NCBI GenBank assembly: GCA_964630695.1
Contig: CAZVYZ010000004.1
Coordinates: 2,787-66,786, forward strand
Length of the DNA stretch: 64,000 nt
Reading direction: 5' to 3'
Origin: an uncultured Ruminococcus sp.
GTDB lineage: Bacteria > Bacillota > Clostridia > Oscillospirales > CAG-272
Each line of letters opens with the position of its first letter. Within the stretch, counting starts at the first letter, position 1. Shown in pieces: positions 1 to 64,000 of this stretch. The notes under the pieces are model-generated. The model was not told the origin of the DNA and ran no database searches. It saw only the letters and a program-made list of their open reading frames with translations. Position numbers and translations under genes: made by a program.

Positions 1-98
1 AGTGCAAGAAAAAGTGCGAAAAAACCAATAAAATCAAGGGTTTTGGGGAGTTTGCTGTGATCAGAACGATAGTTTTTCAAGACCGCCTCGTTATGACC
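1..98. repeat. Direct repeat, copy 1 (98 nt, identical to 393..490); cut by the left window edge
   Basis: Base-by-base comparison shows 1..98 equals 393..490 with no mismatch. Similarity continues with mismatches to 114/506. Confidence 0.9.
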
Positions 99-114
99 AC
101 TTCGATATCCCTCC
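75..114 (-). pseudogene. tRNA-Ser(UGA)-like 5' half (acceptor 5' strand to anticodon loop), copy 1
   Basis: The minus strand reads GGAGGGA-TA-TCG-AAGTGGTCATAA-CGA-G-GCGGT-CTTGAAA. The next bases (AACTA) cannot pair with GCGGT. No T arm or 3' acceptor strand follows. Confidence 0.55.
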
Positions 115-265
115 GTATATGAACTGCCGTTCGGCAGATTTCATCGGATATTCATTTTTTTTAGAAATATTTTTAGAAATGCTGTTTTCGGTTGCTTTCG
201 GAGTGCCCGAAAAGTCAGTGTTTACAAGGCTTTTCCGAGTTTTTGCGTCTGCATTGCTCGCAAAT

Positions 266-305
266 TTTCAAGACCACCTCGTTATGACCGCTTCGATAAC
301 CCTCC
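266..305 (-). pseudogene. tRNA-Ser(UGA)-like 5' half, copy 2 (diverged)
   Basis: The minus strand reads GGAGGGT-TA-TCG-AAGCGGTCATAA-CGA-G-GTGGT-CTTGAAA, followed by the unrelated sequence ATTTG. Confidence 0.5.
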
Positions 306-354
306 GTGTATCAAACTGACCGAAAAGTCAGCAAATACCGAAATATGAAATTAA

Positions 355-390
355 GAAAATTGCGAGAAAACTGCGAGATGCCCATCTCGC
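355..390 (-). terminator. Possible intrinsic terminator of the copy-3 transcript
   Basis: The minus-strand hairpin GCGAGATG-GG-CATCTCGC (390..373) is followed by AGTTTTCTCGCAATTTTCTT. The loop is very small, so this call is weak. Confidence 0.3.
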
Positions 391-392
391 AA

Positions 393-490
393 AGTGCAAG
401 AAAAAGTGCGAAAAAACCAATAAAATCAAGGGTTTTGGGGAGTTTGCTGTGATCAGAACGATAGTTTTTCAAGACCGCCTCGTTATGACC
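393..490. repeat. Direct repeat, copy 2 (98 nt, identical to 1..98)
   Basis: Same comparison, with an offset of 392 nt. Confidence 0.9.
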
Positions 491-506
491 GCTTCGATAC
501 CTCTCC
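467..506 (-). pseudogene. tRNA-Ser(UGA)-like 5' half, copy 3 (promoter-proximal)
   Basis: The minus strand reads GGAGAGG-TA-TCG-AAGCGGTCATAA-CGA-G-GCGGT-CTTGAAA, followed by AACTA. A promoter lies 13 nt upstream. Confidence 0.55.
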
Positions 507-519
507 TTCAAGCCTTATC

Positions 520-548
520 ATTGTACCATAAAAAGATTTTTTTGTCAA
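520..548 (-). promoter_or_regulatory. Sigma-70-type promoter reading into tRNA-half copy 3
   Basis: On the minus strand, TTGACA (548..543) is followed by a 17-nt spacer and TACAAT (525..520). The -10 element ends 13 nt before the tRNA-like 5' end at 506. Confidence 0.6.
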
Positions 549-611
549 CCCCTTTTTGCGATTTCCTGTCTCTACATCTTTGTTTTTTATCTCCGATTTT
601 TCTTTTTTCGA

Positions 612-628
612 TTTACAAAGGATTTACA
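612..628 (+). promoter_or_regulatory. Candidate Pho box (two TTTACA direct repeats, 11-bp period) upstream of pstS
   Basis: TTTACA occurs at 612..617 and 623..628, about 45 bp upstream of a TATAAT at 672..677. This resembles the Bacillus PhoP TT(A/T/C)ACA repeats. Confidence 0.45.
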
Positions 629-704
629 CACGCAAAACCTCAGTATGGTAGTTGCAGGCGCGGAAATCTGCTATAATGTGCTTGCAAAACAAAAAAAGGA
701 GTGA

Positions 705-1646
705 TTGAAAATGAAAAGAAAGTTTGCAAAAGTTCTGTCGGTTCTGTTGTCCGGTTTGGTGTTGCTGTCCGCGGTGTCCTGCGGGAAGAAAGAAAAAAAC
801 ATCACGGTTGTGATTCGTGAGCAGGGAAGCGGTACACGCGAGGCTTTTGACACGGTCGTCACGGATGGGACGCACTTTCTGGAAGAAAAGGTTGACGGCA
901 AAAAGGTTTACCGCTCGACGCAAAATGCGGTAACACAGACCAAAACGGGCTTGGTCCTTTCCTCGGTCGCATCCGACAAAAATGCAATCGGGTACATCTC
1001 CCTCGGTTCCGTTGACGATACCGTCAATACGGTGCGGGTCGGCGGTGTTGCGGCGAGCGAGGCAACGGTTCTGGACGGCTCGTATGCCATTCAGCGACCT
1101 TTCGTGGTCATGACCAAAAAGGGTGTGACGATGACTGCCCGCGCGGCGGATTTCATGGCGTATCTGCACAGCGACGCGGCGGAGGCACACGCCAAGGAGG
1201 CGGGGTGCATCTGGCTTTCAGACCCGTCCAAACGCGCCAACGCAGGTGCCGAGCCGATTGCCGTGACCGATTTTACCAAGCAGGCGTCGGTTCCCGCAGG
1301 AGATAAAATTGTGATTCGCGGGTCGACCTCCATGGAAAAGGTCATCAATGCGGCGGCAAAGGGGTATGCCGAGGTTTACGGTGCGAATGCGGAGGACCTG
1401 TTCGACATTGAATTGGAGGGGTCTTCGGTCGGGCGCAAGGCGGTTGAAAACGACACGACCGGAAACGTCATCGGACTTTCCTCCGCGTCGGTGGCGCAGG
1501 ATAACATCAACAGTTTCAACCTGTGTCTGGATGCGGTTGCGGTGATTGTCAACAAGGACAACACCGAGATTACCGACATGACTCTGGAGCAATTGTATGC
1601 AATCTTCTCGGGAAGTGTTACGAAATTCAGCGCGCTGAGCAAATAA
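705..1646 (+). CDS. pstS: Phosphate ABC transporter substrate-binding lipoprotein PstS
   Basis: A signal peptide carries the lipobox LSAVSC. GSGTREAF and AIGYISLG motifs are present, and the gene is first in the pst operon. Confidence 0.85.
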   Translation: MKMKRKFAKVLSVLLSGLVLLSAVSCGKKEKNITVVIREQGSGTREAFDTVVTDGTHFLEEKVDGKKVYRSTQNAVTQTKTGLVLSSVASDKNAIGYISLGSVDDTVNTVRVGGVAASEATVLDGSYAIQRPFVVMTKKGVTMTARAADFMAYLHSDAAEAHAKEAGCIWLSDPSKRANAGAEPIAVTDFTKQASVPAGDKIVIRGSTSMEKVINAAAKGYAEVYGANAEDLFDIELEGSSVGRKAVENDTTGNVIGLSSASVAQDNINSFNLCLDAVAVIVNKDNTEITDMTLEQLYAIFSGSVTKFSALSK

Positions 1647-1647
1647 T

Positions 1648-3417
1648 ATGACGGCAAAAACGAAAGAACGGCTCGGGCAGGGACTGTTCGCAACAGCGGC
1701 GGTCCTCTGCGTGATTGCGGTGGTTGCGATTTTCGCATTCCTGATTGTTCGGAGTGTTCCCGCTTTCCGAAAAATCGGTATCGGAAATCTGCTTTTCGGT
1801 CGGAACTGGTCGCCTGACCGTCTGGACACCTACGGAGAGCCGCTGTCAGGCAGTTACGGAATTCTGACAATGGTCGTGGGAACCTTTGCGGCAACGCTCG
1901 GTGCCATGATAATCGGCGGGATGATTGGATTCTTTACGGCGGTCTTTCTCGTGTTCTGGTGTCCGAAACGGTTGCGCGGACCGCTCGGAACGGTGATTGA
2001 CCTGCTTGCGGGGATTCCCTCGGTGGTCTACGGATTCTTCGGAATCGCGTTTCTGCTTCCGATTCTGTCAGGAATTGCACCGAACAACGGAAGCGGACTG
2101 CTTGCGGTATCCCTGATTCTCGGGATTATGGTCCTGCCGACCGTGGTATCGCTCTCGCGCGTGGCGCTGGAAGCGGTTCCGAGGTCCTACTACGAAGGCT
2201 CGGTGGCGCTCGGTGCAACGCACGCGGAGACGGTATTCCGCGTGATGGTTCCGGCGGCAAGGTCCGGAATCCTTGCGTCGTTGGTTCTCGGGACGGGACG
2301 TGCGATGGGAGAAACGATGGCGGTTGTGATGGTTGCGGGAAACGCTGCGGCATTCCCGCAGGGGCTGTTCTCCTCATTCCGCGTCCTGACCGCAAATATC
2401 GTCATGGAGATGGGATACGCAGGTGAGGTTCAGGAGGGCGCGCTGATTGCCACCGGCGCGGTGCTTCTGGTTCTGGTACTCGGAGTCAATCTGCTGTTCG
2501 GCGCGGTTTCGGGGAAAGCGGTCCGCAAACTGAGCACAAACGGCAGGGCAACCCGCCGGAAAATGCCGTGGATTTCGCCCAAACTCGGTCGTGGATTCGC
2601 AATCGGTGCGGGGGGACTGACCGCGTCGGCACTCGTGCTGATTCTCGGGTTCATTTCGGTAAAGGGCTTGCCGGTTCTGATTCGGGACCCCTCCATTCTG
2701 TATGGTCCGTTTGCGTTCGGAAGCACCGACATCACCGTCCTCCCCGCGCTGATAACCACACTGTGGGCAGTGGCAATCAGCCTTGCGGTTGCAATCCCCG
2801 TCGGAATCATGACAGCGATTTTCCTGCACGAGTATGCGGGTCGGGACTGCCTCGCGGTCCGTATCATCCGCGGTGCAATCAACCTGTTGGCAGGTGTTCC
2901 GTCCATCGTCTACGGACTGTTCGGAATGATGACCTTTGTGCCGCTGTTCGGCGGTTCTGGAAGCATCCTTGCGGGGTCCCTGACCGTTTCCATGATGCTG
3001 TTGCCGACCGTTGTGCGGACAACGGAGGAAAGTCTGCGGACGGTTCCGGACGCGTTGCGGGAGGGGAGCCTTGCGCTCGGTGCGGGAAAGTTGCGGACGG
3101 TCTGCCATGTGGTTCTGCCGTCCGCACTCCCCGGGATTCTTTCGGCAGTCATTCTGTCGATCGGACGGGTCCTCGGGGAATCGGCGCCGTTCCTGTATAC
3201 GATGGGGTCGGTTATCAAAGCGATTCCGCACGGACCGCGTGACAGCGGCGCAACGCTTGCGGTGGCGTTGTATCAACTCTCGGGAGAGGGCTGGTATCTG
3301 GACGAAGCCTATGCAACCGCGGTCATTCTCGTTGCGTTGGTACTGATATTGAATCTCGCGGCGCGGAAGTGCGCGGCGGGACTCGGAAAGAAACAAAGAG
3401 GGGAATCTTATGGTTGA
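1648..3417 (+). CDS. Fused phosphate ABC permease PstC-PstA (589 aa)
   Basis: One ORF carries two permease EAA-type loops: [26 protein letters not shown] and [26 protein letters not shown]. It lies between pstS and pstB. Confidence 0.85.
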
Positions 3418-4225
3418 AGCAAAACGGCTTGTATGGAGAAGAGAGACAATTCGGGAAACAGAGGAAACCGTGGTCGGGCAGGACATTTCGGTCAGCGACG
3501 CGAACTTGTGGTACGGTAACTTTCAGGCGCTCCGCAGAGTCAGCATTGAAATTCCGGAGCGCAGTGTGACCGCGCTGATTGGTCCGTCGGGGTGCGGCAA
3601 GTCAACTTTTCTCAGGTGCCTGAACCGCATGAACGACCTCATGCCGAACTGTCGGACTGAGGGGCATTTTCTGGTCGGCGGGACCGATATTTACGGGCGG
3701 GTCGACCTGAATGCCCTGCGCCGTCGGGTCGGGATGGTATTCCAGAAGCCGAACCCGTTCCCGATGAGCGTATATGACAACGTTGCATACGGACCGAGGA
3801 CCGTCGGCATCCGCCGTCGGGCGGAATTGGACGAAATCGTGGAACGCTCCCTGCGGGCGGCGGCAATGTGGGAGGAAACGCGCGACTGCCTCGGGAAATC
3901 GGCACTCGGACTGTCGGGCGGGCAACAGCAACGGCTTTGCATCGCGCGGGCATTGGCGGTCAAACCGCAGATTCTGCTGATGGATGAACCGACCGCCGCT
4001 CTGGACCCGATTTCAACCGGAAAGATTGAGGAACTGTGCCGGGAATTGCGGAAAACCACAACCATTGTAATGGTTACACACAACATGCAACAGGCAACGC
4101 GTATCTCGGATTATACGGGTTTCTTCCTTTTGGGAGAGTTGATTGAAACGGGGACAACGGACCGGATTTTTCACGCTCCCACCGACCCGAGGACCGAGCG
4201 ATATGTAACGGGTAGTTTCGGCTGA
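3410..4225 (+). CDS. pstB: Phosphate ABC transporter ATP-binding protein PstB
   Basis: Walker [10 protein letters not shown], signature LSGGQQQR and Walker B LLMDEP are present. The start overlaps the permease stop (ATGGTTGA). The N-terminus is about 20 aa longer than usual, so the start is uncertain. Confidence 0.9.
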
Positions 4226-4232
4226 AAAAACT

Positions 4233-4286
4233 CTTGCAAATTCATCCGAAGTATGACTTGCAAATTCATCCGAAGTATGATATAAT
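4233..4286 (+). promoter_or_regulatory. Tandem 24-bp direct repeat plus a promoter for the response-regulator/kinase pair
   Basis: CTTGCAAATTCATCCGAAGTATGA occurs at 4233..4256 and again at 4257..4280. The second copy supplies TTGCAA (4258..4263), a 17-nt spacer and TATAAT (4281..4286). Confidence 0.6.
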
Positions 4287-4319
4287 AGCGTTAGAATAAT
4301 GCGAGCGGGGAGAGACGGA

Positions 4320-4994
4320 ATGAATAAGAAAATGATTTACGCGGTTGAGGATGACGAGGGAATCGGCGAGGTCTATCGCGGTGCGTTTGAGGAGGACTAC
4401 GATATTCGCCTGTTTGAGGACGGTCCCTCTTTTCTGGACGCGTTTCGCGCAGAAAAACCGGACATCGTAATTCTCGACATCATGCTTCCCGACATGGACG
4501 GCTACACGGTCCTGTCGGAAATCCGAAAACTCGACGAGCGGATTCCGGTTATCATCGTCAGTGCCAAGTCGGATGAAATCAGTTTTGTCAAAGGGCTGAA
4601 CAAGGGGGCGGACGACTATATTGCCAAACCGTTTTCCATTCTGGAACTGATGGCGCGGGTGAAAACCAACCTGCGGCGAGCCAACCTGTATGTTTCCGCA
4701 TCGGGTGGCTTTTCGGTCGACCGCAACACCTACCGCGCGTTTTATAACGGAAAAGACCTCGGGCTGACGCTCAAGGAGTACAAACTGCTTGCGCTTCTGC
4801 TCGGTCAGGCAGGTGTGACGATTGAACGGGATACGCTGTTCCGCTCGGTTTGGGGCGAGGACTATGTCGGGGAGACGCGCACGCTGGACATGCACATTGC
4901 AACATTGCGCGAGAAAATCAAGGAAGCGGGCGGCTATGACGCCATCGTGACGGTGAGAGGCATCGGCTACCGCTTTGAAACGAAACCGGAATGA
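4320..4994 (+). CDS. OmpR/PhoB-family response regulator
   Basis: The receiver domain shows DDE...D(ILDIMLPDMDG)...K, and a winged-helix C-terminus shows VRGIGYRF. The start was chosen at MNKKMIYAV because it follows a GGGGAGAG ribosome-binding site. The ORF opens at 4299. Confidence 0.85.
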   Translation: MNKKMIYAVEDDEGIGEVYRGAFEEDYDIRLFEDGPSFLDAFRAEKPDIVILDIMLPDMDGYTVLSEIRKLDERIPVIIVSAKSDEISFVKGLNKGADDYIAKPFSILELMARVKTNLRRANLYVSASGGFSVDRNTYRAFYNGKDLGLTLKEYKLLALLLGQAGVTIERDTLFRSVWGEDYVGETRTLDMHIATLREKIKEAGGYDAIVTVRGIGYRFETKPE

Positions 4995-6688
4995 GAAAAC
5001 GTATTTTTATCCGAATCCTGCTGCTGTCGCTGTTCTGCGTATTCACGGTGTTCGGCGCGGGCGCGATTGCGGTACGAAAAAGCGGAGATACCGCGGCGCG
5101 GGAGCGTTTACGGGCGGAGGTCGGTTTGCTGACAACGCTTTTGCGGACCGATACCGATTTTGAGGACGTAAAAGCATACGAAACGGATGGCACACTGCGC
5201 GTGACGTTGTTCCGTGCGGACGGAACGGTGCTGTTTGACAGCGGTCCCGCCGATGCGGACGAACAATTTGACGCGTGTGCCGAAATTTCGGCGGCATTGG
5301 CGGGTGAGCCGACGGTCACAAGCCGGTATTCGCAAGCCGCTGGAGCAGAGATGCTTTGCTATGCGGAAACGGTGGAGGCAGCAGAGGCAGGAGGCGGTGA
5401 CCGTTTGGTCATTCGCGTGATGTCACCGGAGCGGGAACGGACCGCGTTCGTTCGTGCGGCAGTCCCGTTTCTGATTGCGGCGGTGTTGGCGTCGCTTGCG
5501 CTGTCGGCAGTCTTTGCGGGCAGGATGTCAAAAGGATTTTCCGAACGGATCGAGGGCGTGGCGGAAAGCCTGCGGGCATTGGAAAACGGGGAATACAAAC
5601 CGATTGTCCCCGACCGACGGGAACCGGAATATGACTCGGTCATCTGGGAAATCAACGAACTGAACAAAAAGACCTACGCCATCATGCAGGCGCAGGTCGG
5701 AGAGCGCGAAAAACTGGCAACGGTACTTGACATCGTTGCACAGGGGATTGTCGCGCTGGATTCGGCGTTCCGCGTGGTATTCGCAAACCGAAGCGCGCTG
5801 AAACTGTTCGGCGGAGATGAGAAGAACATCGGCGCGGGGCTGTTTGGGCTGATTGAAGATGACGGGTTGTGCCGTCGGATTCATGAGTACGCAGGCGGCG
5901 GCAGTTTTGAATACCGCTATGGGGAACGCCAACTTGTGGTGACCCTGCGTGCCATTACAGACCACGCACTGGCACGGGAGATTGCGCAAATCGTGATTGT
6001 AACTGACGTAACCGACGCGCGGGATATTGCCAAAGAAAAGAGCGACTTCTTTGCCAACGCGTCACACGAACTGAAAACGCCGATTACCGTAACTTTGGGA
6101 CTCTCCGAATTGATTCTTGCCAAAGACGGTGTGGATGAGGGCATCCGCGCACAGGTAGAGCGGATTCACAAGGAAGCGTCCCGCATGTCCGAACTGATTA
6201 CCGATATGCTCCGTCTCTCACGGCTCGAACAGCACGGAGAGATTAAGCGGGAACCGGTCAATCTGCGCGCGATTGCGGACGAGGTGATAGCGGAACTGAA
6301 TCCGCGCATTGCCGAAAAGGGGCTGACCGTTGCGGTTTCCGGTGAGGGGACGGTTCATGCGGCACCCGAGCGGATTTACGAACTGCTGACCAACCTTTGC
6401 TCCAACGCGGTAAACTACAACGTGGACGGCGGGCATCTGGAAGTCGCGATTGCGGAACGGGACGGACACACGGTCCTGACGGTCCGCGATACCGGAATCG
6501 GAATTCCGAAAGAACACCTGTCCCGCGTTTGCGAGCGGTTCTATCGTGTGGATAAGTCCCGCTCCAAAAAGACCGGCGGAACCGGATTGGGGCTTGCCAT
6601 TGTCAAGCACATCTGCGTTCTCTACGGCGCGGAACTGAAGATTGAAAGCGTCGTCGGACAGGGAACTGTCGTAACGGTAACATTCTGA
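4991..6688 (+). CDS. PhoR-like sensor histidine kinase
   Basis: The protein has an N-terminal transmembrane segment, a second transmembrane segment, the H-box FFANASHELKTPIT, and HATPase N/G boxes (NAVNYN, DTGIGI, GGTGLGLAI). The start overlaps the response-regulator stop (ATGA). Confidence 0.85.
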   Translation: MRKRIFIRILLLSLFCVFTVFGAGAIAVRKSGDTAARERLRAEVGLLTTLLRTDTDFEDVKAYETDGTLRVTLFRADGTVLFDSGPADADEQFDACAEISAALAGEPTVTSRYSQAAGAEMLCYAETVEAAEAGGGDRLVIRVMSPERERTAFVRAAVPFLIAAVLASLALSAVFAGRMSKGFSERIEGVAESLRALENGEYKPIVPDRREPEYDSVIWEINELNKKTYAIMQAQVGEREKLATVLDIVAQGIVALDSAFRVVFANRSALKLFGGDEKNIGAGLFGLIEDDGLCRRIHEYAGGGSFEYRYGERQLVVTLRAITDHALAREIAQIVIVTDVTDARDIAKEKSDFFANASHELKTPITVTLGLSELILAKDGVDEGIRAQVERIHKEASRMSELITDMLRLSRLEQHGEIKREPVNLRAIADEVIAELNPRIAEKGLTVAVSGEGTVHAAPERIYELLTNLCSNAVNYNVDGGHLEVAIAERDGHTVLTVRDTGIGIPKEHLSRVCERFYRVDKSRSKKTGGTGLGLAIVKHICVLYGAELKIESVVGQGTVVTVTF

Positions 6689-6696
6689 AATCAAAA

Positions 6697-6731
6697 AAGG
6701 ACAACGCCGCAAAACGCGACGTTGCCTTTTT
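6697..6731. terminator. Bidirectional hairpin terminator between the kinase gene and the convergent small ORF
   Basis: GGACAACG...CGTTGCC forms a stem with an A-run on the left and a T-run on the right. Confidence 0.5.
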
Positions 6732-7021
6732 TATTTCGTCTTTTTTTCACGCTTTTCCCACCATCTTTTCAGGGCGAGCGTTATCGCGATACAGAGCGGG
6801 AAGAACGGGGTAAAGGGTCCTGCCCAGAAAACCAGAACCGCCGTTGCCATAACCGCCGCCCAGTTCCAACCGAAAATCAGTTTCAGAAGATACCCGACCC
6901 AAACGGGGGAGTAGGCAACGGCTATTACGGCAAGCAACAGTACAACCGTCCGCCAATCGCGGCATTCGCCCCATATCCAACGGAAAAAGGCTGCGACCTT
7001 TTTGCGGAGTTTGGAAAACAT
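6731..7021 (-). CDS. Small hydrophobic membrane protein (96 aa), function unknown
   Basis: Two or three predicted transmembrane stretches are present. The start ATG overlaps the glnS stop by 1 nt (TGATG), which suggests translational coupling. Confidence 0.5.
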   Translation of the reverse strand: MFSKLRKKVAAFFRWIWGECRDWRTVVLLLAVIAVAYSPVWVGYLLKLIFGWNWAAVMATAVLVFWAGPFTPFFPLCIAITLALKRWWEKREKKTK

Positions 7022-8688
7022 CAGCCTTTCGGGAAACTGTCTTTCAAGCCGACCGCGCGGTTGAACGTGTGCGGATTCTTCGTATCGGCGCAGAAGTAGC
7101 CGAACCGCACGAACTGGAATTTCTCGCCGGCTTTTGCATCCGCCAATGCCGGCTCCGCTTTTGCATGCTTCACCTCGATCAACGACTCGGGGTTGATGAA
7201 ATCGGTGTATTCCTTGTCATCCGGTTTGTCGGCAGGGTTCTCCAGTGTAATCAGATTGTTGTAAAGATGCAGGGTGATATCCTGTGCGTGCGGCGCAGAG
7301 AGCCAGTGAATGGTTCCTTTGACCTTTCTGCCATCCGCAGGGTTGCCGTTTCCGGTTTCCAAATCCGCCGTGCAACGCAACTCGGCAATGTTGCCGTCCG
7401 CGTCATGCACAACTTCGTTGCATTTCACAATATAGGACCCCATCAGACGGACCTCGCCGCCCTCTTTCATGCGGAAGAACTTGGGCGGGGGAACCTCGGC
7501 AAAATCGCTTGCATCAATATACAGTTCCCGCGTGAACGGCACTTTGCGGGTCCCCGCATTCTCGTCTTGTGGATTATTGGGCAGGTCAAAATACTCGGTT
7601 TTATCTGCGGGATAGTTGGTAATCACCACGCGCAGCGGTTTCTCAATCGCGATACGGCGGGGTGCGGTGCGGTTCAGTTCGTCGCGCAGGCAAGCCTCCA
7701 GTTGCCGGATGTCAACCAACGAGCCTGCTTTCGATACGCCCGTGCGGTTGATGAAATCCAGAATCGACTGCGGGGTATAGCCGCGTCGCCGCATTCCGCA
7801 AAGCGTGGGCATACGCGGGTCGTCCCAACCGTCCACAATACCGGTTTCGACCATCGACCGCAGGAAACGCTTGGACAGGACCGTGTAGGTGATGTTCAGC
7901 CGCGCAAACTCAATCTGGCGCGGGAAGCCTGCGGGATTGCCCTCGATTTCCACATTGTCGCGGACCCAGTTGTAAAGCGGGCGGTGAATCTCGAACTCCA
8001 GCGAGCAGAGGGAGTGCGTGATGCCCTCCAGCGCGTCCTGAATCGGGTGCGCGAAATCGTACATCGGGTAGATGCACCATTTGTTGCCCTGACGGTGATG
8101 CTCCGCGTACTTGATGCGGTAGATTACAGGGTCACGCATGCAGAAGTTGCCCGACGCCAAGTCAATCTTGGCGCGCAGGGTGTACTTGCCCTCGGGAAAT
8201 TCGCCGTTCTTCATGCGTTCAAACAGGTCAAGGCTCTCTGCAATCGGTCTGTCACGCCACGGGGAGACTGCGGGGTGCGTCAGGTCACCGCTGTATTTCG
8301 GGTCGCGGAATTCCTCCGCCGACAACTCACAGACGTAGGCAAGCCCTTTTTTGATGAGTCCGACCGCCAGTTCGTAATCCTTTTCAAAGTAGTCCGAACC
8401 GTAGAAGAAGCGGTCGCCCCAATCGAAACCGAGCCAGTGTATGTCCTCTTTGATGGCATCGACATACTCGGTGTCCTCCTTGGCGGGGTTGGTGTCGTCC
8501 ATGCGCAGGTTGCAGACCCCACCGTACTTGCGCGCGGTCCCGAAGTCCACACACAGCGCCTTGCAGTGACCGATGTGCAAATATCCGTTCGGCTCGGGTG
8601 GGAAGCGCGTATGCACTTTCATATCGGGATGCGCTTTCAAATCTTCGTCGATAAAGTCCTGTATAAAATTCTTTTCCAATTCTTCCAT
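7021..8688 (-). CDS. glnS: Glutaminyl-tRNA synthetase
   Basis: The HIGH motif (PNGYLHIGH), a KMSKS-type VLSKR motif and a length of 555 aa fit. Overall sequence is GlnRS-like (RFPPEPNGYLHIGHCKA). Confidence 0.9.
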   Translation of the reverse strand: MEELEKNFIQDFIDEDLKAHPDMKVHTRFPPEPNGYLHIGHCKALCVDFGTARKYGGVCNLRMDDTNPAKEDTEYVDAIKEDIHWLGFDWGDRFFYGSDYFEKDYELAVGLIKKGLAYVCELSAEEFRDPKYSGDLTHPAVSPWRDRPIAESLDLFERMKNGEFPEGKYTLRAKIDLASGNFCMRDPVIYRIKYAEHHRQGNKWCIYPMYDFAHPIQDALEGITHSLCSLEFEIHRPLYNWVRDNVEIEGNPAGFPRQIEFARLNITYTVLSKRFLRSMVETGIVDGWDDPRMPTLCGMRRRGYTPQSILDFINRTGVSKAGSLVDIRQLEACLRDELNRTAPRRIAIEKPLRVVITNYPADKTEYFDLPNNPQDENAGTRKVPFTRELYIDASDFAEVPPPKFFRMKEGGEVRLMGSYIVKCNEVVHDADGNIAELRCTADLETGNGNPADGRKVKGTIHWLSAPHAQDITLHLYNNLITLENPADKPDDKEYTDFINPESLIEVKHAKAEPALADAKAGEKFQFVRFGYFCADTKNPHTFNRAVGLKDSFPKG

Positions 8689-8700
8689 AGCGGTAAAACC

Positions 8701-10389
8701 TCACTTCAACGTTTCCATCATCCGCGCAATGCGGGCTTTGACCCGTTCGGGTCCCATGACCTGCATCACGGCATACATATCGGGGGAATTCAGCCGCCCC
8801 GTAACGGCAACACGCAAAAACATACTCACGTCGGCAACGCTTCCGCGATAAGCGGCAGGGTCAGCCTTATACACTTTCATATCGGACGCATATCCGATGG
8901 ATTCCGCCACCGCCTTGATCTTATCGAACCAGACATTCATGTCGTCGGCGGGGTCATAGGAGACGAGGAAGCGCTCCAGTGCCGCGCGGATGTCGGCGCG
9001 GTCAAACTGTTCCGCATAAGCATCCTGAACCGTAAACAGGCTGTCATAGAAGAAATCCATATAGCCCTTGACATCCGCCCAAGTTGCAAAGTCCTTGCGG
9101 GGCTTTTTGCCGCCGCGACCGATGGCAAAAATTGCTTTTGCATAGTCGGGGTCGGAATCCAGTAACTGACCGAATGCGGGGTCAAACTGCCGCGCCCATG
9201 CGCTTGCCTGCCCGTAAACTTCCTCTGCTGTCATGCGGGAGATGACGTTTTTGCTGACGTCGTTCAGTTTGTTGAAATCAAACAGGCACCCCGAAGAACT
9301 CATTTTTTTGACGTTGAACGGGAATTCGGTGTAGGGCTTGTCCGGATTCTGCGAATGCCATTCCTCGTAGTTGGAATTGAGCAGGGTCATGATATACTCG
9401 CAAACGCAGGCGGGAGCGTAGCCCATGCGGCTGTAGTCATCCATGTTCGCGCCCATATCGCGCTTGGAGAGTTTCTTCTTGTTACCGTTCTCGTCAAGCC
9501 GCATAATCTGCGCGATATGCAGATATTTCGGCAGACGGAAACCGAGATAACGGAACAGCATCAGGTGCTTGGCAAGGCTCGGGAGCCATTCCTCACCGCG
9601 GATGACGTGCGTAGTGCCCATCAGATGGTCGTCCACCGCGTGGGCGAAATGGTAGGTCGGAATGCCGTCGCTCTTGAGCAGGACGAAATCCTCGTCGTTT
9701 TCGGGGATTTCCAACTTTCCCTTGATGAGGTCGGTAAAGGGAATCTTCTTTTCGGGGTTGCCGTCCGCAAGCAGACGCAGGACAAACGGGTCACCGTTTT
9801 GCAGATGCCCTTTGACTTCTTCCAATGTAAACTGCCGCTGTTTTGCCTGTTCTTCGGCGCGGTTTTCACTCTCGTTTCCCCAATCGCGGGCTTTGATTTC
9901 CGCTTTCTTGTCGAGGGCGTTCAGTGCTTCCAGTTCCTCTTTGGTGGTGAAAACGGGGTAGGCAAGACCGCGTTTCACAAGGTCCTTGGCAAAGACGTGG
10001 TAAATCGGTCCGCGCGCGCTCTGCTTATAAGGACCGTATGCGCCTTTGTCGGTAACGGTTCCGTCCTCACCGAGAATCGCGCCCTCGTCAAAGTGAATCC
10101 CGTAGTGTGCCAAGGTGCGAATCAGCCCCTCCGCAGCCCCCGGGACTTCGCGTTTTGCGTCGGTGTCTTCAATCCGCAGATAGAACACGCCGCCCGATTG
10201 GTGCGCCAGACGTTCCCCGATGGTGGAGGGGAACAGACCTCCGAAATGCACGAATCCCGTGGGACTCGGGGCAAAGCGGGTCACTTTGGCACCCTCGGGA
10301 AGATTCCGCGGCGGGTATTTTGCTTCCATATCCGCAGGTGTTTCGGTTACGTTCGGGAACAGCAGTTCCGCCAATGCTTCAAAATCCAT
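8701..10389 (-). CDS. gltX: Glutamyl-tRNA synthetase (long form, 562 aa)
   Basis: RFAPSPTGFVHFGG and KLSKRD motifs are present. The start was chosen at MDFEALAELL, which has an AAGGA ribosome-binding site and avoids overlap with the neighbouring gene. The ORF opens at 10464. Confidence 0.85.
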   Translation of the reverse strand: MDFEALAELLFPNVTETPADMEAKYPPRNLPEGAKVTRFAPSPTGFVHFGGLFPSTIGERLAHQSGGVFYLRIEDTDAKREVPGAAEGLIRTLAHYGIHFDEGAILGEDGTVTDKGAYGPYKQSARGPIYHVFAKDLVKRGLAYPVFTTKEELEALNALDKKAEIKARDWGNESENRAEEQAKQRQFTLEEVKGHLQNGDPFVLRLLADGNPEKKIPFTDLIKGKLEIPENDEDFVLLKSDGIPTYHFAHAVDDHLMGTTHVIRGEEWLPSLAKHLMLFRYLGFRLPKYLHIAQIMRLDENGNKKKLSKRDMGANMDDYSRMGYAPACVCEYIMTLLNSNYEEWHSQNPDKPYTEFPFNVKKMSSSGCLFDFNKLNDVSKNVISRMTAEEVYGQASAWARQFDPAFGQLLDSDPDYAKAIFAIGRGGKKPRKDFATWADVKGYMDFFYDSLFTVQDAYAEQFDRADIRAALERFLVSYDPADDMNVWFDKIKAVAESIGYASDMKVYKADPAAYRGSVADVSMFLRVAVTGRLNSPDMYAVMQVMGPERVKARIARMMETLK

Positions 10390-10405
10390 AGTTGTGGTTT
10401 CCTTT

Positions 10406-11032
10406 TCATTCATCTGTAATTCCGATTGCCGCAAGCGCATCGCCGAGCCTTGCGGATTCTCCATGCCCGGGGTAAATCATGATGTCGGGCGGAAGTGTTG
10501 CCAACCGACCGAGCGACGCGCGCAAATCCGCACCGTTTCCGCTGTAGAGGTCGGTTCGACCGTAGTTCTCGGCAAACAGGGTGTCTCCCGTCAGCAAATC
10601 GCACCCGTCGTTTATCAGAAAGCAGGCACTGCCTGCAGTATGCCCCGGGGTGTGCAGGACCGTGACCGTCTCGGAGCCGATTGCAATGCGGTCACCGTCC
10701 CGAAACGTGTCCTCCGGTGTTCTCCAAACGCGCCGCTGTCGGAAGAACGCTTCAAACGCGTTTTTGCGCGCGTCGGAGGGGAGGTCCAAGTCATTTTCGT
10801 GAATGCCCGCGCGGACACCCGTCCGGTCGCGCAGGGTGTCGAGCGACAGAATGTGGTCGAAATGCCCATGCGTCAGAAGAATCCGCGAAATATCCGCGCG
10901 CTCATCTCGGAGCGCGTCCAGAATCGTATCGGCATCGGGACTCGGATCCACGACCGCCGCCGCGCCGTCGCGTGCAATGAGCAGGTAGCAGTTTGCACCG
11001 AACGACCCCGGGTAAAGCCTGTGAATTCGCAT
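10406..11032 (-). CDS. MBL-fold metallo-hydrolase
   Basis: An HGHFDH metal-binding motif is present in a 208-aa protein. Confidence 0.75.
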   Translation of the reverse strand: MRIHRLYPGSFGANCYLLIARDGAAAVVDPSPDADTILDALRDERADISRILLTHGHFDHILSLDTLRDRTGVRAGIHENDLDLPSDARKNAFEAFFRQRRVWRTPEDTFRDGDRIAIGSETVTVLHTPGHTAGSACFLINDGCDLLTGDTLFAENYGRTDLYSGNGADLRASLGRLATLPPDIMIYPGHGESARLGDALAAIGITDE

Positions 11033-11170
11033 ACGGAACCTCCTTTCCGAATATCCATTCTATTATACACTATTTTCGTGCTTTTTTCAAGGGGAATGTG
11101 ACAAAAAACAGAAAAAGGCGCAACGTCTTTCAAGCAAAACGGACTTTTTCCGATATTTTCATTTTAACTC

Positions 11171-11200
11171 TTGACTTTTGCCCCCGAATTGGTGTATAAT
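11171..11200 (+). promoter_or_regulatory. Promoter of the aromatic amino acid operon
   Basis: TTGACT (11171..11176), an 18-nt spacer and TATAAT (11195..11200). Confidence 0.55.
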
Positions 11201-11236
11201 GATAAACTGAAGTATTATTTGCTTTGAGGTGGCGCC

Positions 11237-12457
11237 ATGAATGAGACGATGAGAAAACTCGGGGCGGAGCGTTCCGCAATCCGTGAACTGTTTGAATACG
11301 GAAAGAAGCGAAGCGCTGAGATAGGCGCGGACCGCGTGTTTGACTTCAGCATCGGAAATCCGAGCGTTCCGACGCCGCCTGCCGTCACCGATGCGTTGAC
11401 CCGTCTATTGCGGGAATCCGACCCGACCGGACTTCACGGCTACACCTCCGCGCAGGGGGACCCCGACGCACGGCGCGCGATTGCCGCGCATCTGAACCGT
11501 ACTTACGGTGCCGATGCAGACCCCGACCGGATTTATCTCACGGCGGGTGCGGCAGCATCGCTGACCGTCAGTCTGAATGCGCTTCTGAATGCGGGGGACG
11601 AGGTCATTCTGTTGGCTCCGTTCTTTCCCGAATACCGCGTGTTCGTCGAGCGCGCAGGTGGGCGGGTCAAGGTCGTTCAGCCCGACTCCGAGACTTTTCT
11701 GCCGGATTTCGACGCGCTGGAGGCGGCAATCGGAGAGCGCACCCGCGCGCTGATTCTCAACTCGCCCAACAACCCGAGCGGTGCGATTCTGTCCGAGGAC
11801 GGCTTGCGGCGGCTTTGCGGGATTCTGGATGCCGCGCAGAAACGGTACGGGCATCCCGTGTGGTTGCTGTCGGACGAGCCTTACCGCGAGTTGGTCTGGG
11901 ACGGGAGCCGGATTCCGTTCGTCACGCAGTTCTACGGGAACAGTCTGGTGCTGTATTCCTACAGCAAGTCGCTCTCGCTCCCGGGGGAGCGCATCGGATA
12001 TATTCTGGTCTCCTCCCGCGCGCAGGACGCAAAGGGAATATACGAAGCAATCTGCGGGGCAGGGCGGGCGCTCGGATTCGTCTGTGCGCCGTCGCTGTTT
12101 CAGCATCTGCTGCCGGCATGTGCGGGACTATGCGCCGATTTCTCGGTCTACCGCACCAACCGCGCACTGTTGTACGAGGGCTTGACGGCGCTCGGCTTTG
12201 AGGCAGTCCGACCGCAGGGGGCGTTCTACCTGTTCCTGCGCGCACCCGAACCCGATGCAAAGCAATTTGCGGAGCGGGCAAAGGCGCACGAATTGCTGTT
12301 GGTCCCGTCCGACAGTTTCGGCATGGGCGGATATGTCCGCATTTCCTACTGCGTGCCGACCGAACGAATCCGCGGCGCACTTCCCGCGTTTGCGGAACTT
12401 GCGAGAATCTATAAACTGAAGCCGAAACTGAAACCGACCGAGGAAAAAAGAATATGA
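11237..12457 (+). CDS. Class I/II PLP-dependent aminotransferase (aromatic/aspartate type)
   Basis: The PLP-lysine context YSYSKSLSLPGERIGY and the NSPNNPSG motif are present. The gene leads the aro/phe/tyr cluster. Confidence 0.8.
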   Translation: MNETMRKLGAERSAIRELFEYGKKRSAEIGADRVFDFSIGNPSVPTPPAVTDALTRLLRESDPTGLHGYTSAQGDPDARRAIAAHLNRTYGADADPDRIYLTAGAAASLTVSLNALLNAGDEVILLAPFFPEYRVFVERAGGRVKVVQPDSETFLPDFDALEAAIGERTRALILNSPNNPSGAILSEDGLRRLCGILDAAQKRYGHPVWLLSDEPYRELVWDGSRIPFVTQFYGNSLVLYSYSKSLSLPGERIGYILVSSRAQDAKGIYEAICGAGRALGFVCAPSLFQHLLPACAGLCADFSVYRTNRALLYEGLTALGFEAVRPQGAFYLFLRAPEPDAKQFAERAKAHELLLVPSDSFGMGGYVRISYCVPTERIRGALPAFAELARIYKLKPKLKPTEEKRI

Positions 12458-13530
12458 ACACATTGGAAGAAGCAAGAGAGACAATCAACCGCGTGGACAG
12501 CGAAATGGCGAAACTGTTCACCGAACGGATGCGCGCCGCAGAGCAGGTCGCGGCTTACAAAAAGGAACACGGTCTGCCGATTACCGACGCGGAGCGGGAA
12601 GCGACCGTTGTCAGACACGGAGCAGAGAAAGTCGAGGACCCGATTCTGCGGGAGTATTATGTCCGTTTCATTCAGGAGACCATGGCGCTCTCCCGCGCGT
12701 ATCAGACCCGACTGCTCAACGGAATGCGGGTTTCCTACAGCGGGACCGAGGGGGCTTTTGCCCACATCGCAACGGAAAAACTCTTTCCGAGCGCCGAAAA
12801 AATCGGATTTCCGGATTTTGAAAGCGCTTACCGCGCGGTCGAGAGCGGAGACTGCGACGCGGCGGTCCTGCCCGTAGAGAACAGCACCAACGGCGAGGTG
12901 GGACAGGTGATGGACCTGATGTTTTCGGGCGGACTCTTCATCAACCGGATGTTGGACCTGCCCGTCACGCAGGATTTGCTCGCCAAACGCGGAACGGCGA
13001 TTGAGGAGATTCGGACGGTCATCAGTCACCCGCAGGCGCTCGGGCAATGCGCCGCACGGATTCGCGAAATGGGGTGGCAGACCGAGGAATATCCGAATAC
13101 CGCATTGGCGGCAAAATTTGTGGCGGGAACCAATGACCGCACGGTTGCGGCAATTGCAAGCGCCGAGGCGGCAGAGCGGTTCGGTCTTGCCGTACTGGAG
13201 CGGAATCTGAATGCAAGTCGCAGTAACACCACGCGGTTCGCGGTCTTTACAAGAGCCGAGAACACGCAGAGTAAGGGGACCTGCTCGGCGCTGATGTTCA
13301 CGGTCCGCAACGAGGCGGGCGCACTGGCGCGGGCGGTCGACGTCATCGGTCACTACGGATTCAATATGCGGACCCTGCGCAGTCGTCCCATGAAAGAACT
13401 GCTCTGGCAGTATTACTTCTACGTGGAGGCGGAGGGGGATTTGCACACGCCCGACGGGCAGAATATGCTCCGTGCGCTGTCGGTCTTTTGTGATAAACTG
13501 AAGCCGGTCGGCTGTTATACCGTTTCGTAA
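12454..13530 (+). CDS. pheA: Bifunctional chorismate mutase / prephenate dehydratase
   Basis: The N-terminal chorismate mutase helix (INRVDSEMAKLFTERMR) is followed by a prephenate dehydratase domain with a TRF motif (NTTRFAV) and a C-terminal ACT-like region. Confidence 0.85.
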   Translation: MNTLEEARETINRVDSEMAKLFTERMRAAEQVAAYKKEHGLPITDAEREATVVRHGAEKVEDPILREYYVRFIQETMALSRAYQTRLLNGMRVSYSGTEGAFAHIATEKLFPSAEKIGFPDFESAYRAVESGDCDAAVLPVENSTNGEVGQVMDLMFSGGLFINRMLDLPVTQDLLAKRGTAIEEIRTVISHPQALGQCAARIREMGWQTEEYPNTALAAKFVAGTNDRTVAAIASAEAAERFGLAVLERNLNASRSNTTRFAVFTRAENTQSKGTCSALMFTVRNEAGALARAVDVIGHYGFNMRTLRSRPMKELLWQYYFYVEAEGDLHTPDGQNMLRALSVFCDKLKPVGCYTVS

Positions 13531-13545
13531 GGAGGAGCCGTGAAA

Positions 13546-14568
13546 ATGCGGACAGAACTTGGCGACAGAAGTTATGAAATCACGGTGGAATCGGGGTCCC
13601 TCAGCCGCGCGGGGGAACGGATGCACCTTTCCCGCCGCGTGCTGATTGTCACCGATTCGGGCGTGCCGACGGAATATGTGCAGACGGTTGCCGCGCAATG
13701 CGCCGCGCCGACGGTCGTAACCGTCCCCGCAGGTGAGGATAGCAAGAACCTGACGATGTTCGGGACCCTGCTCTCCCGCATGCTTGCGGAAAACTTCACC
13801 CGAACCGACTGCGTGGTTGCGGTCGGCGGCGGCGTGGTCGGGGACCTCTCGGGATTCGCGGCGGCGTGCTATATGCGCGGGATTGACTTTTACAATATCC
13901 CAACCACACTGCTCGCGCAGGTGGACTCCTCCGTCGGGGGCAAGACTGCGGTCAATCTAGACGGCGTCAAGAACTGCGTGGGAACGTTCTGGCAGCCGCG
14001 GGCGGTCCTGATTGACCCTGCAACGCTTGCAACCCTGCCAAAGCGGCAGATTGCAAACGGTATGGCGGAAGTGGTAAAGATGGCGCTGACCTCGGATGCG
14101 GAACTGTTCGGGATGCTGGAGGCGGGACTTGCCGACACCGAAACGGTGATTACGCGCTCCCTGCAAATCAAAAAAGCCGTTGTGGAAGCGGACGAGCGGG
14201 AGGGCGGACTTCGGCGCGTGCTGAACTTCGGACATACGCTCGGACACGGAATCGAAAGTGCGGCGGGATTGCACGGTCTGCTTCACGGCGAGTGTGTGGC
14301 GCTCGGAATGCTCCCGCTCTGCGCCCCCGAGGTGCGGGCGCGGCTGTTGCCGTTGTTGAAGCGGCTCGGACTTCCGACGGTCCTGCCGGTCCCAACCGAA
14401 ACGGTCCTTGGGGCAGTTTGTCATGACAAAAAATGCGACGGCGGAGCGGTTTCCTATGTTTACGTTCCGCGCGTCGGAGAATACGAATTCCGGCGGGCGG
14501 ACATCGGTGCTTTTTGCAATGCCGTGCGACCGTCGCTGGAAGCGATGCGGAAAGGAGACGCGGAATGA
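13546..14568 (+). CDS. aroB: 3-dehydroquinate synthase
   Basis: GGGVVGDLSGFAA, GGKTAVN and the HTLGHGIE...HGECVALG metal site are present. The ATG at 13546 lies 8 nt after GGAGGAG. The ORF opens with GTG at 13540. Confidence 0.9.
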   Translation: MRTELGDRSYEITVESGSLSRAGERMHLSRRVLIVTDSGVPTEYVQTVAAQCAAPTVVTVPAGEDSKNLTMFGTLLSRMLAENFTRTDCVVAVGGGVVGDLSGFAAACYMRGIDFYNIPTTLLAQVDSSVGGKTAVNLDGVKNCVGTFWQPRAVLIDPATLATLPKRQIANGMAEVVKMALTSDAELFGMLEAGLADTETVITRSLQIKKAVVEADEREGGLRRVLNFGHTLGHGIESAAGLHGLLHGECVALGMLPLCAPEVRARLLPLLKRLGLPTVLPVPTETVLGAVCHDKKCDGGAVSYVYVPRVGEYEFRRADIGAFCNAVRPSLEAMRKGDAE

Positions 14569-15656
14569 AAAATACGTTCGGTCAACAGGTGACGGTCACA
14601 CTGTTTGGGGAGAGTCACGGCCCCGAAATCGGCGCGGTGCTGGACGGCATCGCCCCGGGAATTCCCGTGGATGAAGACTTCATTTGCCATCGACTCTCCC
14701 TGCGCCGTCCTGCGGGGGACGGGCTTTCCACCGCACGCGCCGAGAGCGATTCGTTCCGCATTGTCAGCGGCGTATTTGAGGGAAAGACCACCGGAACGCC
14801 GCTTGGCCTCTTGATTCCGAACCAAGATACCCGCAGTCGCGACTATGACCGCGGCATGGCGCGCCCGGGACACGCGGACTACACGGCGGAATGCAAGTAT
14901 CACGGGTTTCAGGACTATCGTGGCGGCGGGCATTTTTCGGGACGTCTGACCGCACCGTTGGTTGCGGTCGGTGCAATTCTCCTGTCGGCACTGTCAAAAA
15001 AAGAAATTACAATCGGGACACATATCGCGTCACTCGCGGGCATTCCGGACCGCCCGCTTGCCGCCGACCCGACAGCCGACCTGAACGCACTGAACGAAAC
15101 ACGCTTTCCGGTTCTGGACGGCATGGCGGCGGAGCGCATGAAGAATGCCATCCGTGCCGCTGCGGCGGACGGGGACAGTGTGGGCGGAATCCTCGAAACC
15201 GCCGTTGTCGGAATGCCGGCGGGGGTCGGGGAGCCGTGGTTTGACACGGTGGAGGGATTGCTTTCGCACGCGCTGTTCGGAATTCCCGCCGTTAAGGGTG
15301 TGGAGTTCGGCGCGGGATTCGGGTTTGCAACCCTGCGCGGGTCAGAGGCAAACGACGGAATGCGCATCGCGGACGGTCGTGTGGTCCATACGACCAACCG
15401 CAACGGCGGCATCTGCGGCGGCATCACGAACGGCGCGCCGCTCCTGTTCCGCTGTGCGGTCAAACCCACGCCGTCCATCGCACGGGAGCAGGAAAGCATT
15501 GACCTCGGAATGCGGGAAAACGTGCAACTGGCAATCAAGGGCAGACATGACCCCGCAATCATCCATCGTGCACGGGCGGTTGTGGACAGCGTGACCGCGT
15601 TGGTCCTTGCCGACCTCCTCACCGTGCGGTTCGGAACCGACTTTCTGGCGCCGTAA
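14565..15656 (+). CDS. aroC: Chorismate synthase
   Basis: The protein begins MKNTFGQQVTVTLFGESHGPEIG. Its start overlaps the aroB stop (ATGA). The upstream part of the ORF (14433..14564) lies inside aroB. Confidence 0.9.
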   Translation: MKNTFGQQVTVTLFGESHGPEIGAVLDGIAPGIPVDEDFICHRLSLRRPAGDGLSTARAESDSFRIVSGVFEGKTTGTPLGLLIPNQDTRSRDYDRGMARPGHADYTAECKYHGFQDYRGGGHFSGRLTAPLVAVGAILLSALSKKEITIGTHIASLAGIPDRPLAADPTADLNALNETRFPVLDGMAAERMKNAIRAAAADGDSVGGILETAVVGMPAGVGEPWFDTVEGLLSHALFGIPAVKGVEFGAGFGFATLRGSEANDGMRIADGRVVHTTNRNGGICGGITNGAPLLFRCAVKPTPSIAREQESIDLGMRENVQLAIKGRHDPAIIHRARAVVDSVTALVLADLLTVRFGTDFLAP

Positions 15657-15670
15657 AGGAGGCTGATGCA

Positions 15671-16918
15671 ATGCAATACGGATGTATCGGGGAAAAACTG
15701 GGACACAGTTTTTCGGCACAGATCCACGCCATGCTGAACAGCCACCCCTATGAATTGCGGGAACTTACGCGAGAGGACCTGCCCGGGTTTCTGCAAAAAA
15801 AGGACTTTCGCGGCATCAATGTCACAATCCCTTATAAGCAGGCGGTAATCCCGTTTCTCGATGCGATTGACCCCATGGCGCAGGAGATTGGCGCGGTCAA
15901 CACGATCGTTAATCGGGACGGCAGGCTCTGCGGCTTTAACACCGACTTTTACGGACTGAAAACACTTCTGGAAGCAATCGGCGTACCCTTGCAGGGCAAG
16001 ACAGTTGCAATCCTCGGCACGGGCGGAACCTCACTGACTGCGCGTGCGGTTGCAAAGGCGATGGGGGCTGCGGATATTCTGCGGGTCAGCCGCAGAGCAG
16101 GGGTGGACCGCATTCCCTATGAGGACTTCTACCGCGGCCATGCCGCACAGGTGCAGATTCTCATCAACACGACACCGGTCGGGATGTACCCCAACACCGA
16201 CGGCTGTCCTGCGGATTTTGACCGTTTGCCTGCGTTGGAAGCGGTAGCGGACCCCATCTATAATCCGCTCCGCTCCAATCTGATTCTGGGGGCGCGGGCG
16301 CGCCGCATTCCCGCACAGGGCGGACTTCTGATGCTGACCGCGCAGGCGGTGCGCGCGTCGGAAATCTTCACGGGACAAGTCTATCCTGCGGGAACGGCAG
16401 AACGCATTTGCGCACTGCTGACCGAACAAAAAGAGAACCTTATCCTCTCGGGAATGCCCGCAAGCGGAAAAACCACGGTCGGGCGTTTGCTGGCACGGAA
16501 AACCGGCAGACCGTTCCTTGATTTGGACGATGAAATCACGCGGCGGCGCGGCAAAACACCCGCGGAACGGATTGCCGAGGAGGGGGAAGCGGCATTTCGC
16601 GATACCGAGACCGCTGTCCTGCGCGAGGTTCTGGCGGGGCTTTCGGGCGCCGTTCTGGCGCTCGGCGGCGGAACGGTTCTGCGGGACGAAAACGTCGGAA
16701 TGCTCCGTCAGAACGGGAAAATCTTCTTTCTTGACCGTCCCGTGGCGGACCTGATGCCGACCTCCGACCGTCCGCTTTCCGCTACGCGCGAGGCTTTGGA
16801 GAAGCGGTATGCGGAGCGCATTGACCGCTATCTTGCCACGGCGGACCTCCGCGTCTCGGGGTTCAGAACGCCCGAGGAAGCGGCGGAAATCATCGAAAGG
16901 AGCCGAAAAACGGTATGA
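15671..16918 (+). CDS. aroE-aroK: Fused shikimate dehydrogenase / shikimate kinase
   Basis: The N-terminal AroE-like part shows GEKLGHSFS and a GTGGTS NAD(P) site. The C-terminal P-loop GMPASGKTTVGRLLA is followed by FLDLDDEI. Confidence 0.85.
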   Translation: MQYGCIGEKLGHSFSAQIHAMLNSHPYELRELTREDLPGFLQKKDFRGINVTIPYKQAVIPFLDAIDPMAQEIGAVNTIVNRDGRLCGFNTDFYGLKTLLEAIGVPLQGKTVAILGTGGTSLTARAVAKAMGAADILRVSRRAGVDRIPYEDFYRGHAAQVQILINTTPVGMYPNTDGCPADFDRLPALEAVADPIYNPLRSNLILGARARRIPAQGGLLMLTAQAVRASEIFTGQVYPAGTAERICALLTEQKENLILSGMPASGKTTVGRLLARKTGRPFLDLDDEITRRRGKTPAERIAEEGEAAFRDTETAVLREVLAGLSGAVLALGGGTVLRDENVGMLRQNGKIFFLDRPVADLMPTSDRPLSATREALEKRYAERIDRYLATADLRVSGFRTPEEAAEIIERSRKTV

Positions 16919-17349
16919 AACTGTATGTTCTGAACGGACCGAATCTGAATCTGCTCGGTGTGCGGGAGCCGGACCAATACGGTTCCGAAAGTTTTACGCA
17001 TCTGAACGAGCGGATTGCAAAACACTGCGCGGAGCGGGGAATTGAAGTGATTCAGAAACAATCCAATCACGAGGGGGATTTGGTGGATTGGATACAGGAA
17101 GCCTATTTTGCGCACGCGGACGGGCTTATCATCAACCCCGGGGCGTACACGCACACGAGCATCGCGCTTCTTGACGCGCTCAAGGCAACGAAGTTGCGGG
17201 CGGTTGAAATCCATATTTCCAAGGTGGAGGAGCGCGAGGCATTCCGACAGGTCAGTTACCTGCGCGCCGCCTGCGAAAAGACGATTACGGGACACGGGAC
17301 CGACGGTTATCTGGAAGCGATTGATTATCTGGCGGGGGACCGCACATGA
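16915..17349 (+). CDS. aroQ: Type II 3-dehydroquinate dehydratase
   Basis: LNGPNLNLLG.REP..YG, QSNHEG and INPGAYTHTS motifs are present. Confidence 0.9.
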   Translation: MKLYVLNGPNLNLLGVREPDQYGSESFTHLNERIAKHCAERGIEVIQKQSNHEGDLVDWIQEAYFAHADGLIINPGAYTHTSIALLDALKATKLRAVEIHISKVEEREAFRQVSYLRAACEKTITGHGTDGYLEAIDYLAGDRT

Positions 17350-18554
17350 GAGTACGGGTTCATGCGGGACGCGCGGCGGGCGAGGTCCGTGTTCCGCCCT
17401 CCAAAAGCATTGCGCACCGGATGCTGATTTGCGCCGGACTTGCCGACGGGGTCAGCGTTATCCGACGCGCAGGGGATTGCGAGGACGTTCTCGCAACGCT
17501 GGACTGTCTTTCTCTGCTCGGCGCGGACTGCCGGCGGGAGGGGGATGCGGTAACGGTTCGCGGCGGACTGCTCCGCGCGGCACCGACCGGAGTGCTCCCT
17601 TGCCGCGAAAGCGGGAGTACCCTGCGCTTTCTCATCCCGCTTGCGCTGACGGCGGATTTCCCCGTTGTCTTTACAGGCTACGGACGGCTTCCCGAGCGCC
17701 CGCAGACCGTCTATGAAACAATCTGCGCCGAGCAGGGACTGACGTTGATACGCGAGGGGCAGACACTCCGCGTCTGCGGTCCGCTCCGCGGCGGCGATTT
17801 CCGCGTGGCGGGGAATATCAGCAGTCAGTTCATTACGGGACTGCTGTTCGCCCTGCCGATGCTTCCGGAGCCGAGCAGAATCACCCTGCTTCCGCCCGTG
17901 GAAAGCCGCTCCTATATCGACCTGACGTTGGACGTACTCAAAACGTTCGGCATTCGCGCAGAATGGGAGAGCGAAACCACGCTTGCCGTGCCGTGCGGAC
18001 AGCACTTCACTCCGTGTGACTGCGAGGCGGAGGGCGACTTCTCGGCAGGAGCATTTTGGGAAGCGCTCGGACGTATGGGAGACAATCGGATTCGGGTTCC
18101 AAACCTGAACCCGCACTCCCGACAGGGGGACCGCGTTTGCACGGCGTACCTCGATGCACTCCGTGACGGTCCCGCGAGACTTTCGCTTGCCGACTGCCCC
18201 GACCTCGGTCCGATGCTCTTTGCCTATGCCGCGGCGATGCACGGCGGGACTTTTACCGAGGTCGGACGTCTGCGCATCAAGGAAAGCGACCGTATCGGCG
18301 CGATGCGCGAAGAACTTGCAAAATGCGGCGCGGAACTGACCGACCTCGGCAACACCGTAACCGTCAGGGGCGGGGCATTACACGCGCCGTCAATCGACTT
18401 TGACGGACACGGCGACCATCGGATTGTCATGGCACTGGCAGTCCTCGCAACGCGCACAGGCGGCGAAATAGAGGGCGCCGAAGCCGTGCGGAAAAGTTAT
18501 CCGTCCTTTTGGGAGGACCTCGGCGCGCTCGGAATCCGCTGTAAGATAATATAA
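17346..18554 (+). CDS. aroA: 3-phosphoshikimate 1-carboxyvinyltransferase (EPSP synthase)
   Basis: PPSKSIAHR is present, the protein is 402 aa, and the gene sits within the aro cluster. Confidence 0.9.
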   Translation: MRVRVHAGRAAGEVRVPPSKSIAHRMLICAGLADGVSVIRRAGDCEDVLATLDCLSLLGADCRREGDAVTVRGGLLRAAPTGVLPCRESGSTLRFLIPLALTADFPVVFTGYGRLPERPQTVYETICAEQGLTLIREGQTLRVCGPLRGGDFRVAGNISSQFITGLLFALPMLPEPSRITLLPPVESRSYIDLTLDVLKTFGIRAEWESETTLAVPCGQHFTPCDCEAEGDFSAGAFWEALGRMGDNRIRVPNLNPHSRQGDRVCTAYLDALRDGPARLSLADCPDLGPMLFAYAAAMHGGTFTEVGRLRIKESDRIGAMREELAKCGAELTDLGNTVTVRGGALHAPSIDFDGHGDHRIVMALAVLATRTGGEIEGAEAVRKSYPSFWEDLGALGIRCKII

Positions 18555-18564
18555 GGAAACAATT

Positions 18565-19437
18565 ATGGAACTCAATCAAAATACCCGAATTCTCATTGTC
18601 GGTCTTGGCGTCATCGGGGGCGGTTACGCCAAAGCGCTGACCAAGCAGGGGTATCACGTCACCTGCATTACAAAAGAACAAAAAGACATTGACTATGCGG
18701 AAGCGCACGGCATTATCCGCTCCGGCTACACTGAGCCGCGCCCCGAAATTCTTGCGGCGGCGGACCTCGTGGTATTGGCGCTTTATCCGCATATCGCCAT
18801 TGAATGGATGAAACAGAACCAACGGTACCTGCGCGCCGGAACGCTTGTGACCGACGTGACCGGTGTGAAATCGCGTTTTCTCGCCCAAATGGAGGACGTT
18901 CTGCGCCCCGATATTGAATTCGTCGCCGCGCATCCGATGGCAGGGCGGGAATCCAGCGGTGTGGAGTACAGCAACGACGAGGTGTTCCACGGCGCGAACT
19001 ACATTGTGGTGCCGACAGAGCGGAATACGCCCGAGGGCATCGCAACCTGCCGCAGACTCGGGGAAATCCTCGGCTTCGGCAGAATCACCGAACTGGATGC
19101 CGGCGCGCATGACCGTATGATTGCATTTCTTTCTCAGTTGACCCACTGCATTGCCGTAGCGCTGATGGACTGCAACACCGAAGAGGGCTTGGAAAACTAC
19201 ACGGGGGATTCTTTCCGAGACCTGACGCGAATCGCAAAAATCAACGACGAGATGTGGAGCGAACTGTTCTTATGGAACCGCGAAGCCCTGCTGGAACAGA
19301 TGGACCGATTTGAAGAAACCCTGAACCGCTTCCGCGGATTTCTGGAGAACGGCGACCGGGAGGGTATGCGCGACATGATGCGAATCTCGACCCGCCGCCG
19401 TGCGCTGTTTGATAAACGAAAGGAAAAACCATTATGA
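18565..19437 (+). CDS. tyrA: Prephenate dehydrogenase
   Basis: The Rossmann motif IVGLGVIGGG and HPMAG are present. Confidence 0.85.
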   Translation: MELNQNTRILIVGLGVIGGGYAKALTKQGYHVTCITKEQKDIDYAEAHGIIRSGYTEPRPEILAAADLVVLALYPHIAIEWMKQNQRYLRAGTLVTDVTGVKSRFLAQMEDVLRPDIEFVAAHPMAGRESSGVEYSNDEVFHGANYIVVPTERNTPEGIATCRRLGEILGFGRITELDAGAHDRMIAFLSQLTHCIAVALMDCNTEEGLENYTGDSFRDLTRIAKINDEMWSELFLWNREALLEQMDRFEETLNRFRGFLENGDREGMRDMMRISTRRRALFDKRKEKPL

Positions 19438-20468
19438 ATATGCACTTTTACCGCAAACTCCCGATTCCGAAAGAAATCAAGGAGCAATACCCCGTAACGC
19501 CGGAGATGACCGCCACGCGAGACAACTGGGTCGAACAGATTAAAGCGATTCTGGACGGCAGAGATGACAGGCTTCTGCTTGTCATCGGTCCCTGCTCGGC
19601 GGACGCAGAGGATACGGTCCTGCGCTATATCTACCGTTTGCGCGAGGTACAGGACCGTGTATCCGACCGCATTCTGATTGTTCCGCGCATTTACACCAAC
19701 AAACCCCGTACCACGGGTGACGGTTACAAGGGAATGCTACATCAGCCCGACCCCGAATCCGAGCCGGACCTGCTCCGCGGCTTGGTTGCCATCCGCAAAC
19801 TCCATATGCGTGCGATTGCGGAAACCGGCTTTGGCTGTGCGGACGAGATGCTGTACCCCGAGAATCACCGCTATCTTTCGGACCTGCTGGCTTATGTCGC
19901 GGTCGGGGCACGGTCGGTGGAGGACCAACAGCACCGCATGACCGCAAGCGGGCTGGACATCCCCGTCGGTATGAAGAACCCGACAGGAGGAGACATCACC
20001 GTGATGATGAACTCCATCACCGCGGCTCAGCATTCGCACATATTCCTCTACCGCGGATGGGAAGTCCGGAGCGAGGGGAACCCTTACGCGCATGCGATTC
20101 TGCGTGGTTATGTCAACAAACACGGGCAGTCGCTTCCGAACTATCATTATGAGGACCTGATTCATCTGGCGCAGTCCTACGAGGAAAGCGGACTTTCCAA
20201 TCCTGCGGTCGTGGTGGATACCAATCACGCGAACTCCGGCAAACAGTATCTCGAGCAGCCGCGGATTGCCAAAGAGATTCTGCATTCCCGCCGCTGTTCA
20301 AACGAGGTCCGCAGACTGGTCAAGGGGCTGATGATTGAAAGTTATCTGGAAGACGGTGCGCAGAAAATCGGCGCGGACGGATGCGTCCCGGGGAAGTCCA
20401 TCACTGACCCCTGTCTCGGTTGGGAAAAGACCGAACGGCTGATTTCCGAACTCGCGGAGCAGTGCTGA
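19434..20468 (+). CDS. aroF: 3-deoxy-7-phosphoheptulonate (DAHP) synthase, class I
   Basis: IGPCS, KPRTT.GYKG and DTNHANS motifs are present. The isozyme name is arbitrary. Confidence 0.85.
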   Translation: MNMHFYRKLPIPKEIKEQYPVTPEMTATRDNWVEQIKAILDGRDDRLLLVIGPCSADAEDTVLRYIYRLREVQDRVSDRILIVPRIYTNKPRTTGDGYKGMLHQPDPESEPDLLRGLVAIRKLHMRAIAETGFGCADEMLYPENHRYLSDLLAYVAVGARSVEDQQHRMTASGLDIPVGMKNPTGGDITVMMNSITAAQHSHIFLYRGWEVRSEGNPYAHAILRGYVNKHGQSLPNYHYEDLIHLAQSYEESGLSNPAVVVDTNHANSGKQYLEQPRIAKEILHSRRCSNEVRRLVKGLMIESYLEDGAQKIGADGCVPGKSITDPCLGWEKTERLISELAEQC

Positions 20469-20500
20469 CAGAGAAATGCCCGAAAAAATTTCCTCTCATG

Positions 20501-20552
20501 GCAACTATATGTTGTAAATACCACTTGACAAAAACACAAGATGTGGTATAAT
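20501..20552 (+). promoter_or_regulatory. nrdD promoter with two candidate NrdR boxes
   Basis: TTGACA (20525..20530), a 16-nt spacer and TATAAT (20547..20552). Imperfect palindromes CAACTATATGTTG (20502..20514) and CACAAGATGTG (20535..20545) have centres 32 bp apart. Confidence 0.4.
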
Positions 20553-20659
20553 AATATCGCTGTCTCTCAAAAGCGGCACAAGATACGGAGAGCAATCGCG
20601 CAAATCCCGATGTTTTGCGTGTTCCGATAACACAGTCGATACTATTAAAGGAGGAAAAC

Positions 20660-22834
20660 ATGAAAGTCATCAAGAGAAACGGGTCCGAAGTCGCATTTGA
20701 CATTTCCAAAATCATTACCGCAATCACCAAAGCAAACGACGCGGTGGACGACTCCGAGCGCATGACCCCCATGCAGATTCGTCGGATTGCCGAGGCGGTC
20801 GAACTGAACTGCATCCGCATGAACCGCGCCCCCGGGGTGGAGGAAATACAGGACCTTGTGGAAAAACAGATTATGGCGCACGGCGCATATGAAGTCGCAA
20901 AGGTCTACATTACCTATCGGTATACCAGAAACCTCGTCCGTCGTTCCAATACCACCGACGATCGGATTCTGAGCCTGATTGAATGCTGCAACGAGGAAGC
21001 CAAACAGGAAAACGCCAATAAGAACCCGACCGTCAACAGCGTTCAGCGGGACTATATGGCGGGCGAGGTCAGCCGCGACCTGACCGAGCGGTTGCTTTTG
21101 CCGCAGGATATTGTGGACGCACACCGCGAGGGAATCATCCATTTCCATGACGCGGACTACTATGCCCAACATATGCACAACTGCGATTTGGTCAATCTGG
21201 AGGATATGCTCCAGAACGGAACCGTAATCTCGGGAACCATGATTGAGCGCCCGCACAGTTTTTCCACTGCCTGCAATATCGCAACGCAGATTATCGCGCA
21301 GGTTGCGAGCAACCAGTACGGCGGGCAGAGCATTTCGCTGACGCATCTGGCACCGTTCGTGCAGGTCAGCCGCGAGAAGATTGCGAAGAATCTGCGCGAA
21401 GAACTGAATGATGCAGGCACGGAAATTTCGGAAGAAAAATTTCATAAGATGGTGGAGAGCCGCCTGCGCGAGGAAATCCGCCGCGGCGTGCAGACCATCC
21501 AGTATCAGGTTGTCACGCTTCTGACCACAAACGGACAGGCTCCCTTTGTTACGGTCTTTATGTACCTCGGAGAGGCAAAGGACGAGCAGGAGAAGCACGA
21601 CCTTGCCATTATCATCGAAGAAACTCTGCTTCAGCGCTATCAGGGCGTGAAAAACGAAGAGGGTGTGTATGTCACACCCGCGTTTCCGAAACTGATTTAC
21701 GTTCTGGAGGAGCAGAACATCCACGAGGATTCGCCGTACTACTACCTGACCAAACTGGCAGCAAAATGCACGGCAAAGCGGATGGTTCCGGACTACATCT
21801 CCGAAAAGAAAATGCTGGAACTGAAAGTGGACAAGAACGGACAGGGACACTGCTACACCTGCATGGGATGCCGCAGTTTCCTGACGCCGTATGTCGACGA
21901 AAACGGCAAGCCGAAGTATTACGGACGCTTCAATCAGGGCGTTGTGACCCTGAATCTGGTGGATGTTGCGCTGTCGTCGGGCGGGAATATCGAGAAATTC
22001 TGGAAGATTTTTGACGAAAGACTGGAACTTTGCCACAAGGCGCTGATGTGCCGCCATGAAAGACTGAAAGGGACCCTTTCGGACGCGGCGCCGATTCTGT
22101 GGCAGTACGGCGCGTTGGCAAGACTGAAGAAAGGTGAACCGATTGACAAACTGCTTTACGGCGGGTATTCCACCATTTCCCTTGGCTACGCGGGACTTTA
22201 CGAGTGCGTAAAATACATGACCGGCAAGAGCCACACCGACCCGAGTGCAACGCCGTTCGCTCTGGAGGTCATGAAGTACATGAACGCCGCCTGCAAGAGA
22301 TGGAAGGAAGCACACAACATCGATTTCAGTCTCTACGGAACGCCGCTCGAATCCACGACCTACAAATTTGCGAAGTGCCTCCAGAAGCGGTTCGGCATCG
22401 TCCCCGGTATCACCGACAAGGGATATATCACCAACAGTTACCACATTCACGTCACCGAGCAGATTGACGCGTTCTCCAAGCTCGCATTTGAAGCGCAGTT
22501 CCAGGCGCTGTCCCCGGGAGGCGCCATCAGTTATGTTGAAGTCCCGAATATGCAGCAGAACCTTGAGGCGGTGTTGCAGGTCATGAAATTCATTTACGAC
22601 CACATTATGTACGCCGAACTGAACACCAAATCCGACTACTGTCAGGTCTGCGGCTACGACGGAGAGATTAACATCGTCGAAGAGGACGGAAAATTGATTT
22701 GGAAATGCCCGAAGTGCGGAAACACCGACCAGAGCAAGATGAATGTGGCAAGACGGACCTGCGGATATATCGGAACACAGTTCTGGAATCAGGGCAGAAC
22801 GCAGGAAATCAAAGAGCGGGTGCTTCATCTGTAA
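20660..22834 (+). CDS. nrdD: Anaerobic ribonucleoside-triphosphate reductase
   Basis: An N-terminal ATP-cone (VIKRNGSEVAFD) and a C-terminal Zn/Cys cluster CQVCGY...CPKCG are followed by the glycyl-radical tail RTCGYIG. The ATG follows an AAGGAGG ribosome-binding site. Confidence 0.92.
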   Translation: MKVIKRNGSEVAFDISKIITAITKANDAVDDSERMTPMQIRRIAEAVELNCIRMNRAPGVEEIQDLVEKQIMAHGAYEVAKVYITYRYTRNLVRRSNTTDDRILSLIECCNEEAKQENANKNPTVNSVQRDYMAGEVSRDLTERLLLPQDIVDAHREGIIHFHDADYYAQHMHNCDLVNLEDMLQNGTVISGTMIERPHSFSTACNIATQIIAQVASNQYGGQSISLTHLAPFVQVSREKIAKNLREELNDAGTEISEEKFHKMVESRLREEIRRGVQTIQYQVVTLLTTNGQAPFVTVFMYLGEAKDEQEKHDLAIIIEETLLQRYQGVKNEEGVYVTPAFPKLIYVLEEQNIHEDSPYYYLTKLAAKCTAKRMVPDYISEKKMLELKVDKNGQGHCYTCMGCRSFLTPYVDENGKPKYYGRFNQGVVTLNLVDVALSSGGNIEKFWKIFDERLELCHKALMCRHERLKGTLSDAAPILWQYGALARLKKGEPIDKLLYGGYSTISLGYAGLYECVKYMTGKSHTDPSATPFALEVMKYMNAACKRWKEAHNIDFSLYGTPLESTTYKFAKCLQKRFGIVPGITDKGYITNSYHIHVTEQIDAFSKLAFEAQFQALSPGGAISYVEVPNMQQNLEAVLQVMKFIYDHIMYAELNTKSDYCQVCGYDGEINIVEEDGKLIWKCPKCGNTDQSKMNVARRTCGYIGTQFWNQGRTQEIKERVLHL

Positions 22835-22835
22835 T

Positions 22836-23360
22836 ATGAATTACTGCGAAATCAAGAAATGCGACATCGCGAACGGAATCGGCGTGCGGACCACGCTGTT
22901 CGTCTCGGGATGCACCAACCATTGCGAGGAATGCTTTCAGCCCCAGACGTGGGATTTCGGCTACGGAAAGCCTTTTACGGAAAAGATCGAGGATGAGATT
23001 ATCGACTCCTGTAAGCCGTACTATGTAAACGGTCTGACCCTGCTCGGCGGGGAGCCGTTCGAGCCATCCAATCAGCGCGCGTTGGTTCCGTTCCTGCACC
23101 GCTTCCGCGAGGCGTGTCCCGACAAAACGGTCTGGGCGTTCAGCGGATTCACGCTGGACAAAGAGTTGCTCACGGACGGGTCCCACCCGAGATGCGAAGT
23201 CACCGACGAAATGCTCTCGCTGATTGACGTATTGGTGGACGGGCGGTTTGTCAAATCGCTCAAGGATATCTCCCTGCGGTTTCGCGGGTCCTCCAACCAA
23301 CGCGTGATCGACCTGAACAAAACAAGAGAAGCGGGAAGCATCGTTTTGTGGAACGACTGA
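22836..23360 (+). CDS. nrdG: Anaerobic RNR activating protein (radical SAM)
   Basis: The CTNHCEEC radical-SAM cluster motif is present, and the gene starts immediately after nrdD. Confidence 0.9.
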   Translation: MNYCEIKKCDIANGIGVRTTLFVSGCTNHCEECFQPQTWDFGYGKPFTEKIEDEIIDSCKPYYVNGLTLLGGEPFEPSNQRALVPFLHRFREACPDKTVWAFSGFTLDKELLTDGSHPRCEVTDEMLSLIDVLVDGRFVKSLKDISLRFRGSSNQRVIDLNKTREAGSIVLWND

Positions 23361-23380
23361 CGCGGAAAATAGGAAAAAAA

Positions 23381-23443
23381 GCCCCCGAACGGCATGGAAA
23401 TGCCGCTCGGGGGCTTGACCTTTTCCGACAAATATGATATAAT
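23381..23443 (+). terminator. nrdDG terminator hairpin, directly followed by the proB promoter
   Basis: Stem GCCCCCGA (23381..23388) pairs with TCGGGGGC (23407..23414). TTGACC (23415..23420), a 17-nt spacer and TATAAT (23438..23443) follow. Confidence 0.6.
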
Positions 23444-23482
23444 ATAAAGTGGAAAATCAGATAGAAACAAAGGATAATCACT

Positions 23483-24268
23483 ATGAAACTGGTTGTAAAA
23501 ATCGGGACGTCGACCCTGACTCACAGTTCCGGATGCCTCAACATCCGCAGAATCGAAGCGTTCGTCAAAGTTCTGTCGGACATTGCCAATGCGGGAAACG
23601 AAGTCATTCTGGTCTCCTCCGGCGCAATCGCGATGGGAGTCGGGAAACTCAACCTCGGAGAACGACCGCGCGACATTGCCGGCAAGCAGGCGGCGGCAGC
23701 GGTCGGGCAGTGCGAACTGATGTATACCTACGATAAACTGTTCGCAGAATATAACCGTACCGTGGCACAGATTCTTCTGACCGCGGACGACCTGAAAATT
23801 CCCGAGCGGCACAGCAAATTTGAAAATACGATGGAGCAGTTGCTGGCATGGCACGTCCTGCCGATCATCAACGAAAACGACACGGTTTCCACCGATGAAA
23901 TCCGCATCGGAGATAACGACACGCTGGGCGCAATCGTTGCGGCAAGCGTTGGGGCGGACCTTTTGATTCTGATGTCGGACATCGACGGGCTTTACGATTG
24001 CGATCCGCACAAGGACGCAAATGCGCACCTGATCCCCGAGGTACGGGAACTGACCGACGATATTCTGGCGCTCGGCGGCGGTGCAGGCAGTGCGAGAGGG
24101 ACCGGCGGCATGGTGACCAAACTCCGCGCCGCGCAGATTGTAACCGAAGCGGGTTGCGACATGGTGATTGTGAACGGGGAGAATCCAGACCTGCTCTATC
24201 GCGTCATGGACGGCGAACGGGTCGGAACCCGATTCTTTGCGGGGGAGAAAACGAATGGAAACAAGTGA
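23483..24268 (+). CDS. proB: Glutamate 5-kinase (short form, no PUA domain)
   Basis: The protein begins [10 protein letters not shown] and contains SSGAIA and GDNDTL motifs. It is 261 aa long. Confidence 0.9.
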
Positions 24269-25511
24269 AATACTGCGGCGGGCGAAAGCGACGGTTCCGG
24301 TCCTGCGGGAGTTTGGCTCCGCAGACCTGGACCGCGCGCTCCTTGCTATGGCGGATGCGCTGGAGGCGGGCGCGGACGGAATTCTGGAAGCCAATGCCGC
24401 GGACATGGAAGCGGCAACAGGGAGCATCGGCGAGGTGATGCTGGACAGGCTTCGCCTCACGCGGGAGCGCGTAGGCGCAATGGCGGAGGGCATCCGCAGT
24501 GTTGCGGCACTGCCGTCTCCCGTTGGTCGGGTGCTGGAGCGGACGGTCCGTCCGAACGGACTGGAAATTGAGAAAATCGCAGTTTCAATGGGCGTACTGG
24601 CAATCATTTACGAGAGCCGACCGAACGTAACCTCTGATGCGGCGGCGCTTGCAGTCAAAAGCGGAAACGTCTGCATTCTGCGCGGCGGAAAGGAAGCCTA
24701 CCGCTCCGCAAAGGCAATCAGCGTTGCGTTGCGGGCGGGCTTGGAGCGTGCGGGACTGCCGATGGACGCGGTCCAACTGGTGGATGACACATCGCGGCAG
24801 AGCGCAAAGGAACTGATGCAGGCAACCGGTTATGTGGACCTGCTGATTCCGCGTGGCGGGGCGGGATTGATTCGCGCCTGTGTGGAAAACGCAACGGTCC
24901 CGACTTTGGAAACGGGAACAGGCATCTGCCATGTCTATGTGGACCGGGATGCGGACCTCGGAAAAGCACTTGCAATCGTGGAGAATGCCAAAACGAGCCG
25001 CCCCTCTGTCTGCAATGCAGAGGAGGTTCTGCTCGTCCACCGCGACGTTGCAAAGACCTTTTTGCCGATGCTGAAAAAGCGGCTGTGCGATGACCGCGCG
25101 GCAAAGGGGCTTATCCCCGTGGAATTGCGCGGAGACGCGGCAACGCAGGCAATTATTGACGTAACGCCTGCGGGTGACGCGGACTTTGATACCGAATTTC
25201 TGGATTATATTCTTGCGGTCCGCGTAGTGGATTCCGTCGGAGAGGCAGTGGCGCATATTGCCGCGCATTCCACCTCCCATAGCGAAGCAATCGTCACCGA
25301 AAACCGCAAAACCGCCGATTATTTTACCGCCAACGTGGACAGCGCGGCGGTCTACGTCAACGCGTCCACGCGCTTTACTGACGGCGGAGAGTTCGGACTC
25401 GGCTGTGAGATGGGAATTTCCACGCAAAAACTCCACGCGCGCGGTCCGCTCGGACTGAACGAACTGACGACCTACAAATACATTATCCACGGCAACGGAC
25501 AGGTCCGCTGA
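24255..25511 (+). CDS. proA: Gamma-glutamyl phosphate reductase
   Basis: The aldehyde dehydrogenase fold shows the catalytic context SVCNAEE. The protein starts at [11 protein letters not shown], overlapping the end of proB. Confidence 0.9.
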
Positions 25512-25524
25512 GAAAGGAATCGGA

Positions 25525-26331
25525 ATGAAAATTGCATTTATCGGAACGGGAAACATGGGCGGTGCGCTGGCAAGAGCCGTTCGGACGGCACTCCCCGACG
25601 AGATTCTGTACCTGTCGGACCATTCGGGGGAGAAAGCCGAGGCGCTGGCAAAGGAAATCGGTGCGGAAGTGCTTGACAATGAAACCGCCGCAAAGCGGGC
25701 AGACTATCTCTTCCTCGGGGTCAAGCCGCAGATGCTCGAAAATCTGGCAAAGGAGATTGGAGCGATTACGAGCGTCAGACACAACGAACTGACACTCGTC
25801 AGCATGGCGGCAGGCGTTCCGATTGAACGGATTAACAGCCTGTTCGGAGAGAAAGTCCCCGTCATTCGGATGATGCCGAACACGCCGGTCGCAGTCGGCA
25901 AGGGTGTGGTACTGTGGTGCGCAAACGAATTGGTTCAGACCGTCCAAAAGCAGTATTTTCGCATCATGCTTGCAAAAGCAGGCATACTGAGTGAATTGCC
26001 CGAGGGGCTGATTGACGCAGGCTGTGCGCTCTCGGGATGCGGTCCCGCGTTTGTCTGTCAGTTTCTGGAGGCAATGGCGGACGGCGCGGTTGCGTGCGGT
26101 CTGCCGCGCGGGCAGGCGATGGAGTACGCAGCGTATACCATGCTTGGGACCGCCGCGCTCCTGCTGGAAACCGGAAAGCACCCCGGGGAACTCAAGGACG
26201 CGGTTTGCAGTCCCGCAGGTTCCACAATCGCAGGTGTTCGGGCGCTTGAGAACGGTGCATTCCGTGCGGACGTCATGAATGCGGTGATTGCGGCGTTTGA
26301 GAGAACCGAAGAACTCGGAAACAAGAGGTAA
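25525..26331 (+). CDS. proC: Pyrroline-5-carboxylate reductase
   Basis: IAFIGTGNMGGA is present near the N-terminus and SPAGSTIAG near the C-terminus. Confidence 0.9.
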   Translation: MKIAFIGTGNMGGALARAVRTALPDEILYLSDHSGEKAEALAKEIGAEVLDNETAAKRADYLFLGVKPQMLENLAKEIGAITSVRHNELTLVSMAAGVPIERINSLFGEKVPVIRMMPNTPVAVGKGVVLWCANELVQTVQKQYFRIMLAKAGILSELPEGLIDAGCALSGCGPAFVCQFLEAMADGAVACGLPRGQAMEYAAYTMLGTAALLLETGKHPGELKDAVCSPAGSTIAGVRALENGAFRADVMNAVIAAFERTEELGNKR

Positions 26332-26333
26332 CC

Positions 26334-27275
26334 ATGAATCTGCTGTATCTGAAATATGCCGTCGAGGTTGCCGCCTGCGGCTCCATCAGCAAGGCGGCGG
26401 AACGGCTGTATATCGACCAACCGAACCTGAGCCGTTCCATCAAGGATTTGGAAACCTCCATGGGCGCGAAACTGTTTGAGCGAAGCGCACGGGGCATGAA
26501 GACAACTCCGGACGGCGAGGAATTTCTGAAATACGCAAAGGTCATCCTGTCCGAAGTGGACGCAATGGAAAATATGTTCCGTTCGGGAAACAAGCGGAAG
26601 CAACGGTTTTCGCTGTCGGTCCCGCGGGCAAGTTATATTTCCGAAGCCTTTACGGCGTTTTCAAAACGGTTTTCGGACCTCGCGGAAGTTGAGGCGTTCT
26701 ACAAGGAAACCAACCCCATGCGGACCCTCAAAAACATTCTGGAGGACGGGTACAATCTCGGTATCATCCGCTATGCCGCGCAATATGACAGATATTACAA
26801 GGAAATGCTTGAAGAAAAGGGACTTTCCTATGAGTTAATCTGCGAATTCCGGTTTGTCCTGCTCGTCAGCCGCTCCTCGCCGCTTGCGACGAAAGAGACG
26901 ATTCAAGAAGCGGACCTTGCGGACCTGACCGAGGTGGTGTACGGCGACCCTTATGTGCCGTCCATGCCGTTGGAGGAAGTGCGGAAAGAGGCTTGGTCCG
27001 ATGTCAGCCCGCGGCGGATATTCGTATTCGAGCGGGGGAGCCGATTTGATATTCTGGCGGGGAATCCCCATACGTTCATGTGGGTTGCGCCGATTCCGCA
27101 GGCGGTTCTGGACCGTTACGGACTGGTTCAGCGCGTTTGCGCGAATCAGCGGAAAATTTATAAGGATATTCTGATTCGCAGGAAAGAATACAAACTGTCG
27201 GAACTTGACAATGCGTTCATTGCCGAACTTTGCAGAACGAAACGGGAAGTGTTCAGGGAAAGGGAGAACTTATGA
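26334..27275 (+). CDS. LysR-family transcriptional regulator
   Basis: The N-terminal helix-turn-helix region reads LKYAVEVAACGSISKAAERLYIDQPNLSRSIKDLE. The protein is 313 aa long. Confidence 0.8.
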   Translation: MNLLYLKYAVEVAACGSISKAAERLYIDQPNLSRSIKDLETSMGAKLFERSARGMKTTPDGEEFLKYAKVILSEVDAMENMFRSGNKRKQRFSLSVPRASYISEAFTAFSKRFSDLAEVEAFYKETNPMRTLKNILEDGYNLGIIRYAAQYDRYYKEMLEEKGLSYELICEFRFVLLVSRSSPLATKETIQEADLADLTEVVYGDPYVPSMPLEEVRKEAWSDVSPRRIFVFERGSRFDILAGNPHTFMWVAPIPQAVLDRYGLVQRVCANQRKIYKDILIRRKEYKLSELDNAFIAELCRTKREVFRERENL

Positions 27276-27829
27276 AATGGCTGATTGCGTCCGATATTCA
27301 CGGCTCGGCGTACTGGTGCCGGAAGTTGCTTGAGGCTTACCGCACGGAGGGCGCGGAGCGGATGCTGTTGCTCGGCGACCTGCTTTACCACGGTCCGCGG
27401 AACGATTTGCCACGCGAATACGCCCCGAAAGAAGTCATTTCCATGCTGAACGGCATGAAGAATGACATTCTGGCGGTGCGGGGCAACTGTGAAGCGGAAG
27501 TGGACCAAATGGTTCTGGAATTTCCCGTGCTTGCGGATTACGCGATTCTGGACCTCGGTCGGCGCATGGTGTTTGCCACGCACGGTCACGTCTGGAACGA
27601 GGGGCATCTGCCGCCTTTGCACGAAGGGGATATCCTCCTGCACGGGCACACGCACGTTCCGAAATGCGCGGTCCACGAGACCTTCGTCTGCATGAATCCC
27701 GGGTCGGCTTCCATCCCGAAGGAGGGGAGTCACCACGGGTACATGACGCTGGAGGACGGCGTATTCCTCTGGCGCGATTTTGACGGAACGCTCATGGACG
27801 AATACGGCGCGCCGGACGGCGACGTCTGA
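27272..27829 (+). CDS. yfcE: YfcE-type metallophosphoesterase
   Basis: SDIHG, LGDLLYHGPRN, RGNCE, THGH and GHTH motifs are present. The start overlaps the LysR stop (ATGA). Confidence 0.8.
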   Translation: MKWLIASDIHGSAYWCRKLLEAYRTEGAERMLLLGDLLYHGPRNDLPREYAPKEVISMLNGMKNDILAVRGNCEAEVDQMVLEFPVLADYAILDLGRRMVFATHGHVWNEGHLPPLHEGDILLHGHTHVPKCAVHETFVCMNPGSASIPKEGSHHGYMTLEDGVFLWRDFDGTLMDEYGAPDGDV

Positions 27830-27880
27830 ATCCGTAAACGATATATTGATATATACAATACAGATATGTGAAATCGGCAA

Positions 27881-27909
27881 TTGCAAAACGGGACGTTCTG
27901 TGATACAAT
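27881..27909 (+). promoter_or_regulatory. Promoter upstream of rex
   Basis: TTGCAA (27881..27886), a 17-nt spacer and TACAAT (27904..27909). Confidence 0.5.
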
Positions 27910-27968
27910 AAGACTGTATTACTGTGATTCCGCAAACGGGACGGAATCGCAAGAAGCAGGAGGCGGTG

Positions 27969-28607
27969 ATGGAACTTTCACGCGCGACAATCGGCAGACT
28001 GCCGATTTATCTGGACTATCTGAAGCATTTACCGACAGAAACCCAAACCATTTCCGCAACGTCGATTGCCAAGGCGCTGAATCTTGGTGACGTGCAGGTG
28101 CGAAAGGACCTTTCGGCGGTTTGCGGACTCGGCAGACCGAAAATCGGCTATGCGGTTTCGGAACTTACCCGTGCATTGGAGGCAACCATCGGGGAGCAGG
28201 CGGGTTGCGAGGCGGTCATCGTCGGCGCGGGAAAACTCGGCATGGCACTGCTCGGCTTCGGCGGTTTTTCGGAATATGGGCTGACGGTCACGCACGCATT
28301 CGACCTTTTGCCGAACGGTACGCCCGCGGTGCGTCCCGTGGACGAGTTACCGTCCTACTGCCGCCTGCATCAGGTGGAAATCGGAATCATTACGGTCCCG
28401 CCAACGGCGGCGCAGGGGGTTGCGGACCTGTTGGTCAAATGCGGCGTGCGGGCAATCTGGTGCTTTGCACCCGTTCGGCTGACCCTGCCGCAGGGAGTTA
28501 CGGTACTGTACGAAAACATGGCGCTGTCGTTGGCGCATTTACATCAGAAAGTGAAAAATCATAATAAAGGGGGATTCCGGAGTGACGAGGGAAAGAGCAA
28601 TGGTTGA
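27969..28607 (+). CDS. rex: Redox-sensing transcriptional repressor Rex
   Basis: The N-terminus RLPIYLDYL and the Rossmann motif IVGAGKLGMAL are present in a 212-aa protein. Confidence 0.88.
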   Translation: MELSRATIGRLPIYLDYLKHLPTETQTISATSIAKALNLGDVQVRKDLSAVCGLGRPKIGYAVSELTRALEATIGEQAGCEAVIVGAGKLGMALLGFGGFSEYGLTVTHAFDLLPNGTPAVRPVDELPSYCRLHQVEIGIITVPPTAAQGVADLLVKCGVRAIWCFAPVRLTLPQGVTVLYENMALSLAHLHQKVKNHNKGGFRSDEGKSNG

Positions 28608-31269
28608 TTCGGTGGAGACACTGGAGGCGGCGCTGAAATCGGTTCGCGCCGCGCAGAAACGCTATGCGACTTACACGCAGGAGCAGGTGGACGCAATCTT
28701 CAAGGCGGCGGCAATCGCCGCGAACCAAGCGCGGATTCCGCTTGCCAAAATGGCGGTTGAAGAAACCGGCATGGGTGTGGTGGAGGATAAGGTTATCAAA
28801 AACAACTACGCCGCCGAACACATCTACAATGCTTACCGTCATACAAAGACCTGCGGCGTGATTGAGGAGGACAAGGCTTACGGTGTGAAGAAGATTGCGG
28901 AGCCGATTGGGGTGATTGCCGCAGTGATTCCCACAACGAACCCGACCTCCACCGCGATTTTCAAATGTCTGTTGGCACTCAAGACCCGCAATGCGATTCT
29001 CATCAGTCCGCACCCGCGCGCGAAGAAATCCACCGCGGCGGCGGCAAAAATCGTACTGGACGCGGCGGTTGCCGCAGGCGCACCCGAGGACATCATCAGT
29101 TGGATTGACGTTCCGTCGCTCGATATGACGGGTCTGCTGATGAAAGAAGCGGACATCATTCTCGCAACGGGCGGTCCCGGGATGGTCAAAGCGGCATATT
29201 CCTCCGGAAAGCCTGCGCTCGGAGTCGGAGCGGGTAACACGCCTGCCATCATCGACGACAGCGCCGACATCGTGCTTGCAGTCAGTTCCATCATCCATTC
29301 CAAAACGTTTGACAACGGCATGATTTGCGCCTCGGAGCAGTCGGTCATCGTGCTTGACGGCATCTATGACGCCGTGCGGGCCGAGTTCGCCAAGCGTGGC
29401 TGTTACTTCCTTTCCTCCGATGAAACCGAAAAGGTCCGCAAGACCATTCTCATCAACGGTGCGTTGAATGCGAAAATTGTCGGTCAGAGCGCCGCGACCA
29501 TTGCGTCCTTGGCAAACGTAAAGGTCCCCGAGGGAACCAAGATTCTCATCGGGGAGGTGGAAAGCGTAGAACTTTCGGAGGAGTTCGCGCATGAAAAGTT
29601 GTCTCCCGTTCTGGCAATGTATCACGCCAAGGACATCGGGGACGCATTTGACAAAGCCGAACATCTGATTGCCGACGGCGGCTACGGTCACACCTCGTCC
29701 ATCTACCTGAACACCGAAACCGAACAGGCAAAGTTGAACGAATTTACCGCACGGATGAAAACCTGCCGGATTCTGGTCAACACCCCCTCATCACAGGGCG
29801 GAATCGGAGATTTGTACAACTTTAAACTCACGCCGTCGCTGACCCTCGGTTGCGGCTCGTGGGGCGGCAACTCGGTGTCGGAGAACGTCGGGGTCAAACA
29901 CCTGCTCAACATCAAGACCGTTGCCGAAAGGAGAGAGAATATGCTTTGGTTCCGTGCGCCCGAAAAAGTCTACATCAAAAAAGGCTGTCTGCCCGTTGCG
30001 TTGGACGAACTGAAAAACGTGATGCACAAGAAGCGGGCGTTCGTCGTAACCGACAGTTTCCTCTATCACAACGGCTACACCAAACCCATTACCGACAAAC
30101 TCGACGAAATGGGAATCGCGCACGCCACGTTCTTTGACGTGGCACCGGACCCGACCCTCGCCTGCGCCAAAGAGGGGACCGCGCAGATGTGCGCCTTTGA
30201 ACCGGACTGCATCATCGCACTCGGCGGCGGCTCTGCCATGGACGCGGCAAAGATCATGTGGGTGATGTACGAACACCCCGAGGTCGACTTCATGGACATG
30301 GCAATGCGGTTTATCGACATCCGCAAGCGGGTCTACACGTTCCCGAAAATGGGAGAGAAAGCGTATTTCATCGCAATTCCGACCTCTGCCGGAACCGGCT
30401 CGGAAGTCACGCCGTTCGCGGTCATCACGGATGAGGAGAGCGGCATCAAGTATCCGCTTGCCGACTACGAGTTGATGCCGAACATGGCAATCATCGACAC
30501 CGATTTCCATATGAGCGCGCCGCGCGGGCTGACCGCCGCCTCGGGAATCGATGCGGTAACGCACGCACTGGAGGCGTATGCGTCGGTCATGGCAACCGAC
30601 TACACCGACGGGCTTGCCCTGCAGGCACTGAAGACCATCTTCCGGTATCTTCCGAGAGCCTACGACAACGGACAGACCGACGTGGAGGCGCGCGAAAAAA
30701 TGGCGAACGCCGCCACCATGGCAGGTATGGCGTTTGCAAACGCATTTCTCGGTGTCTGCCACTCCATGGCACACAAACTGGGCGCGTTCCACCATCTGCC
30801 GCACGGCATTGCAAACGCACTGATGATTGAGGAGGTCCTGCGCTTCAATGCCGCCGAAGCCCCCGCAAAAATGGGAACGTTCTCACAGTACGACCACCCG
30901 CACACGCTGGAGCGTTACGCGCAGGTTGCCGACGCGTTGGGACTGGGCGGAAAGAGCGACAGCGAGAAACTTGAGAATCTGATTCGCGCCATCAACGAAC
31001 TGAAAGTGCGCGTCGGAATCAAGGCAACCATCCGCGACTATAACATTGACGAAAAGGATTTTCTCGACCGTCTCGACGCAATGACCGAGCAGGCGTTCGA
31101 CGACCAATGCACAGGCGCAAACCCGCGGTATCCGCTGATGCGTGAAATCAAACAGATGTATCTCAACGCCTACTACGGCAACAGGCATTTTACCGAACAA
31201 CCGATGCCTGCAACCGCAGAAAAGGCGACCAACCGTAAGCCCGCCGCAGGCGGCAAAAAGAAAGGCTGA
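28600..31269 (+). CDS. adhE: Bifunctional acetaldehyde-CoA / alcohol dehydrogenase
   Basis: An N-terminal aldehyde dehydrogenase part (catalytic context MICASEQS) is joined to a C-terminal iron-ADH part (GGGSAMDAAK and the CHSMAHKLGAFHHLPHG metal site). The ATG lies 9 nt after GAGGG and overlaps the rex stop. Confidence 0.92.
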   Translation: MVDSVETLEAALKSVRAAQKRYATYTQEQVDAIFKAAAIAANQARIPLAKMAVEETGMGVVEDKVIKNNYAAEHIYNAYRHTKTCGVIEEDKAYGVKKIAEPIGVIAAVIPTTNPTSTAIFKCLLALKTRNAILISPHPRAKKSTAAAAKIVLDAAVAAGAPEDIISWIDVPSLDMTGLLMKEADIILATGGPGMVKAAYSSGKPALGVGAGNTPAIIDDSADIVLAVSSIIHSKTFDNGMICASEQSVIVLDGIYDAVRAEFAKRGCYFLSSDETEKVRKTILINGALNAKIVGQSAATIASLANVKVPEGTKILIGEVESVELSEEFAHEKLSPVLAMYHAKDIGDAFDKAEHLIADGGYGHTSSIYLNTETEQAKLNEFTARMKTCRILVNTPSSQGGIGDLYNFKLTPSLTLGCGSWGGNSVSENVGVKHLLNIKTVAERRENMLWFRAPEKVYIKKGCLPVALDELKNVMHKKRAFVVTDSFLYHNGYTKPITDKLDEMGIAHATFFDVAPDPTLACAKEGTAQMCAFEPDCIIALGGGSAMDAAKIMWVMYEHPEVDFMDMAMRFIDIRKRVYTFPKMGEKAYFIAIPTSAGTGSEVTPFAVITDEESGIKYPLADYELMPNMAIIDTDFHMSAPRGLTAASGIDAVTHALEAYASVMATDYTDGLALQALKTIFRYLPRAYDNGQTDVEAREKMANAATMAGMAFANAFLGVCHSMAHKLGAFHHLPHGIANALMIEEVLRFNAAEAPAKMGTFSQYDHPHTLERYAQVADALGLGGKSDSEKLENLIRAINELKVRVGIKATIRDYNIDEKDFLDRLDAMTEQAFDDQCTGANPRYPLMREIKQMYLNAYYGNRHFTEQPMPATAEKATNRKPAAGGKKKG

Positions 31270-31282
31270 GGAGGGGCAGAAG

Positions 31283-32032
31283 ATGAAACTGGACAGAATC
31301 ATTGCGGTCAGAAATCACAAAACCGTCTACCGCGACGGTGCGCTTTGCATGAAAGTGTTTGACGAAACCTACTCCAAAGCGGATATTCTTGCGGAAGCGC
31401 TGAATCAGGCACGGGTTGAAGAAACGGGACTGCACATTCCGCAGATCCGCGAAGTCACGGTCATTGACGGAAAATGGGCAATCATCACCGATTATATCAA
31501 AGGAAAAACTTTGGCGCAACTGATGGAGGAACATCCCGAAAAAAAGAACGACTATCTGAATCTGTTTGTGGACCTCCAATTGGAAGTGCAGTCCAAATCC
31601 TGCCCGCTTCTGCCGAAACTGCGCGATAAGATGAACAGAAAAATCAGCCTGACCGATTTTGATGCAACCACGCGATACGAGTTGCATGCACGTCTGGATT
31701 CCATGCCCAAGCACGCAAAACTCTGTCACGGAGATTTCAATCCCTCCAATATCATCCTCACGGATGACGGAACGCCCTACATTCTGGACTGGGCGCACGC
31801 CACGCAGGGGAATGCTTCGGCGGACGCCGCCAGAACCTATCTGCTGTTCTGGCTCGCGGGGGATATTGACGGCGCCGAGCGTTATCTCAAACTGTTTTGC
31901 ATCAAAAGCGACACGGCAAAGCAGTATGTGCAGAAATGGATGCCAATCGTCGCTGCGTCCCAATCGGTCAAAGGAAACGAGAAGGAACGCGAATTTCTCC
32001 ACTCATGGGTCAATGTCGTTGACTACGAATAA
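31283..32032 (+). CDS. APH/choline-kinase-fold phosphotransferase (protein-kinase-like), substrate unknown
   Basis: The catalytic loop HGDFNPSNIIL, a metal-binding ILDW segment, and an N-terminal lobe with a lysine context CMKVF are present. The ATG lies 13 nt after the adhE stop and follows GAGGAGG. Confidence 0.65.
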   Translation: MKLDRIIAVRNHKTVYRDGALCMKVFDETYSKADILAEALNQARVEETGLHIPQIREVTVIDGKWAIITDYIKGKTLAQLMEEHPEKKNDYLNLFVDLQLEVQSKSCPLLPKLRDKMNRKISLTDFDATTRYELHARLDSMPKHAKLCHGDFNPSNIILTDDGTPYILDWAHATQGNASADAARTYLLFWLAGDIDGAERYLKLFCIKSDTAKQYVQKWMPIVAASQSVKGNEKEREFLHSWVNVVDYE

Positions 32033-32088
32033 GAACCGTCTACCGTACCGAACCTACAATATTTTAATATAGAAAGAGAGAATTCATC

Positions 32089-32334
32089 ATGAAAGTTACA
32101 GTTTGCATCGGGTCCTCCTGCCATATCAAGGGGTCCAGACAGGTCGTGGAAGAATTGCAGTATCTGATTGCCGGAGCAGGGCTTGAGGATAAGGTCGAAT
32201 TGGGCGGAACTTTCTGCATGGGAAGATGTCAGGATGGGGTTTGCGTGACCGTGGACGGCGAGTTCCATTCGGTCAGCCCCGATACCGTTAAGGAATTCTT
32301 TGAAAAAGAGGTTAAGGGAAAGGTTACGGCATGA
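32089..32334 (+). CDS. Thioredoxin-like [2Fe-2S] ferredoxin (HfsA/HydC-like), paralog 1
   Basis: The Cys pattern is C6-x4-C11...C43-x3-C47 in an 81-aa protein. Confidence 0.7.
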   Translation: MKVTVCIGSSCHIKGSRQVVEELQYLIAGAGLEDKVELGGTFCMGRCQDGVCVTVDGEFHSVSPDTVKEFFEKEVKGKVTA

Positions 32335-32597
32335 TTTTCGTTGAAGTCTGCGTCGGAAGTTCCTGTCATATCAAAGGCGCGCCGGAGCTTGTGGAACTGA
32401 TGCAAAAATACATCGCGGACGCGGGGTTGGAAGATGAAATCGTTCTCTCCGGCAGTTTCTGCTCGGGCAGATGCAACCGCGTTGGCGTGACGATTACGGT
32501 CGGAGAAGAAGTCTATACGGGAATCACGCCCGAGGGCTTCCGCGATTTCTGGAACGACACCATTCTGCCCGCCGTTGAAAAGGCAAAGGAGGGATAA
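32331..32597 (+). CDS. Thioredoxin-like [2Fe-2S] ferredoxin, paralog 2
   Basis: The Cys pattern is C7-x4-C12...C44-x3-C48 in an 88-aa protein. The start overlaps the paralog 1 stop (ATGA). Confidence 0.7.
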   Translation: MIFVEVCVGSSCHIKGAPELVELMQKYIADAGLEDEIVLSGSFCSGRCNRVGVTITVGEEVYTGITPEGFRDFWNDTILPAVEKAKEG

Positions 32598-32599
32598 GC

Positions 32600-34276
32600 A
32601 TGGCAAGTTGTCTGACGCTGAAAAAATCCAACTGCAAGAACTGCTATAAATGTATCCGGCATTGCCCCGTCAAGTCCATCCGTTTTTCGGGCAATCAGGC
32701 GCACATCATCGGAAACGAGTGCATCCTCTGCGGTCAGTGCTTCGTGGTCTGTCCGCAGAATGCCAAGCAGATTGTGGATGAGACCGAAAAAGTCAAGGTT
32801 CTGATTCAGTCGGGGGACCCCGTTTACGTCAGTCTGGCACCATCCTTTATCGCCAACTACGCGGGAGTCGGCATTGCGGGCATGCGGAAAGCGCTGAAGA
32901 AACTCGGATTTGCGGACGCGGAGGAAACGGCAATCGGCGCAAGCATCGTCAAAACCGAATACGAAAAAATCCTTGCACAGGGGGACCGCGACATTGTAAT
33001 CTCCTCCTGCTGCCATTCGGTCAACCTGCTGATTCAGAAGTATTTTCCGCGCGAATTAGAACTGCTTGCCGACGTCCTGTCCCCGATGCAGGCGCACTGC
33101 AGCGACATCAAGCGGCGTGTTCCGAACGCAAAAACCGTTTTCATCGGTCCTTGCGTGGCAAAAAAAGACGAGGCGCAGTATTACGGCGGCATTGTGGATG
33201 CGGTTCTGACTTACGAGGAACTCACCGCATGGTTTGACGCGGCGCATGTGCGGTTGGAGCCGGATATGGATCACACAGAGGAAAGCCGCGCGCGCTTCTT
33301 CCCGACAACGGGCGGAATCCTCAAAACGATGGCGCAGAACGCCCCGGGATACACCTACGTGGCAATCGACGGCGTGGAAAACTGCATTGCCGCCCTGCGC
33401 GACATAGAAAGCGGAAAGATTCACAAGTGCTTCATTGAGATGTCGGCTTGTATCGGCAGTTGCGTCGGCGGACCGGTTATGGAGAAATACCACCGTGCGC
33501 CCGTTGCGGACTACATGGCGGTGGCGCAATATGCGGGAACGCGGGACTTTGCAGTTGCACAGCCCGAGCGCGACACGCTTCGCAAGCACTTTGAACCGAT
33601 TGAGCGCCGCAACGGAACGCCGAGTGAGGATGAAATTGCGGAAATCCTGCGCAAAATGGGCAAAACAAAGCCCGAAGATGAATTGAATTGCGGTTCCTGC
33701 GGGTATGATACCTGTCGGGAAAAAGCGATTGCAATCTATCATGGCAAAGCGGAAATTTCCATGTGTCTGCCGTACCTCAAAGAAAAAGCCGAAAGTTTTT
33801 CGGACTGCATCGTCAACAACACGCCGAACGGACTGATTGTGGTCAACGATGCGTTGGAGGTCCAACAGATTAACGCGGCGGCAAGAAAAATCATGAACAT
33901 CCGCTCCGCGTCGGACATTCTGGGAGACCAAGTGGTCCGGATTCTGGACCCGACTGTCTTTCTCAAGGTTCTGGAGACCAAACGGAGCATCCGCGACCAA
34001 CGCGTCTACCTCGCCGAATACAAGAAGTACGTGGAACAGACGGTTGTGTACGACAGCACCTACCAGATGTTGGTCTGCATTATGCGTGACGTAACCGACG
34101 AGGAAACCGAACGCGAAAAGAAAGAGGACATCAGCCGCCGCACAGTGGAAATTGCCGACAAGGTGGTTGACAAGCAGATGCGGATTGTACAGGAGATTGC
34201 ATCGCTGCTCGGAGAAACGGCGGCGGAAACCAAAATCGCGCTTACCAAACTGAAGGAGAGTATTTCCGATGAATGA
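32600..34276 (+). CDS. hydS: Sensory-type (group C-like) [FeFe]-hydrogenase with a C-terminal PAS domain
   Basis: Two ferredoxin motifs (CKNCYKCIRHC and CILCGQCFVVC) are present. H-cluster-like motifs are SSCCHSV, GPCVAKKDE and MSACIGSCVGG. An extra CGSC-x4-C-x16-C motif is followed by a PAS-like segment (NGLIVVNDALEVQQINAAARKIMNI). Confidence 0.8.
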   Translation: MASCLTLKKSNCKNCYKCIRHCPVKSIRFSGNQAHIIGNECILCGQCFVVCPQNAKQIVDETEKVKVLIQSGDPVYVSLAPSFIANYAGVGIAGMRKALKKLGFADAEETAIGASIVKTEYEKILAQGDRDIVISSCCHSVNLLIQKYFPRELELLADVLSPMQAHCSDIKRRVPNAKTVFIGPCVAKKDEAQYYGGIVDAVLTYEELTAWFDAAHVRLEPDMDHTEESRARFFPTTGGILKTMAQNAPGYTYVAIDGVENCIAALRDIESGKIHKCFIEMSACIGSCVGGPVMEKYHRAPVADYMAVAQYAGTRDFAVAQPERDTLRKHFEPIERRNGTPSEDEIAEILRKMGKTKPEDELNCGSCGYDTCREKAIAIYHGKAEISMCLPYLKEKAESFSDCIVNNTPNGLIVVNDALEVQQINAAARKIMNIRSASDILGDQVVRILDPTVFLKVLETKRSIRDQRVYLAEYKKYVEQTVVYDSTYQMLVCIMRDVTDEETEREKKEDISRRTVEIADKVVDKQMRIVQEIASLLGETAAETKIALTKLKESISDE

Positions 34277-35441
34277 CCTTTGTGCCGACATCGGCTACAG
34301 AAGCATCAACCATATCGGGGAACAACTCTGCGGAGACCACGTGGACGTAGTGGAGCAGGGGGACAATTCCACGGTCATCGTACTGGCGGACGGGCTGGGA
34401 AGCGGCGTGAAAGCGAGCATTCTTTCCACGCTGACTTCCAAGATCATTTCCACGATGATGGCAGAGGGACTGACGCTGGAAGATTGCGTGGAAACCATTG
34501 CGCAGACGCTACCGATTTGCAGTGTCCGCGGGGTCGCGTACTCCACCTTTACCATTCTGCATCTGGTTGACAACCGCGAGATGGAACTGATTCAGTATGA
34601 CAATCCGCTCGTCATTCTGTTGCGCGACGGCAAAAATTATGACTATCCAAAGACCGAAATGAATATCGGCGGAAAAAAGATATACAAATCGGTCGTCAAA
34701 CTGTCGGAAAACGATATTTTCGTTGCCATGAGCGACGGTTGTCCGCATGCCGGAATCGGGCTTGCCTACAATTTCGGTTGGAAGCGGGATGACATCGTCA
34801 GTTTTATGGAAACAGTTGCCATCGCGGGTTATACCGCAAAAACGCTTTCCACCATTCTGATTGACGAAGTCAACAAACTCTACGAGCGTAAGCCGGGGGA
34901 CGATGCCACCGCCTGTGTGGTCCGCATCCGACGGCGCGAACCGATGAACATCCTGTTCGGTCCGCCGTCCAACCGCGATGACTGCAACCGCATGATGTCG
35001 CTGTTCTTCTCCAAGGAGGGCAAGCACATCGTTTGCGGCGGAACCACTTCATCCATCGCGGCAAAATACCTCGGGAAACCGATTAAGGCGAGTTTGAACT
35101 TTGTCAAGAGCGATATTCCGCCGATTGCGGAAATTGAGGGTGTCGACCTCGTAACCGAGGGAGTTATCACCATCAACCGCGTCGTAGAATATGCCAAGGA
35201 CTCGGTGGGGGACAACCAACTCTACGAAAAATGGAGTTTCGGACACGATGGCGCTTCCCTGATTTGCCGGATGCTGTTCGAGGAAGCCACGGATATTAAC
35301 TTCTTTGTGGGCAGAGCCATCAATCCGGCACACCAGAATCCGGATTTGCCAATCAACTTCAACATCAAAATGAATCTGGTAGAGGAACTGTCCGCCTGCC
35401 TGCGCAAAATGGGCAAACGGATTAAAGTCAGTTATTTCTAA
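34269..35441 (+). CDS. PP2C/SpoIIE-family serine phosphatase with an uncharacterised C-terminal domain of about 170 aa
   Basis: GDHVDV, VLADGLGSGVKASILS, AMSDG and GDDATACVVRI motifs are present. The start overlaps the end of hydS by 8 nt. Confidence 0.8.
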   Translation: MNDLCADIGYRSINHIGEQLCGDHVDVVEQGDNSTVIVLADGLGSGVKASILSTLTSKIISTMMAEGLTLEDCVETIAQTLPICSVRGVAYSTFTILHLVDNREMELIQYDNPLVILLRDGKNYDYPKTEMNIGGKKIYKSVVKLSENDIFVAMSDGCPHAGIGLAYNFGWKRDDIVSFMETVAIAGYTAKTLSTILIDEVNKLYERKPGDDATACVVRIRRREPMNILFGPPSNRDDCNRMMSLFFSKEGKHIVCGGTTSSIAAKYLGKPIKASLNFVKSDIPPIAEIEGVDLVTEGVITINRVVEYAKDSVGDNQLYEKWSFGHDGASLICRMLFEEATDINFFVGRAINPAHQNPDLPINFNIKMNLVEELSACLRKMGKRIKVSYF

Positions 35442-35460
35442 GCCCGCGGAGGGAACACAT

Positions 35461-36882
35461 ATGAGAAAATTTGATACCAAAGTCCAACATTTGAAGTACA
35501 AGGTACTCAGAGAGGTGGCAAGAGAGGCGTGGGCGGACCGTCTGGCACAGACCGCGATTGACATTCCGAAAACCATTGTACCCGGGAAGATTCCGACCAT
35601 GCGTTGCTGCGTCTATAAGGAGCGCGCGATTCTGGCGGAACGGGTCAAAATCGCGATGGGCGGGGACCAAAACAATCCGAATGTGATTGAAGTCATCGAC
35701 ATTGCCTGTGACGAATGTCCGATGGGCGGCTACGAGGTGACCAACGCCTGCCGCGGATGTTTGGCGCACCGTTGCGAGGATGCGTGCCGTTTCGGTGCAA
35801 TCACCTTTGACCAGAACCATGTGGCACACATCGACAAGAGCAAATGCAAGGAATGCGGCGGATGCGCAAAGGTCTGCCCTTACAGCGCGATTCACAACTA
35901 TAAGCGCCCCTGCGAAACCGCCTGCAAGGTCAAAGCAATCTCCATGGGAGAGGAAAAACAGGCTTGCATCGACAACAACAAGTGCATTTCCTGCGGCGCG
36001 TGCGTGTACCAATGCCCGTTCGGCGCGATTACGGACAAGTCGTTCATTCTCAAGGTGATTGACATCCTGAAAAACAGCCACGAGAGCAAAGACTACAAGG
36101 TTTACGCCATCGTTGCGCCCTCCATTTCCAGTCAGTTCACCTATGCAAAACTCGGGCAGGTGATTACGGGCTTGCGCGCACTCGGATTCCACACCGTCAT
36201 TGAGGCGGCGCTCGGAGCCGATATGGTCGCACAGGCAGAGTCCCGCGAACTTGCCGAAAAGGGGTTCCTGACCAGTTCCTGCTGCCCCGCATTTGTTGAC
36301 TACATCCACAAGAATTTCCCCGATTTGGAGCAGTTCGTCTCGCACAATCTCTCCCCGATGGCAACCATTGCGAAGTATATCAAGGAGCATGAACCGAACT
36401 GCAAGACCGTCTTTATCGGTCCCTGCACCGCCAAGAAAATGGAAGTTCAGAAAGAGAGTGTTAGCCCGTACATCGATACGGCGATGACGTTTGAAGAATT
36501 GCAGGCACTCTTTGACAGTCGTGACCTTGACATTACCACGCTTGAAGAGGGGGTGTTGGACAACGCCTCTTACTTCGGCAGAATCTTTGCGCGCAGCGGC
36601 GGACTTTCGGACGCGGTTGCCCAGGGGCTGAAAGAGCAGGGAATTGACTTTCTGCTCAAGCCCTGCGCTTGCGACGGCATTGAGCAATGCAAGATTGCGC
36701 TTCTGCAAAAGAGCAAGGGCAAATTAGACGCAAACTTCATTGAGGGCATGGCTTGTGTCGGCGGATGTATCGGTGGCGCGGGATGCCTGACCCACGGTGA
36801 AAAGAACAAAGCCGAAGTCGATAAATACGGTAGACAGGCGCTTGAAAAGACCATTTCCGACGCGGTTTCGATGTTGAAGTAA
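35461..36882 (+). CDS. hydA: Catalytic-type [FeFe]-hydrogenase (Cys-rich N-terminus, group B-like)
   Basis: Canonical H-cluster motifs TSSCCPAF, GPCTAKKME and EGMACVGGCIGGAG are present, together with several 4Cys ferredoxin motifs such as CKECGGCAKVCP and CISCGACVYQCP. Confidence 0.8.
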   Translation: MRKFDTKVQHLKYKVLREVAREAWADRLAQTAIDIPKTIVPGKIPTMRCCVYKERAILAERVKIAMGGDQNNPNVIEVIDIACDECPMGGYEVTNACRGCLAHRCEDACRFGAITFDQNHVAHIDKSKCKECGGCAKVCPYSAIHNYKRPCETACKVKAISMGEEKQACIDNNKCISCGACVYQCPFGAITDKSFILKVIDILKNSHESKDYKVYAIVAPSISSQFTYAKLGQVITGLRALGFHTVIEAALGADMVAQAESRELAEKGFLTSSCCPAFVDYIHKNFPDLEQFVSHNLSPMATIAKYIKEHEPNCKTVFIGPCTAKKMEVQKESVSPYIDTAMTFEELQALFDSRDLDITTLEEGVLDNASYFGRIFARSGGLSDAVAQGLKEQGIDFLLKPCACDGIEQCKIALLQKSKGKLDANFIEGMACVGGCIGGAGCLTHGEKNKAEVDKYGRQALEKTISDAVSMLK

Positions 36883-36886
36883 AGAC

Positions 36887-36934
36887 CTTGGAGGGAGAGG
36901 AGTCCCCTTTAAAAGGGACTCCTCTCCCTCCAAG
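36887..36934 (+). terminator. Perfect 20-bp GC-rich hairpin directly after hydA
   Basis: 36887..36906 (CTTGGAGGGAGAGGAGTCCC) is the exact reverse complement of 36915..36934, with an 8-nt loop. Only a weak T-tract follows. Confidence 0.6.
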
Positions 36935-36951
36935 CCTCCCTTTTCTCCCCG

Positions 36952-37031
36952 AACTTTCCCACGGGACCCCGCCACGACAAGAGCGAAAACTCGTTTCGCT
37001 TTTTGTGTGGGCGGGGTCCCGTGGGAAAGTT
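36952..37031. repeat. Nested inverted repeat: 22-bp perfect outer arms around an inner terminator-like hairpin
   Basis: AACTTTCCCACGGGACCCCGCC (36952..36973) pairs exactly with 37010..37031. The inner hairpin AGCGAAA/TTTCGCT (36982..37000) is followed by TTTTT. Confidence 0.8.
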
Positions 37032-37085
37032 TTTGGAATGAAGGGAGAATTTTAGATATAACCTAAAAATTTTTTTGAAACCCCC

Positions 37086-37113
37086 TTGACAAAATGAGAA
37101 TTTGTGGTATAAT
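37086..37113 (+). promoter_or_regulatory. Promoter of ylxM-ffh
   Basis: TTGACA (37086..37091), a 16-nt spacer and an extended -10 element TGgTATAAT (37105..37113). Confidence 0.6.
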
Positions 37114-37160
37114 GTAAAGGAAAATGCTTTACACTTACACTCGGAAGTGCGGTGAATCGG

Positions 37161-37493
37161 ATGTTTGAAAAGAATCTGGAAATCGGTTTCCTGTTGGATT
37201 TTTACGGAGATATCCTTTCCGAGCGGAAACGGACCGTACTTGACTACTATTATAACGACGACCTCTCGCTGTCCGAGATTGCGGAAGAAATCGGCATCTC
37301 CCGTCAGGGGGTACGCGAACTGATTAAAAAAGCAGAGGACGAATTGCTGTTTTACGAGGAAAAGTTGGGACTGGCGGCAAGGTTCCGGCAGGCAGGGGAG
37401 CAGGCAAAACGGCTTCTCGAACTGTTGCGCGAACAGGGCGCCGGCAGTGAGATTATGGAAGCGGCGGAGGACTTGGCGAAGTCGGTCCGCTGA
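37161..37493 (+). CDS. ylxM: YlxM/UPF0122 helix-turn-helix protein
   Basis: LLDFYGDILSERKRTVLDYYYNDDLSLSEIAEEIGISRQGV is present, and the gene lies upstream of ffh. A GTG at 37152 is an alternative start. Confidence 0.8.
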   Translation: MFEKNLEIGFLLDFYGDILSERKRTVLDYYYNDDLSLSEIAEEIGISRQGVRELIKKAEDELLFYEEKLGLAARFRQAGEQAKRLLELLREQGAGSEIMEAAEDLAKSVR

Positions 37494-37501
37494 CGGAGGA
37501 G

Positions 37502-38857
37502 GTGAGTGGCACCGTGTTTGAAAGTCTCGGTGAAAAGTTATCAAACGCATTCAAAAAGTTCCGGAGCAAAGGAAAACTGACCGAAGCCGACGTCAAAGCG
37601 GGCATGCGGGAAATCAAACTCGCATTGCTTGAAGCGGACGTCAACTTCAAAGTGGTCCGTGACTTTATCAAAATCGTATCCGAACGGGCGGTCGGAAGCG
37701 AGGTTCTGGAATCGCTTCTGCCCGCACAGCAAATTGTCAAAATTGTAAACGAGGAACTGACCCGTCTCATGGGCGGCTCGCAATCCAAGTTGACGATTGC
37801 GTCCAAACCGCCGACGGTTATCATGATGGTCGGTTTGCAGGGCGCAGGTAAGACCACACACGCGGGCAAACTCGCCGGACTTTACAAAAAGCAGGGCAAG
37901 AAACCGCTGTTGGTCGCCTGTGACGTGTACCGTCCTGCGGCAATCAAGCAGTTGCAGGTGGTCGGTGAAAAACTGGAGATTCCCGTGTTTACCATGGGCG
38001 ACCAAGTTTCCCCGGTCAAGATTGCAAAAGCGGGCGTTGAATATGCCAACCAAAAAGGGTATGACATGGTGTTCATTGACACCGCCGGACGGTTGCAGAT
38101 TGACGAGGTTCTGATGGAGGAACTGGAGCAGATTAAGGAGGCGGTCAAGCCGACCGAGATTCTGCTGACGGTGGATGCCATGATTGGTCAGGAATCGGTC
38201 AATGTGGCGGAAACGTTCAACAATAAACTGGACATCACGGGCGTGATTCTGACCAAACTCGACGGCGACACGCGCGGCGGCGCGGCGCTTTCCATCCGCT
38301 ATGTAACGGGGAAGCCGATTAAATTCGTCGGAACGGGCGAAAAACTCGACACCATTGAGCCGTTCTATCCGGACCGTATGGCGTCGCGGATTCTCGGCAT
38401 GGGTGACGTGCTGACGCTGATTGACAAGGCACAGGCGGCTTACGACGAGAAACAGGCGGTTGAACTGGAAAAGAAGATGCGGCAGCAGACCTTTACGCTG
38501 GATGACTACCTCGGACAGTTGACGCAACTGAAAAAAATGGGTAACCTCGACCAATTGGTCGGCATGATGCCCGGGATGAATACCAAAGCGCTGAAAGACG
38601 CAAAGGTGGACGAACGGGTGTTGGTGCGGACCGAAGCCATCATCCGCTCCATGACCCCGCGCGAGCGGGAACATCCCGACATCATCAACGCCTCGCGCAA
38701 AAAACGCATTGCGCAGGGGTCGGGAACCTCGGTGGAGGAGGTCAATAAACTGCTCAAGCAGTTCGACCAGATGCTGAAAATGATGCGGCAGTTCACCGAA
38801 ATGGGCAAGACCCGCAAAGGAAAGAAAATGCTCGGCAGAATGAAGATGCCTTTCTGA
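37502..38857 (+). CDS. ffh: Signal recognition particle protein Ffh
   Basis: The protein begins FESLGEKLSNAFKK. It has the G-domain motifs GLQGAGKTT and DTAGR and a Met-rich C-terminal M domain. The true start may be the in-frame GTG at 37514. Confidence 0.92.
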   Translation: MSGTVFESLGEKLSNAFKKFRSKGKLTEADVKAGMREIKLALLEADVNFKVVRDFIKIVSERAVGSEVLESLLPAQQIVKIVNEELTRLMGGSQSKLTIASKPPTVIMMVGLQGAGKTTHAGKLAGLYKKQGKKPLLVACDVYRPAAIKQLQVVGEKLEIPVFTMGDQVSPVKIAKAGVEYANQKGYDMVFIDTAGRLQIDEVLMEELEQIKEAVKPTEILLTVDAMIGQESVNVAETFNNKLDITGVILTKLDGDTRGGAALSIRYVTGKPIKFVGTGEKLDTIEPFYPDRMASRILGMGDVLTLIDKAQAAYDEKQAVELEKKMRQQTFTLDDYLGQLTQLKKMGNLDQLVGMMPGMNTKALKDAKVDERVLVRTEAIIRSMTPREREHPDIINASRKKRIAQGSGTSVEEVNKLLKQFDQMLKMMRQFTEMGKTRKGKKMLGRMKMPF

Positions 38858-38912
38858 TTTCACCGTTCATTCATAAAACCATATTTTATTTATTTTTCGG
38901 AGGAAAAAAACC

Positions 38913-39158
38913 ATGGCAGTAAAAATGAGACTCACCAGAATTGGCGCAAAGAAGGCTCCGTTCTACCGCGTTATCGTCGCGGACAGCCGTTCGCCCAGAG
39001 ACGGACGCTTCATCGACACAATCGGTACCTACAACCCGCTGACCAATCCCGTTGAGATTAAAATCGACGCGGAAAAGGCGAAAAAGTGGCTCGGAAACGG
39101 CGCACAGCCGACCGAAACCGTCAAAGCGCTTCTGAAAAAGAGCGGAATCGTTGACTGA
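38913..39158 (+). CDS. rpsP: 30S ribosomal protein S16
   Basis: The protein begins [34 protein letters not shown]. Confidence 0.95.
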
Positions 39159-39181
39159 TTTCCGCACAGGAGTAACGCGGT

Positions 39182-39418
39182 ATGGCAAATTTACAGGAAA
39201 CCTTGCTCGATATTGCGAAAGCAATTGTCGATAACCCCGATGAGGTAAAGGTTGTAACCGAAGAGGACGAGCGGTCGATTACACTGACGCTCACGGTTGC
39301 ATCGGATGATACCGGAATGGTCATCGGCAGACACGGAAGGATTGCAAAAGCAATCCGTACGGTCATCAAGGCTGCATCTGCCGGCAGCGGCAAAAAAGTG
39401 AATGTGGAAATTCGTTGA
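39182..39418 (+). CDS. khpA: KH-domain RNA-binding protein (YlqC/KhpA family)
   Basis: The KH GXXG loop in MVIGRHGRIAKAIRTV is present in a 78-aa protein located after rpsP. Confidence 0.8.
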   Translation: MANLQETLLDIAKAIVDNPDEVKVVTEEDERSITLTLTVASDDTGMVIGRHGRIAKAIRTVIKAASAGSGKKVNVEIR

Positions 39419-39426
39419 ATCCGAAA

Positions 39427-39453
39427 AACCGAACGCCTGCCGTTCGGTTTTTC
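39427..39453 (+). terminator. Intrinsic terminator after khpA
   Basis: The stem AACCGAACG/CGTTCGGTT has the loop CCTGC and is followed by a T-run. Confidence 0.75.
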
Positions 39454-39470
39454 CGTTATCAGGAGGAAAA

Positions 39471-40142
39471 ATGGAGGAATCGGATATTTTTCGCTTTCCG
39501 GAAGAATCCGCTCGTGAGGAACGTCTGCGCGGCATGACGGCGCAGGAACTCTCCGCGGCAATGTTCCGTCTTGCAAAAAATCTGCCGTCCGTCACGGATA
39601 TGACGGAAGAGAAGCGGCAGGCAGTGGCGGTTCTGACCGTCCTTGAGCGGGAGACTGCCCGATTTCTCGCATCGGAATGCGGCAAGACCGACGTATTCGG
39701 ACATTTGCGGAACAGCGACGGCTTTTACGCGGACTTTTGCGAAATGCAATCGGTTGTAAGAGAGGGAATCGGGCGTCTGGAGGCAATCCAACCGATGGAG
39801 GCGAATTGCCGCCCTGTGGACCGTTACACCGAGTGGGCGGTCACAAGACTTGCGCAAGGGTTGCATCCGGACCCTGCGGTGACCGAAGCCGCAAGCGCAT
39901 TGTCAGCGCGGATTCGGCAGATTCAGGCGGAACAGGCACACGAAAACGAACGCGCCGCGCGTCTGCGGGAATGCCTGCGCGTTTTCCTGCGGGAAACGGT
40001 CCCCGCATACTGCGAGCGTTCTCTGACGCTCTCGGATGCGGCAAACGGCGGAAAATTACCGCGGGCAGGACAACTTTCGGCTTTGGTGGGAGAGTTGAAA
40101 ACAGCAATCTCCGAGACTGTGCGCGCAATCGAGGCAATCTGA
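39471..40142 (+). CDS. Hypothetical, apparently helix-rich soluble protein (223 aa) with no recognisable motif
   Basis: The ATG lies 5 nt after AGGAGG and opens a long ORF with codon usage like its neighbours. I recognise no family signature. Confidence 0.5.
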   Translation: MEESDIFRFPEESAREERLRGMTAQELSAAMFRLAKNLPSVTDMTEEKRQAVAVLTVLERETARFLASECGKTDVFGHLRNSDGFYADFCEMQSVVREGIGRLEAIQPMEANCRPVDRYTEWAVTRLAQGLHPDPAVTEAASALSARIRQIQAEQAHENERAARLRECLRVFLRETVPAYCERSLTLSDAANGGKLPRAGQLSALVGELKTAISETVRAIEAI

Positions 40143-40154
40143 CCGTCTGACAAC

Positions 40155-40183
40155 TTGACAAAGCGCGGAAACTGTGTTACAAT
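40155..40183 (+). promoter_or_regulatory. glpK promoter
   Basis: TTGACA (40155..40160), a 17-nt spacer and TACAAT (40178..40183). Confidence 0.6.
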
Positions 40184-40217
40184 AGAGGTACAGTACAACG
40201 ATTCGGAGGTTTACGCT

Positions 40218-41711
40218 ATGAAGCCTTATTTGTTGGCGCTCGACCAAGGGACAACCGGTTCACGCTGTATTCTATTTGACAGAAACGGAGCGATTCGGTC
40301 CCGAATCCATCGCGAATTCCGTCAGTTCTACCCACAGGACGGTTGGGTGGAGCAGGACGCCACCGAAATTCTTGCATCGCAGATGGGCGTTGCGGTGGAA
40401 GCCATGCTCCGTGCGGGAATCGGCGCGGATGAGATTGCGGCAATCGGCATTACCAATCAGAGAGAAACGGTCGTCGTTTGGGACCGCACTACCGGAAAGC
40501 CAATCTGTCCCGCAATCGTCTGGCAGTGCAGGCGGACGGCGGAACGCTGTGCGGAACTGAAACGGCAGGGACTGGAGCCGATGATTCACGAAAAGACAGG
40601 GCTGATTGCAGACCCGTATTTCTCGGCGACCAAACTGCAATGGATTCTGGAGAATATTCCCGACGCACGCCGCCGTGCCGAGGCGGGGGAACTCTGCTTC
40701 GGCACGGTGGACAGTTGGCTCGTCTGGAATCTGACGGGCGGGAGCGTCCATGCCACAGACCCATCCAACGCCGCGCGCACCATGCTCTACAATATCCACA
40801 CCGGACAATGGGACCGTGACCTGCTCGACCTATTCGGAATACCGGAAGCAATCCTGCCCGAGGTCAAACCGTCATCCGGCATTTTCGGTTATACGTCGGA
40901 GCATCTCTTCGGGGAGCGCATCCCGATTGCGGGGGTGGCGGGTGACCAGCAGGCGGCGCTGTTCGGGCAGGGGTGCTTTGAAGCGGGCGACGTCAAAAAC
41001 ACTTACGGAACCGGCGGATTTTTGCTGATGAACACAGGTTCGGTTCCGGTTGAATCCCGCGCGGGCCTTTTGACAACGGTCGGTTGGCAAATCGCGGACC
41101 GCACCACTTACGTATTGGAGGGGTCGGTCTTTGTATGCGGCGCGGTGATTCAGTGGCTGCGGGACGGACTGCATTTGTTTGAAAAAGCAAGCGACACCGA
41201 GCGCATGGCAACCGCGGTATCCGACAGCGCAGGCGTTTATCTGGTCCCTGCGTTTGTCGGACTCGGCGCGCCGTACTGGGACCCGTTCGCGCGCGGCTCG
41301 ATTCAGGGACTGACCCGTGCGGTGACCGCGAACCATATCGTGCGCGCGGCACTGGAATCCATGGCATACCAGACCGCAGACGTCCTTGACGCAATGCGGC
41401 ATGACATGAACGCCCCCATCGGAACCATCCGCGTGGACGGCGGCGCGGCGGCAAACGATTTTCTTCTGCAATTCCAGAGTGACATTCTGGGCGTGTCACT
41501 TTCCCGTCCGGACTGCGTGGAAACAACCGCCAAAGGAGCGGCAAGTCTTGCGGGATTGGCAATCGGATACTACCGTGACCTTTCCGAACTGAGAGAAACC
41601 TGGAGAGCCGGCAAGTGTTTCGCGCCGCAGATGCACGAAGAGGAGCGGAAAAAGCGGCTTGCGGGATGGCATCAGGCGGTAGACCGCTCCCGCAACTGGA
41701 TAAACGGGTAG
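40218..41711 (+). CDS. glpK: Glycerol kinase
   Basis: LALDQGTTGSRCILFD, ITNQRETVVVWD and GDQQAALFGQ motifs are present. Confidence 0.92.
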   Translation: MKPYLLALDQGTTGSRCILFDRNGAIRSRIHREFRQFYPQDGWVEQDATEILASQMGVAVEAMLRAGIGADEIAAIGITNQRETVVVWDRTTGKPICPAIVWQCRRTAERCAELKRQGLEPMIHEKTGLIADPYFSATKLQWILENIPDARRRAEAGELCFGTVDSWLVWNLTGGSVHATDPSNAARTMLYNIHTGQWDRDLLDLFGIPEAILPEVKPSSGIFGYTSEHLFGERIPIAGVAGDQQAALFGQGCFEAGDVKNTYGTGGFLLMNTGSVPVESRAGLLTTVGWQIADRTTYVLEGSVFVCGAVIQWLRDGLHLFEKASDTERMATAVSDSAGVYLVPAFVGLGAPYWDPFARGSIQGLTRAVTANHIVRAALESMAYQTADVLDAMRHDMNAPIGTIRVDGGAAANDFLLQFQSDILGVSLSRPDCVETTAKGAASLAGLAIGYYRDLSELRETWRAGKCFAPQMHEEERKKRLAGWHQAVDRSRNWING

Positions 41712-41740
41712 AATATTTTGAAGAAAATTGCAAAAAGGAC

Positions 41741-41769
41741 TTGATTTTTCCGGTGGGATGTGATATAAT
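41741..41769 (+). promoter_or_regulatory. tRNA-Leu promoter
   Basis: TTGATT (41741..41746), a 17-nt spacer and TATAAT (41764..41769), located 13 nt before the tRNA. Confidence 0.6.
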
Positions 41770-41782
41770 ATATCCGTTGCCC

Positions 41783-41869
41783 GCCGGTATGATGGAATTG
41801 GCAGACGTGCTGGACTCAAAATCCAGTGGTAGCGATACCGTGTCGGTTCGACCCCGACTACCGGCACCA
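41783..41869 (+). tRNA. tRNA-Leu (anticodon CAA), class II with a long variable arm and encoded CCA
   Basis: Manual fold: acceptor GCCGGTA/TACCGGC, anticodon stem CTGGA/TCCAG with loop CTCAAAA, T arm GTCGG-TTCGACC-CCGAC, then ACCA. Confidence 0.9.
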
Positions 41870-41874
41870 AAAGA

Positions 41875-41912
41875 AACCTGCCGCCCAAAAGTTTATCGGG
41901 CGGCAGGTTTTT
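41875..41912 (+). terminator. Intrinsic terminator after tRNA-Leu
   Basis: A 12-bp stem AACCTGCCGCCC/GGGCGGCAGGTT is followed by TTTTT. Confidence 0.8.
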
Positions 41913-41932
41913 GTTTGTTTCGGAGGTGTCCG

Positions 41933-43213
41933 ATGGATGACAGGATGTATCTTTGCATCGACCTCAAAAGTTTTTTCGCCTCCGTGGAATGTGCCGAACG
42001 CGGGCTCGACACCATGACAACGCGGCTTGTCGTCGCGGACCCGTCCCGCGGGCGGGGAGCCATCTGTCTGGCGGTCTCTCCCGCACTCAAGAATCTGGGT
42101 GTGCGGAACCGATGCAGAATCTATGAGATTCCCGATGGAATCGATTATATCACGGCGCTCCCGCGGATGAAACTGTATATGGAATACGCGGCGCGCATTT
42201 ATTCGGTCTACCTGCGCTATATCAGCCCCGAGGACATCCATGTATATTCCATTGACGAATGCTTTCTGGACATCACTTCCTACCGCAGGTTATACGACAA
42301 AAACGAGCGGGAAATGGCAAAAATGCTGACCGATGCGGTGTACCGCGAAACGGGCGGCATCTGCGCGACGGTCGGAATCGGGACAAACCTCTTTCTGGCA
42401 AAGGTTGCGCTTGATATTACGGCAAAGCACGCGCCGGACCGCGTCGGGTATCTGGACGAAGCGGAATTCCGTCGGACGGTGTGGTATCACCAACCGCTGA
42501 CGGACATCTGGAACGTCGGTCACGGCATCGCGAAGCGGCTTGAAAAAATGGGCATTTTCGACCTGCGCGGCGTTGCGGAATGTGAAGAAGCAAAACTCTA
42601 CCGTGAATTCGGCGTCAATGCGGAATTTCTGATTGACCACGCGCACGGGCGCGAGCCGTGTACCATCGCGGACATTCACGCCTACGCCGCAAAAAGCGAA
42701 TCCGTCTCAAACGGACAGATTCTGTTTGAGGATTACCGCTTTGAGGACGCGCTGACGGTACTCAAGGAAATGGTGGACCCTCTGGTTCTGGAACTGATTG
42801 AGCGGCACAAAGTCACCGATTCCATCAGTCTCTCGGTCGGTTATTCGCGGGACATGCGCGGGTCGGCGGGCGGTACGGTGAAAATCGGCGGCTACACCAA
42901 TTCCGCCAAGAAAATCCGCCGTGCGTTCGTGGATTGCTTTCGCAGGACCGTCAACCCCAATTATCCGATTCGCCGCATCAACGTGGGGCTGAACGACCTG
43001 CAGGACGAATCCTATGCCACTTTGGATTTGTTTACCGACGTTGACTCGGAGAAGCGGGAACTGGAACTCCAGAAAACGGTTCTGGGACTGCGGAAAAAGT
43101 TCGGAAAAAACGCAATCCTGCACGGAATCAGTCTCGGTGAAAAGGCGACCGCAAGGATGCGGAACCGTCTGATTGGAGGACACAACAGTGGAGAAGAAAC
43201 CAAGCAACCCTGA
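41933..43213 (+). CDS. Y-family (UmuC/DinB-like) translesion DNA polymerase
   Basis: The protein begins MYLCIDLKSFFASVECAERGLD and contains YSIDECFLD and GIGTNLFLAKVALD motifs. The ORF upstream of 41933 runs through the tRNA and is not coding. Confidence 0.85.
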   Translation: MDDRMYLCIDLKSFFASVECAERGLDTMTTRLVVADPSRGRGAICLAVSPALKNLGVRNRCRIYEIPDGIDYITALPRMKLYMEYAARIYSVYLRYISPEDIHVYSIDECFLDITSYRRLYDKNEREMAKMLTDAVYRETGGICATVGIGTNLFLAKVALDITAKHAPDRVGYLDEAEFRRTVWYHQPLTDIWNVGHGIAKRLEKMGIFDLRGVAECEEAKLYREFGVNAEFLIDHAHGREPCTIADIHAYAAKSESVSNGQILFEDYRFEDALTVLKEMVDPLVLELIERHKVTDSISLSVGYSRDMRGSAGGTVKIGGYTNSAKKIRRAFVDCFRRTVNPNYPIRRINVGLNDLQDESYATLDLFTDVDSEKRELELQKTVLGLRKKFGKNAILHGISLGEKATARMRNRLIGGHNSGEETKQP

Positions 43214-43514
43214 CCGCGCGCGACAATTCATGCCGTTTGCGGCGTTGCGCGGGTTTGAAGAACTGATTCGCGAGCAGGAGAGGAAACCGGAGCCGCGGCG
43301 GACACTCTCCGAGGAGGATGCGGCGGCGCTCTCGCGCAGACTCTCGCAGGTCGAACGCGGCAACGTGGTGCGCGTCACGCATTACGACGGAAACGCCTAC
43401 AAAACAACGGTCGGTATGGTATCGGATATTGATTTTGCGACCCGCAGTCTGCGAATCGTCAAAACCGTCATCCGATTCGACGATATATCGGGAATTTCGG
43501 AACTCAACTCCTGA
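43188..43514 (+). CDS. YolD-like protein (proposed UmuD-equivalent partner of Y-family polymerases)
   Basis: The FMPFAALRGF motif is present in a protein of about 108 aa that overlaps the 3' end of the polymerase gene. The GTG at 43188 lies 7 nt after GGAGGA, and a TTG at 43173 is an alternative start. Confidence 0.6.
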   Translation: MEKKPSNPDRARQFMPFAALRGFEELIREQERKPEPRRTLSEEDAAALSRRLSQVERGNVVRVTHYDGNAYKTTVGMVSDIDFATRSLRIVKTVIRFDDISGISELNS

Positions 43515-43526
43515 AAGGAAACAGAT

Positions 43527-44459
43527 ATGAAAACGATTTACACGGTTACACTCAATCCTGCGTTCGATTTGCACTATCGGATGGCACATTTCGAGGCGCA
43601 GAAGGAAAACTACGTTGACAGCATCCTCTGCGACGCAGGCGGAAAAGGCATCAACATTTCCCGTGCGTTAAAAGTCAACGGGACCGACAGCACCGCATTC
43701 GTCATTCTCGGGGACGAAAACGGCGCGGCATTTGAGGCACAACTGAAGCGGGACGGTCTGCACTATGCACCGATTCGCACGGCGGGGCGCATCCGCGAGA
43801 ACATCACCCTGCATCCCGCTGACAGTCGGGAAACGCGCATCAGTCTGGATACGTTTCGGGTAACCCCCGAAGTTCTGCACAGTCTGGAGAAAAACGTGCT
43901 TGATACCTGCCGTGCGGGCGACCTGCTTGCGTTTGCGGGAAGAAATCCAAAGGGCTTGGAAAAAGCGGAGGTCATTGTGTTTTTGCGTCGGCTCATTGCA
44001 AGCGGCGTGCGCGTGATTGTGGATTCCAACTCCTTTACTCCGGAGGACTTGAGCGAAATTCACCCGTGGCTCATCAAGCCGAATGAGCAGGAAATCGTCT
44101 CGTTCCTCGGAACGTCCGTTGAAAATGCACAGGATGCGGCGCACGCTGCGGCGGAGTTGGTGAAGCGCGGCGTGGCGGAAGAGGTCATGATTAGCCTTGG
44201 CGGAGACGGCGCGGTCTGGTCGGACGGGCAGGACGCGTTGATTCTGTCCGTGCCGAAACTGGCGCACCCCGTTTCCACAATCGGCGCGGGGGACAGCACG
44301 TTGGCGGGCGTTCTGCACGCAACCGCACGGGGTCTGGACCGTGAAACCGTCCTGCGCACGGCGGTCTCGTTCGGCACCGCCGCCTGCATGACCGAGGGAA
44401 CCCTGCCGCCGAAACCCGAGGACGTCAGAGCGGTTTTCGAGAAAACAAGGGTGATGTAA
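43527..44459 (+). CDS. pfkB: PfkB-family sugar-phosphate kinase (1-phosphofructokinase-like)
   Basis: TVTLNPAFD, GGKGINISR and GAGDSTLAG motifs are present. Confidence 0.8.
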   Translation: MKTIYTVTLNPAFDLHYRMAHFEAQKENYVDSILCDAGGKGINISRALKVNGTDSTAFVILGDENGAAFEAQLKRDGLHYAPIRTAGRIRENITLHPADSRETRISLDTFRVTPEVLHSLEKNVLDTCRAGDLLAFAGRNPKGLEKAEVIVFLRRLIASGVRVIVDSNSFTPEDLSEIHPWLIKPNEQEIVSFLGTSVENAQDAAHAAAELVKRGVAEEVMISLGGDGAVWSDGQDALILSVPKLAHPVSTIGAGDSTLAGVLHATARGLDRETVLRTAVSFGTAACMTEGTLPPKPEDVRAVFEKTRVM

Positions 44460-44579
44460 GCCGTCGGAAATCGGAAAATCACCGCAAAAGTATTTTATTT
44501 ACAAAAAAGGTGTTTACAAACGGCGCGATTTGTAGTAAAATAAAAGGGAATAGGACAACAGTAGAAGGAGCCTTGATTT

Positions 44580-45299
44580 ATGGATATGCAACCGAAATAC
44601 CGCAGGGTATTGCTCAAACTGTCGGGCGAGGCGCTTGCCGCGGGAGCCGACGGAATTCTGAACTTTGATTTTACCGCGCAGGTCGCCGCACAGATTAAGC
44701 GCTGCGTCGATGCGGGCGTGCAGGTCGCGGTCGTGGTCGGTGCGGGAAACATCTGGCGCGGCAGACAGGGGACCGACATGGACCGTGTCCGTGCGGACCA
44801 TATGGGAATGCTTGCAACCGTTATCAACTCCATCGCGCTTCAGGATGCGTTCATTCACGCGGGTATGGAAGCGGTTGTCATGACCTCGGTTGACATTCAT
44901 GCCTTTGCGGATACATACACGGCGCGCGACGCGATTGCCGCGTTGGAAGACGGCAAGGTCGTCATTTTCGGCGGCGGGCTTGGCGTTCCGTATTTCTCAA
45001 CCGACACCACGGCTGTCCTGCGCGCGGCGGAAATTCACGCCGACTGCGTATTGATGGCGAAGAACATCGACGCTATCTACAGCGCAGATCCGAGAAAAGA
45101 CCCGAATGCGGTCCGCTACAGCGAGTTGACCTACCGCCGGATTATCGACCAAAACCTCAAAGCGCTTGACCTCTCCGCCATGATTTTCTGCATGGAAAAC
45201 GACGTGAACGGCTACGCTTTCGGACTTGCAGACCCCGAAAACATTTACCGCGTTGTCATGGGCGAGCCTGTCGGCACCCTGATTCATAACAAAGACTGA
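44580..45299 (+). CDS. pyrH: UMP kinase
   Basis: YRRVLLKLSGEAL and GAGNIWRG motifs are present. Confidence 0.92.
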   Translation: MDMQPKYRRVLLKLSGEALAAGADGILNFDFTAQVAAQIKRCVDAGVQVAVVVGAGNIWRGRQGTDMDRVRADHMGMLATVINSIALQDAFIHAGMEAVVMTSVDIHAFADTYTARDAIAALEDGKVVIFGGGLGVPYFSTDTTAVLRAAEIHADCVLMAKNIDAIYSADPRKDPNAVRYSELTYRRIIDQNLKALDLSAMIFCMENDVNGYAFGLADPENIYRVVMGEPVGTLIHNKD

Positions 45300-45334
45300 A
45301 TACCCCAACACTCAGGAAAGGATTGGATGAGATT

Positions 45335-45889
45335 ATGAAGTACAATACCAAACAGACCGAAGAAAAAATGCAGAAAAGCATTGCCGCTTACGAAAGCAAT
45401 CTTTCCACCATCCGCGCAAGTCAGGCAAACGCCGCCATCGTGTCCAAGGTGACGTTTGAATACTACGGCGCACCGACCCGCATTGTGGACATGGCGTCTG
45501 TGACCGTGACCGACCCCAAGACCCTGACCATTTCTCCCTACGACCGCTCCACCCTCAAGCCGATGGTGAAAGCGATTCTGGCGTCTGACATCGGCATCAC
45601 GCCGAGCGACGACGGCAGTGTGATTCGCCTGATTTTCCCGCAACTGACCGAGGAACACCGCAAGGAACTGACCAAGCAGATTCAGAAAATGGGTGAGGAA
45701 GCGCGCGTTGCCATCCGGAACGTCCGCCGCGAAGCGAACGATGACATCAAAAAGCAGAAAAAGGACGGCGAGATGACGGAGGACGAACAGAAAGCAAGTG
45801 AGAAATCCGTGCAGGACCTGACCGACAAGTACATCAAACAAGTAGATGACATTACCGCAAAGAAAGACAAGGAGATTATGCAGGTCTGA
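45335..45889 (+). CDS. frr: Ribosome recycling factor
   Basis: LSTIRASQANAAIVSKV and IRNVRREANDDIKK are present. A TTG at 45323 is an alternative start. Confidence 0.9.
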   Translation: MKYNTKQTEEKMQKSIAAYESNLSTIRASQANAAIVSKVTFEYYGAPTRIVDMASVTVTDPKTLTISPYDRSTLKPMVKAILASDIGITPSDDGSVIRLIFPQLTEEHRKELTKQIQKMGEEARVAIRNVRREANDDIKKQKKDGEMTEDEQKASEKSVQDLTDKYIKQVDDITAKKDKEIMQV

Positions 45890-45909
45890 CGGCGGCGTTT
45901 CTGCGATTC

Positions 45910-45948
45910 TCCGGCGGGCGCCGCAAAACGGTTCCCGCCGGATTTTTT
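45910..45948 (+). terminator. Hairpin with a T6 tract between frr and uppS (partial terminator)
   Basis: The stem TCCGGCGGG (45910..45918) pairs with CCCGCCGGA (45934..45942) and is followed by TTTTTT. Confidence 0.55.
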
Positions 45949-45958
45949 GGAGTCAATC

Positions 45959-46696
45959 ATGTTTTTCCACAAAAAGAAAAAAGAAGCAGCGGGGATTCCC
46001 GACCTCTCGGACGGGAGACTGCGGCACATCGCGTTCATCATGGACGGAAACGGCAGATGGGCGAAAAAGCGCGGGATGCCGCGCGAATACGGTCACAAAC
46101 GGGGAGCGGAGAATTTCCGCCGAATCGGGCGGTACTGTGAATCCATCGGATTGCAATATATGACCGTTTACGCCTTTTCCACCGAAAACTGGAAACGTCC
46201 CGAGCATGAAGTTTCGGCGCTGATGGGACTTCTGGACGATTATATTGAAGAATTCTTCCGCGAAATGGACAAAGAGCGGATTCATCTGCGTTTCGTTGGC
46301 GACCTTTCGGCTTTTCCGGACGCATTGCGGGAAAAGATGGAGCGGATTGACCGCGAGACGGCAGACCGTTCGTTCCTGCTCAACATCGCGGTCAATTACG
46401 GCGGCAGAGCGGAAATCGTTCACGCCTGCAACGAACTGATTCGCAAGGGGAAACAGACCGTGACCGAGGAGGATATATCCGCGAGTCTTTACACGGCGGG
46501 ATGCCCCGACCCTGACCTGATTGTCCGCACCGGCGGCGATTTGCGGTCCTCCAATTTCCTGCTCTGGCAGTCCGCATATGCGGAATACTATTTTACCGAT
46601 ACGCTATGGCCCGACTATACCGAGCGGGACGTGGACGAGGCGGTCCGCGCATTTCTCGGTCGCAAACGCCGCTTTGGCGGGGTAAAAAACGTCTGA
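45959..46696 (+). CDS. uppS: Undecaprenyl-diphosphate synthase (isoprenyl transferase)
   Basis: HIAFIMDGNGRWA and FSTENWKRP motifs are present. The ATG lies 6 nt after GGAG. The ORF opens with TTG at 45947. Confidence 0.9.
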   Translation: MFFHKKKKEAAGIPDLSDGRLRHIAFIMDGNGRWAKKRGMPREYGHKRGAENFRRIGRYCESIGLQYMTVYAFSTENWKRPEHEVSALMGLLDDYIEEFFREMDKERIHLRFVGDLSAFPDALREKMERIDRETADRSFLLNIAVNYGGRAEIVHACNELIRKGKQTVTEEDISASLYTAGCPDPDLIVRTGGDLRSSNFLLWQSAYAEYYFTDTLWPDYTERDVDEAVRAFLGRKRRFGGVKNV

Positions 46697-46726
46697 ACTG
46701 AAAACTGAAACTGAAAGGGATTCGCT

Positions 46727-47563
46727 ATGAAGCAACGAATCATCACGGCGATTGTCGCCTTTTTCGTCCTGTTGCCCGTCCTGATTTTTTCCGATACGTT
46801 CATTTTCCCGCTGGGGCTTGCCGCCTGTGCGGTTCTCTCGGTCTGGGAAATGTTCGCCTGCGTCGGGCTGAAAAACGCATGGCTGTTTACCGTGCCGATG
46901 TATGCCATCGGTGCGGCGTTCCCGTTTCTCATCCGCTATTTGCAGGATAGCGGGTTGCTTGCCCCGATTGCAATCTGTGCGGCGGTGGTCTGGGCACTGT
47001 ATGCCTTTACGGTCCTGATTTTTTCGCACGGCAAATATCCGCTTGAGGCAGTGTTCGTCGCATCGTTCAGCCTCCTGTATATTTTTGTCGGCTTCAATGC
47101 GATTCTCTTTATTCACGACTGCGAGCCGGGAGGAAAGTACCTTTACTATATCTGTTTCCTCGGCGCGTGGATTACCGACATTTTCGCGTACTTCTGCGGT
47201 CGCGCATTTGGGAAGCACAAACTCATCCCCGATGTCAGCCCGAAAAAAACCGTGGAGGGGAGCGTGGGCGGAACCGTTTTCTGCATTCTTGTCATGGTGA
47301 TTTTCGGATTCGTGGTGGAAAAACTGGTGCCGCAGATTACCGCAAATCTCCTGATTTTCGCGGTTGCGGGCGTTCTGGTTGCCGTTGTGTCGCAAATCGG
47401 GGACCTTTCCATGTCGGTCATCAAGCGCAAATACGGCGTCAAGGATTACGGCTTCATTTTCCCCGGACACGGCGGGGTGTTGGACCGCTTCGATTCGGTC
47501 ATCGCAGTGTCGGCTCTTTTGTTGGTGTTCTCCCTTTTCTTCAACTTTTTTGAATTGGCATGA
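46727..47563 (+). CDS. cdsA: Phosphatidate cytidylyltransferase
   Basis: The protein has multiple transmembrane segments, a C-terminal signature SVIKRKYGVKDYGFIFPGHGGVLDRFDS, and conserved operon context. Confidence 0.9.
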   Translation: MKQRIITAIVAFFVLLPVLIFSDTFIFPLGLAACAVLSVWEMFACVGLKNAWLFTVPMYAIGAAFPFLIRYLQDSGLLAPIAICAAVVWALYAFTVLIFSHGKYPLEAVFVASFSLLYIFVGFNAILFIHDCEPGGKYLYYICFLGAWITDIFAYFCGRAFGKHKLIPDVSPKKTVEGSVGGTVFCILVMVIFGFVVEKLVPQITANLLIFAVAGVLVAVVSQIGDLSMSVIKRKYGVKDYGFIFPGHGGVLDRFDSVIAVSALLLVFSLFFNFFELA

Positions 47564-48744
47564 AAGAAACGAATCCGATTTATCCGTCCGTTACCGTTCT
47601 CGGTTCCACAGGCTCCGTAGGGGAGCAGGCTGTGGACGTTGCCCGTCGGACGGGGGCAAAAATCAATGCCCTTTGCGCAGAAAAAAATGCGCGGCGGGTG
47701 GAAGAACAGGTGCGGGAATTCCACGTTCCCGTCTGCGCTATGGCGGACGAAGCCGCGGCACGCGACCTGCGGGAGCGGCTCGCCGATACCTCCGTGCGGG
47801 TTCTTTCAGGCTTGGACGGTATCTGTGAACTGATTGCCGAACCGCACGCAGGCGATGAGGTCGTGCTGAATTCCATCATCGGGGAAGCAGGACTGCGCCC
47901 GACCTTGGCGGTTCTGTCCGCGGGAAAGCGTCTGGCACTCGCAAACAAGGAGTCGCTTGTCTGCGCAGGGGAAATCGTCATGAAACTGGCAGAACAAAAA
48001 GGGCAGATTATCCTGCCGGTTGACAGCGAACACAGCGCCATCTTCCAATGCCTGCGGGCAGGGGACCCGAAGCAAATCAAAAAGATTCTCCTGACGGCTT
48101 CGGGCGGTCCGTTTTACGGTTATTCCAAAGACCGCCTCGCCGACATTACCGTGGAGCGTGCATTGGCACACCCGACGTGGAAAATGGGTGCCAAGATCAC
48201 GATTGACAGTGCCACGCTGATGAACAAGGGCTTTGAAGTCATTGAAGCGGTGCATCTGTTCGGGGTCACGCCGCAGCAGGTGGAGGTGCTGGTCCACCGC
48301 GAAAGCATAATCCATTCGGCGGTCGAATATACTGATAACAGCGTAATCGCGCAGATGTCGGTCCCCGATATGCGGCTTTGTGTGCAGTACGCGCTGACGC
48401 ATCCCGCAAGAGCAGAAGCGGTCATTCCCGAACTCGACCTGTTCCAAGCGGGAAAACTGACCTTTGCGCGTCCCGACACCGAAACCTTTCCGTTGCTTGC
48501 GCTTGCGCGTTCGGCAATTGCCTCGGGCGGAGCGGTCCCCGCAGTCCTGAACGCCGCAAACGAAGTTGCCGTGGCGGCATTTCTCGAAAAAAGACTTGGG
48601 TTCACGGGAATTGCGGAGGTTGTGACCGAGACCGTAGAGCGTTTGCGCGCACCGGCAAGCCGCGCGGAAACGGTGGAGGACATCTTTGCTTTTGACGCAA
48701 ACGCAAGAGCCGTTGCGAACGAATTACCCGCTTTGCGGACCTGA
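47560..48744 (+). CDS. dxr: 1-deoxy-D-xylulose 5-phosphate reductoisomerase
   Basis: LGSTGSVG, LANKESLV and DSEHSAIFQC motifs are present. Confidence 0.92.
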   Translation: MKETNPIYPSVTVLGSTGSVGEQAVDVARRTGAKINALCAEKNARRVEEQVREFHVPVCAMADEAAARDLRERLADTSVRVLSGLDGICELIAEPHAGDEVVLNSIIGEAGLRPTLAVLSAGKRLALANKESLVCAGEIVMKLAEQKGQIILPVDSEHSAIFQCLRAGDPKQIKKILLTASGGPFYGYSKDRLADITVERALAHPTWKMGAKITIDSATLMNKGFEVIEAVHLFGVTPQQVEVLVHRESIIHSAVEYTDNSVIAQMSVPDMRLCVQYALTHPARAEAVIPELDLFQAGKLTFARPDTETFPLLALARSAIASGGAVPAVLNAANEVAVAAFLEKRLGFTGIAEVVTETVERLRAPASRAETVEDIFAFDANARAVANELPALRT

Positions 48745-48770
48745 AGCAGAGCGTTTTTAGGAGGATACCC

Positions 48771-49916
48771 GTGATAGTCCTGTATATTTTGCTGGCAATT
48801 TTCATTTTCGGCTTTCTGATTTTCATCCATGAATTGGGGCATTTCCTGGTCGCGCGGGCGTGCGGCGTGAAGATTCTGGAATTCGCCATCGGCATGGGGC
48901 CGCGCATTCTTTCGCACCGTTCCAAGAAAAGCGGCACGGTCTATGCGCTCCGTGTGCTTCCTATCGGAGGCTTTGTCAGTATGCTCGGTGAGAGCGGAAT
49001 GGAACTCGCGCAGGGAAATGAGAGCGGGGAAACCGTGGTCGAGGACCCGAACAATCCGCTTCTCAATGACATCAAGCCGGCTGACGACGAAGCGGAAGCA
49101 GTCTCTCCCGAGGATGAAAAACACGCGTATTGCAATCAGAACGTCTGGAAACGAATCCTCATTTCGCTTGCGGGACCCGCGATGAATATTCTGCTCGGGT
49201 TCCTCCTCATGTTCATTATGGTCGGTTCCATGGGGCGGCACGGCTACCTCGGCAACACCGTGATTGCGGGCTTTCCCGAAGGAAATATCAGCCAAAGCTC
49301 AGGGCTGATGGTGGGGGATGAAGTCCTCAAAATCGGAAAAGCACCGGTTCATACGCTTTATCAGTTAAACTACGAAATCACCTCGCAGGGTTACAAAAAG
49401 GTAGATGTCACGGTTCGGCGGAACGGCGAAAAAGTGGTGGTGAAAGACGTCATTTTCCCGACCGGTGTGCAGAGTAAGACCGTGTTCGGACAAATGGATT
49501 TTCAGGTATACGGCGAGAAACTGACACCCGCAAAACTGGTCAAGCACAGTTTCTGGCAATCCTGTTCGGCGGTCAAAATGGTATATGACTCGCTGTTCGG
49601 GCTGATTGGCGGTCGCTATTCGGCGGACAGCGTTTCGGGTCCCGTCGGCATTACGGGGACCATCGCGCAGGCGGCGAAAAGCAGCGCCATGGACGTTCTG
49701 CATCTGATTATCGTCATCTCCATCAACCTCGGTATCATGAATCTGTTGCCGCTTCCCGCGTTGGACGGCGGACACATCCTGCTTTATGTGGTAGAAGTGA
49801 TTCGCGGCAAAAAAGTCAAGCCACAGGTGGAGGGAATCATCAATTTCGTCGGTCTGATTGTGTTGCTGGCACTGATGGCGGTTGTTATGGCAAAGGATAT
49901 TATCGCGCTGTTCTGA
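48771..49916 (+). CDS. rseP: RIP metalloprotease RseP (site-2 protease)
   Basis: HELGHF, a central PDZ-like region and NLLPLPALDGG are present. The GTG start follows AGGAGG. Confidence 0.88.
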   Translation: MIVLYILLAIFIFGFLIFIHELGHFLVARACGVKILEFAIGMGPRILSHRSKKSGTVYALRVLPIGGFVSMLGESGMELAQGNESGETVVEDPNNPLLNDIKPADDEAEAVSPEDEKHAYCNQNVWKRILISLAGPAMNILLGFLLMFIMVGSMGRHGYLGNTVIAGFPEGNISQSSGLMVGDEVLKIGKAPVHTLYQLNYEITSQGYKKVDVTVRRNGEKVVVKDVIFPTGVQSKTVFGQMDFQVYGEKLTPAKLVKHSFWQSCSAVKMVYDSLFGLIGGRYSADSVSGPVGITGTIAQAAKSSAMDVLHLIIVISINLGIMNLLPLPALDGGHILLYVVEVIRGKKVKPQVEGIINFVGLIVLLALMAVVMAKDIIALF

Positions 49917-49926
49917 GGGAAACGAC

Positions 49927-51021
49927 ATGGAATATAACAAAATCAGAAGAAAAACACCGTCGGTCCGGGTCGGAAACCGCGTTATCGGAGGGAATTCACC
50001 GATTGCGATTCAGTCCATGACCAACACCGACACCTACGACCACGCCGCAACGCTGGCGCAGGTCCGCGCTCTGGAAGCGGCGGGCTGTGACATCGTTCGC
50101 GTAACGGTCCCGACCCCCGAGGCGGCGGATATTATCCTCGCCCTGCGTGAAGCGGGCGTGACGGTCCCGATTGTCGCGGACATTCACTTTGATTACAAGG
50201 CGGCTCTGCGTTGCGCGGAGTTGGGCTTTGATAAAATCCGCATCAACCCCGGCAACATCGGCGGGGAGGACCGTGTGCGGGCGGTCGCCGAGGCTTGCGG
50301 CACACGGAACATCCCAATCCGCATCGGTGTCAACGGCGGGTCGTTGGAAAAGCATATCTTGGCAAAGTACGGCGCGCCGACTCCCGAGGCGCTTTGCGAA
50401 AGCGCGCTGTACCATGCGTCGCTTCTGGAAAAATTTGATTTTCGCAACATCGTCCTCTCCATCAAGACTTCAACCGTGCATGACATGATTGAAGCAAACC
50501 GCCGTCTGGCTGCACTCTGCCCGTATCCGCTCCACCTCGGCGTGACTGAAGCGGGCGGCGGAGAGCGGGGACTGCTCAAAGGTGCCATCGGAATCGGCTC
50601 GCTCCTTTCGGACGGTATCGGAGACACCGTGCGGGTTTCGCTGACCGATGACCCCGTTCGCGAGGTTGCGGCGGCAAAGCAGATTCTGCGCGCGGTCGGT
50701 ATCGACGGTCAGCGGGGCTTGGATATTATCAGTTGCCCCACCTGCGGGCGGACCAAGATTGACCTGATTCCGCTCTCCCGCCGCTTTGAGGACGCGGTGC
50801 GCGAGGAGGGACTGGAGGATCTGCCTCTGCGCGTGGCACTGATGGGATGCGTGGTCAACGGTCCCGGGGAGGCGCGCGAGGCAGACGTCGGCGTTGCGGG
50901 CGGCATTCACGAAGCCGTCCTGTTCCGCCACGGGGAGATTGTGGAGAAAATTCCGGAAGACGAGATTATTCCGCGTCTGATTGCGGAAATCAAGAAAATG
51001 GGGACCGGTCGGCATGAGTAA
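49927..51021 (+). CDS. ispG: 4-hydroxy-3-methylbut-2-enyl diphosphate synthase
   Basis: IAIQSMTNTDT, RINPGNIG and SCPTCGR motifs are present. Confidence 0.92.
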   Translation: MEYNKIRRKTPSVRVGNRVIGGNSPIAIQSMTNTDTYDHAATLAQVRALEAAGCDIVRVTVPTPEAADIILALREAGVTVPIVADIHFDYKAALRCAELGFDKIRINPGNIGGEDRVRAVAEACGTRNIPIRIGVNGGSLEKHILAKYGAPTPEALCESALYHASLLEKFDFRNIVLSIKTSTVHDMIEANRRLAALCPYPLHLGVTEAGGGERGLLKGAIGIGSLLSDGIGDTVRVSLTDDPVREVAAAKQILRAVGIDGQRGLDIISCPTCGRTKIDLIPLSRRFEDAVREEGLEDLPLRVALMGCVVNGPGEAREADVGVAGGIHEAVLFRHGEIVEKIPEDEIIPRLIAEIKKMGTGRHE

Positions 51022-54000
51022 AACTTTACCCGAAATCTTTTCCAAATACCATGCGGACGAGCCTGACCTCGGGCTGATGCTGTCCGCCGACCCGAATTCG
51101 ATTCGTCTGCGCTGTGATAAAGACCAACGGATTATCGAAATCCACGCCGATTTCGCCAATCCGATTCGCCGCGGGGACTTGTTCCGAATCGAAGCGGGCA
51201 TTCGGAAAGCGTATGAGTTGAACTTCGTACGCTTTCTTCCGCATTACCCGAACGCTACCTTTACCGAGGCTTACGTGCCGGATTTGCTTGCGGAAACCAA
51301 TCGCATGGGCATTGTGGCAAACGGCTTTTTCAACCGTTGCCATTACCGCCTTGACGGAAACCGATTGGATATTGAAATTCCGTTCTCCGACAGCGGCGTG
51401 GACCTTGTGACCAACGCCAAGACCCCCGCGCTGATGGAGGAAATCATCCGGAACGAATTCGATGCGGAAATCAAAATCAACATCCGACGGGAGGAGGGGT
51501 ACGACCCGAGTCTGTATGCTTCCGACCTGCAGACCATGCAGAACGCCATGTCGCATGAGGCGGCGCAGGCGCAAAAGGAATACGTGCGGATGCAAAGCCA
51601 ACAGGCAGCATATCAGGGCGGTCCCGCCGTGCAGGAGACCGCTGTTTTGCCGCGCATTCCGAGCATCTATACCGACATTGACCCGACCCCGCGCAAAATA
51701 TCTGAAAATGTTTGGGAAATCGGGCATTCGCAATTCGATGTCAGCGAACCGAAAGTCCTGTTCGGCAACGCTTTTGAGATTACGCCCACTGCAATCGCGA
51801 CGGTCAGTCACCCGCAGAAAAACATTGTCTTTCTCGGCGACGTGTTCAACTTTACCGCCGAGGAAAACCGCACGGGCGACAAAATGGACGTTACGTTTGA
51901 CCTCTTCGACGGGAACAGTTCCATCGAACACCGCACGTTCGGTATGGAAATCGAGGATGCGAAATCACTCTCCGCGATTGTCAAAAACGGCGGGACCTAT
52001 GCCATGCGCGGATACGTCAAACAGGTTACACGCAAGGGAAAGACCGACCTTGACTACAGTTTCTTCTATACCGACATCATGCAGATTTCCAAAATCACGC
52101 GCAAAGATACGGCAGAAAAGAAGCGCGTGGAACTGCACCTCCACACCACGATGTCGACCATGGACGCGCTGATTCCGCCCGATGTGGCGGTGAAAACCGC
52201 GCTGAAATGGGGACATCCCGCAGTGGCAATCACTGACCACGGCAACGTGCAGGGCTTTCCGGACGCCATGCTGGCGCTGGAAAAGGCAGCAGGGGAGGAC
52301 AACCCGTTCAAGGTTCTTTACGGAATCGAGGCGTACTTCGTCAACGACACCGCAAGCGCCGTGATGGGAAACTGCAACCCCGACTTCAACGCCGAAACGA
52401 TTGTGTTTGATATTGAAACCACGGGTCTTTCGGTCCGGAACTGCAAAATCACCGAAATCGGTGCCGTCAAAATCAAGGACGGAAAGGTCCTTGACCGTTT
52501 CAATACGTTTGTCAATCCCGAATGCCCGATTCCGCCCGATATTGTGGAACTGACGGGCATTACCGATGAAATGGTTGCCGACGCACCGCTTGTTGCCGAC
52601 GCACTGAAATCCTTTTTCGCTTTCATCGGAAACGACCGCGTAAAGGAGGGCGAGCCGTATCCGCTTCTCGTCGCGCATAATGCCAACTTCGATATCGGCT
52701 TTATCCGCTACTTTGCCAAAGAAGCGGGACTGCCGTTTGAAAATCCGTATCTGGATACGGTCGGACTTTCAAAATTCATCAATCCCGAATTGAAATCACA
52801 CAAACTGGATGTGGTTGCCAAATACTACGACCTCGGCGACTTCAACCATCACCGTGCCTGCGACGATGCGGAAATGCTGGCAATGATTTATTTCTGCATG
52901 ATTGACCGTCTGCAAAAGATGGAGTTGAAGTCTCTGACCGATTTGCGCCGCGATATGACCGAAAAAGCGGACCCGCTGAAACTGCCGACCTACCATCAGA
53001 TTATTCTGGTCAGGAATCAGGTCGGGCTGAAGAACCTCTACAAACTGATTTCCTACAGTTATCTGAACTATTTCCGCCGCTACCCGCGGATTCCGAAAAC
53101 CGTCCTGGAAAAGCACCGCGAGGGCTTGATTATCGGCTCGGCATGCGAGGCAGGTGAACTGATGCGGGCGATTCTGGAAAACCGTCCCGACAACGAGATT
53201 GAGGAGATTGTCAACTTTTACGACTATCTGGAGATTCAGCCCATCTGCAACAACCGCTTCCTGATTGCCGAGGGAAAAGTGGCGGACGACGAGGGTCTGC
53301 GCGACCTGAACCGACGGGTCGTTGCACTTGGCGAGCAATACAACAAACCGGTTTGCGCCACCTGCGACGCGCATTTTCTCAACAAGGAGGACGAGTTGTT
53401 CCGCAAGATTCTGCTTGCGGGCATGAAGTTCAAAGACTACGACAAAGACGTCGGTCTGTATTTCCGTACAACCGACGAAATGTTGGAGGAATTTGCTTAC
53501 CTCGGAGCGGATAAGGCTTACGAGGTCGTGGTCACCAACACCAACCGGATTGCGGATATGATTGAGCGCGTCCGCCCGATTCCGAAAGGCTCCTATACCC
53601 CAGAAATGGAGGGCGCAGAACAGGAATTGCAGGATATGTGCTGGGCGAGAGCCAAAAAGATGTATGGCGACCCGCTTCCGGAAATTGTAACCGCAAGACT
53701 GAACAAGGAACTGACCTCTATCATCAAAAACGGCTTTGCCGTGCTGTACCTGATTGCGCAGAGATTGGTCCATTTCAGCGAAGAGCAGGGGTATCTGGTC
53801 GGTTCGCGCGGTTCTGTCGGCTCCTCGTTCGTCGCAACCATGGCGGGTATTTCCGAGGTCAACCCTCTGCCGCCGCATTACTACTGCCCGAACCCGAACT
53901 GCAAACACAGCGAATTCTTCACCACGGGCGAAGTCGGCTCGGGCTTTGACCTGCCCGACAAGATGTGTCCGATGTGCGGCACCAAGTACCATGCCGACGG

Positions 54001-55474
54001 ACACGACATCATGTTTGAAACGTTTCTCGGCTTCTACGGCGACAAATCCCCCGATATTGACCTGAACTTTTCCGGAGACGTGCAGGGCCGCGTCCACAAA
54101 TACACCGAGGAACTGTTCGGAGAGGGACACGTGTTCCGAGCGGGAACGCTCGGAACGCTTGCGGACAAGACCGCTTACGGTTACGTTGCAAAGTACATCG
54201 AGCAGAAAGGGGTCAGTCTGCCGCGCGCCGAAATGAACCGTCTGGTCAACGGCTGTACGGGCGTCAAGAAACTGACGGGACAGCACCCCGGCGGTATCAT
54301 TGTGGTCCCGCAGAAATACGAGGTTTACGACTTCACGCCGGTTCAGCATCCCGCCGATGACCCGAACTCCGACATCATCACCACGCACTTCGCGTTCTCT
54401 TATCTCCACGACACCATTCTGAAACTGGACGAACTCGGACACGATATGCCGACCAAATACAAGTGGCTGGAAACGTTCACCAACACCTCGGTCAACGACG
54501 TTGCAATGAATGACAGTTCGGTTTATGAACTGTTGGAATCCACCAAGCCGCTCGGCGTGACGCCAGAGGACATCGGATGCCAGATTGGGACCTACGGTCT
54601 GCCGGAGTTGGGAACGCCGTTTGTACAGCAGGTTCTGATTGACGCAAAACCGCATAACTTTGCGGACCTCCTCCAGATTTCGGGGCTGACGCACGGGACC
54701 AACGTGTGGCTGAACAACGCGCAGGACCTCATCAAGGACGGCACCTGTGACATTTCCCGCGTCATCGGGACCCGTGACGGCGTTATGTTGGACCTCATCC
54801 GTTACGGACTGGAAAACGCACACGCATTCAAAATCATGGAGGCAGTCCGAAAAGGAAAAGGGCTGACCCCCGAGTGGGAAGCCGAAATGCGGGAGCACAA
54901 TGTTCCGGAATGGTACATCCTCTCCTGCAAAAAGATTCGCTATCTGTTCCCGAAAGCACACGCGGCGGCATACGTCATGTCGGCAATCCGTCTGGCATGG
55001 TACAAGGTTCACAAGCCCGTGGAATTCTATTGCACCATGTTCACGGTCGCGCCGAAGGGCTTTGACGCAAGCGTCATCATCAAGGGCATTCAGAACGTCC
55101 GCGCGGTTATGAAAGACATCCAACAGCGCGGCAAGGACGCGTCTCCGAAGGAGCAGGACAGCATTCCCGTGCTCCAGTTGGTCAACGAAGCCATGTCGCG
55201 CGGAATCCGCTTCCTGCCCGTGAGCCTTGCGGTATCGGAAGCCTATGTGTTCCGCCCCGAAAACGGAGCCATCCGAATGCCGTTCTCGGCGCTCCCGGGG
55301 CTTGGCGACGCGGCGGCGGACAGCATCATTCAGGCGCGAAACGAAGAGCCGTTCTTCTCGGTGGAGGACCTCCAGACCCGCGCAAAGGTCTCCAAAGGCG
55401 TGATTGACATCCTGCGGGAGGCGGGCGCGCTTGACGACGTGGACGAAACCGACCAGTTGACCATGAAATTCTGA
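51014..55474 (+). CDS. polC: DNA polymerase III PolC-type (about 1486 aa)
   Basis: The PHP domain (VELHLHTTMS), an inserted 3'-5' exonuclease (VFDIETTGLS...HRACDDA), a Zn module CPNPNCKHSEF...CPMCG and the polymerase core are present. Confidence 0.93.
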   Translation: MSKTLPEIFSKYHADEPDLGLMLSADPNSIRLRCDKDQRIIEIHADFANPIRRGDLFRIEAGIRKAYELNFVRFLPHYPNATFTEAYVPDLLAETNRMGIVANGFFNRCHYRLDGNRLDIEIPFSDSGVDLVTNAKTPALMEEIIRNEFDAEIKINIRREEGYDPSLYASDLQTMQNAMSHEAAQAQKEYVRMQSQQAAYQGGPAVQETAVLPRIPSIYTDIDPTPRKISENVWEIGHSQFDVSEPKVLFGNAFEITPTAIATVSHPQKNIVFLGDVFNFTAEENRTGDKMDVTFDLFDGNSSIEHRTFGMEIEDAKSLSAIVKNGGTYAMRGYVKQVTRKGKTDLDYSFFYTDIMQISKITRKDTAEKKRVELHLHTTMSTMDALIPPDVAVKTALKWGHPAVAITDHGNVQGFPDAMLALEKAAGEDNPFKVLYGIEAYFVNDTASAVMGNCNPDFNAETIVFDIETTGLSVRNCKITEIGAVKIKDGKVLDRFNTFVNPECPIPPDIVELTGITDEMVADAPLVADALKSFFAFIGNDRVKEGEPYPLLVAHNANFDIGFIRYFAKEAGLPFENPYLDTVGLSKFINPELKSHKLDVVAKYYDLGDFNHHRACDDAEMLAMIYFCMIDRLQKMELKSLTDLRRDMTEKADPLKLPTYHQIILVRNQVGLKNLYKLISYSYLNYFRRYPRIPKTVLEKHREGLIIGSACEAGELMRAILENRPDNEIEEIVNFYDYLEIQPICNNRFLIAEGKVADDEGLRDLNRRVVALGEQYNKPVCATCDAHFLNKEDELFRKILLAGMKFKDYDKDVGLYFRTTDEMLEEFAYLGADKAYEVVVTNTNRIADMIERVRPIPKGSYTPEMEGAEQELQDMCWARAKKMYGDPLPEIVTARLNKELTSIIKNGFAVLYLIAQRLVHFSEEQGYLVGSRGSVGSSFVATMAGISEVNPLPPHYYCPNPNCKHSEFFTTGEVGSGFDLPDKMCPMCGTKYHADGHDIMFETFLGFYGDKSPDIDLNFSGDVQGRVHKYTEELFGEGHVFRAGTLGTLADKTAYGYVAKYIEQKGVSLPRAEMNRLVNGCTGVKKLTGQHPGGIIVVPQKYEVYDFTPVQHPADDPNSDIITTHFAFSYLHDTILKLDELGHDMPTKYKWLETFTNTSVNDVAMNDSSVYELLESTKPLGVTPEDIGCQIGTYGLPELGTPFVQQVLIDAKPHNFADLLQISGLTHGTNVWLNNAQDLIKDGTCDISRVIGTRDGVMLDLIRYGLENAHAFKIMEAVRKGKGLTPEWEAEMREHNVPEWYILSCKKIRYLFPKAHAAAYVMSAIRLAWYKVHKPVEFYCTMFTVAPKGFDASVIIKGIQNVRAVMKDIQQRGKDASPKEQDSIPVLQLVNEAMSRGIRFLPVSLAVSEAYVFRPENGAIRMPFSALPGLGDAAADSIIQARNEEPFFSVEDLQTRAKVSKGVIDILREAGALDDVDETDQLTMKF

Positions 55475-55530
55475 CAAAGCCTGCAAGTCTACAGCCGATT
55501 GAATTGGAAATTACGCAGAAAGGAAAAAAT

Positions 55531-55722
55531 ATGAAACGGATACGATTAACAGTCCTTGTGTTCATTCTATGCTTCGCGTTTTTTCCCGGGTGTGCAAGTA
55601 ATCATACCATCGTGACTTTGAATGATAACGAATATCCGAGCGGTTGGACGCCGCAGTTTGAGGTAACGGCAATCAATGTTGTATCCGAGGAAGCGCGGAA
55701 CAACACAACGCCGACAAACTGA
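55531..55722 (+). CDS. Small putative lipoprotein (63 aa)
   Basis: The signal peptide MKRIRLTVLVFILCFAFFPGC carries a lipobox Cys. Confidence 0.5.
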   Translation: MKRIRLTVLVFILCFAFFPGCASNHTIVTLNDNEYPSGWTPQFEVTAINVVSEEARNNTTPTN

Positions 55723-55730
55723 CAATTTAC

Positions 55731-55772
55731 AAAAAGCAAGGCGACACCCGATCGGGTGTCGCCTTGCTTTTT
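55731..55772. terminator. Bidirectional intrinsic terminator
   Basis: A 14-bp stem GCAAGGCGACACCC/GGGTGTCGCCTTGC is flanked by A5 and T5 runs. Confidence 0.85.
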
Positions 55773-55797
55773 GCGATAGAATTTGTTTGCTATCGGT

Positions 55798-56223
55798 TTA
55801 TTTCAGATTTTCCATCACACGGTCGACCCACGCAAACGCGGCGGTCTTTTCCTCATCCTTGAGTTTGGTTCCGAAAATCGGGAATCCGCCGTCGATGTAA
55901 AGGACCTCGTCCACTACGTTGGTTCCCGCTTCGGTCAGAATCTCTTTGAGTTTCTTTGCAACCGCTTCATCACCGTCAATCATCAGTGCAACATTCTGTG
56001 CGCGGACCTTGGTCAGTTCCTTGCAGAACAGGCGGACCGTGTCGTTGATTTCCTTTTTGGCGGAGATTGCCAACAGGACGATGCGCTCCTTGTCGCAGGG
56101 ATATGCGGGCGGGATAACGTCAACTGCGTTGAATGCCAACGAATAGTGGTCCTTGATTTCGTTTGCGAGATTCAGGACTTTTTTCTTTCCGGACCCGCAG
56201 AGAACTCTCATTTTGATAGCCAT
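55798..56223 (-). CDS. Hypothetical protein (141 aa) with alternating beta/alpha character (flavodoxin-like guess only)
   Basis: This is a monocistronic ORF between a terminator and a divergent promoter region. No canonical FMN-binding loop is visible. Confidence 0.45.
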   Translation of the reverse strand: MAIKMRVLCGSGKKKVLNLANEIKDHYSLAFNAVDVIPPAYPCDKERIVLLAISAKKEINDTVRLFCKELTKVRAQNVALMIDGDEAVAKKLKEILTEAGTNVVDEVLYIDGGFPIFGTKLKDEEKTAAFAWVDRVMENLK

Positions 56224-56402
56224 TTTTCATTCCTCCGTATGGATATTTCGGTATCATCTGTATTATTATACCATATTTTCTCGCAAAATGGAATAGCAAA
56301 TCAAGAATTTTTTCAAATTTGGAACTCTTTTTTATAAGTCGACCGCCCACGGGTATATTTTTGTCTCCGTTCTCATACGCTGATTATCGGAAAGGGGTGG
56401 AA

Positions 56403-57635
56403 ATGATGAAACACACACTCAAAAAATCGGTTGCCGCTCTTCTGGCAATTCTCATCCTGATGTCCGGCACACTGCAGACAGTCTTTGCCGAAGAAACCGC
56501 TGTGCCGACTTCCGCCGAACCGACCGATGGGGTCGCAACGGAAAAGGTCCTGTCGGACCTCGGCGTGGAAGAGGGCAGTCTCGAATTGCCCTGCAAAAGC
56601 GCGATTCTGATGGAGGCAACGACGGGAGCGGTTCTCTACACGCAGAATGCGGAGGAATCCATGCCGCCCGCATCGGTGACGAAAGTCATGACACTTCTGC
56701 TCCTGATGGAAGCAATCGACACAGGGGTCATTCACCTCGACGACAAGGTAACGGTCTCCGCAAATGCGGCATCCATGGGCGGCTCGCAGGTCTACCTGAA
56801 AGAGGGCGAGCAGATGAAGTTGGAGGACCTGCTCAAATCGGTCGTGATTGCCTCTGCAAACGACGCGGCGGTTGCGCTTGCGGAATATCTGTACGGAAGC
56901 GTGCAGGCATTCGTCGGCAAGATGAACGAGCGCGCCAAGCAACTCGGCATGACCGGAACCACGTTTGAGAACGTTACGGGTCTGGATGACACTGCCGAGC
57001 ATCATGTGACCAGTGCGCAGGATATTGCAATCATGTCCCGAGCGCTGATTGCGCACCCGACCATTCTGCAATACAGTTCCATCTGGATGGATACCATCCG
57101 TGACGGCGCTTTCGGACTGACCAACACCAACCGTCTCGTGCGCTTTTACCCGGGCTGTACGGGACTGAAAACCGGCTCTACATCAAAAGCGGGCTTCTGT
57201 ATCAGCGTCACGGCGGAGCGGGACGGCTTTTCACTGATTTGCGTAATTATGGGTGCGGAATCGCGGGATGTCCGGAATGCTTCGGCGGTGTCGCTTCTCG
57301 ACTGGGGCTTCGCAAATTACGGACTCTTTCATGCCGAGGGCGGCGATACGGAAACGGTTCCGGTCACCGGTGGCGTCAAAAACAGTTGTTCCCTCCGATA
57401 CGATGGCTTTTCGGTGGTCCTGCCAAAGGCGCAGATTGCGGGTGTGGAGCAACGAATTATGAAACCGGAAGCGGTTGCCGCTCCGATTGAAAAAGGGAAT
57501 GCCATCGGCTCGGTCGGGTACTACGTAGACGGCAAAGCGGTCGGGCAGGTCCCGCTGACGGCAGGGGAGGAGATAGAGAAAATCGGCTTCTTTGACATTA
57601 TCGGCAGAATGGTGGCGCGATTCCTGTTGATATAA
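56403..57635 (+). CDS. Serine-type D-Ala-D-Ala carboxypeptidase (PBP5 family)
   Basis: A signal peptide and the SVTK, SAND and KTGST active-site triad motifs are present. The start was chosen at MMKHTLKK. Confidence 0.88.
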   Translation: MMKHTLKKSVAALLAILILMSGTLQTVFAEETAVPTSAEPTDGVATEKVLSDLGVEEGSLELPCKSAILMEATTGAVLYTQNAEESMPPASVTKVMTLLLLMEAIDTGVIHLDDKVTVSANAASMGGSQVYLKEGEQMKLEDLLKSVVIASANDAAVALAEYLYGSVQAFVGKMNERAKQLGMTGTTFENVTGLDDTAEHHVTSAQDIAIMSRALIAHPTILQYSSIWMDTIRDGAFGLTNTNRLVRFYPGCTGLKTGSTSKAGFCISVTAERDGFSLICVIMGAESRDVRNASAVSLLDWGFANYGLFHAEGGDTETVPVTGGVKNSCSLRYDGFSVVLPKAQIAGVEQRIMKPEAVAAPIEKGNAIGSVGYYVDGKAVGQVPLTAGEEIEKIGFFDIIGRMVARFLLI

Positions 57636-57688
57636 GGCGAAAAAACGCGGAAATCTGTCCCATATCCTGATTTTTTTACGAAAATCCA

Positions 57689-57717
57689 TTGCATTTCCGA
57701 GGAAAATGGTGTATAAT
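57689..57717 (+). promoter_or_regulatory. pgi promoter
   Basis: TTGCAT (57689..57694), a 17-nt spacer and TATAAT (57712..57717). Confidence 0.55.
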
Positions 57718-57760
57718 GAGGACGTAAAAATTTTTCCGAAAAGGACGGTCAGATAATCCC

Positions 57761-59101
57761 ATGGCTATCAAACTGAACGATCATTATCTTTCGAGTTTTA
57801 TTCGCCCGCATGAATATGAGCGCATCGCACCCGAGGTCCGGTGTGCAGATGCCATGCTGCGCAACAAGACAGGCGCAGGAAACGATTTTCTCGGCTGGGT
57901 CAACCTGCCCGAGAACTATGACAAAGTGGAGTTCGCTCGCATCAAAGCGGCGGCGGCAAAGATTCAAAAGACCTGCGATGTGCTGGTTGTTATCGGCATC
58001 GGCGGCTCCTATCTCGGCGCGCGTGCGGTCATTGAATATCTCAAATCCCCGAACTACAATCTGGTGAAAAAGGGGACTCCCGAAATCTACTTCACAGGCA
58101 ACTGCATCAGCGCCGACGCGCTGAATGAGGTGCTGTCCCTGTGCGAGGGCAAAGACGTTTGCGTCAACGTCATCTCGAAGTCGGGTACCACAACCGAACC
58201 GGCAATTGCATTCCGCGTATTCAGAAGCCTGCTGGAGAAGAAATACGGCAAAGAGGGCGCGCGGGAGCGAATCTTCGTTACCACCGACCGTGAAAAAGGC
58301 ACGCTCAAGCATTTCTCCACCGACGAGGGCTACGAAACGTTCGTGGTGCCGGATGACGTCGGCGGCAGATACTCGGTCCTGACGGCGGTCGGTCTGCTTC
58401 CGATTGCCTGCGCGGGAATCGACCTTGATAAACTGATGGCGGGTGCGGCACACGCAAGCCACGCGTACAATGACCCCGACCTCAGCAAAAACGACTGCTA
58501 CAAGTATGCCGCAATCCGCAACCTGCTTTCCCGCAAGGGCAAGAGCATTGAGATTCTGGCAAGTTACGAGCCGTTCTCCGCGATGTTCAACGAATGGTGG
58601 AAACAACTTTACGGCGAGAGCGAGGGCAAGGACCAAAAGGGCATCTATCCCGCGTCGGTCATCTTCTCAACCGATTTGCATTCGCTCGGTCAGTTTATTC
58701 AGGACGGCAGCCGCACCATGTTTGAAACCGTGATTGACATTGCCGATACGGGAAGCAGTTTTGAAATTCCCGAAGACCCCGACAATGTGGACGGCTTGAA
58801 CTTCCTCTCGGGTATGGATTTGAACAAGGTCAAAAAGACCGCTATGCAGGGTACGGTTCTGGCACACGTTGACGGCGGTGTCCCGAACATCCTGCTGGAG
58901 GTCAGCGAGAGAAGTGAATATGTTCTCGGCGAACTGATTTACTTCTTTGAACTTGCCTGCGCAATTTCGGGATACCTGCTGTCGGTCAATCCGTTCGACC
59001 AACCCGGGGTGGAATCCTATAAAAAGAACATGTTCGCGCTCCTTGGGAAGCCGGGTTATGAAGATATGAAGAAAAAACTTGAGGAAAGATTGAATTTTTA
59101 A
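57761..59101 (+). CDS. pgi: Glucose-6-phosphate isomerase (446-aa Firmicute type)
   Basis: [20 protein letters not shown] and GGRYS motifs are present. Confidence 0.92.
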
Positions 59102-59131
59102 TGAAATCAAGGCAAATCAGCCGAAAAGGTC

Positions 59132-59160
59132 TTGACTTTTCTTCCGTTATTTGGTATAAT
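59132..59160 (+). promoter_or_regulatory. Promoter of the mini P-loop gene
   Basis: TTGACT (59132..59137), a 17-nt spacer and TATAAT (59155..59160). Confidence 0.6.
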
Positions 59161-59213
59161 GAAAGTACGGAGGGAAGGGCTTCTTCCAACCGATTTGTGG
59201 GAGGTAACAATCT

Positions 59214-59621
59214 ATGCTGAAATTGATCGTTGGAGTAAAAGGAACCGGAAAGACCAAAACGCTCATCAACCTCGTCAACGGTGCGCTTGAGGTCACCAAA
59301 GGGGACGTTGTATGCATTGAAAAGGGTACCAAGTTAAGATATGATATTAAACCGTCCGCGCGTCTGATTGACGTTGACGAATACAAAATCGCCGATGCGC
59401 AGTCGCTCTACGGGTTCATCGCGGGCATCATGGCAAGCAACCACGACGTGACCGATTTGTTCATCGACGGCACGCTGAAAATCTGCAACCATGACATCGC
59501 CGCGTTTGAAACGCTTACACATGAACTGGCAGTGTTCGTCGAAAAATTCGGTCTGAACCTGACCATGACGGTTTCGATGCGCGAGGAGGACGTTCCCGAA
59601 AGCATCCGTCCCATGCTCTGA
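59214..59621 (+). CDS. Very small P-loop NTPase-like protein (135 aa), function unknown
   Basis: A Walker A-like motif GVKGTGKTK lies at residues 7-15, and a possible Walker B motif DLFIDG is present. The gene has its own promoter and terminator. Confidence 0.55.
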   Translation: MLKLIVGVKGTGKTKTLINLVNGALEVTKGDVVCIEKGTKLRYDIKPSARLIDVDEYKIADAQSLYGFIAGIMASNHDVTDLFIDGTLKICNHDIAAFETLTHELAVFVEKFGLNLTMTVSMREEDVPESIRPML

Positions 59622-59639
59622 TTCTCAATGCTTCATTTG

Positions 59640-59679
59640 CCGCGGTTCCGCATGGCTATGGCGGAGCCGCGGTCTTTTT
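59640..59679 (+). terminator. Intrinsic terminator after the mini P-loop gene
   Basis: A 12-bp stem CCGCGGTTCCGC/GCGGAGCCGCGG contains one G-U pair and is followed by CTTTTT. Confidence 0.7.
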
Positions 59680-59696
59680 GACAAAAGGGGTTACAC

Positions 59697-61919
59697 ATGA
59701 TTCTGATTATTGCGGAAAAGCCGAGCCTTGCGCGCAACATCGTTGCGGGAATCGGTCAGATGCAGAAACGGAACGGCTATTTTGAGGGATGCGGATACCT
59801 TGTCACGTGGGCATTCGGGCATCTCTTTTCGCTGTGCGACATTGAAGCATACACGGGCGGCGCGACCGACGGGAAACAAAAGTGGACAATGGAGAACCTG
59901 CCGTGCTTCCCCGAGACTTTCCGCTTTGAATTGCGGAAAGGGGAGAACCGACAACCGGACAGCGGAGTCGTCCGTCAGTTTGAAGTCATCCGCGCACTCT
60001 GCAACCGCCCCGACGTCGATACCGTGGTCAATGCGGGAGACGCAGACCGCGAGGGAGAAATCATTGTACGGCTCTGCATGGAGAATGCCCTGCAAGCCCC
60101 GAAAACACTCCGCAGACTCTGGCTGCCGGACCAGACCCCGCAAACCGTTGCCGCGGCGTTACAGGATATGAAAGACGAGCGGGAATACGACCTGCTTGCG
60201 TCCGAGGGCTTTGCGAGAACCTATATCGACTGGCTCTACGGGGTCAATCTGACGCGCTACGCAACGCTCAAAACAGGGACACTGTTGCGCGTAGGGCGTG
60301 TCATCATTCCGATTGTCAAAGCGATCTATGACCGTGACCTCGCCATCCGCAACTTTGTCCCCGGAAAATATTACGCAATGGTCAGCCGTGAGGAAACGAG
60401 GGGAGAGGTCGTTGAACTGACCTCCAAAAACAAATTCGACGCGGACAAACTTGGCGATGCACTGGCAACCTGCGCCAAGTATAATGCGACGGGGGCGGTC
60501 GTAACAGCAGTCAAGAATAAAAAGGACAAGTTGTTCCCGGGGAAACTCTACTCGCTCTCCAAACTTCAGAACGTCCTCGGAAAAAAATATAAAATGTCCA
60601 TGCAGGAGAGCCTTGCTCTGGTGCAGGGGCTTTACGAAAAGGGCTATCTGACCTATCCCCGAACCAATTCCGAATACCTCGCAACAGCGGAGAAAGACAA
60701 GATTCGCCAGATTCTTGCGGGATGCAGAAAAATCGGCTATCCCGTAACGTTCAAGGACAGCAAAACCATCTTTGACGACAGCAAAATCGAATCGCACTCC
60801 GCGCTGACACCGACCTACAAGATTCCGCAGAAAACCCAACTATCGGAGCGGGAGATGCAGGTCTATTCCACGGTTTTCCGCCGCTTTGTCGCGGTGTTCT
60901 GCGAGGAGGACTGCGTGGTGTCGAGAACCGAGATTACAATCGACGTCGGCACGTTGGAAACCTTTGTACTCAAGGGTATGACGGTACTGGAAAAAGGATG
61001 GACAAAGTACGACGATTTCACACAGAAAGACAAAATCCTGCCGAAACTGGAAAAGGGCGACGTCGTGAACATCGACTTCAAGCCCGTGGAAAAGGAAACG
61101 ACACCGCCGCGCCACTACACCATCGAGACACTCAATAACTACCTCAAGAACCCGTTCAAAGAGGAAAAAAGCGCCGCAAAGGACGCGACGGAAGCAGGGG
61201 AGGACAGCATCGGTGCAGACGATGCCGCCGATTACCGTGCCATTTTTGAGGGTCTGGAACTCGGTACCGAAGCGACGCGGACGGGCATCATAGACAACGC
61301 GCGCAAAAGCGGGTACATTGACCTCAAAAAGGACGTTTATTCCATTCTGCCCGGAGGAGAGTTTCTGATTGAATCGTTGGAGCAGATGCAAATCAGTATG
61401 GATAAATATAAGACCTCACAACTCGGACAGGCGCTGAAAAAGGTCTATCACGGAAAAATGACGGTGGAAGACAGCGTCAAACTTGCAGAAGCGGAGATTG
61501 CGGAGGTGTTCGCAAAAAAGACCGACATTTTGCCGTCTGCTGACCGTGACACAGGATTTTTCGGTGACGTTGTCGGAATTTGCCCACATTGCGGAAAAAA
61601 TCTGATTCGATTTCGCAAAAGTTACGGTTGTTCCGGTTATAAAGACGGATGCAAATTCAGCGTCAACATCTCCATCTGTAAGCGTGTGATTCCGCTTTCA
61701 CAGTTGAATAAACTGTTGACGGACGGCAAAACGGACCTTCTTGACGGTTTTATTTCGCCGAAAACAGGAAGAACCTTTGACGCGTATCTGAAGTTGGATA
61801 CCGAACGCGGAGCCGTATTCGAGTTTGCGCCACGCACCGCCGCATCATCCCCAAACCGAACGTATGGCACTCCCATCGGAGAGGAACCGCCGTTGCCGGA
61901 ACCACCTCCGGGGTATTGA
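59697..61919 (+). CDS. topB: DNA topoisomerase III
   Basis: The Toprim N-terminus reads MILIIAEKPS...DADREGE. The active-site context is GYLTYPRTNS. C-terminal Zn-ribbon motifs are CPHCGKN...CSGYKDGC. Confidence 0.88.
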   Translation: MILIIAEKPSLARNIVAGIGQMQKRNGYFEGCGYLVTWAFGHLFSLCDIEAYTGGATDGKQKWTMENLPCFPETFRFELRKGENRQPDSGVVRQFEVIRALCNRPDVDTVVNAGDADREGEIIVRLCMENALQAPKTLRRLWLPDQTPQTVAAALQDMKDEREYDLLASEGFARTYIDWLYGVNLTRYATLKTGTLLRVGRVIIPIVKAIYDRDLAIRNFVPGKYYAMVSREETRGEVVELTSKNKFDADKLGDALATCAKYNATGAVVTAVKNKKDKLFPGKLYSLSKLQNVLGKKYKMSMQESLALVQGLYEKGYLTYPRTNSEYLATAEKDKIRQILAGCRKIGYPVTFKDSKTIFDDSKIESHSALTPTYKIPQKTQLSEREMQVYSTVFRRFVAVFCEEDCVVSRTEITIDVGTLETFVLKGMTVLEKGWTKYDDFTQKDKILPKLEKGDVVNIDFKPVEKETTPPRHYTIETLNNYLKNPFKEEKSAAKDATEAGEDSIGADDAADYRAIFEGLELGTEATRTGIIDNARKSGYIDLKKDVYSILPGGEFLIESLEQMQISMDKYKTSQLGQALKKVYHGKMTVEDSVKLAEAEIAEVFAKKTDILPSADRDTGFFGDVVGICPHCGKNLIRFRKSYGCSGYKDGCKFSVNISICKRVIPLSQLNKLLTDGKTDLLDGFISPKTGRTFDAYLKLDTERGAVFEFAPRTAASSPNRTYGTPIGEEPPLPEPPPGY

Positions 61920-61933
61920 AGCATAAAACAGAA

Positions 61934-61961
61934 AACAAGCGGACGATTGTCTGCTTGTTTT
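61934..61961 (+). terminator. Intrinsic terminator after topB
   Basis: The stem AACAAGCGGAC/GTCTGCTTGTT has a 4-nt loop and is followed by TTTT. Confidence 0.7.
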
Positions 61962-62194
61962 CATATTTCTGTTTGGATAACGAAAAAACAGGTTCTATCA
62001 TATGGTGTCATACCTTTTCAAACCTTTTTCACTCTCCTATTATACAAAACTTTGTTTTTGTATAATTGCCCCGCGCCGCTCCGAGCGGCGCGCGCTTCCT
62101 TGCTTGCCTGCACGGTGCAGGACTTTACAATGTAGCGCACAATCCGCGAATCGCTTTTGAAATGTTACGGCGATATGGTCATTTGGTAACGCCG

Positions 62195-62237
62195 AAAAAG
62201 GACCGATGACACATATGTGTGTCATCGGTCCTTTTTT
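62195..62237. terminator. Strong bidirectional terminator downstream of the activase gene
   Basis: A stem of at least 15 bp, AGGACCGATGACACA/TGTGTCATCGGTCCT, is flanked by A5 and T6 runs. Confidence 0.85.
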
Positions 62238-62261
62238 CTATTTCCCGCAACCTGCGTTTGG

Positions 62262-63026
62262 TTACGGCTTCAATCGGTACTCCCGCCCAACGCTCGCATA
62301 TTTGGCGGGCGCAAGCGTATTATACGGCAACTGCTCCCACGAATCTTCCCCGACAAATGCGCGGATAGCAGCAAGGTTTTCTTCGGTGTCGGTGATGTTC
62401 GGAATCAGCGGTGTGCGAAACGTGTGCGGTTTGCCACTCGCTTTGAGGTACTCTGCATTTTGCAGGATTCTGTCATTACAGACTCCTGTATAGGTCTTGT
62501 GCTTTTCACAATCCATCAGTTTGAGGTCCATATAAACGAAATCGCAACGGTCAATCACCGCGCAAAAGGCTTCCGCTTCGGCATATCCCGAAGTTTCGAT
62601 GGCGGTATGAACCTTTCCGTGCAATCGGTCGAGCAATTCTGCGGCAAACTGCCATTGCAAAAGCGGTTCTCCGCCCGACAGCGTGACCCCGCCGCCCGTT
62701 TCGCGGTAGATGTCGGTCTGCCTGAGCAGTTTTTCCGCAAGCGCCCCACTCTCCCACTCCACGCCCGCAACGCTGACGAGGTTTTTCGGGCAGATATGCA
62801 GACACCGCCCAAGCCCTTGACAATCCGGATGGTTACACGGTTTTCGGCACAATCCGCAATGCAAACATCCATTCTGCTTGATATACAATTCCCGTTTGGG
62901 TGACAGTCCCTCCGGATTATGACACCATATACACCGCAGAGGGCAACCCTTGAAAAAGACGGTTGACCGAATCCCGCCCCCGTCGTTGAGCGCAAACTCT
63001 TTGATATCAAAAATCAATCCATACAT
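62262..63026 (-). CDS. Glycyl-radical enzyme activating enzyme (radical SAM, with ferredoxin-like insert)
   Basis: The radical-SAM motif CPLRCIWCHN is present, plus extra Cys clusters CLHCGLCRKPC and CQGLGRCLHICP. The start was chosen at MYGLIFDIKEF. The ORF opens with GTG at 63056 inside a hairpin. Confidence 0.85.
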   Translation of the reverse strand: MYGLIFDIKEFALNDGGGIRSTVFFKGCPLRCIWCHNPEGLSPKRELYIKQNGCLHCGLCRKPCNHPDCQGLGRCLHICPKNLVSVAGVEWESGALAEKLLRQTDIYRETGGGVTLSGGEPLLQWQFAAELLDRLHGKVHTAIETSGYAEAEAFCAVIDRCDFVYMDLKLMDCEKHKTYTGVCNDRILQNAEYLKASGKPHTFRTPLIPNITDTEENLAAIRAFVGEDSWEQLPYNTLAPAKYASVGREYRLKP

Positions 63027-63244
63027 ACTAAAACCTTGGGCTTTGCCCAAACCCACTTAGAACCTTCCCCCAAGAAGGTTCTAAGAACTCCAAGAACTTT
63101 CACTAAGAAGGGAAATTACATAATCCCTTTTGGTTCAGCGTACCATGTTCGCACTATAAAAGTGAGTTGAAAAGGTTTGGGGAGTCCAGAGGGGGCTTTC
63201 CTCAAAAGCCCCCTCTGGCGCATCCCCCGCGTCCCCCGCGTCCT

Positions 63245-64000
63245 CTATACCTCGTACTCCTGCCGCGCGATCACATGGTCTTGGAACTCCTTGTCGAGTT
63301 CTACGAAGTAGGCGGACCAGCCCCAGATGCGCACGACTAAATGTTGGTGCGCTTCGGGGTGAATCTGCGCGTCCTTCATCGCGTCAAGGTTCACCGCGTT
63401 CAGCTGAAGCTGATGACCGCCGCGGTCGATGAAATGCTTGACCAGCATCGCAACCTTGCGGCAGTTTTCCTCCTTGGAAAAGATGCCCGCCGCAAATTCG
63501 AGCGTCAGAGGTCCCCCATTGATTGTCCGTTCGATGTGCTGTTTCGTGAAGGATTGAATGTCGGTCAGCGGTCCGGGTACCTGCGTGAAGAGGTTTGGCG
63601 AGAAGTTCGTGCCGAACGGATCCCCTGCGTGCCGACCGTCCGCCGTTGCGCCGAGGTCGCGGGAATGCCACAGATAGTACATCGCCGTTCCCGTCCCCGC
63701 GCGCCAGATGCCGCCGAGACAGTTCTTCTTTCCCTCCAGAGCATCCGCAAAGGCATCGAGGATCAGCGTGCCGAGACGGTCCGCGCGGTCATCGTCACAG
63801 CCCATCTTCGGGGCTTCGTAGCGGAGCAGATGCAACAGTTCGGGGTCGTCCGCGTAGTCGGTGTCAAGCGCGTGCAGGAGACGGTCGGGCGTGACGGTCT
63901 GCTTGTCGTAGACATATTCCCTGACCGCCGCCAGAGCGTCTGCCGCAGAAGCAATCCCGCAGCCGTGCAGCCCGAAATTGTTGTATTTCTTTCCGTCCCG
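63245..64000 (-). CDS. Glycyl-radical enzyme (PFL-like fold), C-terminal ~250 aa only; N-terminus lies beyond the window
   Basis: The C-terminal glycyl-radical fingerprint is VVRIWGWSAYFVELDKEFQDHVIARQ. The reading frame stays open to position 64000 (my translation ...RDGKKYNNFGLHGCGIASAADALAAVREYVYDK...). Confidence 0.85.
   Translation of the reverse strand, partial: RDGKKYNNFGLHGCGIASAADALAAVREYVYDKQTVTPDRLLHALDTDYADDPELLHLLRYEAPKMGCDDDRADRLGTLILDAFADALEGKKNCLGGIWRAGTGTAMYYLWHSRDLGATADGRHAGDPFGTNFSPNLFTQVPGPLTDIQSFTKQHIERTINGGPLTLEFAAGIFSKEENCRKVAMLVKHFIDRGGHQLQLNAVNLDAMKDAQIHPEAHQHLVVRIWGWSAYFVELDKEFQDHVIARQEYEV

Follow-up and report, generated by a model that had tools for sequence, protein, structure and literature searches.

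Why should a bacterial chromosome carry, in tandem, three 5′ halves of one tRNA gene and no remainder beside them? The question is posed by the left end of the stretch of DNA analysed here, the window, which comprises 64,000 nucleotides of contig CAZVYZ010000004.1 from an uncultured Ruminococcus sp. Integrases that cross over in the anticodon loop usually duplicate the 3′ part of their target. This premise of the initial annotation holds for the Islander collection, where 3760 islands are marked by a 3′ fragment and 159 by a 5′ fragment (PMC4383910). Our answer, to which we assign a probability of roughly 0.9, is that the three halves are attL junctions that arose as tyrosine-integrase elements integrated one after another, each nested in its predecessor, at the anticodon loop of tRNA-Ser(UGA).

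Three blocks of 40 nt are present on the minus strand exactly where they had been annotated (506→467, 305→266 and 114→75), and their spacing of 191 and 201 nt was reproduced. The 34-nt core, with up to three mismatches allowed, occurs three times in the 64-kb window versus no occurrence in 100 shuffles. Half #3 (467–506; GGAGAGG...CTTGAAA) is read as the 5′ half of the original chromosomal tRNA-Ser(UGA), on the core side of attL; half #2 (266–305; GGAGGGT...GGTGGTCTTGAAA) as the 5′ half of a tRNA-Ser(UGA) brought by an A-type element; and half #1 (75–114; GGAGGGA...AAGTGG...CTTGAAA) as that of a tRNA brought by a B-type element. Each block is identical at 40/40 positions to the 5′ half of an intact tRNA-Ser(UGA) in three to nine other genomes (nine other loci for half #3, seven for half #1), and in locus L004 the upstream flank of half #1 is followed by an intact tRNA. 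That the acceptor strands differ among the copies is correct, but the difference is not decay; it reflects three different source tRNAs, each with an identical counterpart elsewhere. The likeness to tRNA does stop at the loop, as first described, although identity to real tRNAs extends one base further (CTTGAAA plus A39), and the break therefore lies at position 38/39 or 39/40.

The remainder of the tRNA is indeed absent. ARAGORN called no tRNA in positions 1–700 and none of the halves, and neither a T-arm motif nor a "loop + 3′ stem" motif was found anywhere in the window. Rfam returned neither a tRNA nor any other credible family for positions 1–1200 at E ≤ 10, and its gathering scan of the whole window gave tRNA-Leu only. 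The initial annotation had held that a covariance scan devoid of a partial tRNA match would count against a tRNA origin; the scan is formally negative, yet uninformative because of the 40/40 identities described above. In IMG/VR a 24-nt motif gave 22 matches, all of them complete tRNA-Ser(UGA) genes of the usual kind, located in phages or in the flanks of prophages, from which it follows that the motif is a genuine tRNA 5′ half; L004 is one of these matches.

The right-hand flank is chromosomal and lies outside the elements. It contains pstS (711–1646, plus strand), which encodes a phosphate-binding protein (PF12849) and is colinear with a second locus, L153. Divergent from pstS is a minus-strand promoter (520–548; TTGACA-17-TGgTACAAT), which shows 11/12 consensus matches plus the TG extension. 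Its −10 box ends approximately 14 nt before half #3, the first copy, which it drives, and it is taken to be the chromosome's native promoter, which served the tRNA-Ser(UGA) gene before that gene was split.

Downstream of half #3 lies spacer A (306–466, minus strand, 161 nt; spacer family 2), read as the attL-proximal arm of an A-type element, which separates the crossover point from the tRNA that the element carries. L038, L039, L063, L107 and L153 have near-identical copies of this spacer. Spacer A carries tandem 11-nt direct repeats, CGCAGTTTTCT and CGCAATTTTCT (354–375, minus strand), which overlap a hairpin at 392→371. Spacer B (115–265, minus strand, 151 nt; spacer family 1), the corresponding arm of a B-type element, carries ATTTCTAAAAA in duplicate, the two identical copies lying 12 nt apart (158–180, minus strand). 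Judged by sequence, both pairs are likely to be arm-type sites, at which the A-type and B-type integrases, respectively, would bind. The first 74 nt of the window (1–74, minus strand) are identical to 393–466 and represent the start of a second A-type spacer, where the array leaves the window. Since copies #1 and #3 share their downstream sequence and that of copy #2 differs, the repeat is an A-B-A composite with a period of 392 nt. To the left, by analogy with L039, L063 and L107, the spacer is expected to continue for ~87 nt and to be followed by an intact tRNA-Ser(UGA), then a terminator and an integrase gene in convergent orientation. No integrase gene and nothing of the element bodies is visible in the window itself; these, together with the three predicted 3′ halves, would lie further left. 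Exact-protein look-up of the ORF at 119–316 gave no record, 30-mers taken from the two spacers have no match in IMG/VR, and blastn of the array against GenBank phages gave no match.

The empty-site comparison proposed by the initial annotation was made with L153, a metagenome contig that is 99.1% identical to positions 265–5717 of the window and has the same promoter flank. L153 consists of the promoter, half #3, spacer A and then an intact tRNA, the 5′ half of which equals half #2; its alignment to the window stops at position 265, the edge of the loop. The 3′ half of this intact tRNA (ACCCTCC) pairs with half #2 and not with the chromosomal half #3. L153 is the state before the B-type insertion, with half #2 still an intact tRNA, and the comparison places that insertion at the anticodon loop of a tRNA gene. 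The order of events would then be as follows. An A-type element entered the chromosomal gene behind its native promoter (half #3), delivering the tRNA of half #2; a B-type element entered the latter and delivered the tRNA of half #1; and a second A-type element split this in turn, its own tRNA lying to the left of position 1. As an alternative history, a ready-nested A[B[A]] composite might have come in a single step. The A-B-A order also stands behind a different promoter in L039, so that the composite may have moved whole rather than been built up by three separate events in the lineage of the window.

The same comparison bears on the proposal that a tRNA-Ser gene was disrupted once and that the fragment and its flank were then amplified by local tandem duplication. 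The 74 identical bases downstream of halves #1 and #3 and the composite period of 392 nt are what such amplification would leave. However, spacers A and B belong to unrelated families, each tied elsewhere to its own integrase family; the three halves bear three acceptor strands, each identical to that of a real tRNA elsewhere; and L153 is an intermediate in which #2 is intact. As an account of the array, local duplication is consequently given very little credence, although for the second A unit alone it retains some likelihood.

A genome scan for two copies 165–195 nt apart yielded at least 119 real arrays among the matches listed; L052, a coding-region false positive, was left out of the set. 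Among these arrays 81 have the order HI (a half followed by an intact gene), 11 HHI and 4 HHHI, the others comprising halves only, at contig ends; the orders II and IH were found in none of the at least 119 arrays listed. The last spacer is followed by an intact tRNA-Ser(UGA) in 96 of the arrays listed, and every complete array is closed in this manner. A homologue search with contig look-ups added L154 (HHHI), L159 (HI) and L165 (HI), and the B-A order is found in L038. Identity to the tRNA at attL ends at CTTGAAA(A), or 2 nt further on in family 0. Among the arrays listed, family-specific direct-repeat pairs with a spacing of 11–13 nt, approximately 85 nt from the junction, are present in 76 of 142 spacers versus about 5 by shuffling. 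A promoter with at least 10/12 matches precedes the first copy in 58 of the 119 arrays listed versus 11 of 143 later copies; near-consensus sigma-70 promoters thus occur in only 11/143 spacers, and some spacers contain terminator-like hairpins.

In 63 of the 64 informative arrays listed the two acceptor strands of the intact tRNA pair 7/7 with each other, whereas upstream halves that differ would pair 7/7 with its 3′ strand in 1 of 71 cases. L039 and L055 each have an orphan 3′ half, which is preceded by non-tRNA DNA plus GAAAA or CTTGAAAA and complements the first half in the same array; these attR junctions share only GAAAA or CTTGAAAA with the tRNA, and both belong to decayed elements. An element with attL and a clean attR was not found in the stretches of 8–14 kb, the element ends lying beyond them. 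L147, from the sister tRNA-Ser(CGA) system, shows an attP-like state (non-tRNA DNA, CTCGAAAT, spacer, intact tRNA, integrase gene), which shares CTCGAAA. In L039, L055 and L153 the tRNA persists after decay of the integrase gene and the element body. The target gene is not restored: its two halves have both been displaced, and the intact gene forms a unit of its own some 150 nt away, a configuration at odds with that of the classical island.

These data allow an appraisal of reversed-orientation islands, in which the 5′ half in attP, together with its upstream DNA, would join a constant chromosomal 3′ half and leave the old 5′ half behind. Such islands would likewise yield 5′ halves in a row with one intact gene last, and they would fit the rare Islander class in which a 5′ fragment is displaced (159 islands). 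Under this model, however, one expects pairing between the first half and the 3′ strand of the intact gene, which is seen in the single case among 71, whereas in nearly all informative arrays the intact gene pairs with itself. There are orphan 3′ halves, and they match the first half; spacer, integrase gene and the 3′ half of the intact gene move together between chromosomal contexts; and in L153 this 3′ half pairs with #2 rather than with the chromosomal #3. We consider such an origin highly improbable. It corresponds to the first of the four readings among which the initial annotation did not choose, namely scars of serial integration and excision by elements that carry the 5′ half; acceptor-strand pairing, the orphan 3′ halves and L153 speak against such a cargo. 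Serial integration at the anticodon loop stands; the elements, however, carry the whole tRNA-Ser(UGA), and no excision is needed.

Could the halves instead be functional RNAs, acting as tRNA-half regulators, as decoys for anticodon nucleases or as the 5′ pieces of a tRNA assembled in trans? In split tRNA genes of the Nanoarchaeum type, separate 5′ and 3′ half genes are the sole source of the tRNA and are joined via complementary flanks. A very strong promoter drives the first half, and every copy retrieved has a well-conserved anticodon arm. The search pattern itself, however, demanded that conservation. Beyond the positions it fixed, the halves decay: substitutions in the D arm are present in 21 of 166 halves versus none of 96 intact genes among the arrays listed (Fisher p = 6e-5), and 20 of these 21 halves are the first, and oldest, copy. 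Moreover, complete arrays are always closed by an intact gene of the same isoacceptor and anticodon, and the spacers are unrelated between families except for their att-arm layout. Neither the decoy or tRNA-half reading nor the split-tRNA reading of the initial annotation is supported by these observations, and a function of this kind appears very unlikely; incidental transcripts of the halves are likely. Least probable of all is an assembly artefact, in which a graph assembler would have been misthreaded through the 40-nt repeats of several tRNA-Ser genes: the window does begin within the array and a Logan contig of the same locus (with pstS) breaks inside half #3, but the same half/spacer junctions recur in more than 100 independent assemblies from different pipelines, among them A-B-A (L039), B-A (L038) and the state one step earlier (L153), and junction k-mers must exist in reads. 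A group I or other intron and a CRISPR-like or type III antitoxin array, suggested by the regular spacing, were both rejected, no 3′ exon following and the spacers being unrelated families with att-arm features.

Which enzyme, then, would have carried out the serial integrations? Among the relatives, 31 of 35 minus-strand ORFs of at least 300 aa located just downstream of the intact tRNA encode homologous tyrosine integrases (PF00589). Spacer family and integrase cluster agree in 17/17, 3/3 and 7/8 loci, the last two values being those of family 1 (spacer B; 30 members), which occurs with integrase cluster 2, and of family 2 (spacer A; 21 members in other genomes), which occurs with cluster 1. 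Spacer and integrase are thus linked, and L039, L063 and L107 have the same combination of spacer A, tRNA and integrase gene, each downstream of a different chromosomal promoter. From their sequence, the PF00589 integrases are presumably the enzymes that catalyse the integrations. A large serine recombinase was considered as the inserter, L004 having three, and rejected, tyrosine integrases being the consistent neighbour and co-varying with the spacer.

Beside the integrase gene in L132, L029, L159, L164 and L165 are genes for HTH_17, MobA/VirD2 relaxase, MobC/NikA, AAA_25, an S24 repressor and defence cargo; capsid, tail and terminase genes are absent within up to 10 kb, and this gene content is not that of a temperate phage. 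The B-type elements L132 and L154 have the integrase and HTH_17 genes, with a relaxase too in L132, and partial sequences of B-type and cluster-0 elements have integrase, HTH_17, Relaxase (PF03432) and MobC. They are candidate integrative and mobilizable elements (IMEs), a class defined by an integration/excision module of its own together with relaxase and oriT functions and by the lack of conjugative pore genes. In L063 the A-type element has genes for integrase, HTH_17, a sigma-r4 protein, M78, S24 and a Y-family polymerase, and may be of either kind; the other carriers examined are mobilizable elements rather than phages. Scans of IMG/VR with the integrases returned hardly any close relatives.

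The following mechanism may be proposed. A tyrosine integrase would recombine a short core (CTTGAAA ± 1–2 nt; some 7–9 bp in common with the target) with the loop of the resident tRNA-Ser(UGA). As attP has no further homology to the tRNA, the gene would be cut into orphan 5′ and 3′ halves and not rebuilt. The element would compensate with a complete tRNA-Ser(UGA), situated approximately 140–160 nt inside attL in the orientation of the split gene. That the tRNA is delivered as a whole gene is observed; that the host comes to depend on it is presumed. The intervening arm would hold the hairpin and, at about +85 nt, paired family-specific direct repeats of 8–12 nt, probably arm-type sites, and the order of the element would be junction, arm, tRNA, terminator and convergent integrase gene (in some families after an HTH_17 gene). 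The delivered tRNA would be a new attB for the next element, with the result that 5′ halves would accumulate one spacer apart (~190–200 nt), while the matching 3′ halves would be pushed outward to the far side, one per element body. An array could in this way arise without any excision.

The closest precedent is the tRNA-dependent lysogeny of actinobacteriophages (Fionnbharth, LeBron, Gaia and others), which was demonstrated experimentally by Guerrero-Bustamante and Hatfull (mBio 2024; PMC10865867). Common to both systems are a tyrosine integrase, an attB inside a tRNA gene that is not reconstructed, an element-encoded cognate tRNA of the same isotype, and paired arm-type repeats flanking the core. 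The targets differ, being tRNA-Ser(UGA) and tRNA-Ser(CGA) of gut Clostridia here and Lys, Leu and Ile2 in the actinobacteriophages. Unlike the latter, the elements examined here have relaxase, MobC and AAA_25 and, within up to 10 kb, no phage genes; being mobilizable, they are not covered by the term "lysogeny." A further difference is that the replacement tRNA lies within the attL arm, at a fixed ~150 nt and in the orientation of the split gene, owing to which repeated nested hits would leave regular arrays of 5′ halves. PMC10865867 cites Lactobacillus johnsonii prophage Lj965 as a possible case outside the actinobacteriophages; as depicted there, it resembles the present elements in its Firmicutes host, in an integration that fails to rebuild the tRNA and in encoding the cognate tRNA, and differs in being a single prophage with no arrays. 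A description of regular arrays of stacked 5′ halves was not found in the literature consulted.

Sublocation classes of tDNA genomic islands and prophages were reportedly set out by Williams in 2002. With classical tDNA islands (Islander, PMC4383910) the present elements have in common a tyrosine integrase, a crossover centred on the anticodon loop ("A" sites), an integrase gene adjoining an intact tRNA, and tandem arrays at one tDNA. In a classical island attP contains the 3′ part of the tRNA, in rare cases the 5′ part, and the gene is regenerated, a single displaced fragment being left to mark the far end; the present elements displace the two halves alike and bring a complete gene as a separate unit. 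The Islander filters need an integrase between fragment and tDNA and would reject the present 150-nt intervals. Streptococcus ICEs and IMEs, according to PMC5704250 and PMC5357655, accrete at one att site and may move as composites; movement of this kind would explain the A-B-A order behind two promoters. In these accounts accretion is side by side via regenerated att sites, whereas here the newcomer is nested inside the tRNA of the previous element.

The paradox of 5′ halves where 3′ fragments are expected is resolved by the mechanism described in 2024 for mycobacteriophages (PMC10865867). The mechanism itself is known from mycobacterial phages; the stacked scars and the mobilizable carriers in gut Clostridia are the new setting. 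It is no phage curiosity, since it is found with mobilizable, defence-gene-carrying elements in well over a hundred species of gut Clostridia and for two serine isoacceptors. An island finder that looks for one displaced fragment together with a regenerated tRNA will miss or mis-delimit such elements, tRNA annotators will not report the halves, and the arrays break short-read assemblies, as at the edge of the window.

The stacks are an ordered record of successive invasions and suggest that mobile elements may secure their retention through a tRNA, by a kind of addiction. It is conceivable, though we lean somewhat against it, that a large share of the gut Clostridia now rely for tRNA-Ser(UGA), and some of them for tRNA-Ser(CGA), on a gene that is not ancestral but a copy from a mobilizable element, held in place by an addiction ratchet in which each newcomer splits the resident gene and supplies its own. 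Were this true, the fixed site and orientation of the tRNA some 150 nt behind a strong host promoter, together with the scarcity of spacer promoters, would point to capture of the host promoter as the presumptive route by which the delivered tRNA is transcribed. Imprecise loss of an element would be lethal unless its tRNA stayed, so that the tRNA plus the attL arm would outlive the element, and a row of 5′ halves would remain as a readable, ordered record of past invasions.

Three 40-nt blocks resembling the 5′ half of tRNA-Ser(UGA) are found on the minus strand of the window at 506→467 (#3, GGAGAGG...), 305→266 (#2, GGAGGGT...) and 114→75 (#1, GGAGGGA...), and their half starts lie 201 and 191 nt apart; both the blocks and their spacing are as described in the initial annotation. 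The 34-nt core, with at most three mismatches, has exactly three matches in the 64-kb window and none in 100 shuffles. tRNA identity reaches through A39 (CTTGAAAA). A near-consensus promoter (TTGACA-17-TGgTACAAT; 548→520) is located directly upstream of #3, divergent from pstS. One spacer, A, follows both #1 and #3 (1–74 is identical to 393–466) and another of different sequence, B, follows #2, so the array can be written A-B-A. The A39 extension, the promoter and this spacer order are absent from the initial annotation. Candidate arm-type sites are present on the minus strand of both spacers, as the direct repeats CGCAGTTTTCT/CGCAATTTTCT in A (375→354) and two copies of ATTTCTAAAAA in B (180→158). 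Downstream of pstS, between ORFs 3410–4225 and 4299–4994, the window also contains a perfect 24-nt tandem duplication (4233–4280; CTTGCAAATTCATCCGAAGTATGA).

Neither a T-arm motif nor a "loop plus 3′ stem" motif occurs anywhere in the 64 kb, so the 3′ parts, reported earlier as lacking, are really missing. The sole tRNA gene of the window is a tRNA-Leu(CAA) at 41783–41869, with no tRNA-Ser of any anticodon, and ARAGORN finds no tRNA at the halves. A covariance scan, suggested earlier as a check on tRNA origin, gave no partial match there even at E ≤ 10 (Rfam); it is uninformative given that each half is identical at 40/40 positions to the 5′ half of an intact tRNA-Ser(UGA) in three to nine other genomes. 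A 24-nt piece of the block is present in 22 IMG/VR contigs, and all 22 matches fall within intact tRNA-Ser(UGA) genes of 87–94 nt (ARAGORN). In one of these contigs, L004, the same 38 nt that precede #1 are followed by a complete tRNA. At 1988–6896 (minus) L004 possesses an intact tRNA-Ser(UGA) with a B-type upstream flank and then three tandem large serine recombinases; here an element of another kind adjoins the same tRNA.

With each species represented by a single genome, a scan for pairs of anticodon-arm motifs 165–195 nt apart returned at least 120 matches, and each copy was scored as half (H) or intact (I) by the presence of a following T arm. The orders among the matches listed were HI (81), HHI (11), HHHI (4), HH (20), HHH (3) and HHHH (1), never II or IH; these include one coding-region false positive (L052), leaving 119 real arrays. 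The halves-only arrays sit at contig ends, and the half-before-intact order is not forced by the search pattern. Such arrays therefore begin with one or more 5′ halves and close with a single intact tRNA-Ser(UGA). The hosts among the matches listed are exclusively Clostridia of the gut or rumen, namely Oscillospiraceae, Saccharofermentans and "Eubacteriales" MAGs. Among copies with upstream sequence at hand in the arrays listed, a promoter scoring at least 10/12 precedes 58/119 first copies versus 11/143 later ones (Fisher p = 2e-14). The downstream tRNA could be expressed by read-through from the host promoter and RNase P processing or, alternatively, from weak internal promoters.

The intact tRNA is closely followed by a convergent ORF of about 400 amino acids. 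In the arrays listed, 31 of 35 downstream ORFs of at least 300 aa are mutually homologous, and the representatives analysed belong to the tyrosine recombinases (PF00589, with SAM-like N-domains); the 35 loci with at least 2.5 kb of downstream sequence include 15 with a full-length integrase and five with a fragment within approximately 1.2 kb. Grouped by sequence, the spacers of these arrays form about 20 unrelated families, and the integrase cluster can be predicted from the family to which the last spacer belongs: cluster 0 accompanies family 0 in 17/17 cases, cluster 2 accompanies family 1 (B) in 3/3 and cluster 1 accompanies family 2 (A) in 7/8. Spacer A, the integrase and the whole intact tRNA, 3′ half included, are the same in three loci (L039, L063 and L107) whose chromosomal promoters differ. 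The initial annotation had listed, as one of four readings, scars of serial integration and excision by elements carrying the 5′ half. The scars stand; the proposed architecture does not. Of 64 arrays where at least one half differs from the intact gene in its acceptor strand, 63 have an intact gene whose 5′ and 3′ strands pair 7/7 with each other; the differing upstream half would pair 7/7 with that 3′ strand in only 1 of 71 cases, which excludes elements that bring the 5′ half alone and reuse a chromosomal 3′ half. The intact gene is delivered whole, along with its spacer and integrase.

All spacer families share a layout of some 20–30 variable nt, an A-run, a hairpin, a T-run and a family-specific pair of direct repeats. 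Exact repeats of at least 8 nt, spaced 9–24 nt, occur in 76 of 142 spacers in the arrays listed versus about five in shuffles; the spacing is 11–13 nt in 70 of the 76, and across families the median distance between the junction and the start of the first copy is +85 nt. Because position, periodicity and family-specificity fit, these repeats are putative arm-type integrase sites.

A metagenome contig with the promoter of the window, L153, is 99.1% identical to positions 265–5717 and reads promoter, #3, spacer A, and an intact tRNA whose 5′ half is #2. The 3′ acceptor strand of that tRNA (ACCCTCC) pairs with #2 and not #3; downstream come a terminator and an A-type integrase in truncated form. 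The alignment stops at 265, the final base of CTTGAAAA, where the window continues as spacer B, and L153 is the unoccupied target of the B-type insertion. The A-B-A order also occurs in L039, behind another promoter, and a ready-made composite, instead of three successive insertions, may account for the stack in this lineage.

The far junction can be examined in L039 and L055, where the element bodies are mostly deleted and an orphan 3′ half, preceded by a truncated integrase and non-tRNA DNA, lies 0.35–0.8 kb past the intact gene. The junctions read ...cgtttcgttcGAAAA / CCGTTTGGGGGCAACCCCACAAGGGTTCGAATCCCTTCCTCTCCGCCA in L039 and ...aaaacTTGAAAA / CCGTTTGGG...CGCCTGCGCCA in L055, and each orphan acceptor strand is complementary to the first half of its own array (GGAGAGG and GCAGGCG, respectively). 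Chromosomal genes come next (alaS and rpoB in L039). The original gene was therefore split at the loop, with approximately 5–8 bp common at the other junction. None of the homologue contigs examined held an element complete at both ends. On the minus strand of L164 (~6170), GGCGGTCTTGAAAA / CTGCAAAGGCAAAACCACTTTGGTTCGAAT lies between an AAA_25 gene and defence genes. This resembles an attR in decay whose 3′ half has degenerated, and it possibly marks the boundary of two accreted elements. Integrase genes beside the delivered tRNA are often truncated, while the tRNA and attL arm persist; in L039 (oriented 968–1288), L055 (oriented ~5000–5740) and L153 (downstream of the intact tRNA) the element body is deleted as well. 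Such losses are consistent with the tRNA being kept by selection after the death of the element.

At positions not fixed by the search pattern, D-arm consensus substitutions affect 21/166 halves and 0/96 intact genes among the arrays listed (p = 6e-5), which argues against a selected tRNA-like function of the halves; 20 of the 21 are the first, oldest copy of their array. The halves are relics, which may nevertheless act as attL cores for excision as long as the element is alive. In the first copies of L037, L047, L048 and L084 the likeness to tRNA is confined to the anticodon arm (e.g., TTCGGGCACCGCAACAGGACATAACGAGGCGGTCTTGAAA); either these halves have decayed heavily, or they mark integration at secondary, attP-like sites.

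Beside the integrase, B-type and cluster-0 elements encode HTH_17 (excisionase-like), MobA/VirD2 relaxase, MobC/NikA, AAA_25 and S24 repressor proteins, and no phage structural genes were found in the gene content examined there. Related elements beside the arrays carry anti-phage cargo in L159/L160 (1–4900; DndC/D/E and GmrSD), L164 (1–5600; TIR-SEFIR, PARG and HsdR) and L165 (1–5900; PRTase-CE, an ORC/CDC6-like protein and an N6 methylase). By gene content these carriers resemble integrative mobilizable elements, a group to which the A-type may or may not belong. Integrases 42–44% identical to A-type adjoin tRNA-Ser(CGA) in contigs from human faecal viromes, with half-half-intact arrays ending CTCGAAA in MT839038 (~1500–2000) and MT836101 (~12380–13000). 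MT836946 (~4410–4600) has only the loop heptamer, in the order non-tRNA DNA, CTCGAAAT, a spacer with two copies of GAGTTCTCCCCA, intact tRNA and integrase, as an attP should appear. The same system exists at a second isoacceptor.

Islander lists 3760 islands with a 3′ fragment versus 159 with a 5′ fragment (PMC4383910). The usual footprint is seen in L017 (~1010–1150), a classical contrast, where a duplicated 3′ end (ATCCCACCCTCTCCGCCA) lies about 110 nt after an intact tRNA-Ser(UGA). The mechanism matches "tRNA-dependent lysogeny," in which a tyrosine integrase uses an attB within a tRNA with an 8–17-bp core from the loop onward, the tRNA is not rebuilt, and a cognate tRNA on the element was shown to be essential to lysogen survival (Guerrero-Bustamante & Hatfull 2024, PMC10865867). 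That paper anticipates cases beyond actinobacteriophages and cites Lj965; later mentions concern Sinorhizobium prophages. A literature search of incomplete coverage returned no account of Clostridia or mobilizable elements using the system, nor of stacked 5′-half arrays. The actinobacteriophages also have paired arm-type sites, which flank the core (PMC10865867). Host clade, isoacceptor and carrier type differ, and here the replacement tRNA has a fixed place in the attL arm, behind the host promoter and in the same orientation, a placement from which the nested stacking arises. The rule for classical tDNA islands, that the island regenerates the gene, does not hold here.
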